NCBI GenBank assembly: GCA_963663235.2
Contig: CAXXNO010000004.1
Coordinates: 256,001-320,000 of the forward strand
DNA length: 64,000 nt
Direction of reading: 5' to 3'
DNA from: Dehalococcoidia bacterium
GTDB taxonomy: Bacteria > Chloroflexota > Dehalococcoidia > Bin125
Positions 1-64,000 of the stretch are shown here, piece after piece. Made by a program: the position numbers and the translations under genes. Numbering within the stretch: position 1 is the stretch's first letter; every line of letters begins with the position of its first letter. The notes beneath the pieces are model-generated. The model did no database searches. It was not told the DNA's origin and saw nothing but the letters and a program-made list of their open reading frames with translations.

Positions 1-1464
1 CGCCAGGTTCTGCTGCTGAAAGGTGATCAGGGTATAGAAGAAGGTGAAGGCCACCACCAGCACGAAGGCCAGAGCCCAGTAGAGGGGACGCCCCGGGGAG
101 AGGTTGTTCTGGGCCCAGTCGGCGACGCGGCCGATCAGCGGCAGCCGCTCGCCGGCCGTCTGTCCTTCGACCACACCCGGAGTCAAGGGGTCATCGATAC
201 CGTTGAGGTCGAACCCGCCCGCCTCCAGCTCGAACACGGTTGCGAGGAAATCGCCCTCCAGGTCTTCCAGTGCGATCAGGTCCGAGCCGGAAGCGCTGCT
301 CCCGATGCGCCACTGGGTCGCCCCGGTCGCCGGATCGGTGTCCACGAAGGTGAACACGTTGGCATGACGGTCCGAGTTGATGTCGCCGACAAGGTCGTCG
401 AAGGAGTCCTCCGCCCCCACGTAGGCGAACTCGGCATCGTTGACGCTGAAGCGGCCCTCCGGGTCCAGAGCGGGCAAGGTCTGGGCTAAAGGCTGGGAGG
501 CGTCATCCTCGGTGAACGGGATCTCCGCGCGAATTGTGGTGTTGCGGTCCACCGCTGCCCCCACCACGTAGCCCGCGACCACCGAGGGGAAGATGATGAT
601 GGAGAAGGCGAAGATGAGCGGGATCATCCCGGCGCTGTTCACCCGCAGGGGAATGAAGCTCTGCCCGCTCTGCCGATACATGCGGCCGCCCCGGAAGACG
701 CTGCGCGCGTACTGCACGGGGATGCGGCGCTGCGCCTCCTGGAAGAAGACGATCAAGGCGACCAAGATGAGCGCGATCACGATCACCACCGCGATGCCGG
801 CGAACCCGGTGTCGCTCTGGCGGACGGAGTTGAAGAGGGTGGGGAAGCTGGCGATGATGCCGCCGAAGATGATGATGGAGATGCCGTTGCCGATCCCCTT
901 CTCCGTGATCAACTCCCCCAGCCAGACCAAGAACATGGTGCCGGCGGTCATGGTGATGACGGCCGAGATGGTGGGCAGGGCGGCGTCCCCGCTGAAGCCG
1001 ACCCCCTCAATGGCGTTGGCGTTCTGCAGCAGGAGGAGCTGGCCGTAGCCCTGGACGATCGACATGGGGAGGGCCAGCCAGTAGGTGTACATCTGGATGC
1101 GGTTGCGACCCTGCTCCCCTTCGCGGGCGAGGTTCTGCAGCCTCGGGACCATGGGGGTCATGAGCTGCATCACGATGGAGGCGGTGATGTAGGGGTAGAC
1201 CCCCAGCGCCACGAGGCTCAGGTTCTCCAAGCCGCCGCCGCTGAAGAGGTTGAGGAACCCCAGAACGGGGTTGTTGCTCAGGGCGTTGTCCAGTTGCGTG
1301 GGCCGGACGCCGGGGATGGGGACGTGCGCCACGAAGCGGAACACCACCAGCAGGCCCAGCGTGAACAGGATCTTGCGGCGGACGTCCGGCTGCCGCCAGG
1401 CGTCGACGAGGGCTTGAAGCAGGCGCGGCCTAGTCGGTGCGGCGGCGCTCTGTGATCGTTGCAT
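1..1464 (-). CDS. secY: Preprotein translocase SecY, 3' end outside window, with a large insertion in the TM7-TM8 loop
   Basis: Manual translation from ATG at 1464: MQRSQSAAAPTRPRLLQALVDAWRQPDVRRKILFTLGLLVVFRFVAHVPIPGV...ALGVYPYITASIVMQL...GIGNGISIIIFGGIIA...IPLRVNSAGMIPLIFA...FTFFYT. Follows rplO as in spc operons. Absent from the ORF track because it has no stop in the window. Confidence 0.97.
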   Translation of the reverse strand, partial: MQRSQSAAAPTRPRLLQALVDAWRQPDVRRKILFTLGLLVVFRFVAHVPIPGVRPTQLDNALSNNPVLGFLNLFSGGGLENLSLVALGVYPYITASIVMQLMTPMVPRLQNLAREGEQGRNRIQMYTYWLALPMSIVQGYGQLLLLQNANAIEGVGFSGDAALPTISAVITMTAGTMFLVWLGELITEKGIGNGISIIIFGGIIASFPTLFNSVRQSDTGFAGIAVVIVIALILVALIVFFQEAQRRIPVQYARSVFRGGRMYRQSGQSFIPLRVNSAGMIPLIFAFSIIIFPSVVAGYVVGAAVDRNTTIRAEIPFTEDDASQPLAQTLPALDPEGRFSVNDAEFAYVGAEDSFDDLVGDINSDRHANVFTFVDTDPATGATQWRIGSSASGSDLIALEDLEGDFLATVFELEAGGFDLNGIDDPLTPGVVEGQTAGERLPLIGRVADWAQNNLSPGRPLYWALAFVLVVAFTFFYTLITFQQQNLA

Positions 1465-1915
1465 CCACATCCTCTACGCGGCCGCCGGCCGCTTCGATCT
1501 TGGCCCGAGCGGCGGGGGAGACCTTGGCGGCCCGGATGACGAGCGGCCGGTCCAGGGTGCCGGTTGCCAGGATTTTGAAGGGCTCCGTGGCGCGGTGCAG
1601 GAGGCCGGCTTCGACGAGCGCCTCGGGCGTCACCTCCGCGTCGGCCGGGAAGCGAGCGTTGAGCTTGAAGAGGTTGATTGGGGTGACTTCCACGCGGAAC
1701 GGTGGCGTGAAGCCTCGCTTGTGTCCCATGCGCCGGACCAAGGGCAACTGGCCACCCTCGAACCCGATGCGCGGTCCAGACCCCGCGCGCGATTTCTGGC
1801 CCTTCAAGCCGCGACCGGAGTACGTGCCGGTGCCGGAGGCGTTGCCCCGGCCCAGGCGCTTGCGCGGCCGTTTCGCCCCGGCAGGGGGGCGCAGATCGTG
1901 TGCCCGGAGCGGCAT
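1430..1915 (-). CDS. rplO: 50S ribosomal protein L15
   Basis: GRGNASGTGTYSGRGLKGQKSR and GFEGGQLPL motifs; operon position. Confidence 0.97.
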   Translation of the reverse strand: MPLRAHDLRPPAGAKRPRKRLGRGNASGTGTYSGRGLKGQKSRAGSGPRIGFEGGQLPLVRRMGHKRGFTPPFRVEVTPINLFKLNARFPADAEVTPEALVEAGLLHRATEPFKILATGTLDRPLVIRAAKVSPAARAKIEAAGGRVEDVDATITERRRTD

Positions 1916-1917
1916 GG

Positions 1918-2115
1918 TTAGGCCTCCTCCACCTCTTGCACGGCGACCAGGTGCTGCACTTTCCTAATCATGCCGCGGATCGCCGGTGTGTCCGGCCGCT
2001 CCACGGTCTGTCCGAGGCGGCGCAGTCCCAGGGAGCGCACCGTCTGCGCTTGATCGGAGCGGTAGCCGATGCTGCTCTTGCGGTAGGTGATTCGCAGTTT
2101 GCTCACCGCGGGCAT
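1918..2115 (-). CDS. rpmD: 50S ribosomal protein L30
   Basis: [12 protein letters not shown]...TVRSLGLRR...[13 protein letters not shown]; between S5 and L15. Confidence 0.96.
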
Positions 2116-2118
2116 TCC

Positions 2119-2956
2119 CTACTCTGAAGCCGTCTCTGGAGCGGGCGCGGCGGGCTGGGTGGGCGCGGCGGGTTGGGTGGCCGCGGCGGGCTGGGTGGGC
2201 GCGGCGGGCTGGGTGGCCGCGGCGGGCTGGGTGGGCGCGGCGGGCTGGGTGGGCGCGGCGGGCTGGGTGGCCGCGGCGGGCTGGGTGGGCGCGGCGGGTT
2301 GGGTGGCCGCGGCGGCGGCGCGGGGTGGGGCGCGGCGGGCTGGGTGGGCGCGGCGGCTGGGTGGGCGCGGCGGGCTGGGTTGGGTGGGCCGGCGGGTTGG
2401 GTGGGCGGGGTTGGGTGGGCGCGGCGGGTTGGCCGGCGGAGGCCGGGGCTTCGGGCGGCAGGCCGGCCAGCGCCAAGCGCTGCCGCCGGACGGCTCTCGG
2501 GTCGCGCAGGCTGGCCAGCGCTTTCATGGTCGCCTGGACAACGTTGATGACGTTCTGCGATCCGAGCGACTTGGTCAGCACATCGCGAACGCCAGCCGCC
2601 TCCATGACGGCGCGCACGCCGCCGCCCGCGATCACGCCGGTCCCGGGAGAGGCCGGCTTGAGCATCACGCGGGCCGCGCCGTATTTCGTCGTCGTCGGAT
2701 GCGGGAGCGTGCCGTTGCGCAGGGGAACGGTGACCATGTTCTTGCGGGCGGTGGTTGCGCCCTTGCGGATGGCCTCGGGCACTTCGTTGGCGCGCCCGAT
2801 GGCCGCGCCGACCGAGCCCTGCCCGTCGCCCACGACCACTACGGCGGTGAAGGAGAAGCGCCGGCCGCCCTTGACCACCTTGGCCACGCGGTTGATGGCC
2901 ACCACTTTCTCGATGAGGTCGCCGGGGGCGCGCTGGGACATCTGCGGGTGCGCCAT
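2119..2956 (-). CDS. rpsE: 30S ribosomal protein S5 with a C-terminal PAAPTQ-repeat tail; apparent frameshift inside the repeat
   Basis: [14 protein letters not shown] and PGTGVIAGG motifs. The clean repeat frame ends [14 protein letters not shown] (2119-2121), immediately before the rpmD ATG. The ORF-track frame drifts in degenerate repeat copies at ~2310-2420. Confidence 0.93.
2147..2430. repeat. 18-bp tandem repeat gcggcggg(c/t)tgggtgg(g/c)c, about 9 clean and about 7 degenerate copies, encoding PAA(P/A)TQ
   Basis: Directly visible in the sequence. Confidence 0.95.
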
Positions 2957-2972
2957 TCTCCGTCCTTCCACG

Positions 2973-3347
2973 CTAAAACTCTAGGCCGCCCTTGCGGGCC
3001 GCCTCGGCCAGGGCCTGCACGCGCCCGTGATAGCGGTAGCCGCCGCGATCGAAGACGACGGTCCGGATCCCGGTGGCGCGAGCGCGTTCCGCTAGGCGAG
3101 CGCCCACGGCCGTGGCGCGGTCCGTCTTGCCGGGCCCGTTGTGGCTGCGCAGGTCACTTTCGAGGTCGGAGGCGGCGGCGAGCGTCACCCCTTGTTCGTC
3201 GTCGATGATCTGGCTGTAGATGTATTGGTTGGAGCGGAAGACGGTCAGGCGCGGGCGGGCGGCGGTGCCGCGCACCCGCCGGCGCACGCGGGCGTGGCGC
3301 CGCAAGCGGGCGGCCCGAACGGTACGGCGGCGGCGGCGGGTCCCCAT
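2973..3347 (-). CDS. rplR: 50S ribosomal protein L18
   Basis: [28 protein letters not shown]; start moved to ATG 3347. Confidence 0.96.
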
Positions 3348-3349
3348 CC

Positions 3350-3898
3350 TCACGCTCCCAACGCGGTTCGTGCGCCCTTGCCGGCCTTGCGCCGGACCCA
3401 CTCGCCCTGGTAGCGGATGCCCTTGCCCTTGTACGGCTCCGGCGGGCGGACCCGGCGAATCGTCGCGGCCTGCTGGCCGACGACTTGTTTGTCGATGCCG
3501 CGCACGTGGACCAGCGGGCCTTCCAATTCGAAGGTGATCCCTTCCAGGGGCTCGACGTGCACGTCGTGTGAAAACCCGACGCGCAAGACCAGGGTGGCCT
3601 CTTCCATCTGAGCGCGATAGCCGGTGCCCTGAATCTCCAGCGTCTTCGTGAACCCCTGCACCACACCGATCACCATGTTGTTGATCAGCGTGCGTGTCAG
3701 CCCATGCAAGGCGCGGTGCTTCCGCTGCTCCGAGGGCCGCGTGACCTGGACCCGGCCGTCGCCGATGGTCACCTGCATGTCGGGGTGCAGCAAGCGCGTG
3801 AGGACGCCGTTGGGTCCGCTGACCTCGATGCGGCTGCCGTCCAGGGTGGCGGTGACCCCGGCGGGCAGGGAGATGGGTTCTCGGCCGACGCGGCTCAT
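3350..3898 (-). CDS. rplF: 50S ribosomal protein L6
   Basis: MSRVGREPI...[13 protein letters not shown]. Confidence 0.97.
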
Positions 3899-3902
3899 TG
3901 CA

Positions 3903-4307
3903 TCACCAGACGTAGCACAGGACTTCACCGCCCACCTGTTCGCGGCGGGCGCGCTGGCCGGTCATCACGCCGCGAGGCGTGGAAAGGATGGCGACGCCGA
4001 GACCACCGTAGACCCGGGGCACCTCGCGCCGCTGGACGTAGACGCGCAAGCCGGGCCGGCTGACACGCTGGACGCCGGTGAGCACGGGCTCGCCGTCCTC
4101 GCTGTAGAGCAACTCGATATCGATGTCCCGGCGCACGGGCGTGCGGCCTTCGCCGACGGTGTAGCTCTTGATGAAGCCCTCCTGGGCCAGGACATCCGCC
4201 AGGGCCACCTTGAGCTTGGAGGCGGGGATGCGCACCCGCTCATGGCGGGCGGCGATGGCGTTGCGGATCCGTGTGAGCATGTCGGCGATGGGATCAGTGA
4301 CGGGCAT
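3903..4307 (-). CDS. rpsH: 30S ribosomal protein S8
   Basis: [17 protein letters not shown]...SRPGLRVY...GGEVLCYVW. Confidence 0.97.
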
Positions 4308-4311
4308 ACGG

Positions 4312-4872
4312 CTATCCTCCGCTACCGGCGCGCGCGAGCGGCATGCCGAGCAGTTCCAGCAAGCGCCGGCCTTCTTCGTCCGTCTTGGCGGTGGTGCGGA
4401 TGTTGACCTGGAGACCGCGGATGCGGTCGACCTGGGCGTAGTCGATCTCGGGGAAGATGATCTGCTCGCGCAGGCCGAGGCTGAAGTTGCCCCGCCCATC
4501 GAAGGCGGTGCGGGAGACGCCGCGAAAGTCGCGGATGCGAGGGAGGGCGGCGTTGATGGTGCGGTCCAAGAACTCCCACATCCGGTCCCCGTGGAGTGTG
4601 CAGGTGACGCCCACGGGGTTGCCGGCGCGCAGCTTGAAGTTGGCGACGGATTTCTTGGCGCGCATGATGACCGGCTTCTGTCCGGTGATGGCAGCGATGT
4701 CATCCGCGGTGGTATCCAGGGCGCGGGCGTTTTCCAGCGCCTCTCCCAGCCCAACGTTGACCACGACCATGGTGACGCGGGGGACCTCCATGACGTTGCG
4801 GTAGTGAAACTCCCGCATCAGCGCGGGCTGCACTTCGTCTTGATAGCGTTGGCGGAGACGTGGCGCGGGCAT
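4312..4872 (-). CDS. rplE: 50S ribosomal protein L5
   Basis: [29 protein letters not shown]; start ATG 4872. Confidence 0.97.
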
Positions 4873-5186
4873 CAGTCGAGTTCCTCGTCGCAGCGTTTGC
4901 AAACTCGCACCTTGACGGTGTCCGCGCGGATGCGGAAGCCGATGCGCGTGGCACGATTGCAGCTGGCGCAGACGGGGGCCACGTTGCTCCAGTGCAGGGA
5001 GGCCTCCATCTCCACGATCCCGGCCTGGGTGCCGAGCTGGCGCGGCTTCAGGTGCCGCTTGACCATGTTCACGCCTTGGACGATGACGCGCTCGCGGCGC
5101 GGGATGACCTGGCGCACCTGTCCGCGCTTGCCGCGGTCCCTGCCGCTCAGCACCTCTACGAGGTCGTCCCGCTGGATGCGTCGCAT
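4872..5186 (-). CDS. rplX: 50S ribosomal protein L24
   Basis: KOW-like [17 protein letters not shown]; GVNMVKRH. Confidence 0.96.
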
Positions 5187-5189
5187 GCG

Positions 5190-5558
5190 CTAGACGACCT
5201 CCGGCGCTAAGGAGACGATCTTCATGTAGTTCTTCTCCCGCAGCTCCCGCGCGACCGGCCCGAAGATGCGCGTGCCGCGTGGATTCAGGCGGTCCGAGAG
5301 GATCACTGCCGCGTTCTCGTCGAACTTGATGTAGGAGCCGTCGGCGCGGCGGTAGCCTTGGGCGGTGCGCACCACCACGGCGCGGACCACGTCGCCTTTC
5401 TTGACCTCGCGGGCGGGGTCGGCCTGTTTGACGCTGGCGACGATGACGTCGCCGACGCGGGCATAGCGGCGCCGCGTGCCGCCCAGCACGCGGATGCACT
5501 TGATCACTCGCGCGCCGGAGTTATCCGCGACTCGCATGGCTGTTTCTTGCTGGATCAC
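5190..5558 (-). CDS. rplN: 50S ribosomal protein L14
   Basis: [27 protein letters not shown]. Confidence 0.98.
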
Positions 5559-6016
5559 GGGGCCGGCTCCTGGTCCGTGTCGGGCGGATCGCCCTCCGTG
5601 TCCTGGCGGGGCGCCGGGGGATCGGGCGCGGCGGTCGCGGCGGGCGGCGCCGACGCCGGCGGCTCGGGCGTCGTCGCGTCCGGTTGGAGGGATGGAGCGG
5701 GCGGCTCAGCGGCGGGGGCGGCGGCGATGGCCTCCGGCTCCACGGCGATCTCGCGCGGCTGAACCTCGGCGACTTCGTGGCGCTCCAAGATCTCGACCAC
5801 GCGCCAGTGTTTCAGTTTGGAGAGCGGGCGGGACTCCTCGATCAGCACGCGGTCTCCCAGGCGGCAGTCGTTGCGCTCATCGTGCGCCTGGTAGCGCTTG
5901 CGGCGGCGGAGGCTCTTGCGGTAGAGGCGGTGGGTGATGATGCGCTCGATCTGTACGACGACGGTCTTGTCCATTTTTTCGCTGACGACGGTCCCGGTGC
6001 GTTGTTTGCGCGCCAT
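5555..6016 (-). CDS. rpsQ: 30S ribosomal protein S17 with a Pro/Ala/acidic C-terminal tail
   Basis: [21 protein letters not shown]; about 65 aa low-complexity tail. Confidence 0.96.
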
Positions 6017-6019
6017 CGG

Positions 6020-6610
6020 CTAGCCCGCCTCCTTCTGCTCAGCGTCACCGGCCGCCTCGTCGTCGGCGGCGGGCTCCTCGGCGGGCGCCGCGGCCACGGC
6101 CGGCTCGGCGCTCTCGGCGGACTCGCTCTCGGCGGACTCGGTCTCGGCGGCGGGCTCTTCGGCGGGCGCCGCGGCCACGCCGGCTCGGCGCTCTCGGCGG
6201 ACTCGCTCTCGGCGGCTCGGTCTCGGTGGACTCGGTCTCGGCGGCGCTCTCGCCGCGGCCACGGCCGGCTCGCTCTCGGCGGACTCGGTCTCGGTGGACT
6301 CGGTCTCGGCGGCGGCGGCCTCCGCCTCGACCCGCTCGCGTTCTTCCTGGGCGCGCCGCTTCTGGGGCGAGATCTGGCGCTCGGCGGGGGTGGCGAGGGG
6401 CGCGACGAGGACACCGCGCGCCCGCTCCTGGCGGATGGTGCGCAGCCGTGCCACCTGGTGTCGCGCTTGGGGGATGGCCATGGTGTTGGTCAGTTGATGG
6501 GTGCCCTTCTGGAACTGCAGGGTGAAGAGTTCGCGGTAGGCCTCGTTGATGGCGGTGGCCAGGTCATCGTCGGAGAGGGCGCGAGCCTCGTTGGCGGCGG
6601 GGTTGGGCAT
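6020..6610 (-). CDS. rpmC: 50S ribosomal protein L29 with a long acidic repeat tail
   Basis: ELFTLQFQKGTHQL...VARLRTI core at the L29 position; AETESAESE repeats. Confidence 0.9.
   Translation of the reverse strand: MPNPAANEARALSDDDLATAINEAYRELFTLQFQKGTHQLTNTMAIPQARHQVARLRTIRQERARGVLVAPLATPAERQISPQKRRAQEERERVEAEAAAAETESTETESAESEPAVAAARAPPRPSPPRPSRRERVRRERRAGVAAAPAEEPAAETESAESESAESAEPAVAAAPAEEPAADDEAAGDAEQKEAG
6070..6320. repeat. Degenerate short repeats encoding AETES/AESES/EPAVAAAPAEE in the L29 tail
   Basis: Recurrent ctcggcggactcg(g/c)t units. Confidence 0.85.
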
Positions 6611-6612
6611 GG

Positions 6613-7032
6613 CTAGATGACCTCGGCGTCGCGCACGATGACGCGCGTGTGGATGGGCAGCTTGTGGGAGGCCAGCCGGAGGGCCTGCCGGGCGTCATGC
6701 TCGCTGACGCCGGAGATTTCGAAGATCACGCGGCCGGGCTTGACGACCGCGACCCAGTGATCCGGGGCGCCTTTGCCTTTGCCCATGCGGGTCTCGGCGG
6801 GCTTCTGTGTGACGGACTTGTCGGGAAAGATGCGAATCCAGATCTTGCCGCCGCGCTGGACGTAGTGGGTGATGGCGCGGCGGGCGGCCTCGATCTGGCG
6901 GCTGTCGATCCAGGCGGGGTCGAGGGCCTGGAGGCCGAATTCGCCGAAGGCCACGGTGTTGCCGGTGGCGGCGACGCCGCGGCGGCGGCCCCGGTGGTGC
7001 TTGCGCCAGCGGACGCGCTTGGGCTGGAGCAT
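6613..7032 (-). CDS. rplP: 50S ribosomal protein L16
   Basis: [27 protein letters not shown]. Confidence 0.98.
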
Positions 7033-7805
7033 CAGGCCGTCCCTGGGGGCGGGGGCGGCGTCTGGCCGTCCGCGGTGGCGGGAGGCTGCGGCTGTTGCGC
7101 GACCGGGGAGGTGGGGGGCGGCGGGACGGCGCGGGCGGGCCCGGTGACCTCTTCCTCGGCGAGACCGGGGGCGCTGCCCTCCGGCGTGATCAGGCCTTTG
7201 TAGATCCAGACCTTCACGCCGATCCGGCCGAAGACGGTGCGCGCCTCGACGCGCCCGTAGTCGATATCAGCGCGCAAGGTGTGAAGCGGTACTTGGCCGT
7301 TGCGCTCGGTGATGCGTCGGGACATCTCGGCGCCGCCGAGGCGGCCGCTGATGATGATCTTGACGCCCTTGGCGCCCCGTTGCATGGTGCGCTGCGCGGC
7401 CTGTTTGATGGCGCGGCGGAAGGCGACACGGCGCTCAAGTTGCTCGGCGACGTTGCGCGCCACCAAGCGGGCATCGAGCTCCGGTACGTGGATCTCTTGG
7501 ACGTTGACCCGGATCCGCCGGCCGGTGGCGCGCTCCAGGCGGTTGCGCAACTCATCGACCTTCTGGCCGCCGCGCCCGATCACGATGCCGGGCTTGGCCG
7601 TGTGGATGGTGACGGCGGCCTGGTTGGCGTTGTTCTCGATCACGATGCGGGAGACGCCGGAGTCGCCGAGGGTGTCATTGATCGTGCCGCGGATCATGCG
7701 GTCTTCGGCCAAGAAGTCCGCGTATTTCTCTTCCGCGTACCACTGGCTCTGCCACCCGTAGATGATGCCGAGGCGGAAACTGGTGGGGTTGACCTTTTGA
7801 CCCAT
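7032..7805 (-). CDS. rpsC: 30S ribosomal protein S3 with a Pro-rich tail
   Basis: MGQKVNP, KH domain [21 protein letters not shown]. Confidence 0.98.
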
Positions 7806-7808
7806 CGT

Positions 7809-8147
7809 TTACTTCCGATCATCCGAGACGATGACAGTGATATGGCTGGTGCGCCGGCGGATCATGCCTGCGCGCCCGCGGGCCCTGGGCTTGAAACGGC
7901 GCAGGGTGCGCGCATCGCCGGCGTAGGCGGCGGCAACGCGCAGATCGTCGCGCGCGAGGTTGTAGTTATTCTCCGCGTTGGCTATTGCGGACTCCAGCAC
8001 CTTGGCCACCGTGCGGGCGGCGGGTTTGGGGGTGAAGCGCAGCGCCAGCAGCGCGTCCTCCACGGACATCCCACGGAGTCCTTGCAGGATCAGGCGCGCC
8101 TTGCGCGGCGTAATCGGGGCGAACTTGGCGGTGGCGCGGACGTTCAT
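7809..8147 (-). CDS. rplV: 50S ribosomal protein L22
   Basis: PRKARL, SAIANAENN, PRARGRA. Confidence 0.97.
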   Translation of the reverse strand: MNVRATAKFAPITPRKARLILQGLRGMSVEDALLALRFTPKPAARTVAKVLESAIANAENNYNLARDDLRVAAAYAGDARTLRRFKPRARGRAGMIRRRTSHITVIVSDDRK

Positions 8148-8149
8148 CG

Positions 8150-8434
8150 CTAGCGTACCTGTGTGCTCCTCTCGGAGCGGCCCGCGTGGCCGCGGAAGGT
8201 CCGGGTGGCGGCGAATTCGCCCAGCTTGTGTCCCACCATGTTCTCGGTGACGAAGACGGGCACGTGCCGGCGGCCGTCATGGACGCCGATTGTCAGCCCG
8301 ACCATCTCGGGCATGACGGTGGAAGCGCGCGACCAGGTCTGGATCACGGTGCGCTGTCCGCTCTTGCGCACGGCGAGGACCTTCTTGAGCAGTTTGGTAT
8401 CGATGTAGGGACCCTTTTTCGTAGAGCGCGACAT
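8150..8434 (-). CDS. rpsS: 30S ribosomal protein S19
   Basis: [16 protein letters not shown]. Confidence 0.98.
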
Positions 8435-8448
8435 TCGCTGCGTCCCCC

Positions 8449-9288
8449 TTAGCCGCGGCCGCTGCCGCGGCGGCGCACGATGTACTTGTCGGACGGCTTG
8501 CGCCCGCGGGTGCGATAGCCCAGGGTGGGCTTCCCCCAGGGGGTCTTGGGACCGGGCAGCCCGATGGGCGCCTTGCCCTCACCGCCGCCGTGGGGATGGT
8601 CGACGGGGTTCATCGCCGCGCCGCGCACTTGCGGGCGCCGGCCGCGATGGCGGGTCCTGCCGGCCTTGCCGAGCTTGATGATGCCGTGCTCGGCGTTGCC
8701 GACCTGGCCCACGGTGGCGTAGCAGGCGCTGCGGACGCGTCGCATCTCGCTGGAGGGAAGGCGCAGGAGACAGTAGTCGCCTTCCTTGGCCATGATCTGC
8801 GCGGCGACCCCGGCGCTGCGTACCATCTGCGCGCCCTTGCCCTCCACCAGCTCCACGCAGTGCACCTGCGTCCCGGACGGCAGCCCGGACAGCGGCATGG
8901 CGTTCCCGGGCCGGATGGGCGCGTCCGGACCGGTCTCGATCTGGTCGTTCACCGCGATCCCCAGAGGGGCGAGGATGTAGCGCTTCTCGCCGTCCGCGTA
9001 CACCACTAAGGCGATGCGCGCGGAGCGGTTGGGATCATACTCGATGGCGCGGACGCGGCCGGGGATGCCGACGCGGTCGCGGCGCTTCCAATCGATGATG
9101 CGGTAGCGGCGCTTTGCGCCGCCGCCGCGGTGCCGGACCGTAATGACGCCGCGATTGTTGCGGCCGGCCTTGCGCTTGAGCGGCGCAAGCAGGCTCTTCT
9201 CGGGGCGTTTCTTCGTGATCTCCGTGAAGCTATAGCCGGAGGCGCCGCGACGGCCGGGCGAGGTGGGCTTGAACTGCTTCAACGGCAT
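8449..9288 (-). CDS. rplB: 50S ribosomal protein L2
   Basis: [23 protein letters not shown]. Confidence 0.98.
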
Positions 9289-9290
9289 GG

Positions 9291-9587
9291 CTACACCCCC
9301 TCGAAGAGCTTGATCTGATAGCCCGGGGCGAGGGTGACGACCGCCTTCTTGCGGCTCGGTTCCTGGCCGGTGCGCCGGCCGAAGCGCCGGCTCTTGCCCC
9401 GCACGGTCATCACGTTGACCTTGCGCACGGCCACGCTGAACGCGATCTCGACGGCCTCCTTAATCTGCATCTTGTTGGCGCGGGGATCGACTTCAAAGAC
9501 GTACTTGCCCGTTTCGGCCAGCTCCGTGCTCTTTTCCGTCAGGATGGGACGACGCAACACGACGTAGGGATGGATCTCCTTGGGCAT
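9291..9587 (-). CDS. rplW: 50S ribosomal protein L23
   Basis: [26 protein letters not shown]. Confidence 0.97.
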
Positions 9588-10258
9588 CAGGCATCCTTCC
9601 CGCCGGCGATGGCGGCACGGCGCAGGCGGGCGCGATCGCCGCCCCAGAGCGCCTCCGCCCGTCGCACGGCGGCTTCGGTCATGATGATGTGATCATGCCC
9701 AATGAGCGCGGCGACGTTCAGCGTATCAGCCGGGCAAGTGTGCAGATTGGCGAGATTGCGAATGCCCAGCTTCAGGCCGGGATCCGTGGCGCGCGTCACC
9801 AACAGCGCGGTGCGCGTGACGCCCAGCCCGTCCAGCATTGCCTTCATGGTCCGCGTGCGGGGCTCGAACTGCACGTCGTCTTCGAGCACGAGGATCCCGC
9901 CCTCGGCGGCCCGCTGGGAGAGGAGCGATCGGATGGCCAGCCGGCGCATGCGCTTGGGCAGCGCCTGCCGATAGGAGCGCGGATGGGGCCCATGCGCCAC
10001 GGCGCCCCCGCGTCGCACGGGTGAGGAGACAGCGCCCTGCCGCGCGCGGCCGGTGCCCTTCTGGCGGAGCGTCTTGGCCGTGCTGCCGCGCAGCTGGGAG
10101 CGGCTGAGGGTGGCGTGCGTGCCCTGGCGTTGGTTGGCGCGGTGGGCCAGCAGCGCCTGGTGCACGACGGTCAGGTGGGGTTCGATCCCGAAGACGGCGT
10201 CGTCGGTGTCGATCTCTCGGACTTTCTGGCCGGCGGCGTCGACGACTAGCAGCTTCAT
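9587..10258 (-). CDS. rplD: 50S ribosomal protein L4
   Basis: RQGTH, RQKGTGRARQG. Confidence 0.97.
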   Translation of the reverse strand: MKLLVVDAAGQKVREIDTDDAVFGIEPHLTVVHQALLAHRANQRQGTHATLSRSQLRGSTAKTLRQKGTGRARQGAVSSPVRRGGAVAHGPHPRSYRQALPKRMRRLAIRSLLSQRAAEGGILVLEDDVQFEPRTRTMKAMLDGLGVTRTALLVTRATDPGLKLGIRNLANLHTCPADTLNVAALIGHDHIIMTEAAVRRAEALWGGDRARLRRAAIAGGKDA

Positions 10259-10938
10259 GACGCTGACTGCGCCGATTGTTTGTAGGTGCGCCGCACCATG
10301 ATGACTTGATTCGGAGGCCCGGGGACAGATCCGTTAACGAACAGCAAGCCCCGCTCGGGCTGGATGTCGACGATCTCGAGGTTGATGCTCGTACGCCGGA
10401 CGCCGCCCTGGCGCCCGGCCATCTTGGTCCCTTTGAAGACGCGCCCCGGCGTGGTGCCGGCCCCGATGGACCCGGGGGCGCGGTGGCGGTCGCTCTGCCC
10501 GTGCGTCTTGGGGCCGCCGTGAAAGCCGTGGCGCTTGACCACCCCGGCGAAGCCCTTGCCCTTGGAGGTGCCGGAGACGTCCACGCGGTCGCCGACGGCA
10601 AAGAGGTCGGCGGCGGTGAAGGATTGCCCGACCTTGAGCGACTCGTAGTCCGCCTCATCGGCGCGGAACTCGGCGAGGTATCGCAAGGGGCCATTGGAGC
10701 CGGTGTGACCGCGCTGGGCCTTGGAGAGCCGCCATTCGCGCCCCAAGCCGAAGCCCAACTGCACGGCGCGATAGCCGTCGCGCTCGGGCGTCTTGATCTG
10801 GGTGACGGCGCAGGGGCCCACTTGCAGCACGGTGCAGCCGCTGACGCGGCCGTCCGAGGCGATGGTTTGGACCATGCCCAGCTTCCTGCCCAGGAGTCCC
10901 TGTACGGCCACGGTGGTCTGACGCTCGCCTTCCGTCAC
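10255..10938 (-). CDS. rplC: 50S ribosomal protein L3
   Basis: [28 protein letters not shown]. Confidence 0.97.
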
Positions 10939-11247
10939 TTACAGTTTGATCTCGATATCCACGCCGCTGGGCAGTTGGAGCCGCATCAGCGTATCAACCG
11001 TCTTGCCTGTGGGCTCAAGGATGTCGATCAGGCGTTTATGGGTGCGCATTTCGAACTGCTCACGGGAGTCTTTATCGATGAAGGGTGAGCGGATCACGGT
11101 GTAGCGCTGGATTTTCGTCGGGAGGGGGACGGGGCCGGCAACTTCCGCCCCGGCCTTCTCCGCCGCCTCCACTATCTGGCGCGCGCTCTCATCCAGAATG
11201 CGATGGTCATAGGCCTTGAGTTGGATTCGGATCTTCTGGCGCGCCAC
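10939..11247 (-). CDS. rpsJ: 30S ribosomal protein S10
   Basis: [19 protein letters not shown]. Confidence 0.98.
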
Positions 11248-11251
11248 GGCT

Positions 11252-12451
11252 CTACTCCAGGATCTCGGTGGCGGCGCCGGCGCCGACGGTACGGCCGCCC
11301 TCGCGGATGGCGAAGCGCAGGCCGGGTTCTAGGGCGATGGGGCTGATGAGGCGGATGGTGAGGGTGACGTTGTCGCCGGGCATGGCCATCTCCACGCCGG
11401 CGGGCAGCTCGATGGCGCCGGTGACGTCGGTGGTGCGGATGTAGAACTGGGGCCGGTAGCCGGGGAAGAAGGGGGTGTGGCGGCCGCCCTCTTCCTTGGA
11501 GAGGATGTAGACCTCGGCCAGGAAGGTGGTGTGGGGGGTGATGGAGCCGGGGGCGGCCAGCACCTGGCCGCGCTCGATGTCCTCGCGCTCGATGCCGCGC
11601 AGGAGGCAGCCCACGTTGTCGCCGGCCTCGCCGGCGTCCATGCTCTTTTTGAACATCTCCACCCCGGTGACCACGGTGCTGCGGGTGTCTTGCAGGCCGA
11701 CGATCTCCACCGTGTCGCTGGTGTGCACGGTACCGCGCTCGATGCGCCCGGTGACCACGGTGCCCCGCCCCTTGATGCCGAAGACGTCCTCGATGGGCAT
11801 GAGGAAGGGCTGGTCCTTGGCCCGCGGGGGCGTGGGGATGTAGGTGTCCACCGCCTCCAGCAGGGCCTGGATGGGGGCGTAGGCCGGGCCCTGGGGGTCG
11901 TCTGCGGTCGCCTCCAGGGCTTGGAGGGCGGAGCCGCGGATGATGGGTACCTCGTCGCCGGGGAATTCGTAGCGGCTCAAGAGCTCGCGCATCTCCAGCT
12001 CCACCAGGTCCAGGAGCTCGGGGTCCTCCATCTGGTCCACCTTGTTGAGGAAGACCACGATCTTGGGCACCCCCACCTGGCGGGCCAAGAGGATGTGCTC
12101 CCGGGTCTGGGGCATGGGGCCGTCCGGGGCCGCCACGACCAGGATGGCCCCGTCCATCTGCGCCGCGCCGGTGATCATGTTCTTGATGTAGTCGGCGTGC
12201 CCGGGGGCGTCGATGTGGGCGTAGTGGCGCGCCGCCGTCTCGTACTCCACGTGGGCGATGGCGATGGTGATGCCCCGCTCTTTCTCCTCCGGGGCGTTGT
12301 CGATGCTGGCGAAGGAGCGGAACTCCGCCCCGCCGCCAAAGCCCAGCACTTTCGTGATCGCCGCCGTCAAGGTGGTCTTGCCGTGGTCCACGTGGCCGAT
12401 GGTGCCCACGTTGGCGTGCGGCTTGGTCCGCTCAAACTTGCCTCGCGCCAT
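11252..12451 (-). CDS. tuf: Elongation factor Tu
   Basis: [37 protein letters not shown]. Confidence 0.99.
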
Positions 12452-12492
12452 GATTCTCCATCTCTCCGCGGCGGGCCGGGCCCGCCATCGCG

Positions 12493-14556
12493 CTAGACGC
12501 TGGCCACCGCCTCGGCGACGCTCTCCGGCGCTTCAGCGTAGTGGGCGAACTCCATGCTGGAGGTCGCGCGCCCCTGACTCAAGGACCGCAGCCCGGTGGT
12601 GTAGCCGAAGGTTTCCGCGAGGGGCAACAGGGCCTGGATCACCTGGCTGGTTCCCCGCGCCTCGACGCCCTGCACCGCGCCGCGACGGGCGTTGAGATCG
12701 CTCACGACCTCGCCGAGGAACTCCTCCGGGGTGACGATCTCGACCTTCATGATCGGCTCGAGCACCACGGGGGAACCCCTGCGCACTGCTTCTTTGAAGC
12801 CCATGCTGCCCGCGGTGCTGAAGGCGAGCTCGCTGGAGTCGACAGGGTGGAAGTTGCCGTCGAGGAGCGTCACCTTGACATCGACGACAGGATAGCCGCC
12901 GCGGGGACCGCTGGCCATGGCCTGGATGACGCCCTTGCGCACCGCGGGGATGAACTCCACGGGGATCGCGCCGCCCCGAATCTCGCTGGCGAACTCAAAG
13001 CCCTGACCGCGATCGCGGGGCTCCACCCGCAAGACCACGTGGGCGAACTGACCGCGGCCACCGGTCTGCCGGATGAAGCGGGTCTCCGCTTCCGCCGCGC
13101 GGCGGGGGGTCTCCCGGTAGGCGACCTGGGGCCGGCCGACGGTGCAGCCGACGCCGAACTCGCGGGTCATGCGATCGACGATGACCTCCAGGTGGAGCTC
13201 GCCCATGCCGGAGATCCGGGTCTGGCCGGTCTCCTCGTCAAAGGTGGAGCGGAAGGTGGGGTCCTCTTCGGCCAAGCGGCGGAGGGCTTCTCCCATCTTG
13301 TCCTGGTCGGATCGTGTCTTGGCCTCGATGGCGACGGAGACGACCGGCACGGGGAAGGCGATCTCCTCGAGGACCACGGGGTTGGCGAGGTCCGTGAGGG
13401 TATCGCCGGTGAACGTATGTTTGAGGCCGATGATCGCGGCGATGCCGCCGGCGTAGACCTGATCGACATCCTCGCGGCGATCGGCGTGCATGCGCATCAG
13501 ACGGCCGAGGCGCTCTTTCCTCTGGCGGCTGCTGTTGGTGACCGCCGCGCCAGTCTGGAGCGTGCCGGAGTAGACGCGGACGTACGCCAGACGCCCCACA
13601 TGGGGGTCCGCCACGATCTTGAACGTCAGCGCGGCCAGGGGGCCATCGTCCTGCGCCGGCCGCTCGATCTGTGTGCCGTCGGGCGCGGCGCCCACGACGG
13701 GTGGGACATCGATCGGCGCCGGGAGGTAATCGACGACGGCGTCCAGCAGGAGGCGGACGCCGACGTTCTTGAGGGCGCTCCCGCAGAGCACCGGCGTGAT
13801 GGTGTTGGCGATGGTGGCCCGACGGAGGGCCTTGCGGATCTCATCTTCGCTGAGGGCGTGGCCTTCCACATAGGAGACCATGACCTGGTTATCGTGTTCG
13901 GCGATGCGCTCGATCATGGTGTCGCGCCAGCGTTCGGCGTCGCCGCGGAGCTCGGCGGGGATATCGCCCTCGGTCGGGGGGGCATCGCGATCGCCGCTGA
14001 AGAACCAGGCGCGGCGGGTGATGAGGTCCACGACTCCTTGGAACTGCCTCTCGCTGCCGATGGGGATCTGGACGGGCACGGGGGCCGCGCCCAGGCGGCT
14101 GCGCACCATCTCCATGGTGCGCCAGTAGTCGGCGCCGATGCGGTCCATCTTGTTGATGAAGCAGAGCCGCGGGACTTGGTAGCGATCCGCCTGGCGCCAG
14201 ACGGTCTCGGATTGGGGCTCGACGCCGGCGACGGCGTCGAAGACGACGACGCCACCGTCCAGCACGCGCAGGCTGCGCTCCACCTCGACGGTGAAATCGA
14301 CGTGGCCGGGGGTGTCGATGATGTTGATGCGGTGGTCGGCCCAGGAGACCGTGGTGGCGGCGGCGGTGATGGTGATGCCGCGCTCCCGCTCCTGGTCCAT
14401 GAAGTCCATGGTGGCGGTGCCGTGATGGACTTCACCCATTTTGTAGGTGCGGCCCGTGAAGTACAGGATGCGTTCCGTGACGGTGGTCTTGCCGGCATCG
14501 ATGTGGGCAATGATCCCGATGTTGCGGACGCGTTCGATGGGGATATCGCGGGGCAT
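12493..14556 (-). CDS. fusA: Elongation factor G
   Basis: [25 protein letters not shown]. Confidence 0.98.
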
Positions 14557-14622
14557 GGCTAGGCCCGGCCGAGCGGCCGACGTGAGACCGCCCGACGCAT
14601 GTCGGGCGGTTGGGGGGTCGGG

Positions 14623-15093
14623 TTACCAGCGATAGTGCACAAAGGCACGGTTCGCCTCCGCCATACGATGCGTCTCTTCGCGGCGCTTCACGGCGGCGCC
14701 GGTATCGTGATAGGCGTCCACGATCTCGGCGGCGAGCCGCTCCGCCATCTTCTTGCCGCCGCGGGCGCGGGCGGCACGCAGGAGCCAGCGGATGGCGAGG
14801 GCGTTGCGGCGCTCGGCGCGGATCTCCACGGGCACCTGATAGGTGGCGCCGCCCACCCGCCGGGGCTTGACCTCCATTTGCGGCGTGACGTTGCGGAGCG
14901 CCTGCGAGAAGACCTCCAAGGGCTCCTGGCGCGTGAGCTGTCCGACCTCCTCCAGGGCGCCGTAGACGATGCTCTCCGCCACGCCTTTCTTCCCGCGCTG
15001 CATAATCCGGTTAATGGTCTGCTGCACGGTGACGTTCTGATAGCGCGGATCGGGCGGGATCTTGCGACGCTCGGGCCGGTTTCGTCGCGGCAT
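14623..15093 (-). CDS. rpsG: 30S ribosomal protein S7
   Basis: [21 protein letters not shown]. Confidence 0.98.
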
Positions 15094-15189
15094 GATACTC
15101 CATCCTGGGACGGCCAGCGGCCGTCTTTCTCAAAGGCGCACGGGACTCGACTGCGGAGCGGGGGCCGAGCGCCTGCCCCCACCCAACCG

Positions 15190-15618
15190 CTAGGCGGTTG
15201 GGGACGCTGCCGTCTTGCGCGTGCCGTACTTCGATCGCCCGCGGCGGCGGTTGGAGACGCCCTGGGCATCCAGGGCGCCCCGGACCACGTGGTAGCGCAC
15301 GCCCGGTAGGTCCTTCACCCGGCCGCCGCGGATCAGCACGACCGAGTGCTCTTGGAGACTGTGTCCTTCGCCCGGGATGTAGGCGGTGACCTCGATGCCG
15401 TTGGTGAGGCGCACGCGACAGACCTTGCGCAGCGCCGAGTTGGGCTTCTTGGGGGTCACCGTGCGGACAGCCGTGCAGACGCCGCGCTTCTGCGGCGCGC
15501 CGCGGCCAACGGTGGTGTGGTTGGTCAACGCGTTGTGCATGAAGCGCAGGGCGGGCGCCTTGGTTTTCTTTGTGACGGGCTTACGCCCCTTGCGCACGAG
15601 TTGATTGATGGTGGGCAC
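15190..15618 (-). CDS. rpsL: 30S ribosomal protein S12
   Basis: GTG start, [30 protein letters not shown]; short insertion [15 protein letters not shown]. Confidence 0.98.
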
Positions 15619-15770
15619 TATGCTCTTCCGCCAGACTCCAAACACGACGAACGGCCGAGAGCCGTTCGCTGAACCACTCCGGCCCCGGGGAACGGGTGCT
15701 GCCGGCGGTCTTCGGACGGTGACGGCTTCGACCGTAGCTCGCCCACCGCAGGGCAAGCATACAGGCTACA

Positions 15771-15800
15771 AATGTAGGAAGGGGTGGAAACGCGTGTCAA
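15771..15800 (-). promoter_or_regulatory. Putative sigma70 promoter of the str/S10 operon
   Basis: TTGACA (15800-15795), 18-bp spacer, TACATT (15776-15771), about 150 nt upstream of rpsL. Confidence 0.6.
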
Positions 15801-15833
15801 GCAATTCGGGCGCGAGTTTACGCCCGGGGCGCC

Positions 15834-16748
15834 TCAGACGCCGGCGTAGGAGTGGAGTCCGCTGATCCAGAGGTTGACGCCCAGGTAGGTGAAGAGGACG
15901 GCCATAAAACCCCCCACCACGATCCAGGAGCCGCGCGCGCCCTTGAGCTGGCGGATGCCGCGGGTGTGCATGTAGCCGGCGAAGATCAGCCAGGTGACCA
16001 GGGCCGCGGTCTCCTTGGGGTCCCAGCCCCAGTAGCGGCCCCAGGCGTCGTGGGCCCAGAGGGCGCCCAGCGCGACGCCCACGGCCAGCAAGGGGAAGCC
16101 CACCAGCACGGAGCGGTAGGTGAGCTCGTCGCAGCGATCGGCGGTGGGGAGCCAGGCGTGCCGCCGGCCCTTGCTGCCCTGGAGGATGTGCATCACGGCC
16201 GCGCCGAAGGCCACCGCGAGCGCGGCGTAGGCCAGGATCATCATCGCCACGTGAATGCTGAGCAGGGTGGGGCTCTGCAGGGCCGGCACGAGCACCTGCT
16301 CCCCCTGCGACGGGAAGGCGAGGGCGCTGGCGTAGAGCCCGAACGACACCGGCATGACGAACGCTCCCAGGAGACGGCTGTGGAAGCGCCATTCCGCGAT
16401 CACGTACATCAGCGCGATGGCGAAGCCGAAGGCCATGGAGAACTCGAAGAGGTTGCTGTAGGGGGCGTGATCCAGCGCGATGGTGCGGAAGACCAGCCCC
16501 AGCCCCCCGAAGACGACCGACGTCCAGGCGGTCAAGCTGGCGACGCCGCCCAGCGTGCGGGAGCGCTGAGGGCGCTGGGACGTCGGGACCGAGGTCGTGA
16601 GGGTGAGGGCTCCGGCGTCGGTGGCGGCGACCGCGCGCGCCGCGCCGAAGGCGAGGCGCGGCTGGAGGGCGTAGGCCACGTAGGCGGCCGCGGCGCAGCC
16701 GGCGGCCACCAAGCCGGACCAGAGAAGGTAGAGCGCGAGGTCCTCCAC
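15834..16748 (-). CDS. ccsA: Cytochrome c biogenesis protein CcsA/ResC (system II)
   Basis: Trp-rich WAHDAWGRYWGWDPKET, conserved His residues (HAPY, IHVA, GLHSY); likely GTG start at 16748. Confidence 0.93.
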   Translation of the reverse strand: MEDLALYLLWSGLVAAGCAAAAYVAYALQPRLAFGAARAVAATDAGALTLTTSVPTSQRPQRSRTLGGVASLTAWTSVVFGGLGLVFRTIALDHAPYSNLFEFSMAFGFAIALMYVIAEWRFHSRLLGAFVMPVSFGLYASALAFPSQGEQVLVPALQSPTLLSIHVAMMILAYAALAVAFGAAVMHILQGSKGRRHAWLPTADRCDELTYRSVLVGFPLLAVGVALGALWAHDAWGRYWGWDPKETAALVTWLIFAGYMHTRGIRQLKGARGSWIVVGGFMAVLFTYLGVNLWISGLHSYAGV

Positions 16749-16750
16749 CG

Positions 16751-17527
16751 CTAGGTCTCCGTTTCCTGCGCCGCCAGCAGCTTGGCCCGGTTCGGGGCCG
16801 CGCGCTCGCCGAAGAGCAAGCGGCGGAACCCCTCCGCCCAGGGCACCTCGCCGACGGCGGCGGCCTTGTCTTCCTCCCGGCGCCAGCGCTCCATGCGCTC
16901 CTCCCAGGTGCCGCCACCTCCCTGGCTGGCGTGGCAACGTAAGGCCTGGAGCCGCCGCTCGAATTGGGCGTCGACATCGACAAAATAATCGGGCTCGCGG
17001 GTGCCCGCCAGCAGGACCTCGTTGACGCGGTGGGGCTGGAGGCCGTCGTCACGGTGCTGGGGGAAGTAGTGGGGCGTTCGGGCTAGGGGGAAGGCCGCGT
17101 CCAGCGTGACCGTGCCCACCGTGCGGTGGTCGCGGTGGTTGAAGCCCCGCCAGCCGTCCCAGGTGATCAGCAGGTCCGGGCGCACCTCGCGGATGACGCG
17201 GACGATGGCGCCGCGGAGCTCGGGTGAGTCCTCCACGAAGCCGTCCGGCCAGCGCAGAAAGCGGCAGGTATGCACGCCGAGGACGCGCGCCGCCGCCTCT
17301 TGCTCGGTCTCGCGCACGGCGGCGAGGTCCCAGGACTGGAAGGCGCTGTCCCGGCTGCCTTTATCGCCGCTGGTGACGAGGCAGAAGGTGACGTCCGTAC
17401 CGGCGTCCGCCAGCTTCGCGACGGTGCCGCCACAGGTGAACTCGATATCGTCGGGGTGCGCCATGATCACCAGCGCCCGTTGCGGGGCGCCCGATCCGTT
17501 GGTCGCGGGCGGTGCGGCAGCGCTCAT
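16751..17527 (-). CDS. PIG-L family deacetylase (MshB/BshB/LmbE-like)
   Basis: AHPDD motif, HRDH motif, HASQ. Confidence 0.9.
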   Translation of the reverse strand: MSAAAPPATNGSGAPQRALVIMAHPDDIEFTCGGTVAKLADAGTDVTFCLVTSGDKGSRDSAFQSWDLAAVRETEQEAAARVLGVHTCRFLRWPDGFVEDSPELRGAIVRVIREVRPDLLITWDGWRGFNHRDHRTVGTVTLDAAFPLARTPHYFPQHRDDGLQPHRVNEVLLAGTREPDYFVDVDAQFERRLQALRCHASQGGGGTWEERMERWRREEDKAAAVGEVPWAEGFRRLLFGERAAPNRAKLLAAQETET

Positions 17528-17561
17528 GGCGCCCTCAGTTTAGCGGGCCGGTCCCGGAGGG

Positions 17562-18854
17562 CTAGTGAGCGTGACAGCAGGCGGCCGCGCGGGCGGCCGG
17601 GCGGTGCACATGGTGGCCGCCGCAGCAGGGCTGCGCATCGTGCCCTGCGAGGAGGCGCTCATAGACGGCGCCGATGCGATCAGCGACGGCGCGCCATTCA
17701 AACGCCGCGACGGAGGCGGGGGCGGCATCGCCGAAGCGCCGGCGCAGGTCCGGGTTGGCGAGGAGCGCCTCGATCCGTTCCGCGAAGGGCTCCGGGCAGC
17801 GCCAGGGCACTAGATAGCCGGTCTGGCCGTCGCGCACCGTGTACTGGAGTCCGCCGACGCGTGTGGCGACCACGGGCGTCCCGCAGGCCAGCGCCTCCAC
17901 CGCCACCAGGCCGAAGCTCTCGTAGTAGGAGGGCACCACACAGATATCGGCCGCGCGATAGTAGAGCGGCAACGTCTTGTGAGCCACCGCGCCGGGGAAG
18001 CGCACCCGATCGGCGATGCCCAGCGAGCGGCCCAGCGCCTCCAGTTGCGCGCGCTGCCCGTCGGCCTGCTCATCGCCGCCGACGATGAGGACGGTTAGCG
18101 GGGTATCGACGTCGGCCAGGGCGGCGGCCCGCAGCGCGATGTCGACTCCCTTCAACGGCTCCAGGCGCCCGACGACGAGGAGGATGGGGCCATCGCCCAG
18201 GCCCAGTTGTGCGCGCGCCTGGGCGCGGGGGCCGGGTTGGAAGAGGATCCGGTCCACCCCACCGGGCACCACCGTGACGCAGTCGGGCTGGGCGCCGTAG
18301 AGATCCGCCAAGAAGTCGCGCTCATGAGGAGTGGCGCAGATCAGGTGGTGCGCCCGCTGCACGATGCGTCGCTCCGCCTCGATGCGCGCCTGCGATTCCT
18401 GCTCGCCGCGGCGGGCGCGATTCTTGACCGCCCCCAGCGTGTGGAACATGGCGACATGCGGGCAGCCCCACTCGGCGGCCAGATCCGCCCCGCTCAACCC
18501 CGAGAGCCAGTAGTGCGAGTGGATGAGGTCGTAGGTGTGCCCGTGCCGCCGGGCGAAGCGGCGGACGGCATCGGTGAAGGCGGGCAGCAGCGGCTGGATC
18601 TCGGGGGGGGAGAGCGGCGCGGCCGGGCCCGCGGGCAGCGTGATCAGGCGGACGTTTTCGGCGCAGGTGATGGTCTCAGCGGTCTGGGGATTGTCACGGC
18701 GCGTGTAGATATCGACCTGGTAGCCGAGGCGGCCCAACTCGCGCGTCAGTTCCCGGATGTAGACGTTCATGCCGCCGGCTTTGGTGGTGCCGGGCTGCGC
18801 GAGCGGCGAGGTGTGGGTGCTGAGGAACGCGAGTCGATGTAACTGGTGCGGCAT
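17562..18854 (-). CDS. GT4 glycosyltransferase, MshA-like
   Basis: HTSPLAQPG...AGGMNVY, HSHYWLSG, PSYYESFGLVAVEA match the MshA signature; Cys/His-rich tail. Confidence 0.85.
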   Translation of the reverse strand: MPHQLHRLAFLSTHTSPLAQPGTTKAGGMNVYIRELTRELGRLGYQVDIYTRRDNPQTAETITCAENVRLITLPAGPAAPLSPPEIQPLLPAFTDAVRRFARRHGHTYDLIHSHYWLSGLSGADLAAEWGCPHVAMFHTLGAVKNRARRGEQESQARIEAERRIVQRAHHLICATPHERDFLADLYGAQPDCVTVVPGGVDRILFQPGPRAQARAQLGLGDGPILLVVGRLEPLKGVDIALRAAALADVDTPLTVLIVGGDEQADGQRAQLEALGRSLGIADRVRFPGAVAHKTLPLYYRAADICVVPSYYESFGLVAVEALACGTPVVATRVGGLQYTVRDGQTGYLVPWRCPEPFAERIEALLANPDLRRRFGDAAPASVAAFEWRAVADRIGAVYERLLAGHDAQPCCGGHHVHRPAARAAACCHAH

Positions 18855-18863
18855 AGCGCGCTC

Positions 18864-19850
18864 CTAGCGGGTCAACAGCAGGCGAGTCACCGGCGAGGGC
18901 ACGCCACCCAACTGATATTTGTACGCTTCCTCGCCGCGGAGGAAGTTGACCGCGCGTTTTCGCTCCTCGATGCAGGAGCGCAGGCAATACACCTTGGAGG
19001 CCAGGCCCACCGCCAGATCCCGATAGTCGGGGTCGTAGCCGCTGTTGTACAGGAACAGGGTGTCGCCGGTGTCGAAGCCGAGGATCGCGGCGACCGTCTT
19101 GCCGTCGAGTTGTAGGAGGTAGAGGCGCGCCCAGCCACGGGAGGCGAGGTTCCGGCCGAGCGCGAGGAAGAACGCCTGCCGGGGCTCGGTCAGGAAGCCC
19201 GCCTTATCGCGGCGGGAGTCGCGCATCATGGCGAGGAGGTGGGAGACGCCGGCCACCACGGGATCGGGGTCGCGCTCCACGGTGAGCGAGACGCGCGCGC
19301 CGCCTTCGGCCAAGTTTCGCAGCTTGCGGCGCACCTCATGCCGTTGCTTGCCGCCGAGGCCGTCCAGATAGGCCTCCCACGTTGCCGGCAACGCGACCGT
19401 GGGACAGACGGCCTCCTGCTCCGCGCGCACGGCCCAGCCGCGCGCGCGCGCCGCCGCCGGCAGGGACGCCAGCGTCGGCGAGCCCTCCGCGAGCCCGCGC
19501 AGGTCGACGGCGCGGCAATCGTCGCGTTCCAGGTGTTCCAGCAGCGCCTGCGCCACCTCGTCCTCCCGCCCCGGCGCGGCGATCAAGTCCATGTAGTCGC
19601 AGACCTCCGGATCGCCGATGAAAGAGACGGCATTGTCCCGGCGCATAAGGGGCAGCACGCCGATCAGCGTGCCATCGGCCGCGCGGACGGAGCAAAGGTC
19701 CAGCGTGGCGTCCTGGGCGAAGAGATCCCACCAGACGGACTGAAACTGCGGATAAAGGAAGACGCCGGCCGGCGGCGCGGCGCGTGACGCGAGCGCCGTC
19801 CAGTCATCGGTGAGCGACGCCCACGTCTGGGGGTGAACACACACGGTCAC
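18864..19850 (-). CDS. GNAT family protein (CelD/BcsL-like, Acetyltransf_6)
   Basis: [27 protein letters not shown]. Confidence 0.8.
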
Positions 19851-20449
19851 TCAGAGCCCCGACGGAGGAGCGAGAGGAACTCCGCGCGGGTCACGGCCTG
19901 CGACGAGAAGGTGCCACGCAAAACGGAGGTCACCATGCGGCTGCCGGGCTTCTTGATGCCACGCATGGTCATGCAGAGGTGCTCGGCGTCCATTGCCACG
20001 GCGACCCCCTCCGGCTCGATCACGGCCATCAGCGTATCGGCGATCTCACAGGTCAGCCGCTCCTGGACTTGAGGGCGACGGGCGACGGCGTCCACCAAGC
20101 GAGCGATCTTGCTGATGCCGACTACGCGGCCTCGGGGCACGTAGGAGACGTGCGCGACGCCGTGAAAGGGGAGGAAGTGATGCTCGCACATGGAGTAGAA
20201 GGGAATATCGCGGAGGACCACCATCTCGTCGTGGCTCTCCTCGAAGCCCACCTTCAGGAGCTGCCTGGGGTCTGTCGTGAGACCGGCGAAGATCTCCTCG
20301 TAGGAGTCGGCGATCCGGCGGGGCGTGTCGAGCAGGCCCTCCCGCTCGGGGTCTTCACCGATCGCGTACAGGATCTCGCGGACCGCAGCGGCGATCCGCT
20401 CTTTGTCGATTGCCGGTGGGCCGATGGACGCATCGCTTTGTGTCGTCAT
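19847..20449 (-). CDS. folE: GTP cyclohydrolase I
   Basis: [29 protein letters not shown]; start ATG 20449. Confidence 0.96.
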
Positions 20450-20654
20450 CCTGCTTGGACCTCCTTGCCCAGCACGAACAGGCCTGCCAGGAGCCACGAG
20501 CGCCGTCCCGCCAGGTCTCGAAGAAGATACGCCAGCCCGCCGGCGCGCGATGGCCGTGGAGCCGCCGTACGAGCCACCCGCGCGCCGGCGGCGCCCGCGC
20601 GCCAAGATCGCGGCGCATGGTAGGGAATCGCCACCACGCGAAGGCGCAGCACGG

Positions 20655-21731
20655 CTAGTCGAGCGCGCCCTCGACGCCGGCGAGCGTGGCGGGCACCTCG
20701 CGGCGGTCGGGCTCGATGGCCAGGGCGCGCTCGGGGTCTTTGAGCCCCGATCCGGTAATCACGCAGACGACGCGTTTGCCCCGCACGTCGATGCCGCGCT
20801 GCTTCAGAGCCAGCAATCCGGCGACGGAGGCGGCGGAGGCCGGCTCGGCGAAGACGCCTTCCCTGCGAGCCAGGTGCTCGTAGGCGGCGAGGATCTCGGC
20901 GTCGGACACGGCCAAGATCGCGCCGCCGGACTCGTCGCGCGCCGCGATGGCGCCGGCCCAGGAGGCCGGATTGCCGATGCGGATGGCCGTGGCCAGCGTC
21001 TCCGGCTGGGCCACGGGCCGGCCGGTGACCAGCGGCGCCGCGCCCTCCGCCTGAAAGCCGTACATGGCGGGGAGGTGGCTCATCCGGCCCAGTTGCCGGT
21101 ATTCGCGGTAGCCGCGCCAGTAGGCGGTGATGTTGCCGGCGTTGCCGACCGGCATGCAATGGATGTCGGGCGCGTCGCCGAGATCATCGACGATTTCGAA
21201 GGCGGCGGTCTTCTGCCCCTCAATGCGGTGGGGGTTGACGGAGTTGACGAGGGCGATCGGCCGCCGCTCGGTCACCTCGCGGGCGAGGCGGAGGGCGTCG
21301 TCGAAGGAACCGTCGATGGCGAGGATGCGCGCGCCGTGCGCTACGGCCTGGGCGAGCTTGCCGCGCGCCACGGCGCCCCGGGGGACCAGGACGAAGACGC
21401 GCAGGCCGCATCGCGCGGCGTAGGCGGCGGCGGAGGCGCTGGTGTTGCCGGTGGAGGCGCAGAGCACGGCGGGGAAGCCGACCTCGAGCGCCTTGGCCAC
21501 GGCCACGACCATGCCGCGATCCTTGAACGAGCCGGTGGGGTTGCAGGACTCCAGCTTGAGCATCACAGAGGCCGCGCCGGTCAGCTGTTCCAGGGCAGGC
21601 GCCGGCACCAGCGGCGTGCTGCCCTCGCCCAGCGTGATCCGCGGGGTCTGATCCGTGAGCGGCAGATGGTCGGCGAAGCTGGCCAGCACGCCCTGGGGCG
21701 CCGAACCTTGGAGGGTGGGAGGGTCAGGCAT
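20655..21731 (-). CDS. thrC: Threonine synthase
   Basis: [26 protein letters not shown]. Confidence 0.95.
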
Positions 21732-22749
21732 TCGAGTTGGGCGTTCGCTCGGGGCGGTTGTAGCCCTTGATCTCGCGGACCTCCTGCTCAAGGTCGGCGA
21801 TCTGGCGACGGCGCAGCTTTTCCTGGAAGGCGCTGAAGCGCTGCGCCTCGGCGATGGCGAGGTCGCGCACCTCCTGAACCAAGTTCCGCAGATCCGAGAG
21901 CGCACGATCCTGCTGGTCGGTCTTGCCGCGACTGCGCTCGATCATCCGCTCGAGGTCCTCGAGGCGGCTGGTGAGCGCGGTGTGGTCGCGGGCGACGCCG
22001 CTGGACCGCTCGGCGGTCGCTTCCGTGGTGATGCGAATCGCCTCGAGCCGCTCGCGAGCGACTTCGAATTCGCTGCGCAGATCCTCGACCCCCAAGGGGC
22101 CTTCCAGGACGCGCCCGAGTTGTTCCTCCGCGATCCCCAGCCGTTCGCCGAAGTCGCCGGCGGCGCGCTGGACAATGTCCATGTCCTCGGCCCAGGACTC
22201 GGCTGTCGCTTGGCCGCGCCGCTGGGCTTCTCCCGTGGCGGCCAGGCGCGAGTCCAAAGCCGCAAGCGTGATGTCGATCTGATCGAGGCGCTGGGACTGG
22301 AGGCTGAGGTCGTTGCGAAGGTGGCGTCCGGAATCATCGAGGCTGCCGAGTTTGTCGTGGACGCCGCTGGCCACGCGCTCGGCGGACTCCGTCTGGCGGA
22401 GGACGCGTCCGCGATCATCGCGGTCTCCCTGCATCTCCGCCCGCAGCTGGCGGGCGAGGTGCTCCGTCTGCTCCTGGTCCTGCGCCACCAAGGACTGCAC
22501 GCGGTCCACGCGCTCGCGCAGCCCCCGGACTTCGCCGGAGATGCCGACGAGCGCGTCCATCTGGGAAGCGAGGTTGTTCGCCCCGCTCTCCGAGCGCTGG
22601 AAGCGCTCGACGAGGTCCCACAGCTGGTCGTGGTCGTGTCGCAGTTGTTCGGACTGCTTGGCAATGTCCAGCTTGAGCTGGTGCATCTCGCCTTCCATCC
22701 ACTCCAGCATGGCCTGGGCGGTTTCCGGCGGGTCAGATGACGCGGTCAC
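21724..22749 (-). CDS. Long coiled-coil hypothetical protein
   Basis: 341 aa E/R/Q/L-rich helical ORF overlapping both the hom stop and the thrC start. Confidence 0.75.
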
Positions 22750-24062
22750 GGCCGGGGGCTCTCCATGCGAATGCGGATGCCGATCTCCAGCAGTGCGTCG
22801 AGAGCCGTGGCCTGCTGGAGGAAGCGATCCATATCCGCTTCCTGGGCGGCGTGCGTGGTGATCACGATCTCGGCCGTACCGGCGACAGGGTCGGCCTCCA
22901 TCTGGAGGAGGGAGGCGATGCTGATGTGGTTCTCCGCAAAGGCTCGCCCGATCTCCGCCAGCACGCCAGGCCGGTCCCGGACCAGGGTACGGAGATAATA
23001 CCCCATCCGCAGGGCGCCCATCGGTTGGATGCAGGGCGTGGGATCGGAGGGACGCTGCGGGCGGGGCCGCTGCCCGGCGGCGATGCCGTAGACGACATCG
23101 AGGAGGTCGGCGACGACGGCGCTGGTCGTCGGCCCGGCGCCGGCGCCGGGCCCTTCAAAGAGGGCGCGTCCCAGCAGATCGCCCTCGACCGCGACGGCGT
23201 TGAGCACGCCATCAACCTTGGCCAGCGGATCCTCCAGCGGGATGAGTGTGGGATGCACCCGCACTTCCAGGGCGCCGTCCGTGCGCCGCGCCGTGGCGAT
23301 GAGGCGAATCGCATAGCCCAGGCGGCGCGCGTATTCGAAATCCTTGGGCGTCAAGCGGGTGATGCCCTCGCGGTAGACATGGTCCGGATGGACGGTGGTG
23401 TGAAAGGCCAGGCTGGCGAGGATGGCCAGTTTGTAGGCGGCGTCGATCCCTTCGACATCGTTGGTGGGGTCGGCTTCGGCGTAGCCGCGGCGCTGGGCTT
23501 CGGCGAGGGCGGCCTCGTAGGAGAGGCCGTCACGGGCGATGGCGGTGAGGATGAAGTTGGTGGTGCCGTTGATGATGGCATGGATGGCGCGGATCTCGTT
23601 CGCCTGGAGGTCCCGCTTGAGCGGCGCGATGATGGGGATGCCGCCGCCCACGCTGGCCTCGTAGAGCAATTCGACATGGTGCTGGTGGGCGAGCGCGAGG
23701 AGCGCGGGGCCGTCTGTCGCCATCACCTCTTTGTTCGCGGTCACCACGTGCTTGCCGGCATTCAGAGCGGCGCGGATGCAGCCGCGCGCGGGCTCCAGCC
23801 CCCCCATCACCTCCACCACCACATCAACGCGCGGATCGGTGGCCACGGCCAGAGGGTCGGTTGTGAGCAGGGCGGGGTCGAGCGCGAGCGGGCGGGGGCG
23901 GGCGGGATTGCGCACGGCGACGCGGCGGACCTCAATAGGCCGGCCACTGCGCTGCGCGTAGTAGTGGGCCTGCGCCTGCAACGCGCCGAAGACGCTAGCG
24001 CCCACGACGCCGAGTCCCAACAGGCCGACGCCAACCGGGGCTGCCGCGGGGGACTCCGCCAT
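22746..24062 (-). CDS. hom: Homoserine dehydrogenase with C-terminal ACT domain
   Basis: GLGVVG, HVVTANK, EASVGGGIP, DRPGVLA. Confidence 0.96.
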   Translation of the reverse strand: MAESPAAAPVGVGLLGLGVVGASVFGALQAQAHYYAQRSGRPIEVRRVAVRNPARPRPLALDPALLTTDPLAVATDPRVDVVVEVMGGLEPARGCIRAALNAGKHVVTANKEVMATDGPALLALAHQHHVELLYEASVGGGIPIIAPLKRDLQANEIRAIHAIINGTTNFILTAIARDGLSYEAALAEAQRRGYAEADPTNDVEGIDAAYKLAILASLAFHTTVHPDHVYREGITRLTPKDFEYARRLGYAIRLIATARRTDGALEVRVHPTLIPLEDPLAKVDGVLNAVAVEGDLLGRALFEGPGAGAGPTTSAVVADLLDVVYGIAAGQRPRPQRPSDPTPCIQPMGALRMGYYLRTLVRDRPGVLAEIGRAFAENHISIASLLQMEADPVAGTAEIVITTHAAQEADMDRFLQQATALDALLEIGIRIRMESPRP

Positions 24063-24065
24063 GGG

Positions 24066-25181
24066 CTACACCGCGGCGTCCGGCGGCCGGGTATCCGGCG
24101 CGGGAGCGTCCGCCTCATCACTGTCCGCCTCGTCACTGTCCGCCTCGTCACTGTCCGGAGGGGGCGCGTCCGGCTCGGGGCCGGCGGCGGGGGCCTCGGC
24201 CGGCGCGGCGCTCTCCTCTGCGACGGGCTCCTCTGTCCCGGCGGCCTCGGACGGCAGCGGTTCCGGCGGAGCGGGCGGCGGGGTCGGGGTCTCCGGCTCA
24301 GCTGCCTCCGGCGGGGCAGCCTCCGCGGACGGGACTTCCGCTGCCGGAGCTTCGGGTGTCGGGGCTTCGGGCACGGCCGCCTCGGCAGCGGCGGGAGATT
24401 CGGGGGTCGGAGCTTCGGGCACGGCCGCCTCGGCAGCGGCGGGAGATTCGGGGGTCGGAGCTTCGGGCACGGCCGCCTCGGCACCGGCGGGAGCTTCAGG
24501 TGTCGGGGCTTCGGGCGGCGTGGCTGCCAGCCCCGCTTCGCGGGCCGCCGTCTCTTCGGCGGTAGCCGGGGGCGGCACGCGGGCGGGCCGCGTCTGCGCT
24601 CGGTAGTGAGACGCGAGGCGCATGTGCTCCGCGGTGTATGGCAGGAGCGCCACATGCCGCGCGCGCTTGATGGCTATCGTGAGGCGGCGCTGATCCTTGG
24701 CCGTCAGACCGGTCTTGCGCCGCGGCTCGATCTTGCCGCGCTCCGAGATGAGCCGCCGCAGCTTCTCGATGTCTTTGTACGTGATGTGCTGGACTTCGTC
24801 CGGGGTATATACCGGCGCGCGGCGGCCGTAGCGGCGTCGGGGGCCGCCGCCACGCGGTCGCGGGCCTGAGGACCGGTCGTCCGCGTCTGAGCGCCGGTCG
24901 TCCGAGCGCCGGTCGTCCGAGCGTCGGTCGTCCGAGCGCCGATCGTCCGAGCGCCGATCGTCCGAGCGCCGGTCGTCCGAGGGCGGGGAGCGGGGCGGGG
25001 CCGAAGGCACCGGAACCGGCGCCGCGGGTGCGGAAACCGCCGGGGCGGGTTCCGCCGGCGCCGCGGGTGCAGGTTCCGCCGGCGCCGCGGGTGCGGAAAC
25101 CGCCGGGGCGGGTTCCGCCGGCGCCGCGGCGGCGGGCGCGGCCGATGGGGACGAGTCTTCGCCCTCGGTCTCGGTGGGCAT
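24066..25181 (-). CDS. rpsR: 30S ribosomal protein S18 (Cys-less form) inside long repeat extensions, 371 aa
   Basis: Core [24 protein letters not shown]...[13 protein letters not shown]; follows rpsF-ssb. Confidence 0.92.
24340..24520. repeat. 48-bp tandem repeat encoding [16 protein letters not shown] (3-4 copies) in the S18 C-tail
   Basis: Visible in DNA and protein. Confidence 0.9.
24889..24981. repeat. 15-bp tandem repeat encoding (SDDRR)x6 in the S18 N-extension
   Basis: gagcgccggtcgtcc units. Confidence 0.95.
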
Positions 25182-25224
25182 AGTCGGCTACTCCTTTGGA
25201 ATCCTTCGCGGAGAAGGATGCCCT

Positions 25225-25662
25225 TTATTCGAAGGGCAGGTCGTCGGGGCTGACCTGGCCAGCGTCGGCGCTAGGTGGTGGGCCAGCGTCGGCACCAGGC
25301 GGGCCGGTGTCGGTGAAGGGCGCGCCTTGGGCGCTGTCGAGGAACTGCACGTCCTGCGCGACCACCTCGGTGGTGTACCGTCGCTGGCCGTCCTGATCAT
25401 CCCACTGCCGGGTCTGCAAGCGCCCTTCGACGTAGACGCGCCGGCCCTTGGTGAGGTACTGACTGACGATCTCCCCGAGTTTGCCCCAGGCGACGACCCG
25501 GAACCACTCGGTTTCTTCGCGTCGCTCGCCGTCTTGGGTGGAGTAGTTGCGGTTCACCGCGACGCGCAGGTTGGTGACCGCGGTCCCGTTGGCCGTGTAG
25601 CGCATTTCGGGGTCGGCGCCCAGATTTCCGATGATCATCACTTTGTTGAGGCCCGCCGCCAT
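25225..25662 (-). CDS. ssb: Single-stranded DNA-binding protein
   Basis: NKVMIIGNLGADPEMRY, VEGRLQTRQW, C-terminal DDLPFE. Confidence 0.97.
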   Translation of the reverse strand: MAAGLNKVMIIGNLGADPEMRYTANGTAVTNLRVAVNRNYSTQDGERREETEWFRVVAWGKLGEIVSQYLTKGRRVYVEGRLQTRQWDDQDGQRRYTTEVVAQDVQFLDSAQGAPFTDTGPPGADAGPPPSADAGQVSPDDLPFE

Positions 25663-25677
25663 TGGAACCCCCCGTCG

Positions 25678-25971
25678 CTATTTGTCTCGACGCAGCAACA
25701 GGTACCGGAGCACCGACTCATCGATGCTCAGTGCCTGTTCCACTTCGCGATTGCCATCGCCACCCGCCGCGCTGAACTGGGCGATGACGTAGTCGGCCTC
25801 GAAGTGCTGCTTAATCGGATAGGCGAGCCGCCGTCGCCCCCAGTGGATCAGATCGGTGATCGAGCCACCGTGGCCGGCGATCAGATCTCGCAGCTTCTCC
25901 ATCTTCTGGGGGAGTTGCTCCTCCCCGCCCTCGGGGTTGAGCACCACCATCAACTCATAGTCGTACGCCAC
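25678..25971 (-). CDS. rpsF: 30S ribosomal protein S6
   Basis: YELMVVLNP, WGRRRLAYPIK, ESVLRYL; GTG start after GGAGG. Confidence 0.95.
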   Translation of the reverse strand: MAYDYELMVVLNPEGGEEQLPQKMEKLRDLIAGHGGSITDLIHWGRRRLAYPIKQHFEADYVIAQFSAAGGDGNREVEQALSIDESVLRYLLLRRDK

Positions 25972-26026
25972 ACCGACCTCCCGACAGCGCAAACACCGCG
26001 CCACGCGCCCGCCTTCGAGCGGCATC

Positions 26027-26032
26027 AGTATA
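26027..26032 (-). promoter_or_regulatory. Putative -10 box (TATACT) for rpsF-ssb-rpsR
   Basis: Near-consensus AT-rich hexamer about 55 nt upstream of rpsF in GC-rich DNA; no clear -35. Confidence 0.45.
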
Positions 26033-26086
26033 GAGCAGGGACCGCCTCTGCTTCTGTTCGCCATGAGCACCAGAGAACGCTGCGTC

Positions 26087-27349
26087 TCAGGGAGAGATGC
26101 CGGGGACGGGAAAAGCACGGACCATCTCGGCGACCTCCGCCCGCACCGTCGTCTGCACGGCTGCGTCATCGACATCGGCCAGCACACGGCCGATCAAGCG
26201 GGCGATCCGGCGCATCTCGTCCGGGCCCATTCCGCGGGTCGAGAGCGCGGCCGTGCCGACGCGGATGCCGCTGGCGACGGTGGGTTTGCGCGTGTCAAAG
26301 GGGATGGTGTTCTTGTTGACGGTGATGCCGGCGCTGCCCAGCGCCTCTTCGACGGCCTTGCCCGTGAGGTCGAGGACGCCCACGTCCACCAGCAGCAGGT
26401 GATTGTCGCTGCCGCCGGAGACGAGGCGCAGGCCGGCGGCCCGCAACCCCTCCGTCAGGACCTGCGTGTTTTCGATGATGGCGGCCGCGTAGCGGCGGAA
26501 GTCGTCCGTGGCGGCCTCTTTGAACGCCACCGCCTTGGCGGCGATGGTGTGCATGTGCGGCCCGCCCGAGGTTCCGGGAAAGACGGCGCGATCGATCGCG
26601 GTCGCGTGTTCGGCGTCGCAGAGGATGAAGGCGGAGCGCGGGCCGCGCAGCGTCTTGTGGGTGGTGGAGGTAATGACGGGCGCCAAGCCGACCGGCGACG
26701 GATGCAGCCCGGCCGCCACCAGCCCGGCGACGTGCGCCATATCCACCACAAGCGTCGCGCCCACGCTCTCGGCGATCTCCGCGCTGCGGGCAAAGTCATA
26801 GCGGCGCGGGTAGGCGGTGGCGCCCACGACGATCACCTTGGGGCGGTGCGTGCGCGCCAGTTCCGCCATGGCATCGTAGTCGATGAGCTCCGTCTCGCGG
26901 TCCACGCCGTAGGAGACGAAGTTGAACCATCGGCCGGAAAGGTTGACGCGCAGGCCGTGCGTCAGGTGACCGCCGTGGCTGAGCTCCATGCCCAGGGCGG
27001 TGTCGCCGGGTTCCATGAGCGCGTAGTAGGCGGCGAGGTTGGCCTGCGCGCCGGAGTGGGGCTGGACGTTGGCGTGCTCGGCGGCGAACAGCGCTTTGGC
27101 GCGGTCGATCGCCAGCGTCTCCACCTCATCGACGTGCTCGCAGCCGCCGTAATAGCGCTTGCCCGGATAGCCCTCCGCGTACTTGTTGGTGAGGATCGAG
27201 CCCATGGCGGCCAAGACGGCCGGGCTGGTGTAGTTCTCCGAGGCGATCATCTCCAGCGTGTCGCGCTGGCGGGTGGCCTCGCGCCCCAGGGCGGCGGCGA
27301 TATCGGGGTCGGCGGCGGCCAGGACGTCGACCGTTCCGGTCTGAACCAT
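26087..27349 (-). CDS. glyA: Serine hydroxymethyltransferase
   Basis: [26 protein letters not shown]. Confidence 0.97.
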
Positions 27350-27387
27350 TCCCACACACTTTCGAGAGACGGCGTGGCGGCAGGGCC

Positions 27388-27417
27388 AGTCTAGGAGCGC
27401 GCCGGAGAGCCGGTCAA
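27388..27417 (-). promoter_or_regulatory. Putative sigma70 promoter for glyA
   Basis: TTGACC (27417-27412), 18-bp spacer, TAGACT (27393-27388). Confidence 0.5.
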
Positions 27418-27451
27418 ACGAACGCGCCTTCGAGCCGGCGAGCGCTCCGCG

Positions 27452-28168
27452 TCAGTCATCGCGGGCCAGGGCCCAGGCGTGGACCGACTCCGCGCCGGCC
27501 GCGCGCAGCGCTTGCGCGCAGGCGTCGAGCGTTGCGCCGGAGGTGGTGACGTCATCGACGACGAGGATGCGACGCCCGTGGACACGGGAGCGCTCGGCGG
27601 TGAATGCGCCGCGCACGTTCCGCCGTCTCGCTTCCAGATCCGGCTGGCGCGCCTGCGGCGGCGCCGCGCGGGTGCGGCGCAGCGCGCGCGAGTCGACGGG
27701 GACGCCGATCCGATCGCCAAGGCGCGTGGCGAAGAGGTGGGCTTGGTTGAAGCCGCGGACCCGACGGCGGCGGCCGGCCATGGGGACGGGGACGACGCGG
27801 TCAAGCGCGTCCGGGAGTGAGCGGAGGTCCACCGCGGCGACGAGCGGCCCCACGGCCGCCGTCGCGCCCTGGTACTTGACGGCGTGCACCGCATCACGCA
27901 CGCGTCCCTCAAAGACGTACGCCGCGCGCAGGCTGTCGAACGCGGGGAGGGAGGTGGCGCAGTGGGCGCAATCGGAAGCGCCACGGGGGCTCCAGCAACG
28001 CGCGCAGCGGTCGCCGGCGGCGGGGAGGAAGTTGTTGATACAGCCATCGCAGAGCTGGGCGCCCGTCCGGTCGCAGGCGACGCAACGGGGCGGGAAGAGG
28101 AGATCCAGGAGGCCGTTCCACGCCTGCCTGGCCATCGGCGGCGACGGGATCGGGTACGCCTTCGGCAC
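27452..28168 (-). CDS. comF: ComF family protein (double Zn ribbon plus PRTase); start may be 28135
   Basis: LFPPRCVAC...CDGC...CARC...CAHC, RGFNQ, VVDDVTTSGAT. Confidence 0.9.
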   Translation of the reverse strand: MPKAYPIPSPPMARQAWNGLLDLLFPPRCVACDRTGAQLCDGCINNFLPAAGDRCARCWSPRGASDCAHCATSLPAFDSLRAAYVFEGRVRDAVHAVKYQGATAAVGPLVAAVDLRSLPDALDRVVPVPMAGRRRRVRGFNQAHLFATRLGDRIGVPVDSRALRRTRAAPPQARQPDLEARRRNVRGAFTAERSRVHGRRILVVDDVTTSGATLDACAQALRAAGAESVHAWALARDD

Positions 28169-28227
28169 GACCGGCCCCCTCGCGCGCCAGCGGTTCGCCC
28201 CGGACGGAGAGAAGATACACTGCCCGC

Positions 28228-28953
28228 ATGGAGATCACGGTGCGGCTCTTCGCCAGTCTGGCCGAGACGGCCGGGGCGCGGGAGGTGCGGCTTCCCGACA
28301 TCCCACGATCGGCGACGGTTGGGGACCTGGCAGAAGCCGTGTTCGGGCGCTACCCGGCGCTCAGCGAGCTGCGTGAGTCGGTGATCTACGCCGTGAACAG
28401 CGAGTACGTGCGGCCCGATCATCCGGTGCGCGCGGGGGACGAGGTCGCGCTGATCCCGCCCGTCAGCGGCGGCGCGTCAGGCCGTGACGCCGATGCGCTC
28501 TACCGGATCAGCGCAGAGCCGCTGGACATCCAAGCGCTGCACGACCTGGTCCGAGCCGACAGCAGCGGCGCGGTCTCGCTGTTCGTGGGCGTCGTGCGCG
28601 CGAGCAACCAGGGCCGGGACGTGGCCTACTTGGAATACGACGCCTACCCGGCGATGGGGACGAAGATCATGGCGCAGATCGGCGACGAGGTGCGGGCGCG
28701 CTGGCCCATCACAGCGATCGCGATGCACCACCGGATCGGGCGGCTGGAGATCGGCGAGGCGAGCGTGGCGATCGCGGTGGCGGCGGCGCACCGGGCCGAA
28801 GCGATCGCCGGCTGCCACTACGCCATCGACCGGCTGAAGGCGATGGTTCCGATCTGGAAGAAAGAGGTCTGGACGGACGGCGCGCACTGGATCGAGGGAA
28901 GCCTGACGCCGCGCGACGAGGCGGCGCCGAGCCCGGAGCCCGCCCAGTCCTGA
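28228..28953 (+). CDS. MoaD-MoaE fusion (molybdopterin synthase, MoaX-like)
   Basis: N-terminal Ubl ending IPPVSGG, then MoaE motifs LEYDAY, HRIGRL, PIWKKE. Confidence 0.92.
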   Translation: MEITVRLFASLAETAGAREVRLPDIPRSATVGDLAEAVFGRYPALSELRESVIYAVNSEYVRPDHPVRAGDEVALIPPVSGGASGRDADALYRISAEPLDIQALHDLVRADSSGAVSLFVGVVRASNQGRDVAYLEYDAYPAMGTKIMAQIGDEVRARWPITAIAMHHRIGRLEIGEASVAIAVAAAHRAEAIAGCHYAIDRLKAMVPIWKKEVWTDGAHWIEGSLTPRDEAAPSPEPAQS

Positions 28954-28970
28954 GCAACCGACCTGCGCTG

Positions 28971-30377
28971 TTATCTGCGGCGCCGGCTCCAAGAGTTGCC
29001 GCGAGCATCGTCCTGCGTTCGGTCGTGCCGCGGCAGTTCCCCCGCACGAAAGTCCGGCGTGTCTAGCTTGGCGACGCTGCCGATGGTCACGTCGATCATG
29101 CGGGAGAGGATCCGGTCCGGGATGGCGTCCCGATCCGTCAGGTCGACGTTGGTGGTGATCACGGTGGGCAGCACGTTGATGTAGCGGTAGGAGAAGATCT
29201 GGTAGAGCTTCTCCTCCGCCCAAGGCGTGGTGCTGTGCGCGCCCAGGTCGTCCAGGATCAGCAGCCCAGCGGTACGGACCGCGTCGAAGAGATCGTCGTA
29301 GCCCTCCGGGTTGGCCGGGTTGTAGGAGGCGCGGAGGTGATCCAGCAGGTCCGGGACCACGGCGAAGTAGACGTTGTCGCCGGCGGCCAACCGTTCATGG
29401 GCGATGGCGGCGGCGAGGTGCGTCTTTCCCCGGCCGGTGTTTCCCCAGAGCGTGAGCCAGCCGGTCCCCTGACGCGCGAAGCTTTGGGCCATGGAGAGGG
29501 CGTGCCGAATGCTTTCGCTCTCCTTGGGCGTCAAGCCGCCGCGTCCCTGCGGGCGAAAGGTCTCGAAGCGGTGCGCCTGCAGCCGTTCGCGGGTCATGCC
29601 GCCGATCTGGGAGTACGCGTCGCGCGGTCCGGCATCGAGGCACTGCTGCCGCAGGCCCGGGCGGGGGGCGAGACGTCCGGCCAGCCACTGGGGCAGTTCC
29701 TGAGGGGCGCAGGTGGTGACCACCACCGTGGGGAGCGCGGCGTTGGCGCGATGGTTCAGGAGTTGGAAGAGTTTCTCGCGCGTCCAATCGGTCGGGTTGA
29801 CCGCGTCGAGGTCGTCCAGCAGCAGGAAGGGCGCGCCGCGCACCTTGTCAAAGAGATGCGGGAAGGCGATCTCGGCATCGGCGCTGTAGGCGGCGCGGAG
29901 GTGATCGAGCAGGTCCGGGACCGAGAAGTACAGGGCCGGCAGCCCCGCCTGCAAGCGCCGCTGATTCGCCATCGCCGCCGCCAGGGAGGTCTTGCCGCTC
30001 CCCGTCTTGCCCCAGAGGTGGAGCCAGCCGTCCGGCTCATCGACGAACGCCCGGGCGACGCGGAGCGCCTCCGCGAACGCCGGCGAGCGGTCCACGTCCA
30101 GCGCATCGAAGGTCACCTGCAACAAGGGCCCGAGGTTGCTGTAGCGCTGAAGCCGCGCCTGCTGCTCGTCGCGGGCCTCGTTTTCCGCGCAGCGGCAGGG
30201 GAGGGCGCGGCCGAAATCCGGATGCCCGGGCGGGCGGGCGCGGCGGACGAAGCCGGCGTCGGCGCACTCCGGGCAGGCGGGCTCCGCAGGCGCAGGCGCC
30301 GACGGGGCCTCAGCCCCCGAAGAGGTGGCCGTATTCTGAATCGCGCCAGCGGCCAGAATGTCGCCCAAGCGCCTCAT
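28971..30377 (-). CDS. DnaC/IstB-like helicase loader with Zn motif and two tandem AAA+ domains
   Basis: CPEC...CRC; two Walker A (GKTGSGKT, GNTGRGKT), two Walker B (LLDDL, ILDDL), two VPDLLDHLRA motifs. Confidence 0.88.
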   Translation of the reverse strand: MRRLGDILAAGAIQNTATSSGAEAPSAPAPAEPACPECADAGFVRRARPPGHPDFGRALPCRCAENEARDEQQARLQRYSNLGPLLQVTFDALDVDRSPAFAEALRVARAFVDEPDGWLHLWGKTGSGKTSLAAAMANQRRLQAGLPALYFSVPDLLDHLRAAYSADAEIAFPHLFDKVRGAPFLLLDDLDAVNPTDWTREKLFQLLNHRANAALPTVVVTTCAPQELPQWLAGRLAPRPGLRQQCLDAGPRDAYSQIGGMTRERLQAHRFETFRPQGRGGLTPKESESIRHALSMAQSFARQGTGWLTLWGNTGRGKTHLAAAIAHERLAAGDNVYFAVVPDLLDHLRASYNPANPEGYDDLFDAVRTAGLLILDDLGAHSTTPWAEEKLYQIFSYRYINVLPTVITTNVDLTDRDAIPDRILSRMIDVTIGSVAKLDTPDFRAGELPRHDRTQDDARGNSWSRRRR

Positions 30378-31029
30378 CGTCCCGTCCTTCTTCCTGCCAG
30401 CGCTCGAGAATGCGGCGGATGTAGCGCCAGCTCCGCTTGTTCAGCTCCGCCGCCTCGCCGAAGGCATCTTCGATCCAGGTCCATTGATAAAGTCCCTCCG
30501 CCTCGGCCAGGTCCTCGGCGATCTGGGGGGTGATCGGCCCGACCGTCTGCTCGTAAAGCACGAAGATGGAGCGCGGCGGCCGCGGGGCAGGCTGGTGCAC
30601 GGTCAGCGCCGGCCCGAGCGAGAGCTCGCCACGTCGCACCCGCTCCACGGTGCGGCGGTCGGCGGCGCTGTTGATGGTGAGCAGAGGCCGCGGGCCGCGG
30701 TCGCCGGTGGCGTCGACGAGCAGCAGCGTGCCGCGGCGGACGGCGGCGTCGAGGCCGCGCTGGAAGGCCGCGCCGACCTCGTCGTCGGGGAGCATGCGGG
30801 CCAGCGCGTCGACGAGCGGGCGCTCGGCGCGCAGCGCGGCGACATCGAGCAGGCGGGGGAAGCGGCGGAGCCGCTGCACGGTGACGATGGTGTAGAGCGT
30901 GACCAGCAGCTCGGCGGGGTCATCCATCGCCGGGATCAGGCTCCCGAACAGCGCGGCCGGAACCGGCAGCGTCTTGGCGGCGGCGGGAAAGCCGGCGAAC
31001 GGGAGCGGGTCAGTCGTTGGGGAAGGCAT
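30310..31029 (-). CDS. DnaD domain protein
   Basis: IFVLYEQTVG...WIEDAFGEAA...RSWRYIRRILERW (DnaD YxxxILxxW motif); start ATG 31029. Confidence 0.87.
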   Translation of the reverse strand: MPSPTTDPLPFAGFPAAAKTLPVPAALFGSLIPAMDDPAELLVTLYTIVTVQRLRRFPRLLDVAALRAERPLVDALARMLPDDEVGAAFQRGLDAAVRRGTLLLVDATGDRGPRPLLTINSAADRRTVERVRRGELSLGPALTVHQPAPRPPRSIFVLYEQTVGPITPQIAEDLAEAEGLYQWTWIEDAFGEAAELNKRSWRYIRRILERWQEEGRDDEALGRHSGRWRDSEYGHLFGG

Positions 31030-32428
31030 CCAGGCTCCACTGGGGATCGGGCTCGGAGACCTCCTCCTGGCGGAGGAGCAGATCCTCGAACTTGGCGGTG
31101 ATTTTGACGAAGCGGAGATGCACGTTGCCCGTGGGGCCGTTGCGATGCTTAGCCACGATGATCTGCGCCACGCCGGCGGGGTAGTGCGCTCCCGGCTCCC
31201 CGGGATGCAGATCCTCCCAGTCTTCCCGCTGGACGTACATGTCCTCGCGGTAGATGAAGAGGACCACGTCGGCGTCCTGCTCAATGGAGCCGCTCTCGCG
31301 CAGGTCGCTGAGGAGGGGGATGTGCGGCTGGCGCGCCTCGACGGCGCGGGAGAGCTGGGAGATGGCCAAGACGGGCAGTTTGAGCTCGCGCGCCAGCTCC
31401 TTGAGCGAGCGCGAGATGTAGCTGATCTCGGCCACGCGGTTGTTCTCGTTGCCGAAGCCGGTGTGCATCAGTTGCAGATGGTCGACGACCAGCAGGTCCA
31501 GCCCGACTTCCATGGCCAAGCGCCGCGCCTTGGCGCGCAGCTCGGCGACGCTCATGCCGGGGGTGTCGTCGATGTAGATCTCGGCCTGCGAGAGGTTGCC
31601 GATGGCGCGGCTGATGAGCGCCTCCTCGGCCTCATTGTGGCGACCCCAGGGCAGCCGGTGCGAGTCGACGCCCGCCTCCGCCGACACCAGCCGCGCCGCC
31701 ACCTGCTCGGCGGACATCTCCAGACTGAAGAAGGCGACGCGGCCTTGCTGTCCCAGCGCCAGGTTGCGCGACATCGCGAGCGCCAGGGCGGACTTGCCGA
31801 CGGACGGCCGCGCGGCCAGCACGGTCAGGTCCGATCGCTTGAGCCCGTCGAGCAGCGAGTCGAGGTCGGAGAAGCCGGTGCGGGCGACATCGGTGAGACG
31901 GAGCTCATCCGATTCGGAGGGCGGGCTGAGGAAGCCCTCCAGCAGGTCGCGCAGCGGGACGAAGTCGCGCAGGCGCTCGCCGCCGCGCAGCTCCAGCAGC
32001 AGGGACTCCGCACGGGCGAGCGACTCCGAGACGTTGGCGCCGCCGTCGAAGCCGATGCGGGCGATCTTGCCGGCGGCGTCGATCATGCGCCGGTAGACGG
32101 CGTCGCGGTTGACGATGCGGGCCGAGTGCTCGACCCCGACCGAGGTCGGCAGGTCGGCGACGATCTGGCCGAGGTAGGCGAAGCCGCCAATGTCCTCCAG
32201 TTTGCCCCGCCGGGCCAGCTCATGCGCCACAGTGACTTGGTTGACCGCCTCATCGCGATCCCAGATCGCGAGGGCCGCCTCGTACATCCAGGCGTGGCGC
32301 TCGTCGTAGAAGTCGAGAGGCTGGAGGATAGAGGCGACGCGGGGCAGCGCCGCCGGGTCCACCACGATGGAGGCGATGACGGTCGTTTCCGCCTCGGCGT
32401 CGCTGGGAGGAGCCTTCTCGAGTACCAC
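31010..32428 (-). CDS. dnaB: Replicative DNA helicase
   Basis: AARPSVGKS, FFSLEMS, LSDLRESGSIEQDAD, KHRNGP. Confidence 0.97.
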   Translation of the reverse strand: MVLEKAPPSDAEAETTVIASIVVDPAALPRVASILQPLDFYDERHAWMYEAALAIWDRDEAVNQVTVAHELARRGKLEDIGGFAYLGQIVADLPTSVGVEHSARIVNRDAVYRRMIDAAGKIARIGFDGGANVSESLARAESLLLELRGGERLRDFVPLRDLLEGFLSPPSESDELRLTDVARTGFSDLDSLLDGLKRSDLTVLAARPSVGKSALALAMSRNLALGQQGRVAFFSLEMSAEQVAARLVSAEAGVDSHRLPWGRHNEAEEALISRAIGNLSQAEIYIDDTPGMSVAELRAKARRLAMEVGLDLLVVDHLQLMHTGFGNENNRVAEISYISRSLKELARELKLPVLAISQLSRAVEARQPHIPLLSDLRESGSIEQDADVVLFIYREDMYVQREDWEDLHPGEPGAHYPAGVAQIIVAKHRNGPTGNVHLRFVKITAKFEDLLLRQEEVSEPDPQWSLDAFPND

Positions 32429-32470
32429 CGAACCCCCTCCGCGGGGGCTCGGAATGTGCGCGCCCCCGCG

Positions 32471-33052
32471 CTAATCGCTCTCGGCTTGCGGCTCCTCGTC
32501 AGTGGGAGCCGCGCCCTCCGCCTCCGCCGCCGCGCCCTCGTCGACGGGCGCGCTCTCTTCACCTGCCGGCTCACCGGCCGCCTCGGCCTGCGGTTCCGCC
32601 TCGCCGCCCTCCGGGCGGACATCGACGGTGACCGTGGCGGAGACGTTGCGGGTGAGCCGCACCCGCACCTCCTGGCTGCCGATCGCCTTGATCACCTGGC
32701 CCAAGAGCACCTGGCGATGGTCGACGGACTGCCCGGCGCGCTCGGTCAGTTGCTCGGCGATATCCGTCGCCGTCACCGAGCCGAAGAGCCGTCCTTGCTC
32801 GCCGACGCGGGCGGTCAGCGTGACCGTGGCGCCGTCGATGCGGTCGGCCACCAGGCGGGCCTCGACATCGACCTTCTCCTGATGGACGGCGTCGACCTTG
32901 GCCAGTTTGGCCGCCCGCTCCATCTGCACTTTGGTCGCCGGCGCCGCCAGACCGCGGGGGAGGAGGTAGTTGCGGGCGTAGCCGTTGCGGACCTCCTTGA
33001 TCTCACCGACCTGGCCGGAGCCTTCGACCTCTTCGAGAAAGACGACCTTCAT
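32471..33052 (-). CDS. rplI: 50S ribosomal protein L9 with an acidic tail
   Basis: MKVVFLEEV...GYARNYLLP, RLFGSVT. Confidence 0.96.
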   Translation of the reverse strand: MKVVFLEEVEGSGQVGEIKEVRNGYARNYLLPRGLAAPATKVQMERAAKLAKVDAVHQEKVDVEARLVADRIDGATVTLTARVGEQGRLFGSVTATDIAEQLTERAGQSVDHRQVLLGQVIKAIGSQEVRVRLTRNVSATVTVDVRPEGGEAEPQAEAAGEPAGEESAPVDEGAAAEAEGAAPTDEEPQAESD

Positions 33053-33311
33053 CGCGACCCTCCGTGCGCCGGATGCAATCGCACCTCCGTTGTGCCGCAT
33101 CCGCTTCGCTACGCCAACCGCGGGATTGTGGACTACACCGCTTATGCGCGATGCGGTCCCCACAGTTCACATCGTTCCAACACGATAATGGGCGGCGTCT
33201 TTAGAGGGAGCGGTTCTGTCACGGAGTGCGCCCGGCAAACGGGACACGCAGGCCGCTTGTTCCTCCTCCCGCCGACCACGCAGGTCACGATAGAACGGAA
33301 GTTCTGGCCGG

Positions 33312-35555
33312 TCAAAGGTCGTGGCCAGCGAGCGCACGTTCCAGGCCACCGCGGTAGGCGTCTGTGACATCGGCGAGAGGGAGGTCCAGCGGCCCGAGGC
33401 GCAGGCGGTCGCCGCCGACGGGGCCGAAGGGAGTCACGGGGACACCGTGCTCCGCGGCCAGCGATTCCAGCGCGGGCAGATCCGACGGCCGCAGGCTCAC
33501 CACGGCGCGGGCCCCGGCCTCGCCGAAGAGGGCGGCGTCCAGGCGGGGGCCGAGGTCAAGCGAGGGCGCGTCAAGGCCGAGACCGGCGGCGACGGCGCAT
33601 TCGGCGAGCGCCACGGCGAGGCCGCCGTCGGAACAGTCGTGCGCCGATCGCAGCAGTCCGCGCCGCGCGGCCGCGTTCAGGAGGCGCACCAGCGCGGCCT
33701 CGGCGTGAAGGTCCACCGCCACGGGGCCCGCCTCCAAGCCGTGGAGGACGGCGAGGTACTCGCCGCCGCCGAGCGTCGAAGCCGCCTGCGGCAGCATCGC
33801 CCCCAGCAGCGCCACCACATCGCCCGGCCGTTGAAAGGGCATGCGCACGATGCGGTCGACGTCCTCGATCAGGCCCAGCATGCCCACGACGGGCGTCGGG
33901 GTGACCGGCACGCCGTTCGTCTCGTTGTAGAGGGAGACGTTGCCGGAGACGACCGGCGTGCCCAAGGCCCGGCAGGCGGCGGCGATGCCCTGCACCGCTT
34001 GCGAGATCTGGAAGTAGATCTGGGGCCGCTCCGGGTTGCCGAAGTTGAGGCAATCGGTCACCGCCAGCGGGGTGGCGCCGGCGCAGGCCACGTTGCGCGC
34101 CGCCTCCGCGACCGCGCGGGCGCCGCCGGCCCAGGGGTCCAGCCATGTGGTGCGGCCGTTGCCATCCGTGCTGAGGGCGATGGCGCGGCGCGTGCCCTTG
34201 ATCCGCAGCACCCCGGCGTCGCTGCCCGGGCCGATGACGGTGTTCGTGCCCACCTGCTGGTCGTACTGGCGCGTAACCCAGCGCTTGTCGGTGATGTTGG
34301 GGGCGGCCAGCAGCGCGCGCAGCGCGGCGTTGGCGGCATGGGCATCGGCGACGTCGGGCAGCGAAGAGGGGTCGAACGCCGCCGCGGCGGCCGCCACGGG
34401 GTCAGGCGCCGCCTCGCCCTCGTAGGTCGGGGGGGAGGTGAGCAGCCGCACGTCGATGGCCGCGACCTCGTGATCGCCGTCGCGGATGCGGGCCAGACCG
34501 TCATCGGTGACCGTGCCGATCGTCACGGCAGTCAACTCCCAGCGGCGGAAGAGCGTGGCCACGTCGTCTTCATGCCCGCGCTTCACGACCACCAGCATGC
34601 GTTCCTGGGACTCGGACAGCATGACGTCGTAGGGGGACATGGCCGTTTCGCGTCGCGGGACGCGGCTCACGTCCAGGGTTACACCGGTGCCGGCGCGAGC
34701 GGCGCACTCCACGGCGCTGCTGGTGAGGCCGGCGGCGCCGAGGTCTTGCAGCCCCACGATCCAGTCGCGGTGCTGGGACACCAACTCCACGCAAGCCTCC
34801 ATGAGCAGTTTCTCCATGAAGGGGTTGCCCACCTGCACGGCGGGGCGGCGCTCCTCGCTGCGCTCGTCGAGCTGGACCGAGGCGAAGGTGGCGCCGTGGA
34901 GACCGTCGCGGCCGGTATCGGCGCCGACGAGCAGTAAGGCGTTGCCGGGCCCCTCGGCGCGAGCGCCGATCATCGCGTCCCGCCGGGCGATGCCCACGCA
35001 CATGGCGTTGACCAGCGGATTCCCGCTGTAGCCCGGTCCGACGCGCACCTCACCGCCGAGGTTGGGGATGCCGAGGCAGTTGCCGTAGCCGCCGATGCCC
35101 GCGACCACCCCGCGCAGGAGCCGCCGGTTGTTGGGGAGATCGAGGGGACCGAAGCGGAGGGAATCGAGGATGGCGATGGGGCGGGCGCCCATGGCGAAGA
35201 TGTCGCGCACGATGCCGCCCACGCCGGTGGCGGCGCCCTGGTAGGGCTCGATGGCGCTGGGGTGGTTGTGGGACTCGATCTTCATCACGACGACCAGACC
35301 GTCGCCGATGTCCACCGCGCCCGCGTTCTCGCCACCCAGCGTCGTGAGGACGTGCGGGGCCTCCACGGGGAAATGGCGGAAGAGCGGCTTGGAGTGCTTG
35401 TAGCCGCAGTGCTCGCTCCACAGCGCGCCGATCATGCCGAGCTCGACCGGCGCGGGCTCGCGGCCCAGGCGCTGGCGCGCCTGTTCGTACTCCGCGCGGC
35501 TGAGGGCGATCTGCTGCAGGGTGGCGTCGTCGACCGCGGGGGCGGGATCGGTCAT
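33312..35555 (-). CDS. purL: FGAM synthase subunit PurL
   Basis: WSEHCGYK, KIESHNHPS, LSESQERM, SGNVSLYN. Confidence 0.97.
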   Translation of the reverse strand: MTDPAPAVDDATLQQIALSRAEYEQARQRLGREPAPVELGMIGALWSEHCGYKHSKPLFRHFPVEAPHVLTTLGGENAGAVDIGDGLVVVMKIESHNHPSAIEPYQGAATGVGGIVRDIFAMGARPIAILDSLRFGPLDLPNNRRLLRGVVAGIGGYGNCLGIPNLGGEVRVGPGYSGNPLVNAMCVGIARRDAMIGARAEGPGNALLLVGADTGRDGLHGATFASVQLDERSEERRPAVQVGNPFMEKLLMEACVELVSQHRDWIVGLQDLGAAGLTSSAVECAARAGTGVTLDVSRVPRRETAMSPYDVMLSESQERMLVVVKRGHEDDVATLFRRWELTAVTIGTVTDDGLARIRDGDHEVAAIDVRLLTSPPTYEGEAAPDPVAAAAAAFDPSSLPDVADAHAANAALRALLAAPNITDKRWVTRQYDQQVGTNTVIGPGSDAGVLRIKGTRRAIALSTDGNGRTTWLDPWAGGARAVAEAARNVACAGATPLAVTDCLNFGNPERPQIYFQISQAVQGIAAACRALGTPVVSGNVSLYNETNGVPVTPTPVVGMLGLIEDVDRIVRMPFQRPGDVVALLGAMLPQAASTLGGGEYLAVLHGLEAGPVAVDLHAEAALVRLLNAAARRGLLRSAHDCSDGGLAVALAECAVAAGLGLDAPSLDLGPRLDAALFGEAGARAVVSLRPSDLPALESLAAEHGVPVTPFGPVGGDRLRLGPLDLPLADVTDAYRGGLERALAGHDL

Positions 35556-35560
35556 GGGCC

Positions 35561-36250
35561 TCAGCCCCAGCGCTCGATGATCGAACGCCAGATAAGGAGG
35601 CCGTCCTCGCCGCCCATGAGGGCCTCGCTGGCCCGCTCCGGATGGGGCATCATCCCCAACACCGTGCCGGCGGCGTTGACCACGCCGGCGATGTTGTGCA
35701 GCGAGCCGTTGGGGTTGGCCACGGCGGTCACCGCGCCCTGCGGGTCGCAGTAGCGGAAGAGCACCCGCCCGTCCGCCTCCAAGGCCGCGAGCGTTTGTTC
35801 ATCGGCGTAGTAGTTCCCTTGGCCGTGCGAGATGGGCAGCATCAGCGCCTGCTCTCCCCGACAGGCGCCGGTGAAGCCGGTATCGGTGCGCTCCACCCGT
35901 ACGTAGGCGGGCTCACAGCGATACTCCAGGCTGTCGTTGAGCAGAAGCGCGCCGGGCAGCAAGCCGGCCTCGCAGAGGATCTGGAAGCCGTTGCAGGAGC
36001 CGAAGACCGGGCGGCCGGCATCGACGTGGCGCTGGAGCGCCGCCATCACCGGGGAGAAGCGGGCGATGGCGCCGCAGCGGAGATAATCGCCGTAGGCGAA
36101 GCCCCCGGGGACCACGACGGCGTCATAGCCGTCCAGGCTGGAAGCGCGATGCCAGACACGGTCCGTTGGGTGGCCGAGGATGTCCTGGAGCACGTACTGG
36201 CAGTCGTGGTCGCTCCAGGAACCCGGAAAGACCAGAACGGCGAATCGCAC
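35561..36250 (-). CDS. purQ: FGAM synthase glutaminase subunit PurQ
   Basis: PGGFAYGDYLR, CNGFQIL, MMPHPER. Confidence 0.97.
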   Translation of the reverse strand: MRFAVLVFPGSWSDHDCQYVLQDILGHPTDRVWHRASSLDGYDAVVVPGGFAYGDYLRCGAIARFSPVMAALQRHVDAGRPVFGSCNGFQILCEAGLLPGALLLNDSLEYRCEPAYVRVERTDTGFTGACRGEQALMLPISHGQGNYYADEQTLAALEADGRVLFRYCDPQGAVTAVANPNGSLHNIAGVVNAAGTVLGMMPHPERASEALMGGEDGLLIWRSIIERWG

Positions 36251-36304
36251 CCGTTGCCCCTCTGCGTGCAGCGTAGCATCGCCCGGCCGGCGAGGACGGC
36301 GACC

Positions 36305-38611
36305 CTAGGACGCCTCGGCCTCGTGCGGCCCGGGCCGGTGGAGCTCCGGCAGGGCGCTGCCGTCGACCGGCTGGTCGCTGGTGGGCGCGGGCGCAGCGCC
36401 CAGATCTTGGGGCAGCGGGGCCGCGGGGTAGCGCCGGCGCTCGGCGGTCGTGGGAGCGGGGTATTCGATGCGCGGGTGGTAGACGCCCCGCAGCGTGACC
36501 TTGAACGAATCGCCGATGAGCCGCAGGTGGCGCAGCGTCAGATCGCTGTCGTCCAACTGCCGCTCGGCCAGCCGCTCACTGACGACGCCGTCGACGAGGG
36601 CGTCGATGACTTCCGGTTCGCGATTGCGGCTGGAGCGGACCACGGCCTCGCAGGAGTCGGCGAGCATGACGATCGCCGTCTCGCGCGAGCGGGGACGGGG
36701 CCCGCCGTAGGTGAAGAGCGCCGCGTCGATGGCGGGATCGATCTGCGCGGCCTTGCGATAGAAATAGGTGACGAGGCGCGTGCCGTGATGCTCCGGGATG
36801 AAGTCGCGGACGCGCTCGGGGAGCCGTTGCCGCCGGGCGAGCTCCACGCCCCAGCGCACGTGCTCCTGGATCACGCGCGCGCTCTCCCGCGGATCCAGAT
36901 CATCGTGGGGATTGCTGCCCTCCGCCTGGTTTTCGATGTACATGTGCGGTTGGGCCAGCTTGCCGATGTCGTGATAGAAGGCGCCGACGCGCACGAGCAG
37001 GGGGTGGGCGTCGATCTGGCCGGCGGCGCGTTCCGCCATCGTCGCCACCAGCAAGGAATGGTGAAACGTCCCCGGCGCCTCTTCTTGCAACCGACGGAGG
37101 AGCGGCTGCGTGAGTTGCGCCAGCTCAAGGAGCTGCAACCGCGTGGTGATGCCGAAGGCCGTGCCCAAGAACGTGAACGCCCCGATGGTGACGACGCCAG
37201 TAAACAGGGCGGCGAGCGCCGAGGCGGCGGCGAGCCAGCCAAGGCCGGCGGCGGCGCGATCGGGGTCGAGCAGCCAGAAGCTCAAGCCCACGAGGAACAT
37301 CACGCCGCCGACCAGGGCGCCGACCAGGGCGTACTGCGTCACCCGCTCCACGCGGCTGCTGGCGAAGACGCCGGCGATCCCGGCGAAGAGGAACACGGCC
37401 GCGGGGCGCAGCGCCTGCGCGCCGACGGGCGCCTCCCCCAGGGCGAAGTCCGGATGCACTGTCGCGGCGAAGCCCGCCAACCCGGCGACCAGGATGGCCA
37501 GGATGAGCGCCAAGGTGGTTTCCAGCAGCGCCGCCGCCAGCACCGCAACCGCCGCCAGCGGCAGGATCAACTCCAGGGACTTGCCCTGCTCATCCGGCAG
37601 CACCGCCGGGAAATACCAGCGCGCGGCGAGGGCCGCGATGACCACCAGCGCGCCCACCAGCAGCAGACGTCGGTCGCTGGAGACGGCGGGGGGATGCGTC
37701 AGCGCCAGATATGTGGCCACGGTTGCGGCGACCGCGACGGCGAGGAGGAGGACGGCCATGAGCTCGTCGGCGGGCAGGCCACCGCCACCGGGCGCGAGCA
37801 AGGGGAGGGCGGCGATGGCGATGGCGTCCAGTTCGTCGGAGGAGAGGGTGTCGCTGTCGATGGTGCTTGGGAGCGCGCAGTGCGCGGCGAGGTCCGCGCC
37901 ACCTACAGGCGCGCCCCCCGAGAAGACGATCTCGCCGGCGGCGAAGGTGCAGAGCACCGGCGGGACCGCGGCGATCGCGGCGTCCCGCGCATCGGCCATG
38001 GCGACGGCATCGACAACGACGTTGGCCGCGATCAGCGGGGCCACGATCGCCACCAGCACCTCTTCCTGCGTGGGCGCGAGGGTGATCTCGATGCGATCCG
38101 GGAGCGCCTGCCGGAGGTCATCGACGTCCTCGTCCAGGATGTTGGACTCAAACAGGCCGGTGAGCAGCGCGGTGGCGGCGGCCCGCACCAGGGCCCACTG
38201 GGCGGCGGCGAAGCCCAGGGTCAGCACCTGCCCGCGCGGGTCCAGTGACAGCCCGGGCACCTGCGCCAGCGCGTCGGCGCGCTCTTCGCTGGAGAAGTCG
38301 GGGTCCGAGCGGACGCCGTCGATGCGAGCCAAGAGGCGTTCAAGGGCGGCCGTCTGGTTGAGCCCCACGTTGCCGTCGGTCGTGACGAAGGTCGGCACGA
38401 CCGCAGCGGCGGCGGCCTGGGCCCGTTGCGTGAGGATGTCGCTTTCAAATTGCAGATCAGCAGGGGCGCGGATGTCAATGTTGGCGATTTCGCCGAGGTG
38501 AGGGACGGGTTGTTCCGGCTCGATGGGGATTAGCGCCAGGGTCAGGGCGATCGAGAGCACCACCACGAAGGTGGCGATCCGCAGCGGCGAGAAGAACGGC
38601 TGGCGATCCAT
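36305..38611 (-). CDS. 7TM-HDIG phosphohydrolase (PgpH-like putative c-di-AMP phosphodiesterase)
   Basis: N-terminal TM, extracellular domain, multiple TMs, APGTFHHS, YHDIGK, EHHGT, MLADSCEA. Confidence 0.9.
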   Translation of the reverse strand: MDRQPFFSPLRIATFVVVLSIALTLALIPIEPEQPVPHLGEIANIDIRAPADLQFESDILTQRAQAAAAAVVPTFVTTDGNVGLNQTAALERLLARIDGVRSDPDFSSEERADALAQVPGLSLDPRGQVLTLGFAAAQWALVRAAATALLTGLFESNILDEDVDDLRQALPDRIEITLAPTQEEVLVAIVAPLIAANVVVDAVAMADARDAAIAAVPPVLCTFAAGEIVFSGGAPVGGADLAAHCALPSTIDSDTLSSDELDAIAIAALPLLAPGGGGLPADELMAVLLLAVAVAATVATYLALTHPPAVSSDRRLLLVGALVVIAALAARWYFPAVLPDEQGKSLELILPLAAVAVLAAALLETTLALILAILVAGLAGFAATVHPDFALGEAPVGAQALRPAAVFLFAGIAGVFASSRVERVTQYALVGALVGGVMFLVGLSFWLLDPDRAAAGLGWLAAASALAALFTGVVTIGAFTFLGTAFGITTRLQLLELAQLTQPLLRRLQEEAPGTFHHSLLVATMAERAAGQIDAHPLLVRVGAFYHDIGKLAQPHMYIENQAEGSNPHDDLDPRESARVIQEHVRWGVELARRQRLPERVRDFIPEHHGTRLVTYFYRKAAQIDPAIDAALFTYGGPRPRSRETAIVMLADSCEAVVRSSRNREPEVIDALVDGVVSERLAERQLDDSDLTLRHLRLIGDSFKVTLRGVYHPRIEYPAPTTAERRRYPAAPLPQDLGAAPAPTSDQPVDGSALPELHRPGPHEAEAS

Positions 38612-38671
38612 GCAGGCCCTCGGCCGCGCGCGGGCCGGATTCCGGGCCCCATCATAGCGCGGGCGCTTCGC

Positions 38672-39118
38672 TCAACCGCCCAGCAGCTCCGTGACGACTT
38701 CGTTGATCAGGCGTCCATCAGCGCGGCCGCGCAGGTCGGCCATCAACGGCCCCATGACCTTGCCCTTTTCCTTGGGCCCCTGGGCACCCACCGTGGCGAT
38801 CACCGCCCGCGCCGCCTCCGCCACGTCTTCCAGACTCATCTGCGGCGGCAGGTACTGTTCCAGCACCGCCATCTCCGCCTCTTCGCGCTCGGCCAGGTCC
38901 GTCCGTCCACCTTTGCGGAACTGCTCTACGCTCTCGCGCCGCTGGTTGATCTGCTTTTGCACCAGGGCCACGATGTCCATCTCATCCAACGGCCCGCGCC
39001 GCTCGATCTCCGCGTTCTTGATCGCCGCTTGCAGCAGGCGGATGGTCTCGCGACGGGTGACGTCGCGGGCGCGCATGGCGTCGTGGAGGTCTTGCGGAAG
39101 TCGCTCGCGCAGTCCCAC
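38672..39118 (-). CDS. GatB/YqeY domain protein
   Basis: AMRARD...AIKNAEI...RRESVEQF...YLPPQM...GRADG. Confidence 0.92.
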   Translation of the reverse strand: MGLRERLPQDLHDAMRARDVTRRETIRLLQAAIKNAEIERRGPLDEMDIVALVQKQINQRRESVEQFRKGGRTDLAEREEAEMAVLEQYLPPQMSLEDVAEAARAVIATVGAQGPKEKGKVMGPLMADLRGRADGRLINEVVTELLGG

Positions 39119-39225
39119 GGTCGCTCCTCGCATGTTCCGGCCCGCCGACCGAATCGGCGCGCCGGCAGGCCGACATTAAGAGGCCGCCGACTGACGCCGA
39201 CGGCCTAGGGTGTCGCCGCCCGCGC

Positions 39226-39369
39226 TTAGTCCGCGGAGGGCAGAACCTTGGGCTGCATCAACTCCATGGGCCGCGCGCCGACGCTCAGGTTGCCGTCGCC
39301 TGGCTTGATGCAGAGCACCTCGATGCCGCTCTCCTCATCCTTGTAGCGCTTGCCGAGTTGCACCGCCAT
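39226..39369 (-). CDS. 47-aa desulforedoxin-like microprotein retaining only one Cys
   Basis: MAVQLGKRYKDEESGIEVLCIKPGDGNLSVGARPMELMQPKVLPSAD; GGAGG upstream; paralogous to its neighbour; below the ORF-track cutoff. Confidence 0.8.
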   Translation of the reverse strand: MAVQLGKRYKDEESGIEVLCIKPGDGNLSVGARPMELMQPKVLPSAD

Positions 39370-39381
39370 GCGTCGCCTCCG

Positions 39382-39504
39382 CTACTTCTTCTCTGCCACC
39401 GGGATATCGCAGCACTTGATCTCCTCGTCGCCGCCGCGGGTGACGATGTACTCGGCGCCGCACTTGGAGCAGATGTACCGTTTCCCGGTCTGAGCCGCCG
39501 TCAT
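39382..39504 (-). CDS. 40-aa desulforedoxin-like microprotein (CxxC...CC)
   Basis: MTAAQTGKRYICSKCGAEYIVTRGGDEEIKCCDIPVAEKK; GGAGGT upstream (GTG 39513 is an alternative start). Confidence 0.82.
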   Translation of the reverse strand: MTAAQTGKRYICSKCGAEYIVTRGGDEEIKCCDIPVAEKK

Positions 39505-39586
39505 GCTGGTCACATACCTCCGTGCCCTGGAACGGATCAAGTCTATCGCAGGGCAAAATGGGCGGTCAAAGCCGCGTCCGCGCCGC

Positions 39587-40363
39587 CTATTCGAGGGTCT
39601 GGAGCCACGAGTAGATGGCGAACACGTCCTCATCGGGGACGAGGTCCGCGTCCACGGTGAAGCCGCTGGTGTCAATCTCCTCGACCTCGACGGGGGCAGC
39701 GGCGGTGGTGGGGGCCGCCGCGCTGCTGCGCTGCCCGCAGGTATTTTCGGTGAGGGAGGGCGTGGCTTCCTGGAGGGGGAGGCCGGCATCGACCCGGGCG
39801 TGAGCGTCGTCGAGGGCGGCCTGGGCGTCGGCAGCGGCGGCATCGTCGCCCTGGGCGGCGCGCAGGGTGGCGGCGAGGCTCTCAAGGGTCGCCTCGTCCT
39901 CCTCGATGGCGATCTCCAGCGCGTGATCCCAGGCGTTGCCGGCATTGGTGCTGACGAGCGCGGCGAGGTTGGCGATGTGCGCGAAGTTGAGAGACCCGCC
40001 CTGGTCGATGGCCCAGGGCGGCATGGGCGTGCCGTTGCGCCCGCAGGCGATGGTGTCGCGGAAGCGGGCCTGTATCTCCGCAAGTTTGTTCTCATCTTCC
40101 GAGCGGAAGGCGAGGGTGTTGGCGGGGTCGTTCAGGGCGGGTCCGATCAATTGGGGATGCCCGACCCGGCCGAGCCCGACGTTGCCGTGGCAGACGCGGC
40201 AATTCTTGGCGAACAGGAGCGCGCCTCGCTCGGCCGCTTCCACGGCCTGGAAGTCCGCGGCATCCGTGCGCGTTCCGGCTTCAAACCAGGTGTAGGCGCC
40301 CAGCGAGACGACGCCCAGAAAGAGCAAGACAACCATTGCCAGGATCTGCTTGTTGGTGTTCAT
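39587..40363 (-). CDS. Membrane-anchored c-type cytochrome of the Rieske/b complex
   Basis: N-terminal TM, CRVCH heme motif, MPPW axial Met. Confidence 0.9.
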   Translation of the reverse strand: MNTNKQILAMVVLLFLGVVSLGAYTWFEAGTRTDAADFQAVEAAERGALLFAKNCRVCHGNVGLGRVGHPQLIGPALNDPANTLAFRSEDENKLAEIQARFRDTIACGRNGTPMPPWAIDQGGSLNFAHIANLAALVSTNAGNAWDHALEIAIEEDEATLESLAATLRAAQGDDAAAADAQAALDDAHARVDAGLPLQEATPSLTENTCGQRSSAAAPTTAAAPVEVEEIDTSGFTVDADLVPDEDVFAIYSWLQTLE

Positions 40364-41178
40364 GCGGGGTAGGGCTCGGCCCGGGCCGGGTTGTCCTGGC
40401 CGCCCTTGGTGATGGAGCCGGTGTCCACGGTCAGCGAGCCGTCCGTGTTGACGCTGATGGCCATTGTGTCCATCGGGCGGGGCGCGGGACCGAAGGTGCG
40501 GACGCCCGCCTTGGTGTAGGTGGAGCCGTGGCAGGGGCAGCGGAACCAGCCGGTCACCCCCTCAAACCCGAAGGTGGGACGCCAGGGCACGGTGCACCCG
40601 AGGTGCGGGCACTTCCACCAGAGGGCGAGGAGCCCCCCAGCGCCTTGTTCGCCGAAGCCGCCGTGCGTCCCTTCACCGGGTTCCAGATTCACCAGCCAGA
40701 ACTTGCCGATGGCGAGGCGCACCGGGTCATCGCCGGGATCAGGCACCAAATCCGCCGCGACGCCGATCTGGCCACCAAACCCTGTGAGGCCCCGGGGCCA
40801 GAAGAAAGCGAGGAAGGCGGCGACGGAGCCCGTGAGCCCGATCCCGAACACGCCCCAGAAGGAGGCGCCCAGGAACTGGCGGCGGGCGACCTGCATGCCG
40901 CCGGCGCGACCCCGCTGCGCCTTGCGGACGATGGCCCGCTGGGGCGCGGCCTCGGCGCTGACGCCGCGCTGGTCGCCCGCGCCGAGATGGGGCGCGCGCT
41001 GGGGCCGCACGGCGGACGAGGGCTCGTCGCGGGAGGGGGTGCGGCGCGGCGGGCCGCCTTCGCCCGTGCCGCCCTCCGCGGGCTCGGGGGCGCCCGCGCG
41101 GGCGGGGACCGCCGCCTGCTCTGGCTCCTCCGCGGGCTGCGCGCCCTCGGCTGGTGGCTGCTGTTGCTCGTCCGTCAT
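40360..41178 (-). CDS. Rieske 2Fe-2S subunit (QcrA/PetC-like)
   Basis: RRQFL twin-Arg plus TM, CPHLGC and CPCHGS. Confidence 0.95.
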   Translation of the reverse strand: MTDEQQQPPAEGAQPAEEPEQAAVPARAGAPEPAEGGTGEGGPPRRTPSRDEPSSAVRPQRAPHLGAGDQRGVSAEAAPQRAIVRKAQRGRAGGMQVARRQFLGASFWGVFGIGLTGSVAAFLAFFWPRGLTGFGGQIGVAADLVPDPGDDPVRLAIGKFWLVNLEPGEGTHGGFGEQGAGGLLALWWKCPHLGCTVPWRPTFGFEGVTGWFRCPCHGSTYTKAGVRTFGPAPRPMDTMAISVNTDGSLTVDTGSITKGGQDNPARAEPYPA

Positions 41179-41197
41179 ACCGCTCCGGCGTCCGTCT

Positions 41198-42100
41198 CTA
41201 TTCCTCTACCACCACGATATCCCACGGCGGCCGTAGTTCCTGCGCCTCGCCGCGGAAGGCGACCCCGATAACGATTAGCGTGATGTACGCGGCGATGAAG
41301 CCGCTAAAGATCAGGATGGCGATGTCACGCCGCGACCGGATCCAGCCGAGTTTCCTCTTGGTAAAGAGGACCAGCAGGATGGGCAGACCCACCATGGCGG
41401 CCACGGGGATGACCTGCTGGGATAAGAACGAGGGGAAGTTGAGATTCAGCAGCCAGGGGTCGTTGGTGGTGCCGGGGATGCCGAGGGGGATGGCGCGCCA
41501 ATCCTGGAACATCTTGAAGTCGCCGATGGTGAAGCTGAGGTCATCCCAGTTGATCTTGGTGTCGATGGAGCGCAGGTCGCGGGCCCAGTCGAGCCCGCCC
41601 GGCCAGGTGAAGTCGCGGTTGAGACGGAGGCCGCGGATGACGTTTTCGGTCCACTCCACGTGCTTGGAGGCGTCATAGAGGACGAGCCAGATGGTGCCGA
41701 AGAGGCCGACGCCCGCGCCCCAGATCGACAGCCGGACCGAGTTCGCCGTGCCAAACCACACCCCCTGCTTCTCGTTGCTGCGATCCCAGTAGGGGATGGC
41801 GGCCAGGAGCACGAGGGCGATGGTGGGCACGATGACCCCCGCCCAAGCCGGCTCCATGTGCAGCAAGAGTTCCTGGAGGTTGAGGAAGTACCAGGGGGCC
41901 TTGGAGGGGTTCGGCGTGGTGTCTGGGTCCGCGCGACTGAGCAGCGGGGCGTTGATGAAGGCGGACAGGCCGACAAGGATGACGGTGAAGAGAACGGCGG
42001 AGATGAACTCCACGAAGACTAGGTCCGGCCAGACCAGGACCTCTTCTTCGCGCTCGCGGCGCTGTCGAGGCCGGGCCGCCGAGGCTACGCGTTCAGCCAT
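41198..42100 (-). CDS. Cytochrome b subunit IV-like protein (PetD-like)
   Basis: VWPDL, ADPDTTPNPSKAPWYFLNLQELL. Confidence 0.88.
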   Translation of the reverse strand: MAERVASAARPRQRREREEEVLVWPDLVFVEFISAVLFTVILVGLSAFINAPLLSRADPDTTPNPSKAPWYFLNLQELLLHMEPAWAGVIVPTIALVLLAAIPYWDRSNEKQGVWFGTANSVRLSIWGAGVGLFGTIWLVLYDASKHVEWTENVIRGLRLNRDFTWPGGLDWARDLRSIDTKINWDDLSFTIGDFKMFQDWRAIPLGIPGTTNDPWLLNLNFPSFLSQQVIPVAAMVGLPILLVLFTKRKLGWIRSRRDIAILIFSGFIAAYITLIVIGVAFRGEAQELRPPWDIVVVEE

Positions 42101-42143
42101 CGCTCCCTAACCCGGCGCCGGCTGGCCCGGCGCGGCGGCCCCT

Positions 42144-42899
42144 CTAGAGGGGTCGCGCCATTCCGCCATCGCGTCTGATCCGCCAGAAATGCACGGCCAT
42201 GAAGATCGCAGCGAGCAAAGGCAAGGCGATCACGTGCAGGGTATAGAAGCGGATCAACGCGTTGGGGCCCACGGAGAAGCCGCCCAGCAGCAGGAACTTG
42301 CTCTCGTCGCCCAGGATCGGCGCCGAGCCGATCATGGTGGTGCCCACGGTGATGGCCCAGAACGCCAGTTGATCCCAGGGCAGCAGATAGCCGGTGAAGG
42401 AAAGGAGCAGGGTGAGCACGAAGAGGATCACCCCGATCAGCCAGTTGAATTCGCGGGGGGGCTTGTAGGCGCCCGTGTAGAAGACCCGCATCATGTGCAG
42501 CAGCACGGTGATGATCATCGCGTGCGCCATCCAGCGATGCAGATTGCGCATCAGCGTGCCGAACCGCACGGTGGTCTCCAAGGCCTGGATGTCCGCATAG
42601 GCCCGCTCGACGGAGGGGACGTAGTAGAACATCAGGAGCACGCCGGTGACGGTCAGCCCCAGGAACATGAAGAAGGTGAGACCGCCCAGGCAGTAGGTGT
42701 GCGTGATCTTGACGTGCGTGCGGTGCAGCCGGGTGGGATGCAGGTGGAGAAAGACGTTGGTGGCGACCACCAGCATCTGATTGCGGGGCGTGTTGGGATA
42801 GCCGGTGCGGAAAATGGAGCGCCAGACGTAGTTGCCGAACAGCGCGTCGTAGAGCTGGTCGTTGAGCCCTTTACGTGGGGGGCGCTCCGCCGTAGCCAT
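42144..42899 (-). CDS. Cytochrome b6-type N-terminal cytochrome b (PetB/QcrB-like)
   Basis: YCLGG (heme ci Cys), [27 protein letters not shown]. Confidence 0.95.
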
Positions 42900-42915
42900 G
42901 CGCGGCTGCCGCTCT

Positions 42916-43035
42916 CTAGTGATCCCACCAACGCCCGAGGGCGACCATGGCGCCGAGCCCAAAGACGATCGTGATAAAGACCAGCGGAAGCTCCATGATC
43001 TCGGAGCGGAAGGGGATTTGCAGCAGGACTTCCAC
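42916..43035 (-). CDS. Small single-TM protein at the head of the Rieske/b operon (39 aa from GTG 43035, or 26 aa from ATG 42996)
   Basis: (M)[38 protein letters not shown]; GAGGT upstream; lies between the promoter and cyt b. Confidence 0.6.
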
Positions 43036-43155
43036 GCCGCGCGGACCTCGCTCTCGGTCAGGCCTGACCTGCGCCTCGCTTGCGTCGCGCCGCGCGCCCA
43101 TCCCGCGGCCGAGCCGAAGACGAGGGCGCGCTTCGTGAAGGATTGTGCAATCGCG

Positions 43156-43183
43156 AATCTAGCATGCCGCTTGGGAGTGTCAA
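43156..43183 (-). promoter_or_regulatory. Putative sigma70 promoter of the Rieske/cyt b operon
   Basis: TTGACA (43183-43178), 16-bp spacer, TGc-TAGATT extended -10 (43161-43156). Confidence 0.65.
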
Positions 43184-43202
43184 GCGGGCCGGCCGGCGGC
43201 GG

Positions 43203-44249
43203 TCAGCCGGCGCCCGCGATCTCGACGGCGGGCGCGCCGTCCGCGGCGGTGATCTCCCCGACGACGCTCGCCGCCGGGTCGACGGCCAGCAGCGCGGCGA
43301 CATCCGGCGGCGCGACGGCCACGATCAGGCCGAGGCCCATGTTGAAGACCCGGAACATCTCGGCCTCGGTGATATCACCGGAGCGCTGGATCAGGGCGAA
43401 GATCGGCGGCTCGGGCCAGCTCCCCCGTCGCAGCCGAGCCGCAGCGCCGGGGGGCAGGATGCGCGCGAGGTTCTCGGCGATGGCGCCGCCGGTGATATGG
43501 GCGATGCCCTTGCAGCGACCGAGGACCGGCTGCAACTGCGTCGCATAGCAGCGATGCGGCCGCAGCAGCGCGTCGCCCAGCGGGGCGCCGAGCTCGGCGG
43601 GCGCGGCGAGCAGGATGCGCTGGTCCTGCTCCTCATCACCGCGGCCCAACTGAAAGACCGCCCGCGCCAAGGAGTAGCCGTTGGTGTGGAGCCCGCTGCT
43701 GGGAAAGCCGACGAGTGTGTCCCCCAGGGCGATGGTGCTGCCATCGATCTGGCGGCCCTTTTCCACGACCCCCACGATGGTGCCGGCGAGGTCGAAGTCA
43801 CCCGAGCGGTAGAGCCCCGGCATGTCCGCCGTCTCGCCGCCGAGGAGCGCCGTCTCCGTGGCCCGGCAGGCGCGCGCGACGCCGGCGACGATCTCCACCT
43901 TGTGGTCCGCGGTGAGGTCGCTGCCGGCCAGGTAGTCCAAGAAGAAGAGCGGACGGGCGCCCGCCGTGAGGATGTCGTTGATGCAGTGGTTGACTAGGTC
44001 TTCGCCCACCGTGCCATAGCGCTGGAGCGTGCGAGCGATCAGCAGCTTGGTGCCGACGCCGTCCGTGGAGGCGACCAGGAGTGGTTGCTTGAAGCCGCTG
44101 ATATCGAAGAGGCCGCTGAAGGCCCCGAGACCGCCGATGACCTCAGGGCGGCCAGCCGTGGCGGCGAGAGCGCGCAGGCGCGGGATCAGCCGCGTGTTGG
44201 CGTCGACGTCGACTCCGGCGGCAGCGTAGCGCGAGGCCTCAGCGGCCAC
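43203..44249 (-). CDS. purM: Phosphoribosylformylglycinamidine cyclo-ligase
   Basis: STDGVGTK, GGETADMPG, SSGLHTNGYSL, FNMGLG. Confidence 0.97.
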   Translation of the reverse strand: MAAEASRYAAAGVDVDANTRLIPRLRALAATAGRPEVIGGLGAFSGLFDISGFKQPLLVASTDGVGTKLLIARTLQRYGTVGEDLVNHCINDILTAGARPLFFLDYLAGSDLTADHKVEIVAGVARACRATETALLGGETADMPGLYRSGDFDLAGTIVGVVEKGRQIDGSTIALGDTLVGFPSSGLHTNGYSLARAVFQLGRGDEEQDQRILLAAPAELGAPLGDALLRPHRCYATQLQPVLGRCKGIAHITGGAIAENLARILPPGAAARLRRGSWPEPPIFALIQRSGDITEAEMFRVFNMGLGLIVAVAPPDVAALLAVDPAASVVGEITAADGAPAVEIAGAG

Positions 44250-45729
44250 TCCACTCCTTGGACGGCATGGGGGCGCTGTGCACGGTGGCGTTGGAGACGA
44301 GACGTGGGGAGTCGCCGTCGATCTCTTGGCCGTTGCGCTCGAAGGCGAGTTTATCCATGTCCAACTGCACCGGGACGGGATATTGGCCGGTGAAGCAGGC
44401 CAGGCAGTGGGGCTCCCCGGCCAAGTTCACGGCGCTTTGCAGCCCTTCCAGGCTGAGGTAGCCGAGGCTGTCGGCGTTGATGTGCTGCCGAATCTCATCG
44501 ACCGAGAGTTGGGCGGCGATCAATTCGCCGCGCGTGGCCATGTCCACGCCGAAGAAGCAGGCGTTGGTGATAGGCGGCGCGCAGATGCGCATGTGCACCT
44601 CGGCCGCCCCCGCGTTGCGCAGCAGCGCGATCACGCGCGGGGTCGTGGTGCCGCGGACGATGGAGTCGTCGATCACCGCGATCCGCTTGCCCCGGATGAT
44701 GTCCGGGAGCGGATTGAACTTCAGGCTGACCCCCAGCTCCCGCAGGTGCTGGTCCGGCTGGATGAAGGTGCGGCCCACGTAGCGGTTCTTCACCAACCCC
44801 TCCGCATAGGGGAGGCCGGCCGCGCGCGCGTAGCCGACCGCCGCCGCGGTGGCGGAGTCGGGGATGCCGATGACGAGATCGGCGGTGGGCGTGGGATGCT
44901 CCTTGGCCAAGCGCTCACCCATCGCCAGGCGGCTGGAGTAGACCAGCCGGCCGTCGAGCTTGGAGTCGGGCCGGGCGAAGTAGATGTGCTCGAAGACGCA
45001 ACCGGCCCGCTGCTCGACCGGGGCCACCTGCTCCGACTTGAGCCCCTCAGCGCTGATGGTGAGCAACTCCCCGGGAGCGATATCGCGCACGTATTCGGCG
45101 CCGATGTGGTCCAGGGCGCAGGTCTCCGAGGCCACGGCGTAACCGCCGTCGATGCGGCCGAGGCAAAGCGGCCGCACGCCGAGGGGATCGCGGGCGGCCA
45201 TGACCCGGTCCGCGGTCAGCAGGACGAGGGAGTAGGCCCCGTTGAAGGCGCGCATCATCTGCGCGAAGCGCTCCGCCCAGGACCCAGCGCCGGCCAGCAA
45301 CGCGCGCCCAATGATCTCCGAGTCCGTGGAGGTGGAGAAGCGCTGGCCCTCGCGCTCCATGTGGGCGCGCATCTCCACGGCGTTGACCACGTTGCCGTTG
45401 TGGGCGAGCGCGAGCTCGCCGTCGGCGCCGTTGAGCAGCAACGGCTGCGCGTTGCGTGGGTGGCTGGAGCCCGTGGTGGAGTAGCGGGTATGTCCGATGG
45501 CGGCGAGGCCGCCGCGCAGCGGCTCGAGGTCGCTCTCCTCGAAAACCTGGGACACAAGCCCCATGCCCGTGTGCAGGCTCAGGCGCTCTCCGTCCGAGGC
45601 GCAGATCCCGGCGCTTTCCTGCCCACGATGCTGGAGCGCGTAAAGCCCGTAGAAGGTGAGTCGTGCGACGTCCAGGCCGGGGGCAAAGACGCCGAAAACT
45701 CCGCAGGCCTCTCGCATCTGGTCGCCCAC
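44239..45729 (-). CDS. purF: Amidophosphoribosyltransferase
   Basis: REACGVFG (N-terminal Cys), LQHRGQE, GHTRYST, VIDDSIVRGTT. Confidence 0.97.
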   Translation of the reverse strand: MGDQMREACGVFGVFAPGLDVARLTFYGLYALQHRGQESAGICASDGERLSLHTGMGLVSQVFEESDLEPLRGGLAAIGHTRYSTTGSSHPRNAQPLLLNGADGELALAHNGNVVNAVEMRAHMEREGQRFSTSTDSEIIGRALLAGAGSWAERFAQMMRAFNGAYSLVLLTADRVMAARDPLGVRPLCLGRIDGGYAVASETCALDHIGAEYVRDIAPGELLTISAEGLKSEQVAPVEQRAGCVFEHIYFARPDSKLDGRLVYSSRLAMGERLAKEHPTPTADLVIGIPDSATAAAVGYARAAGLPYAEGLVKNRYVGRTFIQPDQHLRELGVSLKFNPLPDIIRGKRIAVIDDSIVRGTTTPRVIALLRNAGAAEVHMRICAPPITNACFFGVDMATRGELIAAQLSVDEIRQHINADSLGYLSLEGLQSAVNLAGEPHCLACFTGQYPVPVQLDMDKLAFERNGQEIDGDSPRLVSNATVHSAPMPSKEWSGR

Positions 45730-45854
45730 GGTTACCTCCCGCGACACCGACCCGAGACACTGCCTGTTCCGCGTCCGCGTGGGAGCGGAACAGCCCTGCG
45801 TGTCCTCAATGTAACACAAGGCCGGTCTGGTTCCAGCGCGAACCGCCGCGAGCC

Positions 45855-46277
45855 TTACGGAGCGGGCGCCGCCCAGCGCTGATGCTCCACCGCGATGCAG
45901 CGGTCCTGCACGGTGCGCAGCCCAGCGCGAGCCGCCCGCTCCAATCCGGCGTCGTTGCGGATGCCGAGCTGGAGCCACACGGCCCCGGCGCCCACGCCGA
46001 CGGCCGCATCGATGGCGGGGCCGGTCGCCTGGGAGCGGCGGAACACGTTGACGCCGTCGATGGAGTGGGGCACGGCTTCCAGCGTCGGGTAGACCGGCTC
46101 ACCCAGGATGGACCCGCGCTCACGCGGATTGACGGGGATGATGCGGTAGCCGTGTTCCTGCATGTAGCGGGCCACCTGGAAGCTGGGGCGCTGCGCTCCG
46201 GCCGAGAGGCCGACCACCGCGATCGTGCGGGCATCGTGGAGGATGGCGTCGATCAGCGCGTCGAGGCGGGCGGGCAT
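45855..46277 (-). CDS. CoA-binding protein (YccU-like)
   Basis: TIAVVGLS...RPS...IIPVNP...VFRRS...VWLQLGI...VQDRC. Confidence 0.9.
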   Translation of the reverse strand: MPARLDALIDAILHDARTIAVVGLSAGAQRPSFQVARYMQEHGYRIIPVNPRERGSILGEPVYPTLEAVPHSIDGVNVFRRSQATGPAIDAAVGVGAGAVWLQLGIRNDAGLERAARAGLRTVQDRCIAVEHQRWAAPAP

Positions 46278-46291
46278 GACGGCTCCGCGCC

Positions 46292-46945
46292 CTACCAGAT
46301 GGGGCCGCGCAGCGGCGCGTCGCTGATGGCGGCGAACGCCTCCGCCACTTCCATCACCCGGTCGAGCCCGGTTTCCTCCATCTCGCGCGGAACGGAGAGC
46401 CCGCCGACGCGGAGGCGTTTCCCGTTCTTCTTCACCAGCGTCAGGTCCCACTGGGCGAAGGCGTGCGCCTCCTCCACGCCGTCGGGGTGCTGGATCTCCC
46501 GGCCCGCGTCCTCCACCACGAACTCCCGGATCTTCCAGAAGGGCACCAGGTCCGTCGTGCCCACGCCCATGCCGAGGACGGGCTGCTTCCAGGCCACCGA
46601 GCGACCGGCCCCGTCGGCCACGACGTTGGCCCCGAAGAGGGAGTAGACGAGCCCCAGCCCGGCGATCGGCAGGGCCAGCACGGCACCGGCCAGCAGCACC
46701 GGCAGCGACCAAAAAGGTAAGGAGCCGGACCACTGCACCAGCGCGAAGAGGAGGAACGCGGCCAGCGCGACTCCCATCGCCGGCAGCACGATCAGCGAGC
46801 GGGGGCGGCGGACCTCGATCCGGTCCGCCGAGATCTGCACCACCCGCCGGTGGAGGAGAACCTCGCGCGGACGCAGCGGCTCGGCATCGCGCGCCGCGGG
46901 CTCGACGGCAGCACGCCCGGCGACGGGAGTGAACGGGACGCTCAT
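46292..46945 (-). CDS. Hypothetical membrane protein (2 TM plus soluble domain)
   Basis: Two hydrophobic segments; fills the gap with a plausible sequence. Confidence 0.75.
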   Translation of the reverse strand: MSVPFTPVAGRAAVEPAARDAEPLRPREVLLHRRVVQISADRIEVRRPRSLIVLPAMGVALAAFLLFALVQWSGSLPFWSLPVLLAGAVLALPIAGLGLVYSLFGANVVADGAGRSVAWKQPVLGMGVGTTDLVPFWKIREFVVEDAGREIQHPDGVEEAHAFAQWDLTLVKKNGKRLRVGGLSVPREMEETGLDRVMEVAEAFAAISDAPLRGPIW

Positions 46946-47018
46946 GGCGCTCCCGAGTATACCGAGCCAACACCGACGCAGCCTGGACGGGCGCGAATCC
47001 CGTTCCTATCCTCGCGCC

Positions 47019-47249
47019 ATGGACCGTACCCGCCTGACCGGCCTGGTGCTCATGGCCGTGACCGTGGCGCAGCTGGCGCTGTTCGTCACCATGACGGCCC
47101 GCCGCAGCTACGCGGCGCTGGCCGTACCGGTGACCGTAGGGGTCACCGTCGTGTCGGTCCTCGGTTTCTGGGTCGGCTGGACCGTCCTCGCGATGGAGGA
47201 TGACCTCTCCGGCCTGGAGTTCGAAGCCGAGCCGCTGGACGAAGACTAG
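47019..47249 (+). CDS. Small 2-TM hypothetical protein
   Basis: MDRTRLTGLVLMAV...GFWVGWTVLAMEDD, acidic tail. Confidence 0.72.
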   Translation: MDRTRLTGLVLMAVTVAQLALFVTMTARRSYAALAVPVTVGVTVVSVLGFWVGWTVLAMEDDLSGLEFEAEPLDED

Positions 47250-47752
47250 CCGGCGGCCGGCGTGCCCCAGCCCGCATCCGCCAGCCGCACGAGATCGCCC
47301 GTATCGACGCCGGCCAGGGCGGCCCGCACGTCCACGCTCCAGCCCGGCAGGCGCCGCCGCGGCGCCACGTCCGCCAGCGGCCGTAGCACGAAGCCGCGCT
47401 CGGCAATGCGCGGATGGGGAATCGTCAAGCGCTCATCCTCAAGGCGCCAGTTGTCGTAGAAGAGGATGTCGAGGTCGAGCGGGCGCGGCCCCCAGCGCGG
47501 ACCGGGGCGACGACCGACGTCCCATTCGATCCGCTGGAGGCGCTCCAGTAGCGGATGGGGAAGGAGATCCGTCTCGGCGAGGCACACGGCGTTGAGGAAG
47601 CGGGGCTGCTCCGTGACCCCCACCGGGGCCGACTCGTACAGCGCCGAGAGCGCCGTCACGCGCACCGCGGGGGGCAGGAGCGCCAGGCCGCGCCGCAGAT
47701 TGGCCAGCCGGTCGCCGAGGTTGGAGCCCAGCGCGATGCCGACCTCAGCCAC
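47246..47752 (-). CDS. folK: HPPK
   Basis: ALGSNLGDR, QPRFLNAV, WGPRPLDLDIL, PHPR. Confidence 0.96.
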   Translation of the reverse strand: MAEVGIALGSNLGDRLANLRRGLALLPPAVRVTALSALYESAPVGVTEQPRFLNAVCLAETDLLPHPLLERLQRIEWDVGRRPGPRWGPRPLDLDILFYDNWRLEDERLTIPHPRIAERGFVLRPLADVAPRRRLPGWSVDVRAALAGVDTGDLVRLADAGWGTPAAG

Positions 47753-48593
47753 CGCCCGCGCCTCGTGCCCAGCCGCGCACGACGGCGTCCGTCATCCGGG
47801 CCACGCGCACCATCTCCCGGACATCGTGCACGCGCACGACATCGGCTCCGTTGGCGATGGCCAGGGCGACGAGCGCCGCGGTGCCCTCCACCCGTTCCCC
47901 CACGGGCAGGTCCAGCACCAGCCCGATTGTGCTCTTGCGCGACGGCCCCAGAAGGATGGGGTGGCCGAGACGGCGCAACTCGCGCAAGCGCCGGATCAAC
48001 TCCAGGTTCTGCTCCGGCTCCCAGCCGAAGCCAAAGCCGGGGTCGACGATCAGGCGCTCGCGGGCCACGCCCGCGCGGCGCGCGGCCTGGAACGACTCCT
48101 CCAGTCCCCCGCAGACGTCGGCGACGACATCGCGGAACGGGCGGCCGCGCTGGTTGTGCATCACGACCGCCGCCGCGCCGGCCCGGGCGACGGCGTCGGC
48201 GACGCCCGGATCGGCGCGGAAGCCGTTGGTGTCGTTGATGAGCGTGGCGCCCGCCTCCAAGGCGGCGCGGGCCACCGGCCCCTTGCCGGTATCGACGCTG
48301 ACGGGGAGCGCGAACTCCGCACACAGCCGCTGGACCACCGGCGCCACGCGGGCGATCTCGACCTCGGCCGGAACGGGCGTGTAGCCGGGGCGGGTGGACT
48401 CCGCGCCCACGTCCAGGATGTCCGCGCCCTCCGCCACGAAGCGGGCCGCCTGGGCCAGCGCCGCCTCGACATTGGCGCCGAGGCCGTCGCCGGCAAAGGA
48501 GTCGGTGGTGAGGTTGATGATGCCCATGACGTAGGTCCGGTGGCCCCAGGCGAAGGTGCGGCCGGCCAGGGTCAGAGGCTGCGGATCGGGCAT
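47745..48593 (-). CDS. folP: Dihydropteroate synthase
   Basis: MGIINLTTDSF, GAESTRPG, DPGFGF, SRKS, VRVHDV. Confidence 0.96.
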   Translation of the reverse strand: MPDPQPLTLAGRTFAWGHRTYVMGIINLTTDSFAGDGLGANVEAALAQAARFVAEGADILDVGAESTRPGYTPVPAEVEIARVAPVVQRLCAEFALPVSVDTGKGPVARAALEAGATLINDTNGFRADPGVADAVARAGAAAVVMHNQRGRPFRDVVADVCGGLEESFQAARRAGVARERLIVDPGFGFGWEPEQNLELIRRLRELRRLGHPILLGPSRKSTIGLVLDLPVGERVEGTAALVALAIANGADVVRVHDVREMVRVARMTDAVVRGWARGAGGG

Positions 48594-48600
48594 GACGGCG

Positions 48601-49107
48601 TCAGGGGGAAAGGGGGACCTCCGTCACAGACACTTTGAGCGGTCCGCCGCTGCTCTCCAGCCGGCAGCGCCGACTCCCCGCGTCCGGATCGCCGCGGCGC
48701 AAGCGGACCTCGGTCTCGTGGCCGTCCTGGATGCGCCACGCGCGCACGTCCGGCGGCTCCTCCGAGAGGGAGACGAGCACCCAGTAGGGCCAGGGGTCGG
48801 GCCCCTCCAGCATGCCGGCGAAGCGGAGGTCCGTGAGGGAGGGCCGAGCGTCCGTCTGCGTATGGGAATGATAGATGGCGAAGAGGTCGGCGCGCTGTTT
48901 CTCGATGGCGCTGAAGAGGTAGTGCAGCTCCGCGGGGGGCAAGGCAAAGCGATAGGGGCTGGCTTCGGCGTTGGTGGCGCGATAGAGCTTGAGGGCGCCG
49001 TCCGGGTAGCGGACCACCACGCCGCAGCACTCGTTGGGCGTGTCCTCACGGGCGTGGACGATCATCTCATCGATGAACGACTGTGGGAGCGTCAACGAGT
49101 CAGCCAC
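48601..49107 (-). CDS. JAMM/MPN+ metalloprotease (Mec-like, M67)
   Basis: PNECCG, IYHSHTQTDARPSLTD (HxH-x7-S-x2-D). Confidence 0.92.
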   Translation of the reverse strand: MADSLTLPQSFIDEMIVHAREDTPNECCGVVVRYPDGALKLYRATNAEASPYRFALPPAELHYLFSAIEKQRADLFAIYHSHTQTDARPSLTDLRFAGMLEGPDPWPYWVLVSLSEEPPDVRAWRIQDGHETEVRLRRGDPDAGSRRCRLESSGGPLKVSVTEVPLSP

Positions 49108-49138
49108 GCCGGCGGTGTCCCCCTCTCTGCACTAGCCC

Positions 49139-49525
49139 TCAGCGGGCGGCCTCTGGCGGCCGCCATTTGCGGATGGGGCCATCGTCATGGCACGAGCCGG
49201 GCGCCCGCTGCATCCGGAGGAGCGACCGGCTGAGCGGCGGGGAGACGAGATGCTCCAGCCAGTGATCGCGCTCAGCGTCCGGGAGCCAGCCTTGCAGGTC
49301 ACCGAGGCGCAGGTGGATCAGCCGGTCGCTCTCCACGATGCCAAAGTCTAACGCCGACCGACCGGGCACCAGCAAGCGGCCGACCGTGTCCGTGCGGAGC
49401 ACCTGGGCGCCGGACCGTTGCAGCGCCTGATTGAGGACCGCGGCGCGAAAATGCAACGGTAGGAGCGCGCCGTCGTTCCAGGCGCGCCGTACCAGGTCCT
49501 GCGCGAGTGCGTCCGCGTCCTGCAT
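49139..49525 (-). CDS. Hypothetical protein in the sulfur-relay cluster
   Basis: 128 aa with GGAGG RBS; RTDTVGRL...DFGI...HW...GSCHDDG. Confidence 0.75.
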   Translation of the reverse strand: MQDADALAQDLVRRAWNDGALLPLHFRAAVLNQALQRSGAQVLRTDTVGRLLVPGRSALDFGIVESDRLIHLRLGDLQGWLPDAERDHWLEHLVSPPLSRSLLRMQRAPGSCHDDGPIRKWRPPEAAR

Positions 49526-49552
49526 GGCCTCCCCAGGCGATGCACGCCGGGG

Positions 49553-50401
49553 CTAGGCGGACGGATTCTCCACAGGCATGCCCACCATGGAGCCCCACTC
49601 CGTCCAGGACCCATCATAGTTGCGGACGTCCTGGTAGCCGAGGAGGTGCCGAAGCACAAACCACGTGTGCGAGGAGCGCTCGCCGATGCGGCAGTAGGCG
49701 ATCACGGGCGCGGAGCCGTCGACGCCCTTGCCGCCGTAGAGCGCGCGGAGGTCATCGGCGGACTTGAAGGTGCCGTCCTCGGCCACCGCCTGGACCCAGG
49801 GGATGCTGGCGGCGCCGGGGATGTGGCCCTTGCGCTGCGCGGTCTCCGCGAGCCCCGGCGGCGCCATGATGACGCCGTTGTACTCGTCCGGGGAGCGCAC
49901 ATCCACCAGGGCGGCGGAGCCGTCCAGGCGGGCGAGCACGTCCGGGGCCTTGGCCCGGATGGACTCGTCCCGGACGCCCACGCTCATGGATCCGGCGGGG
50001 GGGTGAGTCGGCGTGTCCTTGGTCGTGGCGCGGCCCTCGTCCAGCCACTTCTTGCGCCCGCCGTTCATCAGCTTCACGTTGGAGACGCCGTACATCTCCA
50101 GAATCCAGAGCGCGTACGCCGCGAACCAGTTGTTGTTGTCGCCGTAGAGGATCACCGTGGTGCCGGCGTTGACACCAGCGGCGCGCAGGAGCCCCTGCAG
50201 CGTGGCGCCGTCCACGACGTCGCGGCGCACCTGGTCCTGCAACTGGGAGGTCCAGTCCCAAGCGACGGCCCCGGGAAGATGTCCTTCGCCGTAGGCGCTG
50301 GTATCCACGTCCACCTCGATGAAGCGGACGCCGTCGTCGTTCAAGTGCTGCGCCGCCCAGTCGGTGCTTACCAGTTTGTCGGGGTTTGCGTAGTCAGCCA
50401 T
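49553..50401 (-). CDS. Tandem-domain rhodanese / sulfurtransferase (CysA/SseA-like)
   Basis: GHLPGA, GHIPGA, YCRIGERS active site, YDGSWTEW. Confidence 0.95.
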   Translation of the reverse strand: MADYANPDKLVSTDWAAQHLNDDGVRFIEVDVDTSAYGEGHLPGAVAWDWTSQLQDQVRRDVVDGATLQGLLRAAGVNAGTTVILYGDNNNWFAAYALWILEMYGVSNVKLMNGGRKKWLDEGRATTKDTPTHPPAGSMSVGVRDESIRAKAPDVLARLDGSAALVDVRSPDEYNGVIMAPPGLAETAQRKGHIPGAASIPWVQAVAEDGTFKSADDLRALYGGKGVDGSAPVIAYCRIGERSSHTWFVLRHLLGYQDVRNYDGSWTEWGSMVGMPVENPSA

Positions 50402-50445
50402 TGTCGTTCGTCTCCTTGTCCACTCCTTGGGCCCAGACGAATGTA

Positions 50446-50574
50446 TTAGGACGCGGCTGGGACCTCGCGGAGGCGCCCAGTCGCCACATCGTAGACGAAG
50501 CCACGCACGCGCTCCTTGTGAGGAATGAAGGGGTTGGCCTTGATTGGAGCGATCGACCGGCGCACGTCCTGAAC
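50446..50574 (-). pseudogene. C-terminal remnant of a beta-carbonic anhydrase (Rv1284-like)
   Basis: DVRRSIAPIKANPFIPHKERVRGFVYDVATGRLREV; upstream Zn-ligand region (CxD...HxxC) absent. Confidence 0.75.
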
Positions 50575-50745
50575 CGCCAATGGAGAGATTGTTCGCGGGC
50601 GAACGTAGAAGACGCTCATGCTCGGCCTGGGCGGACTTGCGGGCATTTTGACTGCGCGAGCGTGCCAGTCGTCGCGCAACGGGTCAGCCAACCGTTCGAC
50701 GACCGGGATCTGTAGTGCGGACGCCAAGCGCCGGTGCTGCCCAGC

Positions 50746-51702
50746 CTACCACCAGATCTTGCCTTCGATCGTTTCGTCGCCCCGGAGCTCCTCGTAGTCG
50801 CGTTCCCAGAGGCGGGTGGAGAGGTACTTCCAGCCGCCGTCGGCCAGCACGACCGCGATGTCGCCGCCATCCAGTCGCTCGGCGACGCGCTGCGCGGTCC
50901 GCAGGGCCGCGCCGGAGGAGATGCCGGCGAAGATCCCTTCGTTGTCCATCAGCGCCTTGGTCACGGCAAACGACGTGCGGCTATCGACCATCATGCGGGC
51001 GTCCAGGATCGACTCATCCAGCACCGGCGGGATGTAGCCCTCCTCCAGGCTGCGCAGCCCCTGCACTAGATCGCCCGGGTGGGGCACGGAAGCGATCACG
51101 CGCACCTCCGGCTTGTGCTCCTTCAAGCAGCGCCCGGCGCCGGTGAGGGTGCCGCCGGTCCCCAGGCCGGCGACGAAGTGGGTCACCTCCGGCAAGGCGC
51201 GCAGGATCTCGGGACCGGTGGTGTCGTAGTGCGCCTGGGGATTGGCCGAGTTCCCGTACTGGAAGGGCATGTAGAGCGACGGATCCTGCGCGGCCAGGTC
51301 CTCCGCCATCCGCACCGACCCGTTGGTCCCCAGGTCACCGGGCGAGAGGATCACCTCCGCCCCGTAGAACTTCAGGAGGTCGCGCCGCTCCGCGCTGACG
51401 CTCTCCGGCATGACGCAGCGCACGGGATGCCCGTAGATGCGCCCGATGAGCGCCAGCGCGACGCCGGTGTTGCCGCTGGTCGGCTCCAGGATGGTCTGGC
51501 CCGGCCGGAGCGAGCCATCGGCGCGGGCGGCATCGATCATGGCCTTGGCGATGCGGTCCTTCACCGAGCCGGAGGGATTCTGGCCCTCCAGCTTGGCCCA
51601 GATGCGGACGTCCGCCTTGGGCGACATGCGCTGCAAGCGCACCAAGGGCGTATCGCCGATCAGGCCGAGCACCGAATCGTAGCGATGGGCTTGCGGTGAC
51701 AT
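50746..51702 (-). CDS. cysM: PLP-dependent cysteine synthase, CysM-like (sulfur-carrier dependent)
   Basis: NPSGSVKDR, EPTSGNTG, GLGTGGT, DGGWKYLST, C-terminal KIWW as in actinobacterial CysM; adjacent Ubl. Confidence 0.88.
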   Translation of the reverse strand: MSPQAHRYDSVLGLIGDTPLVRLQRMSPKADVRIWAKLEGQNPSGSVKDRIAKAMIDAARADGSLRPGQTILEPTSGNTGVALALIGRIYGHPVRCVMPESVSAERRDLLKFYGAEVILSPGDLGTNGSVRMAEDLAAQDPSLYMPFQYGNSANPQAHYDTTGPEILRALPEVTHFVAGLGTGGTLTGAGRCLKEHKPEVRVIASVPHPGDLVQGLRSLEEGYIPPVLDESILDARMMVDSRTSFAVTKALMDNEGIFAGISSGAALRTAQRVAERLDGGDIAVVLADGGWKYLSTRLWERDYEELRGDETIEGKIWW

Positions 51703-51710
51703 GGCGCGCC

Positions 51711-51983
51711 TTAGCCGCCGGCCAGGGCCGGGAGGATGGCTATGGTGTCGCCGTCTTTGAGGGGCGTCTTGAGCTGCTGCAGGAAGCGGACGTCTTCGTC
51801 GTTGAGGAAGATGTTGACGAAGCGGCGCAGTTCGCCGTTCTCCACCAACTGATCGCGGAAGCCGGAGTAGTCTCCGTCGATCGCGTCCAGCAACTCGTCC
51901 ACCGTGGCGCCTTCGTACTGGAGCCGCCTCTGGCCGCCGGTGAGCTTCTGCAAGACCGAGGGGATGCGGACCTCCACGGGCAT
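51711..51983 (-). CDS. Ubiquitin-like sulfur carrier (CysO/MoaD family)
   Basis: RRFVNIFLNDEDVRF...ILPALAGG C-terminus. Confidence 0.93.
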   Translation of the reverse strand: MPVEVRIPSVLQKLTGGQRRLQYEGATVDELLDAIDGDYSGFRDQLVENGELRRFVNIFLNDEDVRFLQQLKTPLKDGDTIAILPALAGG

Positions 51984-51996
51984 GCGATCCTCCCGG

Positions 51997-53097
51997 CTAG
52001 GCCGGCGCCGCCACGGCGCCCTCGTGGAAGGGCGAGCCGCAGAAGGCTTCGTAGTCGATGAGCTCGGTCACCGTCGGGTTGTCGCCGCAGATGGGGCAGT
52101 CGGGGTCGCGACGGATGTTGACGGTGCGGAACTCCATGACCAGGGCGTCGTAGAGCAAGAGGCGGTTCTGCAAGGGCTCGCCGACGCCCAAGATCAGCTT
52201 GATCGCCTCCGTGGCCTGGACGGTGCCGATGGTGCCGGGCAAGACGCCCAGCACGCCGGCCTCGGCGCAGGACGGCACCATGCCCGGCGGCGGCGGGCTG
52301 GGGTAGAGGCAGCGGTAGCACCCTTCCCCGGGGATGAAGGTGGTGACCTGCCCCTCGAAGAGGAAGATGCTGCCGTCCACCAACGGCTTGCGCGCGAAAT
52401 AGGCGGCGTCGTTCACCAAGTAGCGGGTGGCGAAGTTATCCGCGCCGTTGATGATGATGTCGTAGTTGGGGATCACCGCCATGGCGTTCTCGGAGGTGAG
52501 CGGGGCCTGGTGCTTGATCACCGTCACGTTGGGGTTCAGATCAGCGATGTGATCGGCGGCTGAATCAACCTTGGGACGCCCGATGTCGCGAGTGCTGTGC
52601 ACGATCTGGCGTTGGAGATTGCTGAGGTCGACGGTGTCGAAATCGACGATGCCGATGGTGCCCACGCCCGCGGCGGCCAGGTAGACGAGCACGGGCGAGC
52701 CGAGCCCCCCCGCGCCGATGGCCAGCACCTTGGCGCCCTTCAGCTTGCGCTGCCCGAGGGGGCCGACCTGGTCCATGATCAGATGGCGGCTGTAGCGATC
52801 GACCTCATCCGGCGTCATCACCGAGCCGCCGGCGATGACCGGGATCAGGGAGAGTTCGTCCCCGTCCTGCACGGGCGTCTCGGCCCCGTTCAGGGCCGAG
52901 ATCTCCTGAGCGTTGACGTAGACGTTGATGCCCTCGGGGATATTGTGATCCGCGTCAAACAGCATCTCCCCAAGGTTGGGGAACTGGTGTTGCAGATCCC
53001 GGAAGACGCCGACCACGTCGGCGCCGTCCGCATCAACGAAGGCCCGGCTGTCCGTGAGGCTCCGGAACGACGTGGGAATATATACCTTCACCGCCAT
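51997..53097 (-). CDS. Ubl-E1 fusion: N-terminal MoaD/CysO-like domain fused to a MoeB/ThiF adenylyltransferase
   Basis: MAVKVYIP...INVYVN...IPVIAGG then RYSRH, GAGGLG, SNLQRQ, CYRC, SCAEAGV, CPIC; no C-terminal rhodanese. Confidence 0.9.
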   Translation of the reverse strand: MAVKVYIPTSFRSLTDSRAFVDADGADVVGVFRDLQHQFPNLGEMLFDADHNIPEGINVYVNAQEISALNGAETPVQDGDELSLIPVIAGGSVMTPDEVDRYSRHLIMDQVGPLGQRKLKGAKVLAIGAGGLGSPVLVYLAAAGVGTIGIVDFDTVDLSNLQRQIVHSTRDIGRPKVDSAADHIADLNPNVTVIKHQAPLTSENAMAVIPNYDIIINGADNFATRYLVNDAAYFARKPLVDGSIFLFEGQVTTFIPGEGCYRCLYPSPPPPGMVPSCAEAGVLGVLPGTIGTVQATEAIKLILGVGEPLQNRLLLYDALVMEFRTVNIRRDPDCPICGDNPTVTELIDYEAFCGSPFHEGAVAAPA

Positions 53098-53558
53098 GCC
53101 ACTGCTCCCTCCCGACCACGCGGCATCCCTACAGGCGGCCGCGTGTCGCGTCGCCGGTCCGCCGCCGCCGATCCCTCCGCCGCCAGGTCCGCGATGGTCC
53201 GGGCGCCCAGCACGTCCAGGATGGCGGCGCGGACCTCGTCCCATATGGCGCGCTGACCGCAATGCGGCGGCCGTGCGCGGTCATCGTCCGGGCAGATTGA
53301 ACCCTCCAGGCTGAGGACCACGTCGTCAAGCCGGATCGCGTCGGCGGCGCGGGCCAGTTCGTGGCCGCCCTGCGCCCCCCGCACCGATCGCACGAAGCCC
53401 GCGGCCCCCAGGAGGCCCAAGATCTGCCCGACCAACGACTCCGGGATTCGCTGGCGGGCGGAGATCTCGGCGCTGGGGATCGGGCCGCGGCCGTCGTGCT
53501 GGGCCAGGTCCACGAGGGCGCGGATGCCGTAGTCGGCCTTGGAGGAGAGCTTGAACAT
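53088..53558 (-). CDS. Rrf2 family regulator (CymR-like)
   Basis: MFKLSSKADYGIRAL, VRSVRGAQGG, TIADLA. Confidence 0.9.
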   Translation of the reverse strand: MFKLSSKADYGIRALVDLAQHDGRGPIPSAEISARQRIPESLVGQILGLLGAAGFVRSVRGAQGGHELARAADAIRLDDVVLSLEGSICPDDDRARPPHCGQRAIWDEVRAAILDVLGARTIADLAAEGSAAADRRRDTRPPVGMPRGREGAVAWR

Positions 53559-53807
53559 CGGAGTCCTTGCCGGGGCCTGCCCGCCGCGCAGATGCGCGAT
53601 TGAATGTGGACCAGAATGGTAGCATTTCGGGCCCGCGCCTCGACAGCGGGGGACGGCCCGGACTGACAAGCGCGGCACACTGGCATCAGCGCTCGCGGCG
53701 CGCGCATGTGGGGGCGCCGCAGGGCGGACCGCGGCCCTCCCCGCATGGAGAGCGCCCCCCGGTCCGGCCTACGGTGGATGGGAGGCCGGACGCCGGTCCT
53801 CGACGCC

Positions 53808-54597
53808 ATGGAACTAACGCCACTCCACGAGCCAAGCTCAACGTCGGCAGCCGCCCCAGGTGGGAGCGGCGCGATCTCGCAAGATTCCGCGCAGCAGTTC
53901 GTGACCCTCTTGCGTGCGCAAATGGACGGCATGATGGCCGCCGCCGCGTTCGGCGGCCTGGGCGGGAGCGGCCAGGGTGGCGGCGGCATGGGGCTGTTTG
54001 GCGGCGGCGGCATGGGGATGTTTCGGCGGCGGCAGCGCGGGGCTGGGTGGCGGCGGCGGCATGGACAGCCTGCTGCTGATGCAGACGCTGGCGCCGCTGA
54101 CCGAGGCCCTCACGCGGATCGTCGATCGTCTGGACGCGATGGGGGGTGGCGGATGGGGCGGCGCGTCCGGCCCGGTGAGCCCGATTGCCACGCCGGGATA
54201 GCTGCCATACCGCGATCTGATCGAACGGCTGGGGCAGCTGTATAACGTCCCGGCCGCCTTCCTGGGCGCGGTCATGATGGCCGAGAGCGGCGGCAATGCG
54301 GCCGCCGTGGGCGACGAGGGGCACTCCGTGGGCCTCTTCCAGCTGCACGACGCCGGCATGGGACGAGGCCTGGGCGATCTGCGGCTGGACCCGGAACTCA
54401 GCGCGGCGATTGGGGCGCGGGGGCTGGCCGCGGGCTGGCACGAGGGGCTGCGGCGCGGACTGACGGGCGAGGAGCTGGCGCGCTTCGCCTACGACTACCG
54501 CTTCAATCCCGGCGGCGGGGACGGCTACCAGAGCGACTCCGTGATGTCCCACTTCCGCTTCTACGAGAACCTGGCCGAGCGCGACACGATAGCCTAG
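53808..54597 (+). pseudogene. Lytic transglycosylase (SLT domain) with a Gly-rich linker; +1 frameshift at ~54022 and in-frame TAG at 54199
   Basis: Reading through both lesions gives MELTP...QQFVTLLRAQM...G-rich...PG*LPYRDLIERLGQLYNVPAAFLGAVMMAESGGN...GLFQL. Confidence 0.75.
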
Positions 54598-54881
54598 CGG
54601 CGGCGGTCCGGCGACGCGGGGGTCCCGCTCAAGGCGCGGGCCATTGCGGTGCGGAGCCCGCCCTCGTCGATCGGGGCCTGCGCGACCTCGTGATCTCCCA
54701 GCGCGATGACCGGAACGCGAGCGCCGAAGCGCGACGCCAAGGCCGGGTCCGCATCGACGTCGACGGCCTGCCAGCGGAAGGCGAAGTCCGCGGCCAGCCG
54801 GTCGAGCATGCCGGCGGCCTCCTCGCAGAGGTGTCAGTCGTGGCGGGTGTAGAGCGTGACCGGCGGCTGATCGGGCGGCAT
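54594..54881 (-). CDS. Glutaredoxin-like (DUF836/NrdH-like) probable selenoprotein with a UxxC motif
   Basis: MPPDQPPVTLYTRHD-TGA-HLCEEAAGML...ARVPVI; TGA (54836-54834) at the first Cys of the family CHLC motif; hairpin just downstream. Confidence 0.8.
54792..54819 (-). promoter_or_regulatory. Candidate bacterial SECIS stem-loop
   Basis: GGCC-GCCGG / loop CAUGCUCGA / CCGGC-U-GGCC starting 14 nt after the UGA. Confidence 0.5.
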
Positions 54882-54889
54882 GGGATCCG

Positions 54890-55894
54890 TCAGCGGCGGC
54901 GCTTGCGACGGACGCGCACGCGCTTGGGGGGGCCGGCGCTCAGCCCAGGCAACCGGGCGGCGCGCGCCGCGGGCGTCGGCGGTTGGGCGGGCGGCTTCGT
55001 CATCTCGGCGACCTTGGCGATGCGCTGCTGGGGATGCCGGAAGAGGTACCAGGCCATCCAGGCCGCCGCGGCGCCGGTGAGGATGGCGAGCAACTGGGGC
55101 ACCGAGAGCGCGCCGCCGATGGTCTGCTCATCCGTGCGCAGGAGGGCCAGGAGGCCGCGCACGGCACCGTAGGCGACGACGTAAAACAGGAAGCTCCAGC
55201 CGGGCAGCACGCGCGTGCGCCGCAGGTACAGCAAGACGCCGAGGATCATGAGATCGAGGATCGGCTCATAGCCGCCGGCCACGGGATGGACAGGGACGGG
55301 GGCCTCGGCGAGGGCACCGGTCTGGCCCCGGTCCCATGTGTTGGAGGCGGGGACGATCCCGTCGGCGATGGAGGCCCAGGGGCCTTCCGTCTGCGGATGG
55401 GTATAGCGGAAGGCCCAGGGCAACCCGCTGGCCTCGGCGAAGTGCTCGCCGTTCATCAGATCGCCGAAGCGCCCGACCGCCTGACCCAGGATCATCCCCG
55501 GGGCGGCGATGTCCAGGGCCATGAACTTGGGGAACTGCCGACGGAAGAGGAGGATGTAGATCATCCCGCCGACCACGCCGGCGATCATCGCGCCGTAGAC
55601 GGAGATGCCGCCGTCCGTCACGCGGAAGATGTCGCCCAAGCTATCGATCCGGTCGGTGTGCTCCAGGACCCACAGGGCCCGCGCGCCGACGATCCCGGAC
55701 GGGACCGCCACGAGCGCGACGTTGAACACATCGTCCTCGGTGAAGCCCTTGCCGCGCGCCAGCCGAAACGAGAGCCAGACGCCGAGCGCGATGCCGACGG
55801 CCGTGAAGAGGCCGTGCCAGGTCACCGAGAAACCGCCCCGGGTGATGTTGGGGTCGATGTTGATGTCGATCGCGGCGACGAGGTCGAGGATCAT
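54890..55894 (-). CDS. lgt: Prolipoprotein diacylglyceryl transferase
   Basis: WHG, VGARA, GQAVGRFGDLMNGE, VHP...YE. Confidence 0.88.
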   Translation of the reverse strand: MILDLVAAIDINIDPNITRGGFSVTWHGLFTAVGIALGVWLSFRLARGKGFTEDDVFNVALVAVPSGIVGARALWVLEHTDRIDSLGDIFRVTDGGISVYGAMIAGVVGGMIYILLFRRQFPKFMALDIAAPGMILGQAVGRFGDLMNGEHFAEASGLPWAFRYTHPQTEGPWASIADGIVPASNTWDRGQTGALAEAPVPVHPVAGGYEPILDLMILGVLLYLRRTRVLPGWSFLFYVVAYGAVRGLLALLRTDEQTIGGALSVPQLLAILTGAAAAWMAWYLFRHPQQRIAKVAEMTKPPAQPPTPAARAARLPGLSAGPPKRVRVRRKRRR

Positions 55895-58044
55895 TCCTCG
55901 CTCCAGCCGTCGTCGACGTCCTCGACATCGCGCGCGCCGGCTTCTCGCGCGTAGCGGGCCAACTCGCGCCGCAGGTTGACGGTGTGGCCGGCGAGGCCGG
56001 CCAGGTAGGTGCGCTCCGGCGTGATCCGGGCCCAGACGCGGCGCCGGGGCACGAAGAAGGTAATCGACAGGCCAACGATGCCCAGGACGATGGCGACCCA
56101 GAAGATGTTCGCGCCGGGGTCGCGGCGAACGGTCAGGCCGGTGAACTCGCGCGAGCCCAGGAACGTGTACTCGTGGTCGCCGAGCGTCACGGACTCCCCT
56201 TCGTCAAGGTCGATGCGGGGCAGCCCCCCGCCGAGGCCGAGGCCGAGGCGGGCGGGGCGCGCGGCATCGCTGCCGGTGCTGCCGGCGGTCGTGTCGGCGC
56301 GCGCGAGCTCCACGTTGTCCCCCTTGCGCGCGTCGAAGGTCTCGGCCGTGCGGCCCTGACCAAAGCGCTCCAGAAGGACGAGGGCCTCGCCCTCGGCGCC
56401 CGGGATCTTCGGCTCGATGCGGTAGTACACCGGCTCCGCGCCGAGGTAGGTCAACCTGACCGGCCCGATGCGCTGGCTTGCCCCCGGCTCCAGCGCGCCC
56501 CGGAGCGACCGGTCCGGCTCCGCCCCCACGTATTCCAGGATGACCGCGTCCAGCGTTACGCGGCCGCCCGGTTGCAGCAATCCCCGCTGCGATTCGTCCG
56601 CGGCGTTGAAGTAAAAGAACTGGCGCCCGCTGCGCGTATCGTCGAAGCCGACGGCCAGCGTTTCGCCCTGGGCGAGCGGGATGAAGCCAAGCCGCGCCTG
56701 CGCGCGCTCGTCGAGCGAATCCTCGCTCAGGGTGATCACATCGTCGGCGAGGAGGGCGCCGCCGGCGGCGGCGTAGAGCCGGACGCGAGGCGCGGGGGGC
56801 GGCGGGTCATTGAGCCGCAGGGCGGCGGCGGCGAGCGGGGGCGCGACGGCCGCGTCATCGGCCGGGAGCGGGAGCACGCTGTAGGAGAATTGCAGCTCCC
56901 CGGCGGGATCCGTCGCCAGGATCAGCGCCAGGCTGCGGTCGGAGCCGAGCGGGATCAGCTGATAGCCGCTGTCCGGAACGTCCGCGATCCCCTGCAAGAG
57001 TTGGATCACCTCCTCCGCGACGAGCGCGCCCGTCTGCGTGTTGGTGATACGGACGCGCGGACCGACGAACTGCTCGTCGAGCATGAGGGTCTCGGAGTAG
57101 AGCAGTTGCCCGCTGCCGGCGTCGCGGACCTGCAAGGCGGCGCCGTGTTCCCAGTAGGCCGCCTGGTGCACGCGATACCCCGCCGCGCTCAGGGGCCCGT
57201 TCACGGTGACATCGCCGACGACGAGCTCCTCGCCGGCGCGGGTCACGCGCACGCGACTGCGGAAGTCCAGCGCTCGCCCTTCGTCGTCGAAGCGGGCGAC
57301 GGCGTCGTCCACGATGACTTGGATCTGTTGCCGGTCGCCGGCGGTGGCGAAGAGCGGGTGGCTCTGGCCCTCGCCCACCCAGAACTGGAACTCCTCGCCC
57401 CCGAACTTGGTCAGCAACGTTCCCAGCACCAACACCAGCAGCGCCAGGTGCGACGCGAAGGTGGCGAACTGCGCCCAGGCGAAGCGGTCGGCGAAGAGGT
57501 AGCGGCCTCCCTCCCCGTCCTCGCCGCGGACGGAGAAGTGGTGGCGGCGCAGCACGGCTTCCAGCGCGCCGGCGTTCGCGGGCGTGGCGAAATCGAAGCG
57601 GTGGCGGGCGCGCTCGAAGTAGGCGTCGTTGACGCGGCGCTGCGGGCGGCGCGCGAAGCGATAGATGGGCGGGAAGCGGCTGACGGTGCAGACCGTGATA
57701 GACAGGGCCACCAGCGCCACCAAGGCATACCAGTACGGCTGGCTGAACAGATTGAAGAATCCGCCGTGGGTGTCATAGAACCAAGGGAACTCGGCGAGGA
57801 CGTCGGTGAAGGGGCCCCAGGTGCCGCGCTGGTCGTCGATGAACTGGCCGACGGCCGTCTGCTCGCCGGCCAACTGCGGCGGCACCTGGGGGATGATCAC
57901 GGCGGCGAGCGAGAACAAGGCCACGACGGCGATCAACCCGATGGCGAAGCGCACCGAGGTCAGTTTGCGCCAAACCCAGTAGACAGGGTCCGGTAGCTCC
58001 GTCGCGCGTGGCCCTCGCTGCGCCGGGCGTTCCGCAGTCGTCAT
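55891..58044 (-). CDS. Cytochrome c biogenesis protein ResB/Ccs1 with an enlarged extracytoplasmic domain
   Basis: LTSVRFAI...IIPQ, conserved His (ASHLALL), TVNGPL, TGLTVRRDPG, RRRVW. Confidence 0.87.
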   Translation of the reverse strand: MTTAERPAQRGPRATELPDPVYWVWRKLTSVRFAIGLIAVVALFSLAAVIIPQVPPQLAGEQTAVGQFIDDQRGTWGPFTDVLAEFPWFYDTHGGFFNLFSQPYWYALVALVALSITVCTVSRFPPIYRFARRPQRRVNDAYFERARHRFDFATPANAGALEAVLRRHHFSVRGEDGEGGRYLFADRFAWAQFATFASHLALLVLVLGTLLTKFGGEEFQFWVGEGQSHPLFATAGDRQQIQVIVDDAVARFDDEGRALDFRSRVRVTRAGEELVVGDVTVNGPLSAAGYRVHQAAYWEHGAALQVRDAGSGQLLYSETLMLDEQFVGPRVRITNTQTGALVAEEVIQLLQGIADVPDSGYQLIPLGSDRSLALILATDPAGELQFSYSVLPLPADDAAVAPPLAAAALRLNDPPPPAPRVRLYAAAGGALLADDVITLSEDSLDERAQARLGFIPLAQGETLAVGFDDTRSGRQFFYFNAADESQRGLLQPGGRVTLDAVILEYVGAEPDRSLRGALEPGASQRIGPVRLTYLGAEPVYYRIEPKIPGAEGEALVLLERFGQGRTAETFDARKGDNVELARADTTAGSTGSDAARPARLGLGLGGGLPRIDLDEGESVTLGDHEYTFLGSREFTGLTVRRDPGANIFWVAIVLGIVGLSITFFVPRRRVWARITPERTYLAGLAGHTVNLRRELARYAREAGARDVEDVDDGWSEE

Positions 58045-58194
58045 CGTCGTCAGTCCAGCGCCCGCGTCCGCTTCGCGCCCCGGGGCCGATCCACGGTACG
58101 CGCGGGGCCGTGCCGGACGCACCCAGGCGCGGCCAGGGCTCAGCGTACCCGCTCACACGGGCTCGCGTCGGCTACGGAGCCGGCGGCACGACGA

Positions 58195-59120
58195 TCACGG
58201 AGCCGGCTCGGCGAGGCCGAAGGCCTCCAGATAGAGCCGACGGGCGTCGAACGGATCGAGGCCGTCGCCCAGGAACGCGTCACCCACGCGGATCTCGAAG
58301 TGCAGGTGGTACTCCGAGCCCGGATCCGACACGCTCGCCGGCGTACCGGACTCGCCGATGAAGGCGACGATCTGCCCGACGTCGACCGGCTGCCCCACCT
58401 CGATCCCCTCGCAGCGATCGCGCTGAGATGCGCGAAGCGAGTCATCACCCCGCCGCCGTGGTCGATCCAGACCTGCCGGCCGCGAAAGAGATCCAGCCAC
58501 TCCGCACCCTGAAAGCCGGCGGCCTCCGCCGCGGCGAATTGGTCGGCGGTGAGGTTTTGATAGCCATAGTCGGCGCGGACCACGACGCCTCCCTTGGCGG
58601 CGAGCACGGCCGTACCGAACGAGGCCGGTGCGCAACTGGCCCACTCGTAGAAGTCGAGCCCTTCGTGCGTGCCGTTGCGGTAGGCGCGTTCGGCGCCCGG
58701 GAGGTGTCCCTCGAACTCGGAGATGCAGACGTCCACCAGCGGGAGGGCGAAGCCGGTCAGCACCGGCGCGACGGCGACCGGCTCGACAGCGATGGGCTCG
58801 ACAGGGGCGGGCTCGCTGGGGATGGGGGCCTCCGGCACGTCCGGCGACGGGCTCTGGGCGGCCGGCTCAGCCTCGGCCGCCGGTAGTGGCGGGTCCGTGC
58901 CGGGTAACTCGGGGGACGCCGCCGTTGTGGCCGGCGCGGGGGAGGGGGCGGCGCCCTCGGCGCCGTCGTCATCGCCGCCCCGGAGGCCGAAGGCTAGGCC
59001 GACCGCGAGCGCGAAGGTCGCGGCCGCCAGGCCGATCCAGAGGAGCGGGGAGCCGGGCAGCCACGTCACAGACGACGGCGGGGCCGCGATGGGGGGATCG
59101 ATCTTGGGCGGCTCCGGCAC
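58195..59120 (-). CDS. Membrane-anchored M23 peptidase with a 1-bp frameshift at ~58411 (error or pseudogene)
   Basis: TM helix, HEGLD, FAHL in one frame; GESG...HLHFEIR in the adjacent frame. Confidence 0.85.
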
Positions 59121-59232
59121 CCGCTGGCGGGCATCGGGCGTCCGGCCCTTCGAGGTTTCGGGCTTGGCGGGGATGTTGTCGTCGGGCGGAGGAATGCGTC
59201 AGTCCTTCCGCGGCTCTGTACGGCGGCCGCGG

Positions 59233-59979
59233 TCAGCGGGCCGCACGCAGGCTCCGGTGCAGCGTCTCCGCATGGGCCCGCGTCTCGACGACATCGGGCA
59301 GCGGCGCGAGCTTCCCGTCACCGTAGCGCCGCACGAGCGCTCGCTGAAGAACGCGGTCGGCGAGGCGCGGGTTCTTCGGCAAGAGGGCGCCGTGCAGATA
59401 GGTGCCGAAGGCGTTGCGGACCCGCGCGCCCTCGGTGCCGTCGCCACCGTTGTTGCCGAAGCCCGTCACCACTTCGGCGAGCGGCTCCACGCCCTCATTG
59501 AGGTAGGTGCGTCCGCCGTGATTCTCGAAACCGACGAGCGTCTCCCCGTCCCAGATCGCGACCACGTTTCCCACGCAGCGCTGAATCGCCGATCCGGGGT
59601 GGATCGAGACGGCGTCAAAGACCCCCGCACCCGGGATCACATCTCCGTCGCTATCGCGATAGGAGACGCCGAAGAGTTGATAGCCGCCACACACGGCCAG
59701 GATGACGCCGTCCGCGTCGCGATAGTCGCGGAGCGCCCCGGCCTTCGACTGGAGGTCGGCCGCGATCCGGCGCTGCTCGCGGTCCTGGCCGCCGCCGATG
59801 AACACGATGTCCGTGCGCTCCGGATCCCAGACGTCCCCGATGTGGATGGGGTCGACCTGCAGGTCGATGTCGCGGGCGGCGCAGCGCGCCCGCAAGGCCA
59901 TCACGTTGCCGCGATCGCCGTAGAGGTTCATCAACGACGGGTAGAGGTGGGCCAGCCGCAGCGAGCGCCCTGCCATCAT
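59233..59979 (-). CDS. gatD: GatD/CobQ-like glutamine amidotransferase
   Basis: LYGDRGN, GGGQD, AVCGGYQL, GFENHGG, TYLHG..LPKNP; adjacent to murT. Confidence 0.9.
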   Translation of the reverse strand: MMAGRSLRLAHLYPSLMNLYGDRGNVMALRARCAARDIDLQVDPIHIGDVWDPERTDIVFIGGGQDREQRRIAADLQSKAGALRDYRDADGVILAVCGGYQLFGVSYRDSDGDVIPGAGVFDAVSIHPGSAIQRCVGNVVAIWDGETLVGFENHGGRTYLNEGVEPLAEVVTGFGNNGGDGTEGARVRNAFGTYLHGALLPKNPRLADRVLQRALVRRYGDGKLAPLPDVVETRAHAETLHRSLRAAR

Positions 59980-61358
59980 GCCCCCTCCCAGATCGGCGGC
60001 ACGCCGGCGCGCCGCCCCAGCCGCTCGCGGACCTCCAACATCGCGGTGTAGGTGGGCAACACGGTCAGCTCCGCGTCCGGCGGCAGCGTCTGCAGGGCGC
60101 GCTGGAGGGCCGCCTCGATGTCGCGCTCGACGGGCGCGTCGGCGCCGGGAAAGCCCGCGTACTGAAGGCGCAGGGCCATATCGGCCGCGCGCGCGCCCCC
60201 CACCACCACCGACTGCACGTACGGGGTGAGCGCCTCCCAGTCCGTATCCCAGATCCAGGAGACGTCCGTGCCATCGGCGACGCGATCGTTGAGCAGCACG
60301 AGCAGGTGGTGTCGGGCCCCCGGCGTGTGCAGCGTGCGCAGCGCCTCGTTGAGGCCGGCCGGATTTTTGCCCAGCAAGAGCCACACCGGACGCCCCTCCA
60401 CGACCAGCCGCTCTTGCCGGCCGAAGGCCGCGCGCGTGTGATTGAGGGCCTCGGCGGCGACATCCAAGTCGACGCCCAGCACCCGCGCGGCGGCGGCGGC
60501 GGCAAGCGCGTTGTAGACGTTGTAGAGCCCGCGCAGCGGCAGCCGCACGCGCGCCGTGCGTCCCTCGGCGGAGAGGTCAAAGGCAACGCCGTCGGCGGCG
60601 TCGCGGTCGACGGCGGTGGCGCGGACCTGCGGCGTGGGGCGCTGCAGGCTGCCATCCGCGCAGCGCCAGTGTCCGATGTGGGCGTAGAAGACGCGATCGT
60701 AGACGAAGTCCGCGCCGGTGGTCGGGTTCCAGCGCGCCTCGGCCGCGTGGTCGCTGACGCTGGGGAGGGGGTCGTCGACGCCGAAGAGGACGACGCGGCC
60801 GCGCGCCTCATCGGCCAGTGTCGCCACGGAGGGGTCGTCGGCGTTCAAGGCCAGCGCCGTCGCGGCGGGCAGGTCCCGGATGGTCCGCAGCCACTGGTCG
60901 CGGACGGCATCCACCTCGCCGTAGCGGTCCAGCTGGTCGCGCAGCAGGTTACCGATCACGAGCACACTGGGACGAGTGGCGGCCGTGGCCGCCGGCAGCG
61001 TGGCCTCGTCCACCTCAAACACGCCGGTGGCGGCGGCGGGCAGGCGGCCGTCGGCGCGCGTCGCTTCGATGAGCGTCGAGGCCAGCCCGCGCATCAAGTT
61101 GGAGCCCGCCCGGTTGTGCACCACGCGCCGACCGTCGGCCGCCAGGATGCCGGCCAGCATCCGGGCCGTGGTGGTCTTGCCGTTCGTGCCGGTGATCAGC
61201 GCGCTGCGGTCGAGCTGCGCGCCCAGGCGGCGCACGATGGCCGGATCGATCTTCTCGGCGATCAGGCCGGGCAGCGCGGTGCCACCGTGCCCCCCGCGTC
61301 GCGTCGCCGCGCGTGTGAGCTTGCCTGCCAGCACCGCCACCTGTGTGCGCGTCTCCAT
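59976..61358 (-). CDS. murT: MurT-like Mur ligase (DUF1727)
   Basis: TGTNGKTTT, EVDEA, RDQLDRYGE, KNPAG, DGTDVSWIWD, TYTAM. Confidence 0.92.
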   Translation of the reverse strand: METRTQVAVLAGKLTRAATRRGGHGGTALPGLIAEKIDPAIVRRLGAQLDRSALITGTNGKTTTARMLAGILAADGRRVVHNRAGSNLMRGLASTLIEATRADGRLPAAATGVFEVDEATLPAATAATRPSVLVIGNLLRDQLDRYGEVDAVRDQWLRTIRDLPAATALALNADDPSVATLADEARGRVVLFGVDDPLPSVSDHAAEARWNPTTGADFVYDRVFYAHIGHWRCADGSLQRPTPQVRATAVDRDAADGVAFDLSAEGRTARVRLPLRGLYNVYNALAAAAAARVLGVDLDVAAEALNHTRAAFGRQERLVVEGRPVWLLLGKNPAGLNEALRTLHTPGARHHLLVLLNDRVADGTDVSWIWDTDWEALTPYVQSVVVGGARAADMALRLQYAGFPGADAPVERDIEAALQRALQTLPPDAELTVLPTYTAMLEVRERLGRRAGVPPIWEGA

Positions 61359-61364
61359 GCGGCG

Positions 61365-62522
61365 CTAACCAGCCGGGCGGGGCGCCCGCGGATTGCCGCG
61401 CAACGCCTGCGCCACCTGCTCCAGGCTCACGAGCCCGAGGAGGCGACCGTTCTCCACCACCGGCAACACGCCCACGCCTTCCTCCTGCAAGCGCACCAGA
61501 GCCTCGGCGCCGGAGGCGCTGGGCTCGATCGGCGAAGTGTTGTCGGCGGTGATCATGACATCCGCAACCGTCGCGTCGCGGAAACGATCGGGGGACAGGC
61601 GGCGGAGCATGTGGCCGGTGATGATGCCCACGACGACATCGTCGCGAACGGCGGTGTAGACGGCCGCGGGGTCGGCGGCGGCGGGGTCGGCGGCGATCCA
61701 GCGCAACTGCTTTCCGGCATCGAGGCTGCGGAGCTGCGTGGACATGAGTTCGCGCACCGTCAGGCCGCCGAGGTCGTGCTCCGCCTTCGCACCACGCAGC
61801 GTCTGGCTGGCGGCGTTGAAGAGGAAGCCGCCGATCAAGATCAGCCAGAGGCCGCGGAAGGCGCTCCTCTCCAGGCCGATCTCCTCCACGCCGACGAAGT
61901 TGAGCAGACCGAAGCCGGCCAGGGCCAAGGCGACGGCCTGGCCCAGCCGCGCCGCGCCGATGGTGGCGCGGAATCGGGATCGGGTGATGGCCCACAACGC
62001 GGATCGCACCACCCGGCCGCCGTCCAGGGGGTAGCCGGGGATCATGTTAAAGATCGCGAGGACGATGTTGATGAAGCCGAGCCACTCCAGCGCCACGTCC
62101 AGCGGGCCATTGCCCTCGCCCATCGCCCACCACACCCCGAGCAACGCCAGGCCGAGGACGGCGCTGGTCAACGGCCCAACGACGGCGATGAGAAACTCCT
62201 GGGACGCGCGCGTGGACTCCTGCGCGATCTGCGAGACGCCGCCCAAGATGAACAGCGTGATGCTGCGCACGGGGATGCCGTACAGACGCGCCACGATGCT
62301 ATGCGCCAACTCATGCAAGAGGATGGACGTGAAAAATAGGATCGCGGTGACGACCGACAGCGCCCAGGCCGTCACCTTGGAGGGCTCGGGGTCGATCACG
62401 TCGGGGAAGACCTGCGTCCCCAGAATCACCGTGAACAAGGCGAGGGAGATAAAGAACGAGAAGTCCAGGATGATGGGGATCCCGATAATTCGGGCAATGC
62501 GGACGCCGCCGATGGAACGCAC
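61365..62522 (-). CDS. Site-2 protease (M50) with a CBS pair
   Basis: HELAH, FNMIPGYPLDGG, C-terminal CBS domains. Confidence 0.93.
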   Translation of the reverse strand: MRSIGGVRIARIIGIPIILDFSFFISLALFTVILGTQVFPDVIDPEPSKVTAWALSVVTAILFFTSILLHELAHSIVARLYGIPVRSITLFILGGVSQIAQESTRASQEFLIAVVGPLTSAVLGLALLGVWWAMGEGNGPLDVALEWLGFINIVLAIFNMIPGYPLDGGRVVRSALWAITRSRFRATIGAARLGQAVALALAGFGLLNFVGVEEIGLERSAFRGLWLILIGGFLFNAASQTLRGAKAEHDLGGLTVRELMSTQLRSLDAGKQLRWIAADPAAADPAAVYTAVRDDVVVGIITGHMLRRLSPDRFRDATVADVMITADNTSPIEPSASGAEALVRLQEEGVGVLPVVENGRLLGLVSLEQVAQALRGNPRAPRPAG

Positions 62523-62565
62523 CGATGGACCGCCTTCCGTGCGTTTATTGTAGGTGGTGGAGGGA

Positions 62566-62850
62566 TCAGCCGCCGGGATGAGCCCCGGGGATCGGATCAG
62601 GCATGAGGTGCAGCCATTCGGGTTTGAGCTGCACGAGGAACTCGCGCCGGCGATCGATCCCCAAGCGATAGTACGCGTAGGCGGGCAGTTCCAGACGCAA
62701 GGGCGGGGCCTCCGGAGCGTCCAGCACTAGCAGGTCAAGCCGGACGCTGTCCCGCGCCGGCTCCCGGCGCAGCGCGCGGCCGGCGAGCACGTTGGCGGTG
62801 GCCAGGAGCAGAGCCAGCGCGAGCGGCGCGGCGACGACGAACGCGCGCAC
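62566..62850 (-). CDS. Small hypothetical protein with an N-terminal TM/signal
   Basis: Hydrophobic N-terminus; sits in the operon gap. Confidence 0.55.
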   Translation of the reverse strand: MRAFVVAAPLALALLLATANVLAGRALRREPARDSVRLDLLVLDAPEAPPLRLELPAYAYYRLGIDRRREFLVQLKPEWLHLMPDPIPGAHPGG

Positions 62851-62853
62851 GAA

Positions 62854-63612
62854 TCACGCTTCAGGGTTGAGCAGGCCGCGCGCGTCGAGGGCCGGGATCA
62901 GCGCATCGACGCCGCCGAGGCGCAGGTCCGGCTGCACCCCGTCGATCGCCGCCGGGCCGACGAGCGCGGTGAGGCCCAAGCCGAACGCCTGCGCGCCCAC
63001 GATGTCGGTTTCCGGGGTGTCGCCGACGAACGCCGTCAGTTCCGGCGGCACGCCCAGCGCCGCCACCGCAGCCGCGAACATGCGCGCATCGGGCTTCCAA
63101 GCGCGGACCTCATCCGAGAAGATCAGCGCATCGAAATACCCGGTAATGCCCAAGCGCTCCAGCGTGCGCACCAGGACCGGGCCGGGGCTCAGACCGGTAT
63201 TCGAGACCAGTGCCAGCGCCACTCCGCGACGGCGGAGGGCGTGCAGCGTCTCGTCGGCGCCGGGGAGGAGCTCCGGCGGCACCCGCTCCGTGCCCCCGAG
63301 GATGGCCTCCGCGATCGCCGCGCGGGCCGGAGGCTCAAGGTCGCGCTTGGGCCGCAACGAGGGATCGAGGTGCTCGTAGAAGAGCGCCAAGCGCTCGTCC
63401 GCGCCGAGATCATCGTTGCGCTGATGCACCGCGACGAGCGCATCGATTGTGTTCTGGATCGCGCCGGCGATCGCTTCCGGCGGCGCGGGCCGGCCGGCGG
63501 CCTCAAGCGCGCGCTCGACGGCGCGGGCGCGATCGGCGGCGCGCTCCTCGCCGCGGCCCGGGGGGTCGGCGACGAGGGTTTCCCAGAGGTCAAAGCAGAC
63601 GGCGCGCAGCAC
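62854..63612 (-). CDS. HAD family hydrolase
   Basis: FDLWETL, VSNT, KPD, VGDTPETDI. Confidence 0.9.
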   Translation of the reverse strand: MLRAVCFDLWETLVADPPGRGEERAADRARAVERALEAAGRPAPPEAIAGAIQNTIDALVAVHQRNDDLGADERLALFYEHLDPSLRPKRDLEPPARAAIAEAILGGTERVPPELLPGADETLHALRRRGVALALVSNTGLSPGPVLVRTLERLGITGYFDALIFSDEVRAWKPDARMFAAAVAALGVPPELTAFVGDTPETDIVGAQAFGLGLTALVGPAAIDGVQPDLRLGGVDALIPALDARGLLNPEA

Positions 63613-63728
63613 AGGCGATCACCGGAGGGACCATCGCAGCGGAGCCGTAGAACTTAGACAGCCCGTCGCTCACGACGGGCTGTGTTGTGACCGTGCGGCA
63701 GATCGGAGCCGAAAGGGCAGAGCGCGGG

Positions 63729-63962
63729 CTAGGCCTGCCCCTGTGTGGATTCGTCACTGGACGACGCTTGCACACTGGCCTGGCCAGCCTGTTCCGCGTC
63801 CTCCGCCTCTTGGTCGGTCGGCTTTTTCGCTTCCGAGCGGAACTCGCGCACGCTGGTACCCAGCGCCTTGCCCACTCCGGTCAGGCGGCCCGCGCCGAAT
63901 ACCAGAATGATCGCAACGATGATTAAGCCAATCTCCCAGGGACCCAATCCTACGAGGACCAT
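63729..63962 (-). CDS. tatA: Twin-arginine translocase TatA
   Basis: GLGPWEI...LVFGAGRL..VGKALG.SVREFR. Confidence 0.92.
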   Translation of the reverse strand: MVLVGLGPWEIGLIIVAIILVFGAGRLTGVGKALGTSVREFRSEAKKPTDQEAEDAEQAGQASVQASSSDESTQGQA

Positions 63963-64000
63963 ACGTCACTCCAACTCCCAGCCCAGTGATCCCGCGCTCT

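Follow-up and report, generated by a model that had tools for sequence, protein, structure and literature searches.

The window, that is, the whole 64,000-nt stretch of DNA analysed here, carries on its minus strand a small glutaredoxin-like gene whose frame contains a TGA at the position of a redox cysteine. The gene lies directly behind lgt and a resB/ccsB-type gene and faces a convergent gene on the plus strand. The features of the locus are as follows.

54594..54881, minus strand: DUF836/glutaredoxin-like ORF with the TGA read as U, 95 codons plus TAG (PF05768, E 1.3e-15)
54834..54836, minus strand: in-frame TGA, codon 16, the first Cys position of CxxC by alignment; base 54834 is polymorphic
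54825..54827, minus strand: codon 19, TGC, the second Cys in U/C-H-L-C by translation
54792..54819, minus strand: bulged hairpin from folding, 10 pairs with two one-base bulges and the loop AUGCUC
54594..54809, minus strand: leftover 71-aa ORF of the ORF list (P0002), lacking CxxC, with its ATG inside the hairpin loop
54890..55894, minus strand: lgt (prolipoprotein diacylglyceryl transferase), directly upstream (PF01790, E 3.6e-45)
55891..58122, minus strand: resB/ccsB-type cytochrome c biogenesis gene, upstream of lgt (PF05140, E 6.9e-54)
54274..54597, plus strand: SLT-like gene, convergent, holding the other haplotype difference, 54532 A>G (Ser87>Gly)

The glutaredoxin-like frame starts at ATG 54881, 8 nt past the lgt stop codon (54890-54892), and closes at TAG 54596-54594, giving 95 residues when the TGA is read as U. 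The ORF list, made with translation table 11, has just the 71-aa ORF at 54594-54809 for this gene. The preliminary description had recognised a 95-aa frame from ATG 54881 behind this fragment and had placed the product among the glutaredoxin-like/DUF836 CxxC proteins, and both points were confirmed. The read-through product carries the N-terminal motif VTLYTRHD-U-HLC, matching the CHLC of homologs. The PF05768 match spans the TGA, from residue 8 to residue 78 (profile positions 2-74 of 77), and reaches 57.9 bits where the cut-off is 26; PF00462 (Glutaredoxin) scores slightly below its cut-off (21.8 vs 22.9 bits). From the Pfam match, the protein is predicted to adopt a thioredoxin fold. In a homologous-protein search, the 71-aa fragment was known from 2 contigs, and a near-identical full-length Cys product was not found in the protein database, which is evidently without recent runs.

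Lgt and the glutaredoxin-like gene are probably co-transcribed. Among 29 relatives' loci, lgt adjoins the glutaredoxin-like homolog in 25, and resB was seen beyond lgt in 16, a count limited by the length of the flanks in view. Farther upstream of resB in the window are an M23-like gene, a GatD/MurT pair and an M50 protease, and a scan of 54300-58400 for promoters and terminators found none. This arrangement suggests that the DUF836 gene is the last in a conserved resB-lgt cluster in most relatives, and that its product may serve in the cytoplasm as a thiol-redox partner in the maturation of the envelope or of cytochrome c. Elsewhere in the window, ThiS and ThiF domains are fused in one ORF on the minus strand (51997-53262; PF02597 at residues 60-146, PF00899 at 157-390), with an Rrf2-family regulator (53088-53678) as neighbour.

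We searched 61 genomes and found a glutaredoxin-like homolog in 38 of them. No homolog was found in 10 of the 36 same-family genomes, indicating that the gene is dispensable on an evolutionary scale. The UGA had been described as standing at the attacking Cys, and the alignment agrees: the TGA lies in a column where 28 of the 29 relatives' loci have Cys. The single exception is the TGA of locus L016 from genome G032, whose protein is 49% identical to that of the window. The UGA of the window's gene is thus not conserved in orthologs or close relatives.

The window stretch was matched by 20 runs from 8 studies, with no RNA match among the 24 runs listed, and alleles were compared over 54500-55000 in four of these runs, from four studies (X2, X8, X13 and X20). 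The X2 contig (depth 11.5), which was flagged as a possible source of the window, has the TGA and shows 0 differences in 501 nt. X8, X13 and X20, from three studies, each depart from the window at just 54532 (A>G) and 54834 (T>G). The latter position pairs with the A of the TGA, and its plus-strand change gives TGC (Cys) in all three. The hairpin region is the same in the TGA and TGC alleles, and runs from two studies match the TGA haplotype at each of 68 sampled words; of these runs, X2 is the one compared over 54500-55000. The window's allele therefore has a premature stop where an allele with 2 differences in 501 nt has a sense codon, as a nonsense allele does. A single base change can make a stop out of 16 codons of the gene, and TGA out of 4; codon 16 belongs to both sets.

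The second difference bears on the direction of the change. Residue 87 of the SLT-like protein is Ser in the window and Gly in the TGC strains, and it is also Gly in 3 of 3 outgroups (L015, L016 and L079), so the window haplotype is derived at this linked site. From the derived state of that site, we infer a change from TGC to TGA, which is more parsimonious than the reverse. On the branch leading to the window, the two changes are both protein-altering, with no synonymous one.

We assessed whether the window's genome, G000 (2.75 Mb in 14 contigs, 68% G+C, 91.9% complete), encodes the machinery for selenocysteine (Sec). All four components named in the preliminary description were found: selA (E 8.4e-134), selB (E 5.9e-20), selD (E 4.1e-107), which carries an in-frame TGA of its own, and tRNA-Sec (70.9 bits against a gathering score of 47, anticodon tca), which lies about 16 kb before the window. 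SelA was also present in 36 of 36 other same-family genomes and in 52 of 61 genomes overall. The preliminary description had named two observations that would speak against its selenoprotein reading, TGC in the closest homologs and a genome lacking Sec machinery. The former was found in the closest sequences, but the machinery is complete.

G000 was then scanned for TGAs lying in frame and flanked on either side by coding signal, which yielded 114 candidates, run against Pfam in batches of 13 and 100. A Pfam domain runs across the TGA in Grx, DsbA-like, two CMD/AhpD-like, two AhpC-TSA and OsmC-like genes; in two GRDB-like genes the domain stops three residues before U, and in a rhodanese gene U lies outside the best domain stretch, though a second stretch may cover it. 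The conserved TGA genes of G000 number 11, selD included, giving a selenoproteome of Grx, DsbA-like, two AhpD/CMD-like, two Prx-like, rhodanese, two GrdB-like, OsmC-like and SelD proteins. Their loci in G000, all beyond the window, are:

C4:341954, C4:583472, C4:786926, C12:203049, C5:45281 and C9:76484
C6:216245, C8:143718, C8:96270, C4:663119 and C4:~103808

For OsmC, the TGA was present in all 35 matching genomes (41 searched), and the 20 loci inspected all had it at one and the same alignment position. For the GRDB-like genes, 37 of 41 genomes gave matches, and every match listed contains one TGA, which is a count of TGAs and not a comparison of columns. Most hairpins of the G000 Sec genes have 7-8 bp and loops of GGC, GGU, GUG or AGUU, 17-34 nt past the UGA. 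The preliminary description had supposed a lineage-specific SECIS, but the SECIS loops of the lineage are canonical (GGC, GGU, GUG, AGUU and AGUA) and give no sign of a special type; the hairpins share little besides a stem and a G-led loop.

A further in-frame TGA in this genome serves as a comparison for the window's gene.

G000:C12:335255-335614, plus strand: DUF1801 gene with an in-frame TGA at 335390 and a Pfam domain across the TGA

We considered this gene as a selenoprotein, since its Pfam domain spans U, and rejected it, since the column is Trp in homologs. The column of its TGA in 18 homologs has TGG (Trp) in 14 and Leu or Met in 4, and G000 alone of the 19 genomes has a stop. As judged from this alignment, the DUF1801 TGA is a plain strain-specific nonsense allele, and the case indicates that plain TGA nonsense alleles persist in G000. 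Aside from DUF1801, no Pfam domain interrupted by TGA at a non-Cys position was found among the 114 TGAs screened.

Two other candidates of the scan stand apart. L092 (G000:C5:50226-50702, plus strand) has its TGA at 50406, residue 61, between an Rdx domain (SelW-like, 4-54) and a UGSC-family domain (71-159), and may represent either one fused selenoprotein gene or two neighbouring genes. L097 (G000:C12:208507-208941, minus strand) has its TGA at 208720 in PPIG-U-GGKP, with a clean GGUC-loop hairpin and no Pfam match, and is possibly an unnamed selenoprotein.

We scanned a species-level genome collection and metagenome contigs with DNA patterns for the U-H-L-C signature. In the species-level collection, 4 of 19 hits were true homologs with TGA in the column, namely a Chloroflexi MAG identical to the G032 gene and three Actinomycetota MAGs; the other 15 were chance matches (score <=64). 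Among the metagenome contigs, 9 of 25 hits were true TGA-column homologs and the other 16 were due to chance (score <=64). Counting G000, there are 11 distinct Sec forms, with mutual identities of 27-95% and frames intact past the TGA. Those outside G000 fall into the following groups.

Chloroflexota clade: L016 (G032:C46:6321-6575), L057, L065, L084 and L079
Actinomycetota MAGs and metagenome contigs: L051, L059, L061, L067/L075, L070 and L083
Two single contigs: L068 and L072

The four representatives tested are PF05768 members (E 8.5e-13 to 2.5e-19). The hairpin loops of these Sec forms outside G000 read AGUUG, (A)GGC(G), GUC or GGU at a spacing of 18-25 nt. The stem of the G032/L079 clade is closed by an Ala codon, which is GCT in the two Sec forms there and GCG or GCC in the six same-genus Cys forms. 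By alignment and predicted folds, DUF836 selenoproteins with canonical SECIS hairpins exist in two phyla, in a Chloroflexota clade and in Actinomycetota. The window's gene and four other Sec forms score below the cut-off of every NCBIfam model, so that Sec DUF836 (U-H-L-C, canonical SECIS) is unnamed by these models. The strings PF05768 and DUF836 are absent from the searched text of a 2026 review (PMC13188914), and the main text of deep-Sep (PMC12013277) does not contain glutaredoxin, Grx or DUF836. In the full-text literature, supplementary tables being outside its scope, PF05768 together with selenocysteine was not found, and DUF836 together with selenoprotein returned an unrelated title. 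Some Sec DUF836 forms also score above the PF00462 cut-off, and earlier counts of "Grx" selenoproteins may already include them.

A bulged stem-loop had been described 14 nt past the TGA, and it is present, with 10 pairs. It spans +17 to +44 counted from the U of UGA. Against dinucleotide shuffles the hairpin gave z = -0.88, with 39 of 200 shuffles folding equally well, and against synonymous-codon shuffles of the gene z was -0.08 to -0.17; the hairpin is no better than chance in 68% G+C DNA. The synonymous-shuffle test has moderate power, with 7 of 11 comparison genes reaching z <= -1.6 in at least one window of the test. Folding energy after the UGA did not differ significantly between Sec and Cys forms of the family (mean z -0.53, n=11, vs -0.37, n=28; Mann-Whitney p=0.35). 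An Rfam scan (E up to 10) found no SECIS family on the gene and none on the 11 positive-control loci either, and is therefore powerless here.

Since folding energy separates Sec and Cys forms poorly, we built a sharper test on the bacterial SECIS (bSECIS) model. As given in the Fig. 2A legend of PMC13188914, the model has an apical loop of 3-9 nt with a G among its first two nucleotides (mostly GG or GU), an upper stem of 4-16 bp, a distance of 16-37 nt from the UGA to this loop, and a minimum free energy of <= -7.5 kcal/mol; the same review describes a subset of bSECIS elements as departing from it. We coded the model in two simplified descriptors of our own, distinct from bSECISearch: v1 takes uninterrupted stems, and v2 takes suboptimal folds and allows bulges. 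The window's gene failed v1 strict, v1 loose, v2 strict and v2 loose, and the DUF1801 nonsense allele failed the same four. The window's hairpin has a spacing of 23-24 nt, an upper stem of 5 bp and a loop of 9 nt under the descriptor and fails solely the loop-G rule; the poor fit of its loop to the SECIS consensus, as originally described, thus holds, as neither of its first two nucleotides is G.

The 11 conserved Sec genes of G000 passed v1 in 8 (strict) and 9 (loose) cases and v2 in 9 and 10, and the 10 other Sec forms of the family passed v1 in 9 and 9 cases and v2 in 8 and 8. Among the 28 Cys forms of the family, 0 passed v1 strict and 3 passed v1 loose. Background Cys codons in G000 coding regions passed v1 at 5.5% strict and 12.5% loose (n=3000), and v2 at 12.7% strict and 29.5% loose (n=600). 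At least one descriptor version was passed by 10 of the 11 conserved G000 Sec genes and by 10 of the 10 other family Sec forms; GrdB-b is the sole gene of these 21 verified Sec genes to fail both versions. Overall, about 95% of verified Sec genes pass the test and 70-94% of ordinary Cys codons fail it. Under the SECIS model, the window's gene behaves like a Cys form, and by the reads it was one until recently.

We compared the window's gene with known systems. A Sec-containing glutaredoxin (Grx, PF00462, UxxC) is tabulated among the selenoproteins in PMC13188914. Sec-Grx resembles the window's protein in being a small Trx-fold protein with an N-terminal U/C-x-x-C after a beta strand, and the window's gene likewise has UGA in place of the attacking Cys and widespread Cys homologs. 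Unlike Sec-Grx, the window's protein belongs to PF05768, its gene has no SECIS that fits the model, and Cys is found in the sibling strains. The Sec DUF836 forms share with the window's copy the Pfam family, the U-H-L-C motif and the alignment column. However, they keep the TGA over 27-95% identity and have canonical hairpins, whereas the window's copy has neither, and the stem-closing GCT Ala codon of the G032/L079 Sec forms is missing from it. The UXX-star families (NF041212, NF041114 and NF047338) also have a Grx-like fold with Sec near the N-terminus, but they end soon after U-x-x, whereas the window's protein has U-x-x-C followed by about 75 residues; it scored 17.2 bits against NF041212, whose cut-off is 66, and so falls outside that family. 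The DUF1801 allele (G000:C12:335390) is like the window's in being a strain-only TGA in an intact, domain-bearing gene with no SECIS-model hairpin. The DUF1801 TGA falls on a conserved Trp codon, whereas that of the window falls on a redox Cys, and hence only the latter looks like a selenoprotein gene.

The TGA of the window is probably a nonsense allele that arose recently by TGC>TGA. An ordinary Cys-type DUF836 glutaredoxin-like thiol-disulfide oxidoreductase would close the resB-lgt-glutaredoxin-like cluster, and the lineage of this strain would recently have gained a single C>A change that turned the active-site TGC into TGA. With no SECIS of the kind present in the organism's other Sec genes, translation would most likely end after 15 residues, and at best a 71-aa product without CxxC might be re-initiated from the next ATG. 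Sec is presumably not inserted at codon 16, and the window's copy would be a null or nearly null allele that resembles a selenoprotein gene. The claim that this copy is a selenoprotein was not supported, since the siblings have TGC and the hairpin fails the bSECIS model. Several observations nevertheless count against a nonsense allele: the TGA falls exactly on the attacking Cys; the organism is Sec-rich, with 11 conserved TGA genes; at least 10 further distinct sequences of the family have TGA at this position of the alignment; a stable hairpin lies at an allowed distance; GrdB-b, a conserved Sec gene, likewise fails both descriptors; and, DUF1801 apart, no non-Cys TGA interrupts a Pfam domain among the 114 TGAs. 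Selection weakens the argument from coincidence, because a gene with TGA at a redox Cys is just the kind that gets picked out.

The observations might also be read as a nascent or non-canonical selenoprotein, in which the TGA is decoded as Sec, perhaps inefficiently, through a pre-existing hairpin, so that the product would be a U-H-L-C enzyme and the species would have an intraspecific Sec/Cys polymorphism. The complete Sec machinery, the placing of the TGA exactly at the attacking Cys, the proneness of the family to Sec forms and the hairpin at an allowed distance all fit such a gene, as does the full match of the TGA haplotype (68 of 68 sampled words) in runs from two studies. That a conserved Sec gene can fail the descriptor is seen from GrdB-b, and PMC13188914 describes a Cys-to-Sec origin of thiol oxidoreductase selenoproteins and some bSECIS elements that are off the model. 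We regard decoding of this kind as unlikely, given that the loop has no G in its first two positions, unlike all but one verified Sec gene, that the hairpin is identical in the Cys strains and hence shows no adaptation, that synonymous codon choice carries no folding signal, and that the second strain-only TGA in G000 is plainly nonsense. An established selenoprotein with a lineage-specific SECIS, in which Sec is the normal conserved state, would account for the TGA at the Cys column, the downstream hairpin and the presence of Sec machinery. It is very unlikely: 3 of the 4 compared runs have TGC, which largely refutes it, the window haplotype is derived at the linked site, and the SECIS elements of the lineage are canonical.

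In E. coli, termination at UGA is weak when the next base is C. The window's TGA has this UGA-C context and an intact downstream frame, so a leaky stop, with low-level read-through by a near-cognate tRNA (Trp or Cys) giving some full-length protein without Sec, of weak or no activity, can be envisaged; it has no specific support in the data, Trp at the attacking position would inactivate the enzyme, and we consider it highly improbable. An error of sequencing or assembly, or a consensus of mixed strains, might be suspected in a 14-contig assembly that is 91.9% complete and comes from a population polymorphic at the TGA base. It is extremely unlikely, because the X2 contig of an independent assembler (depth 11.5) agrees with the window at all 501 nt, TGA included, and runs of two studies match all sampled words.

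These results carry a lesson of method. The standard SECIS-independent signature of a selenoprotein is fully present at this locus and is still most likely misleading; a comparison at the strain level, together with a SECIS check calibrated on the genome's own Sec genes, was needed to expose this. If the TGA were decoded after all, the gene would be a selenoprotein caught at its birth, with the UGA arriving before a canonical SECIS, and would offer a natural test of the order of these events; the G032/L079 sister clade would then represent the finished state, in which a synonymous GCG>GCT change closes the AGUUG-loop SECIS. The window's gene is most likely an ordinary nonsense allele. Its TGC and TGA forms, otherwise identical, are a natural allele pair that could be used to test Sec insertion by a non-canonical hairpin, and the pair bears on how Cys-to-Sec conversions start.
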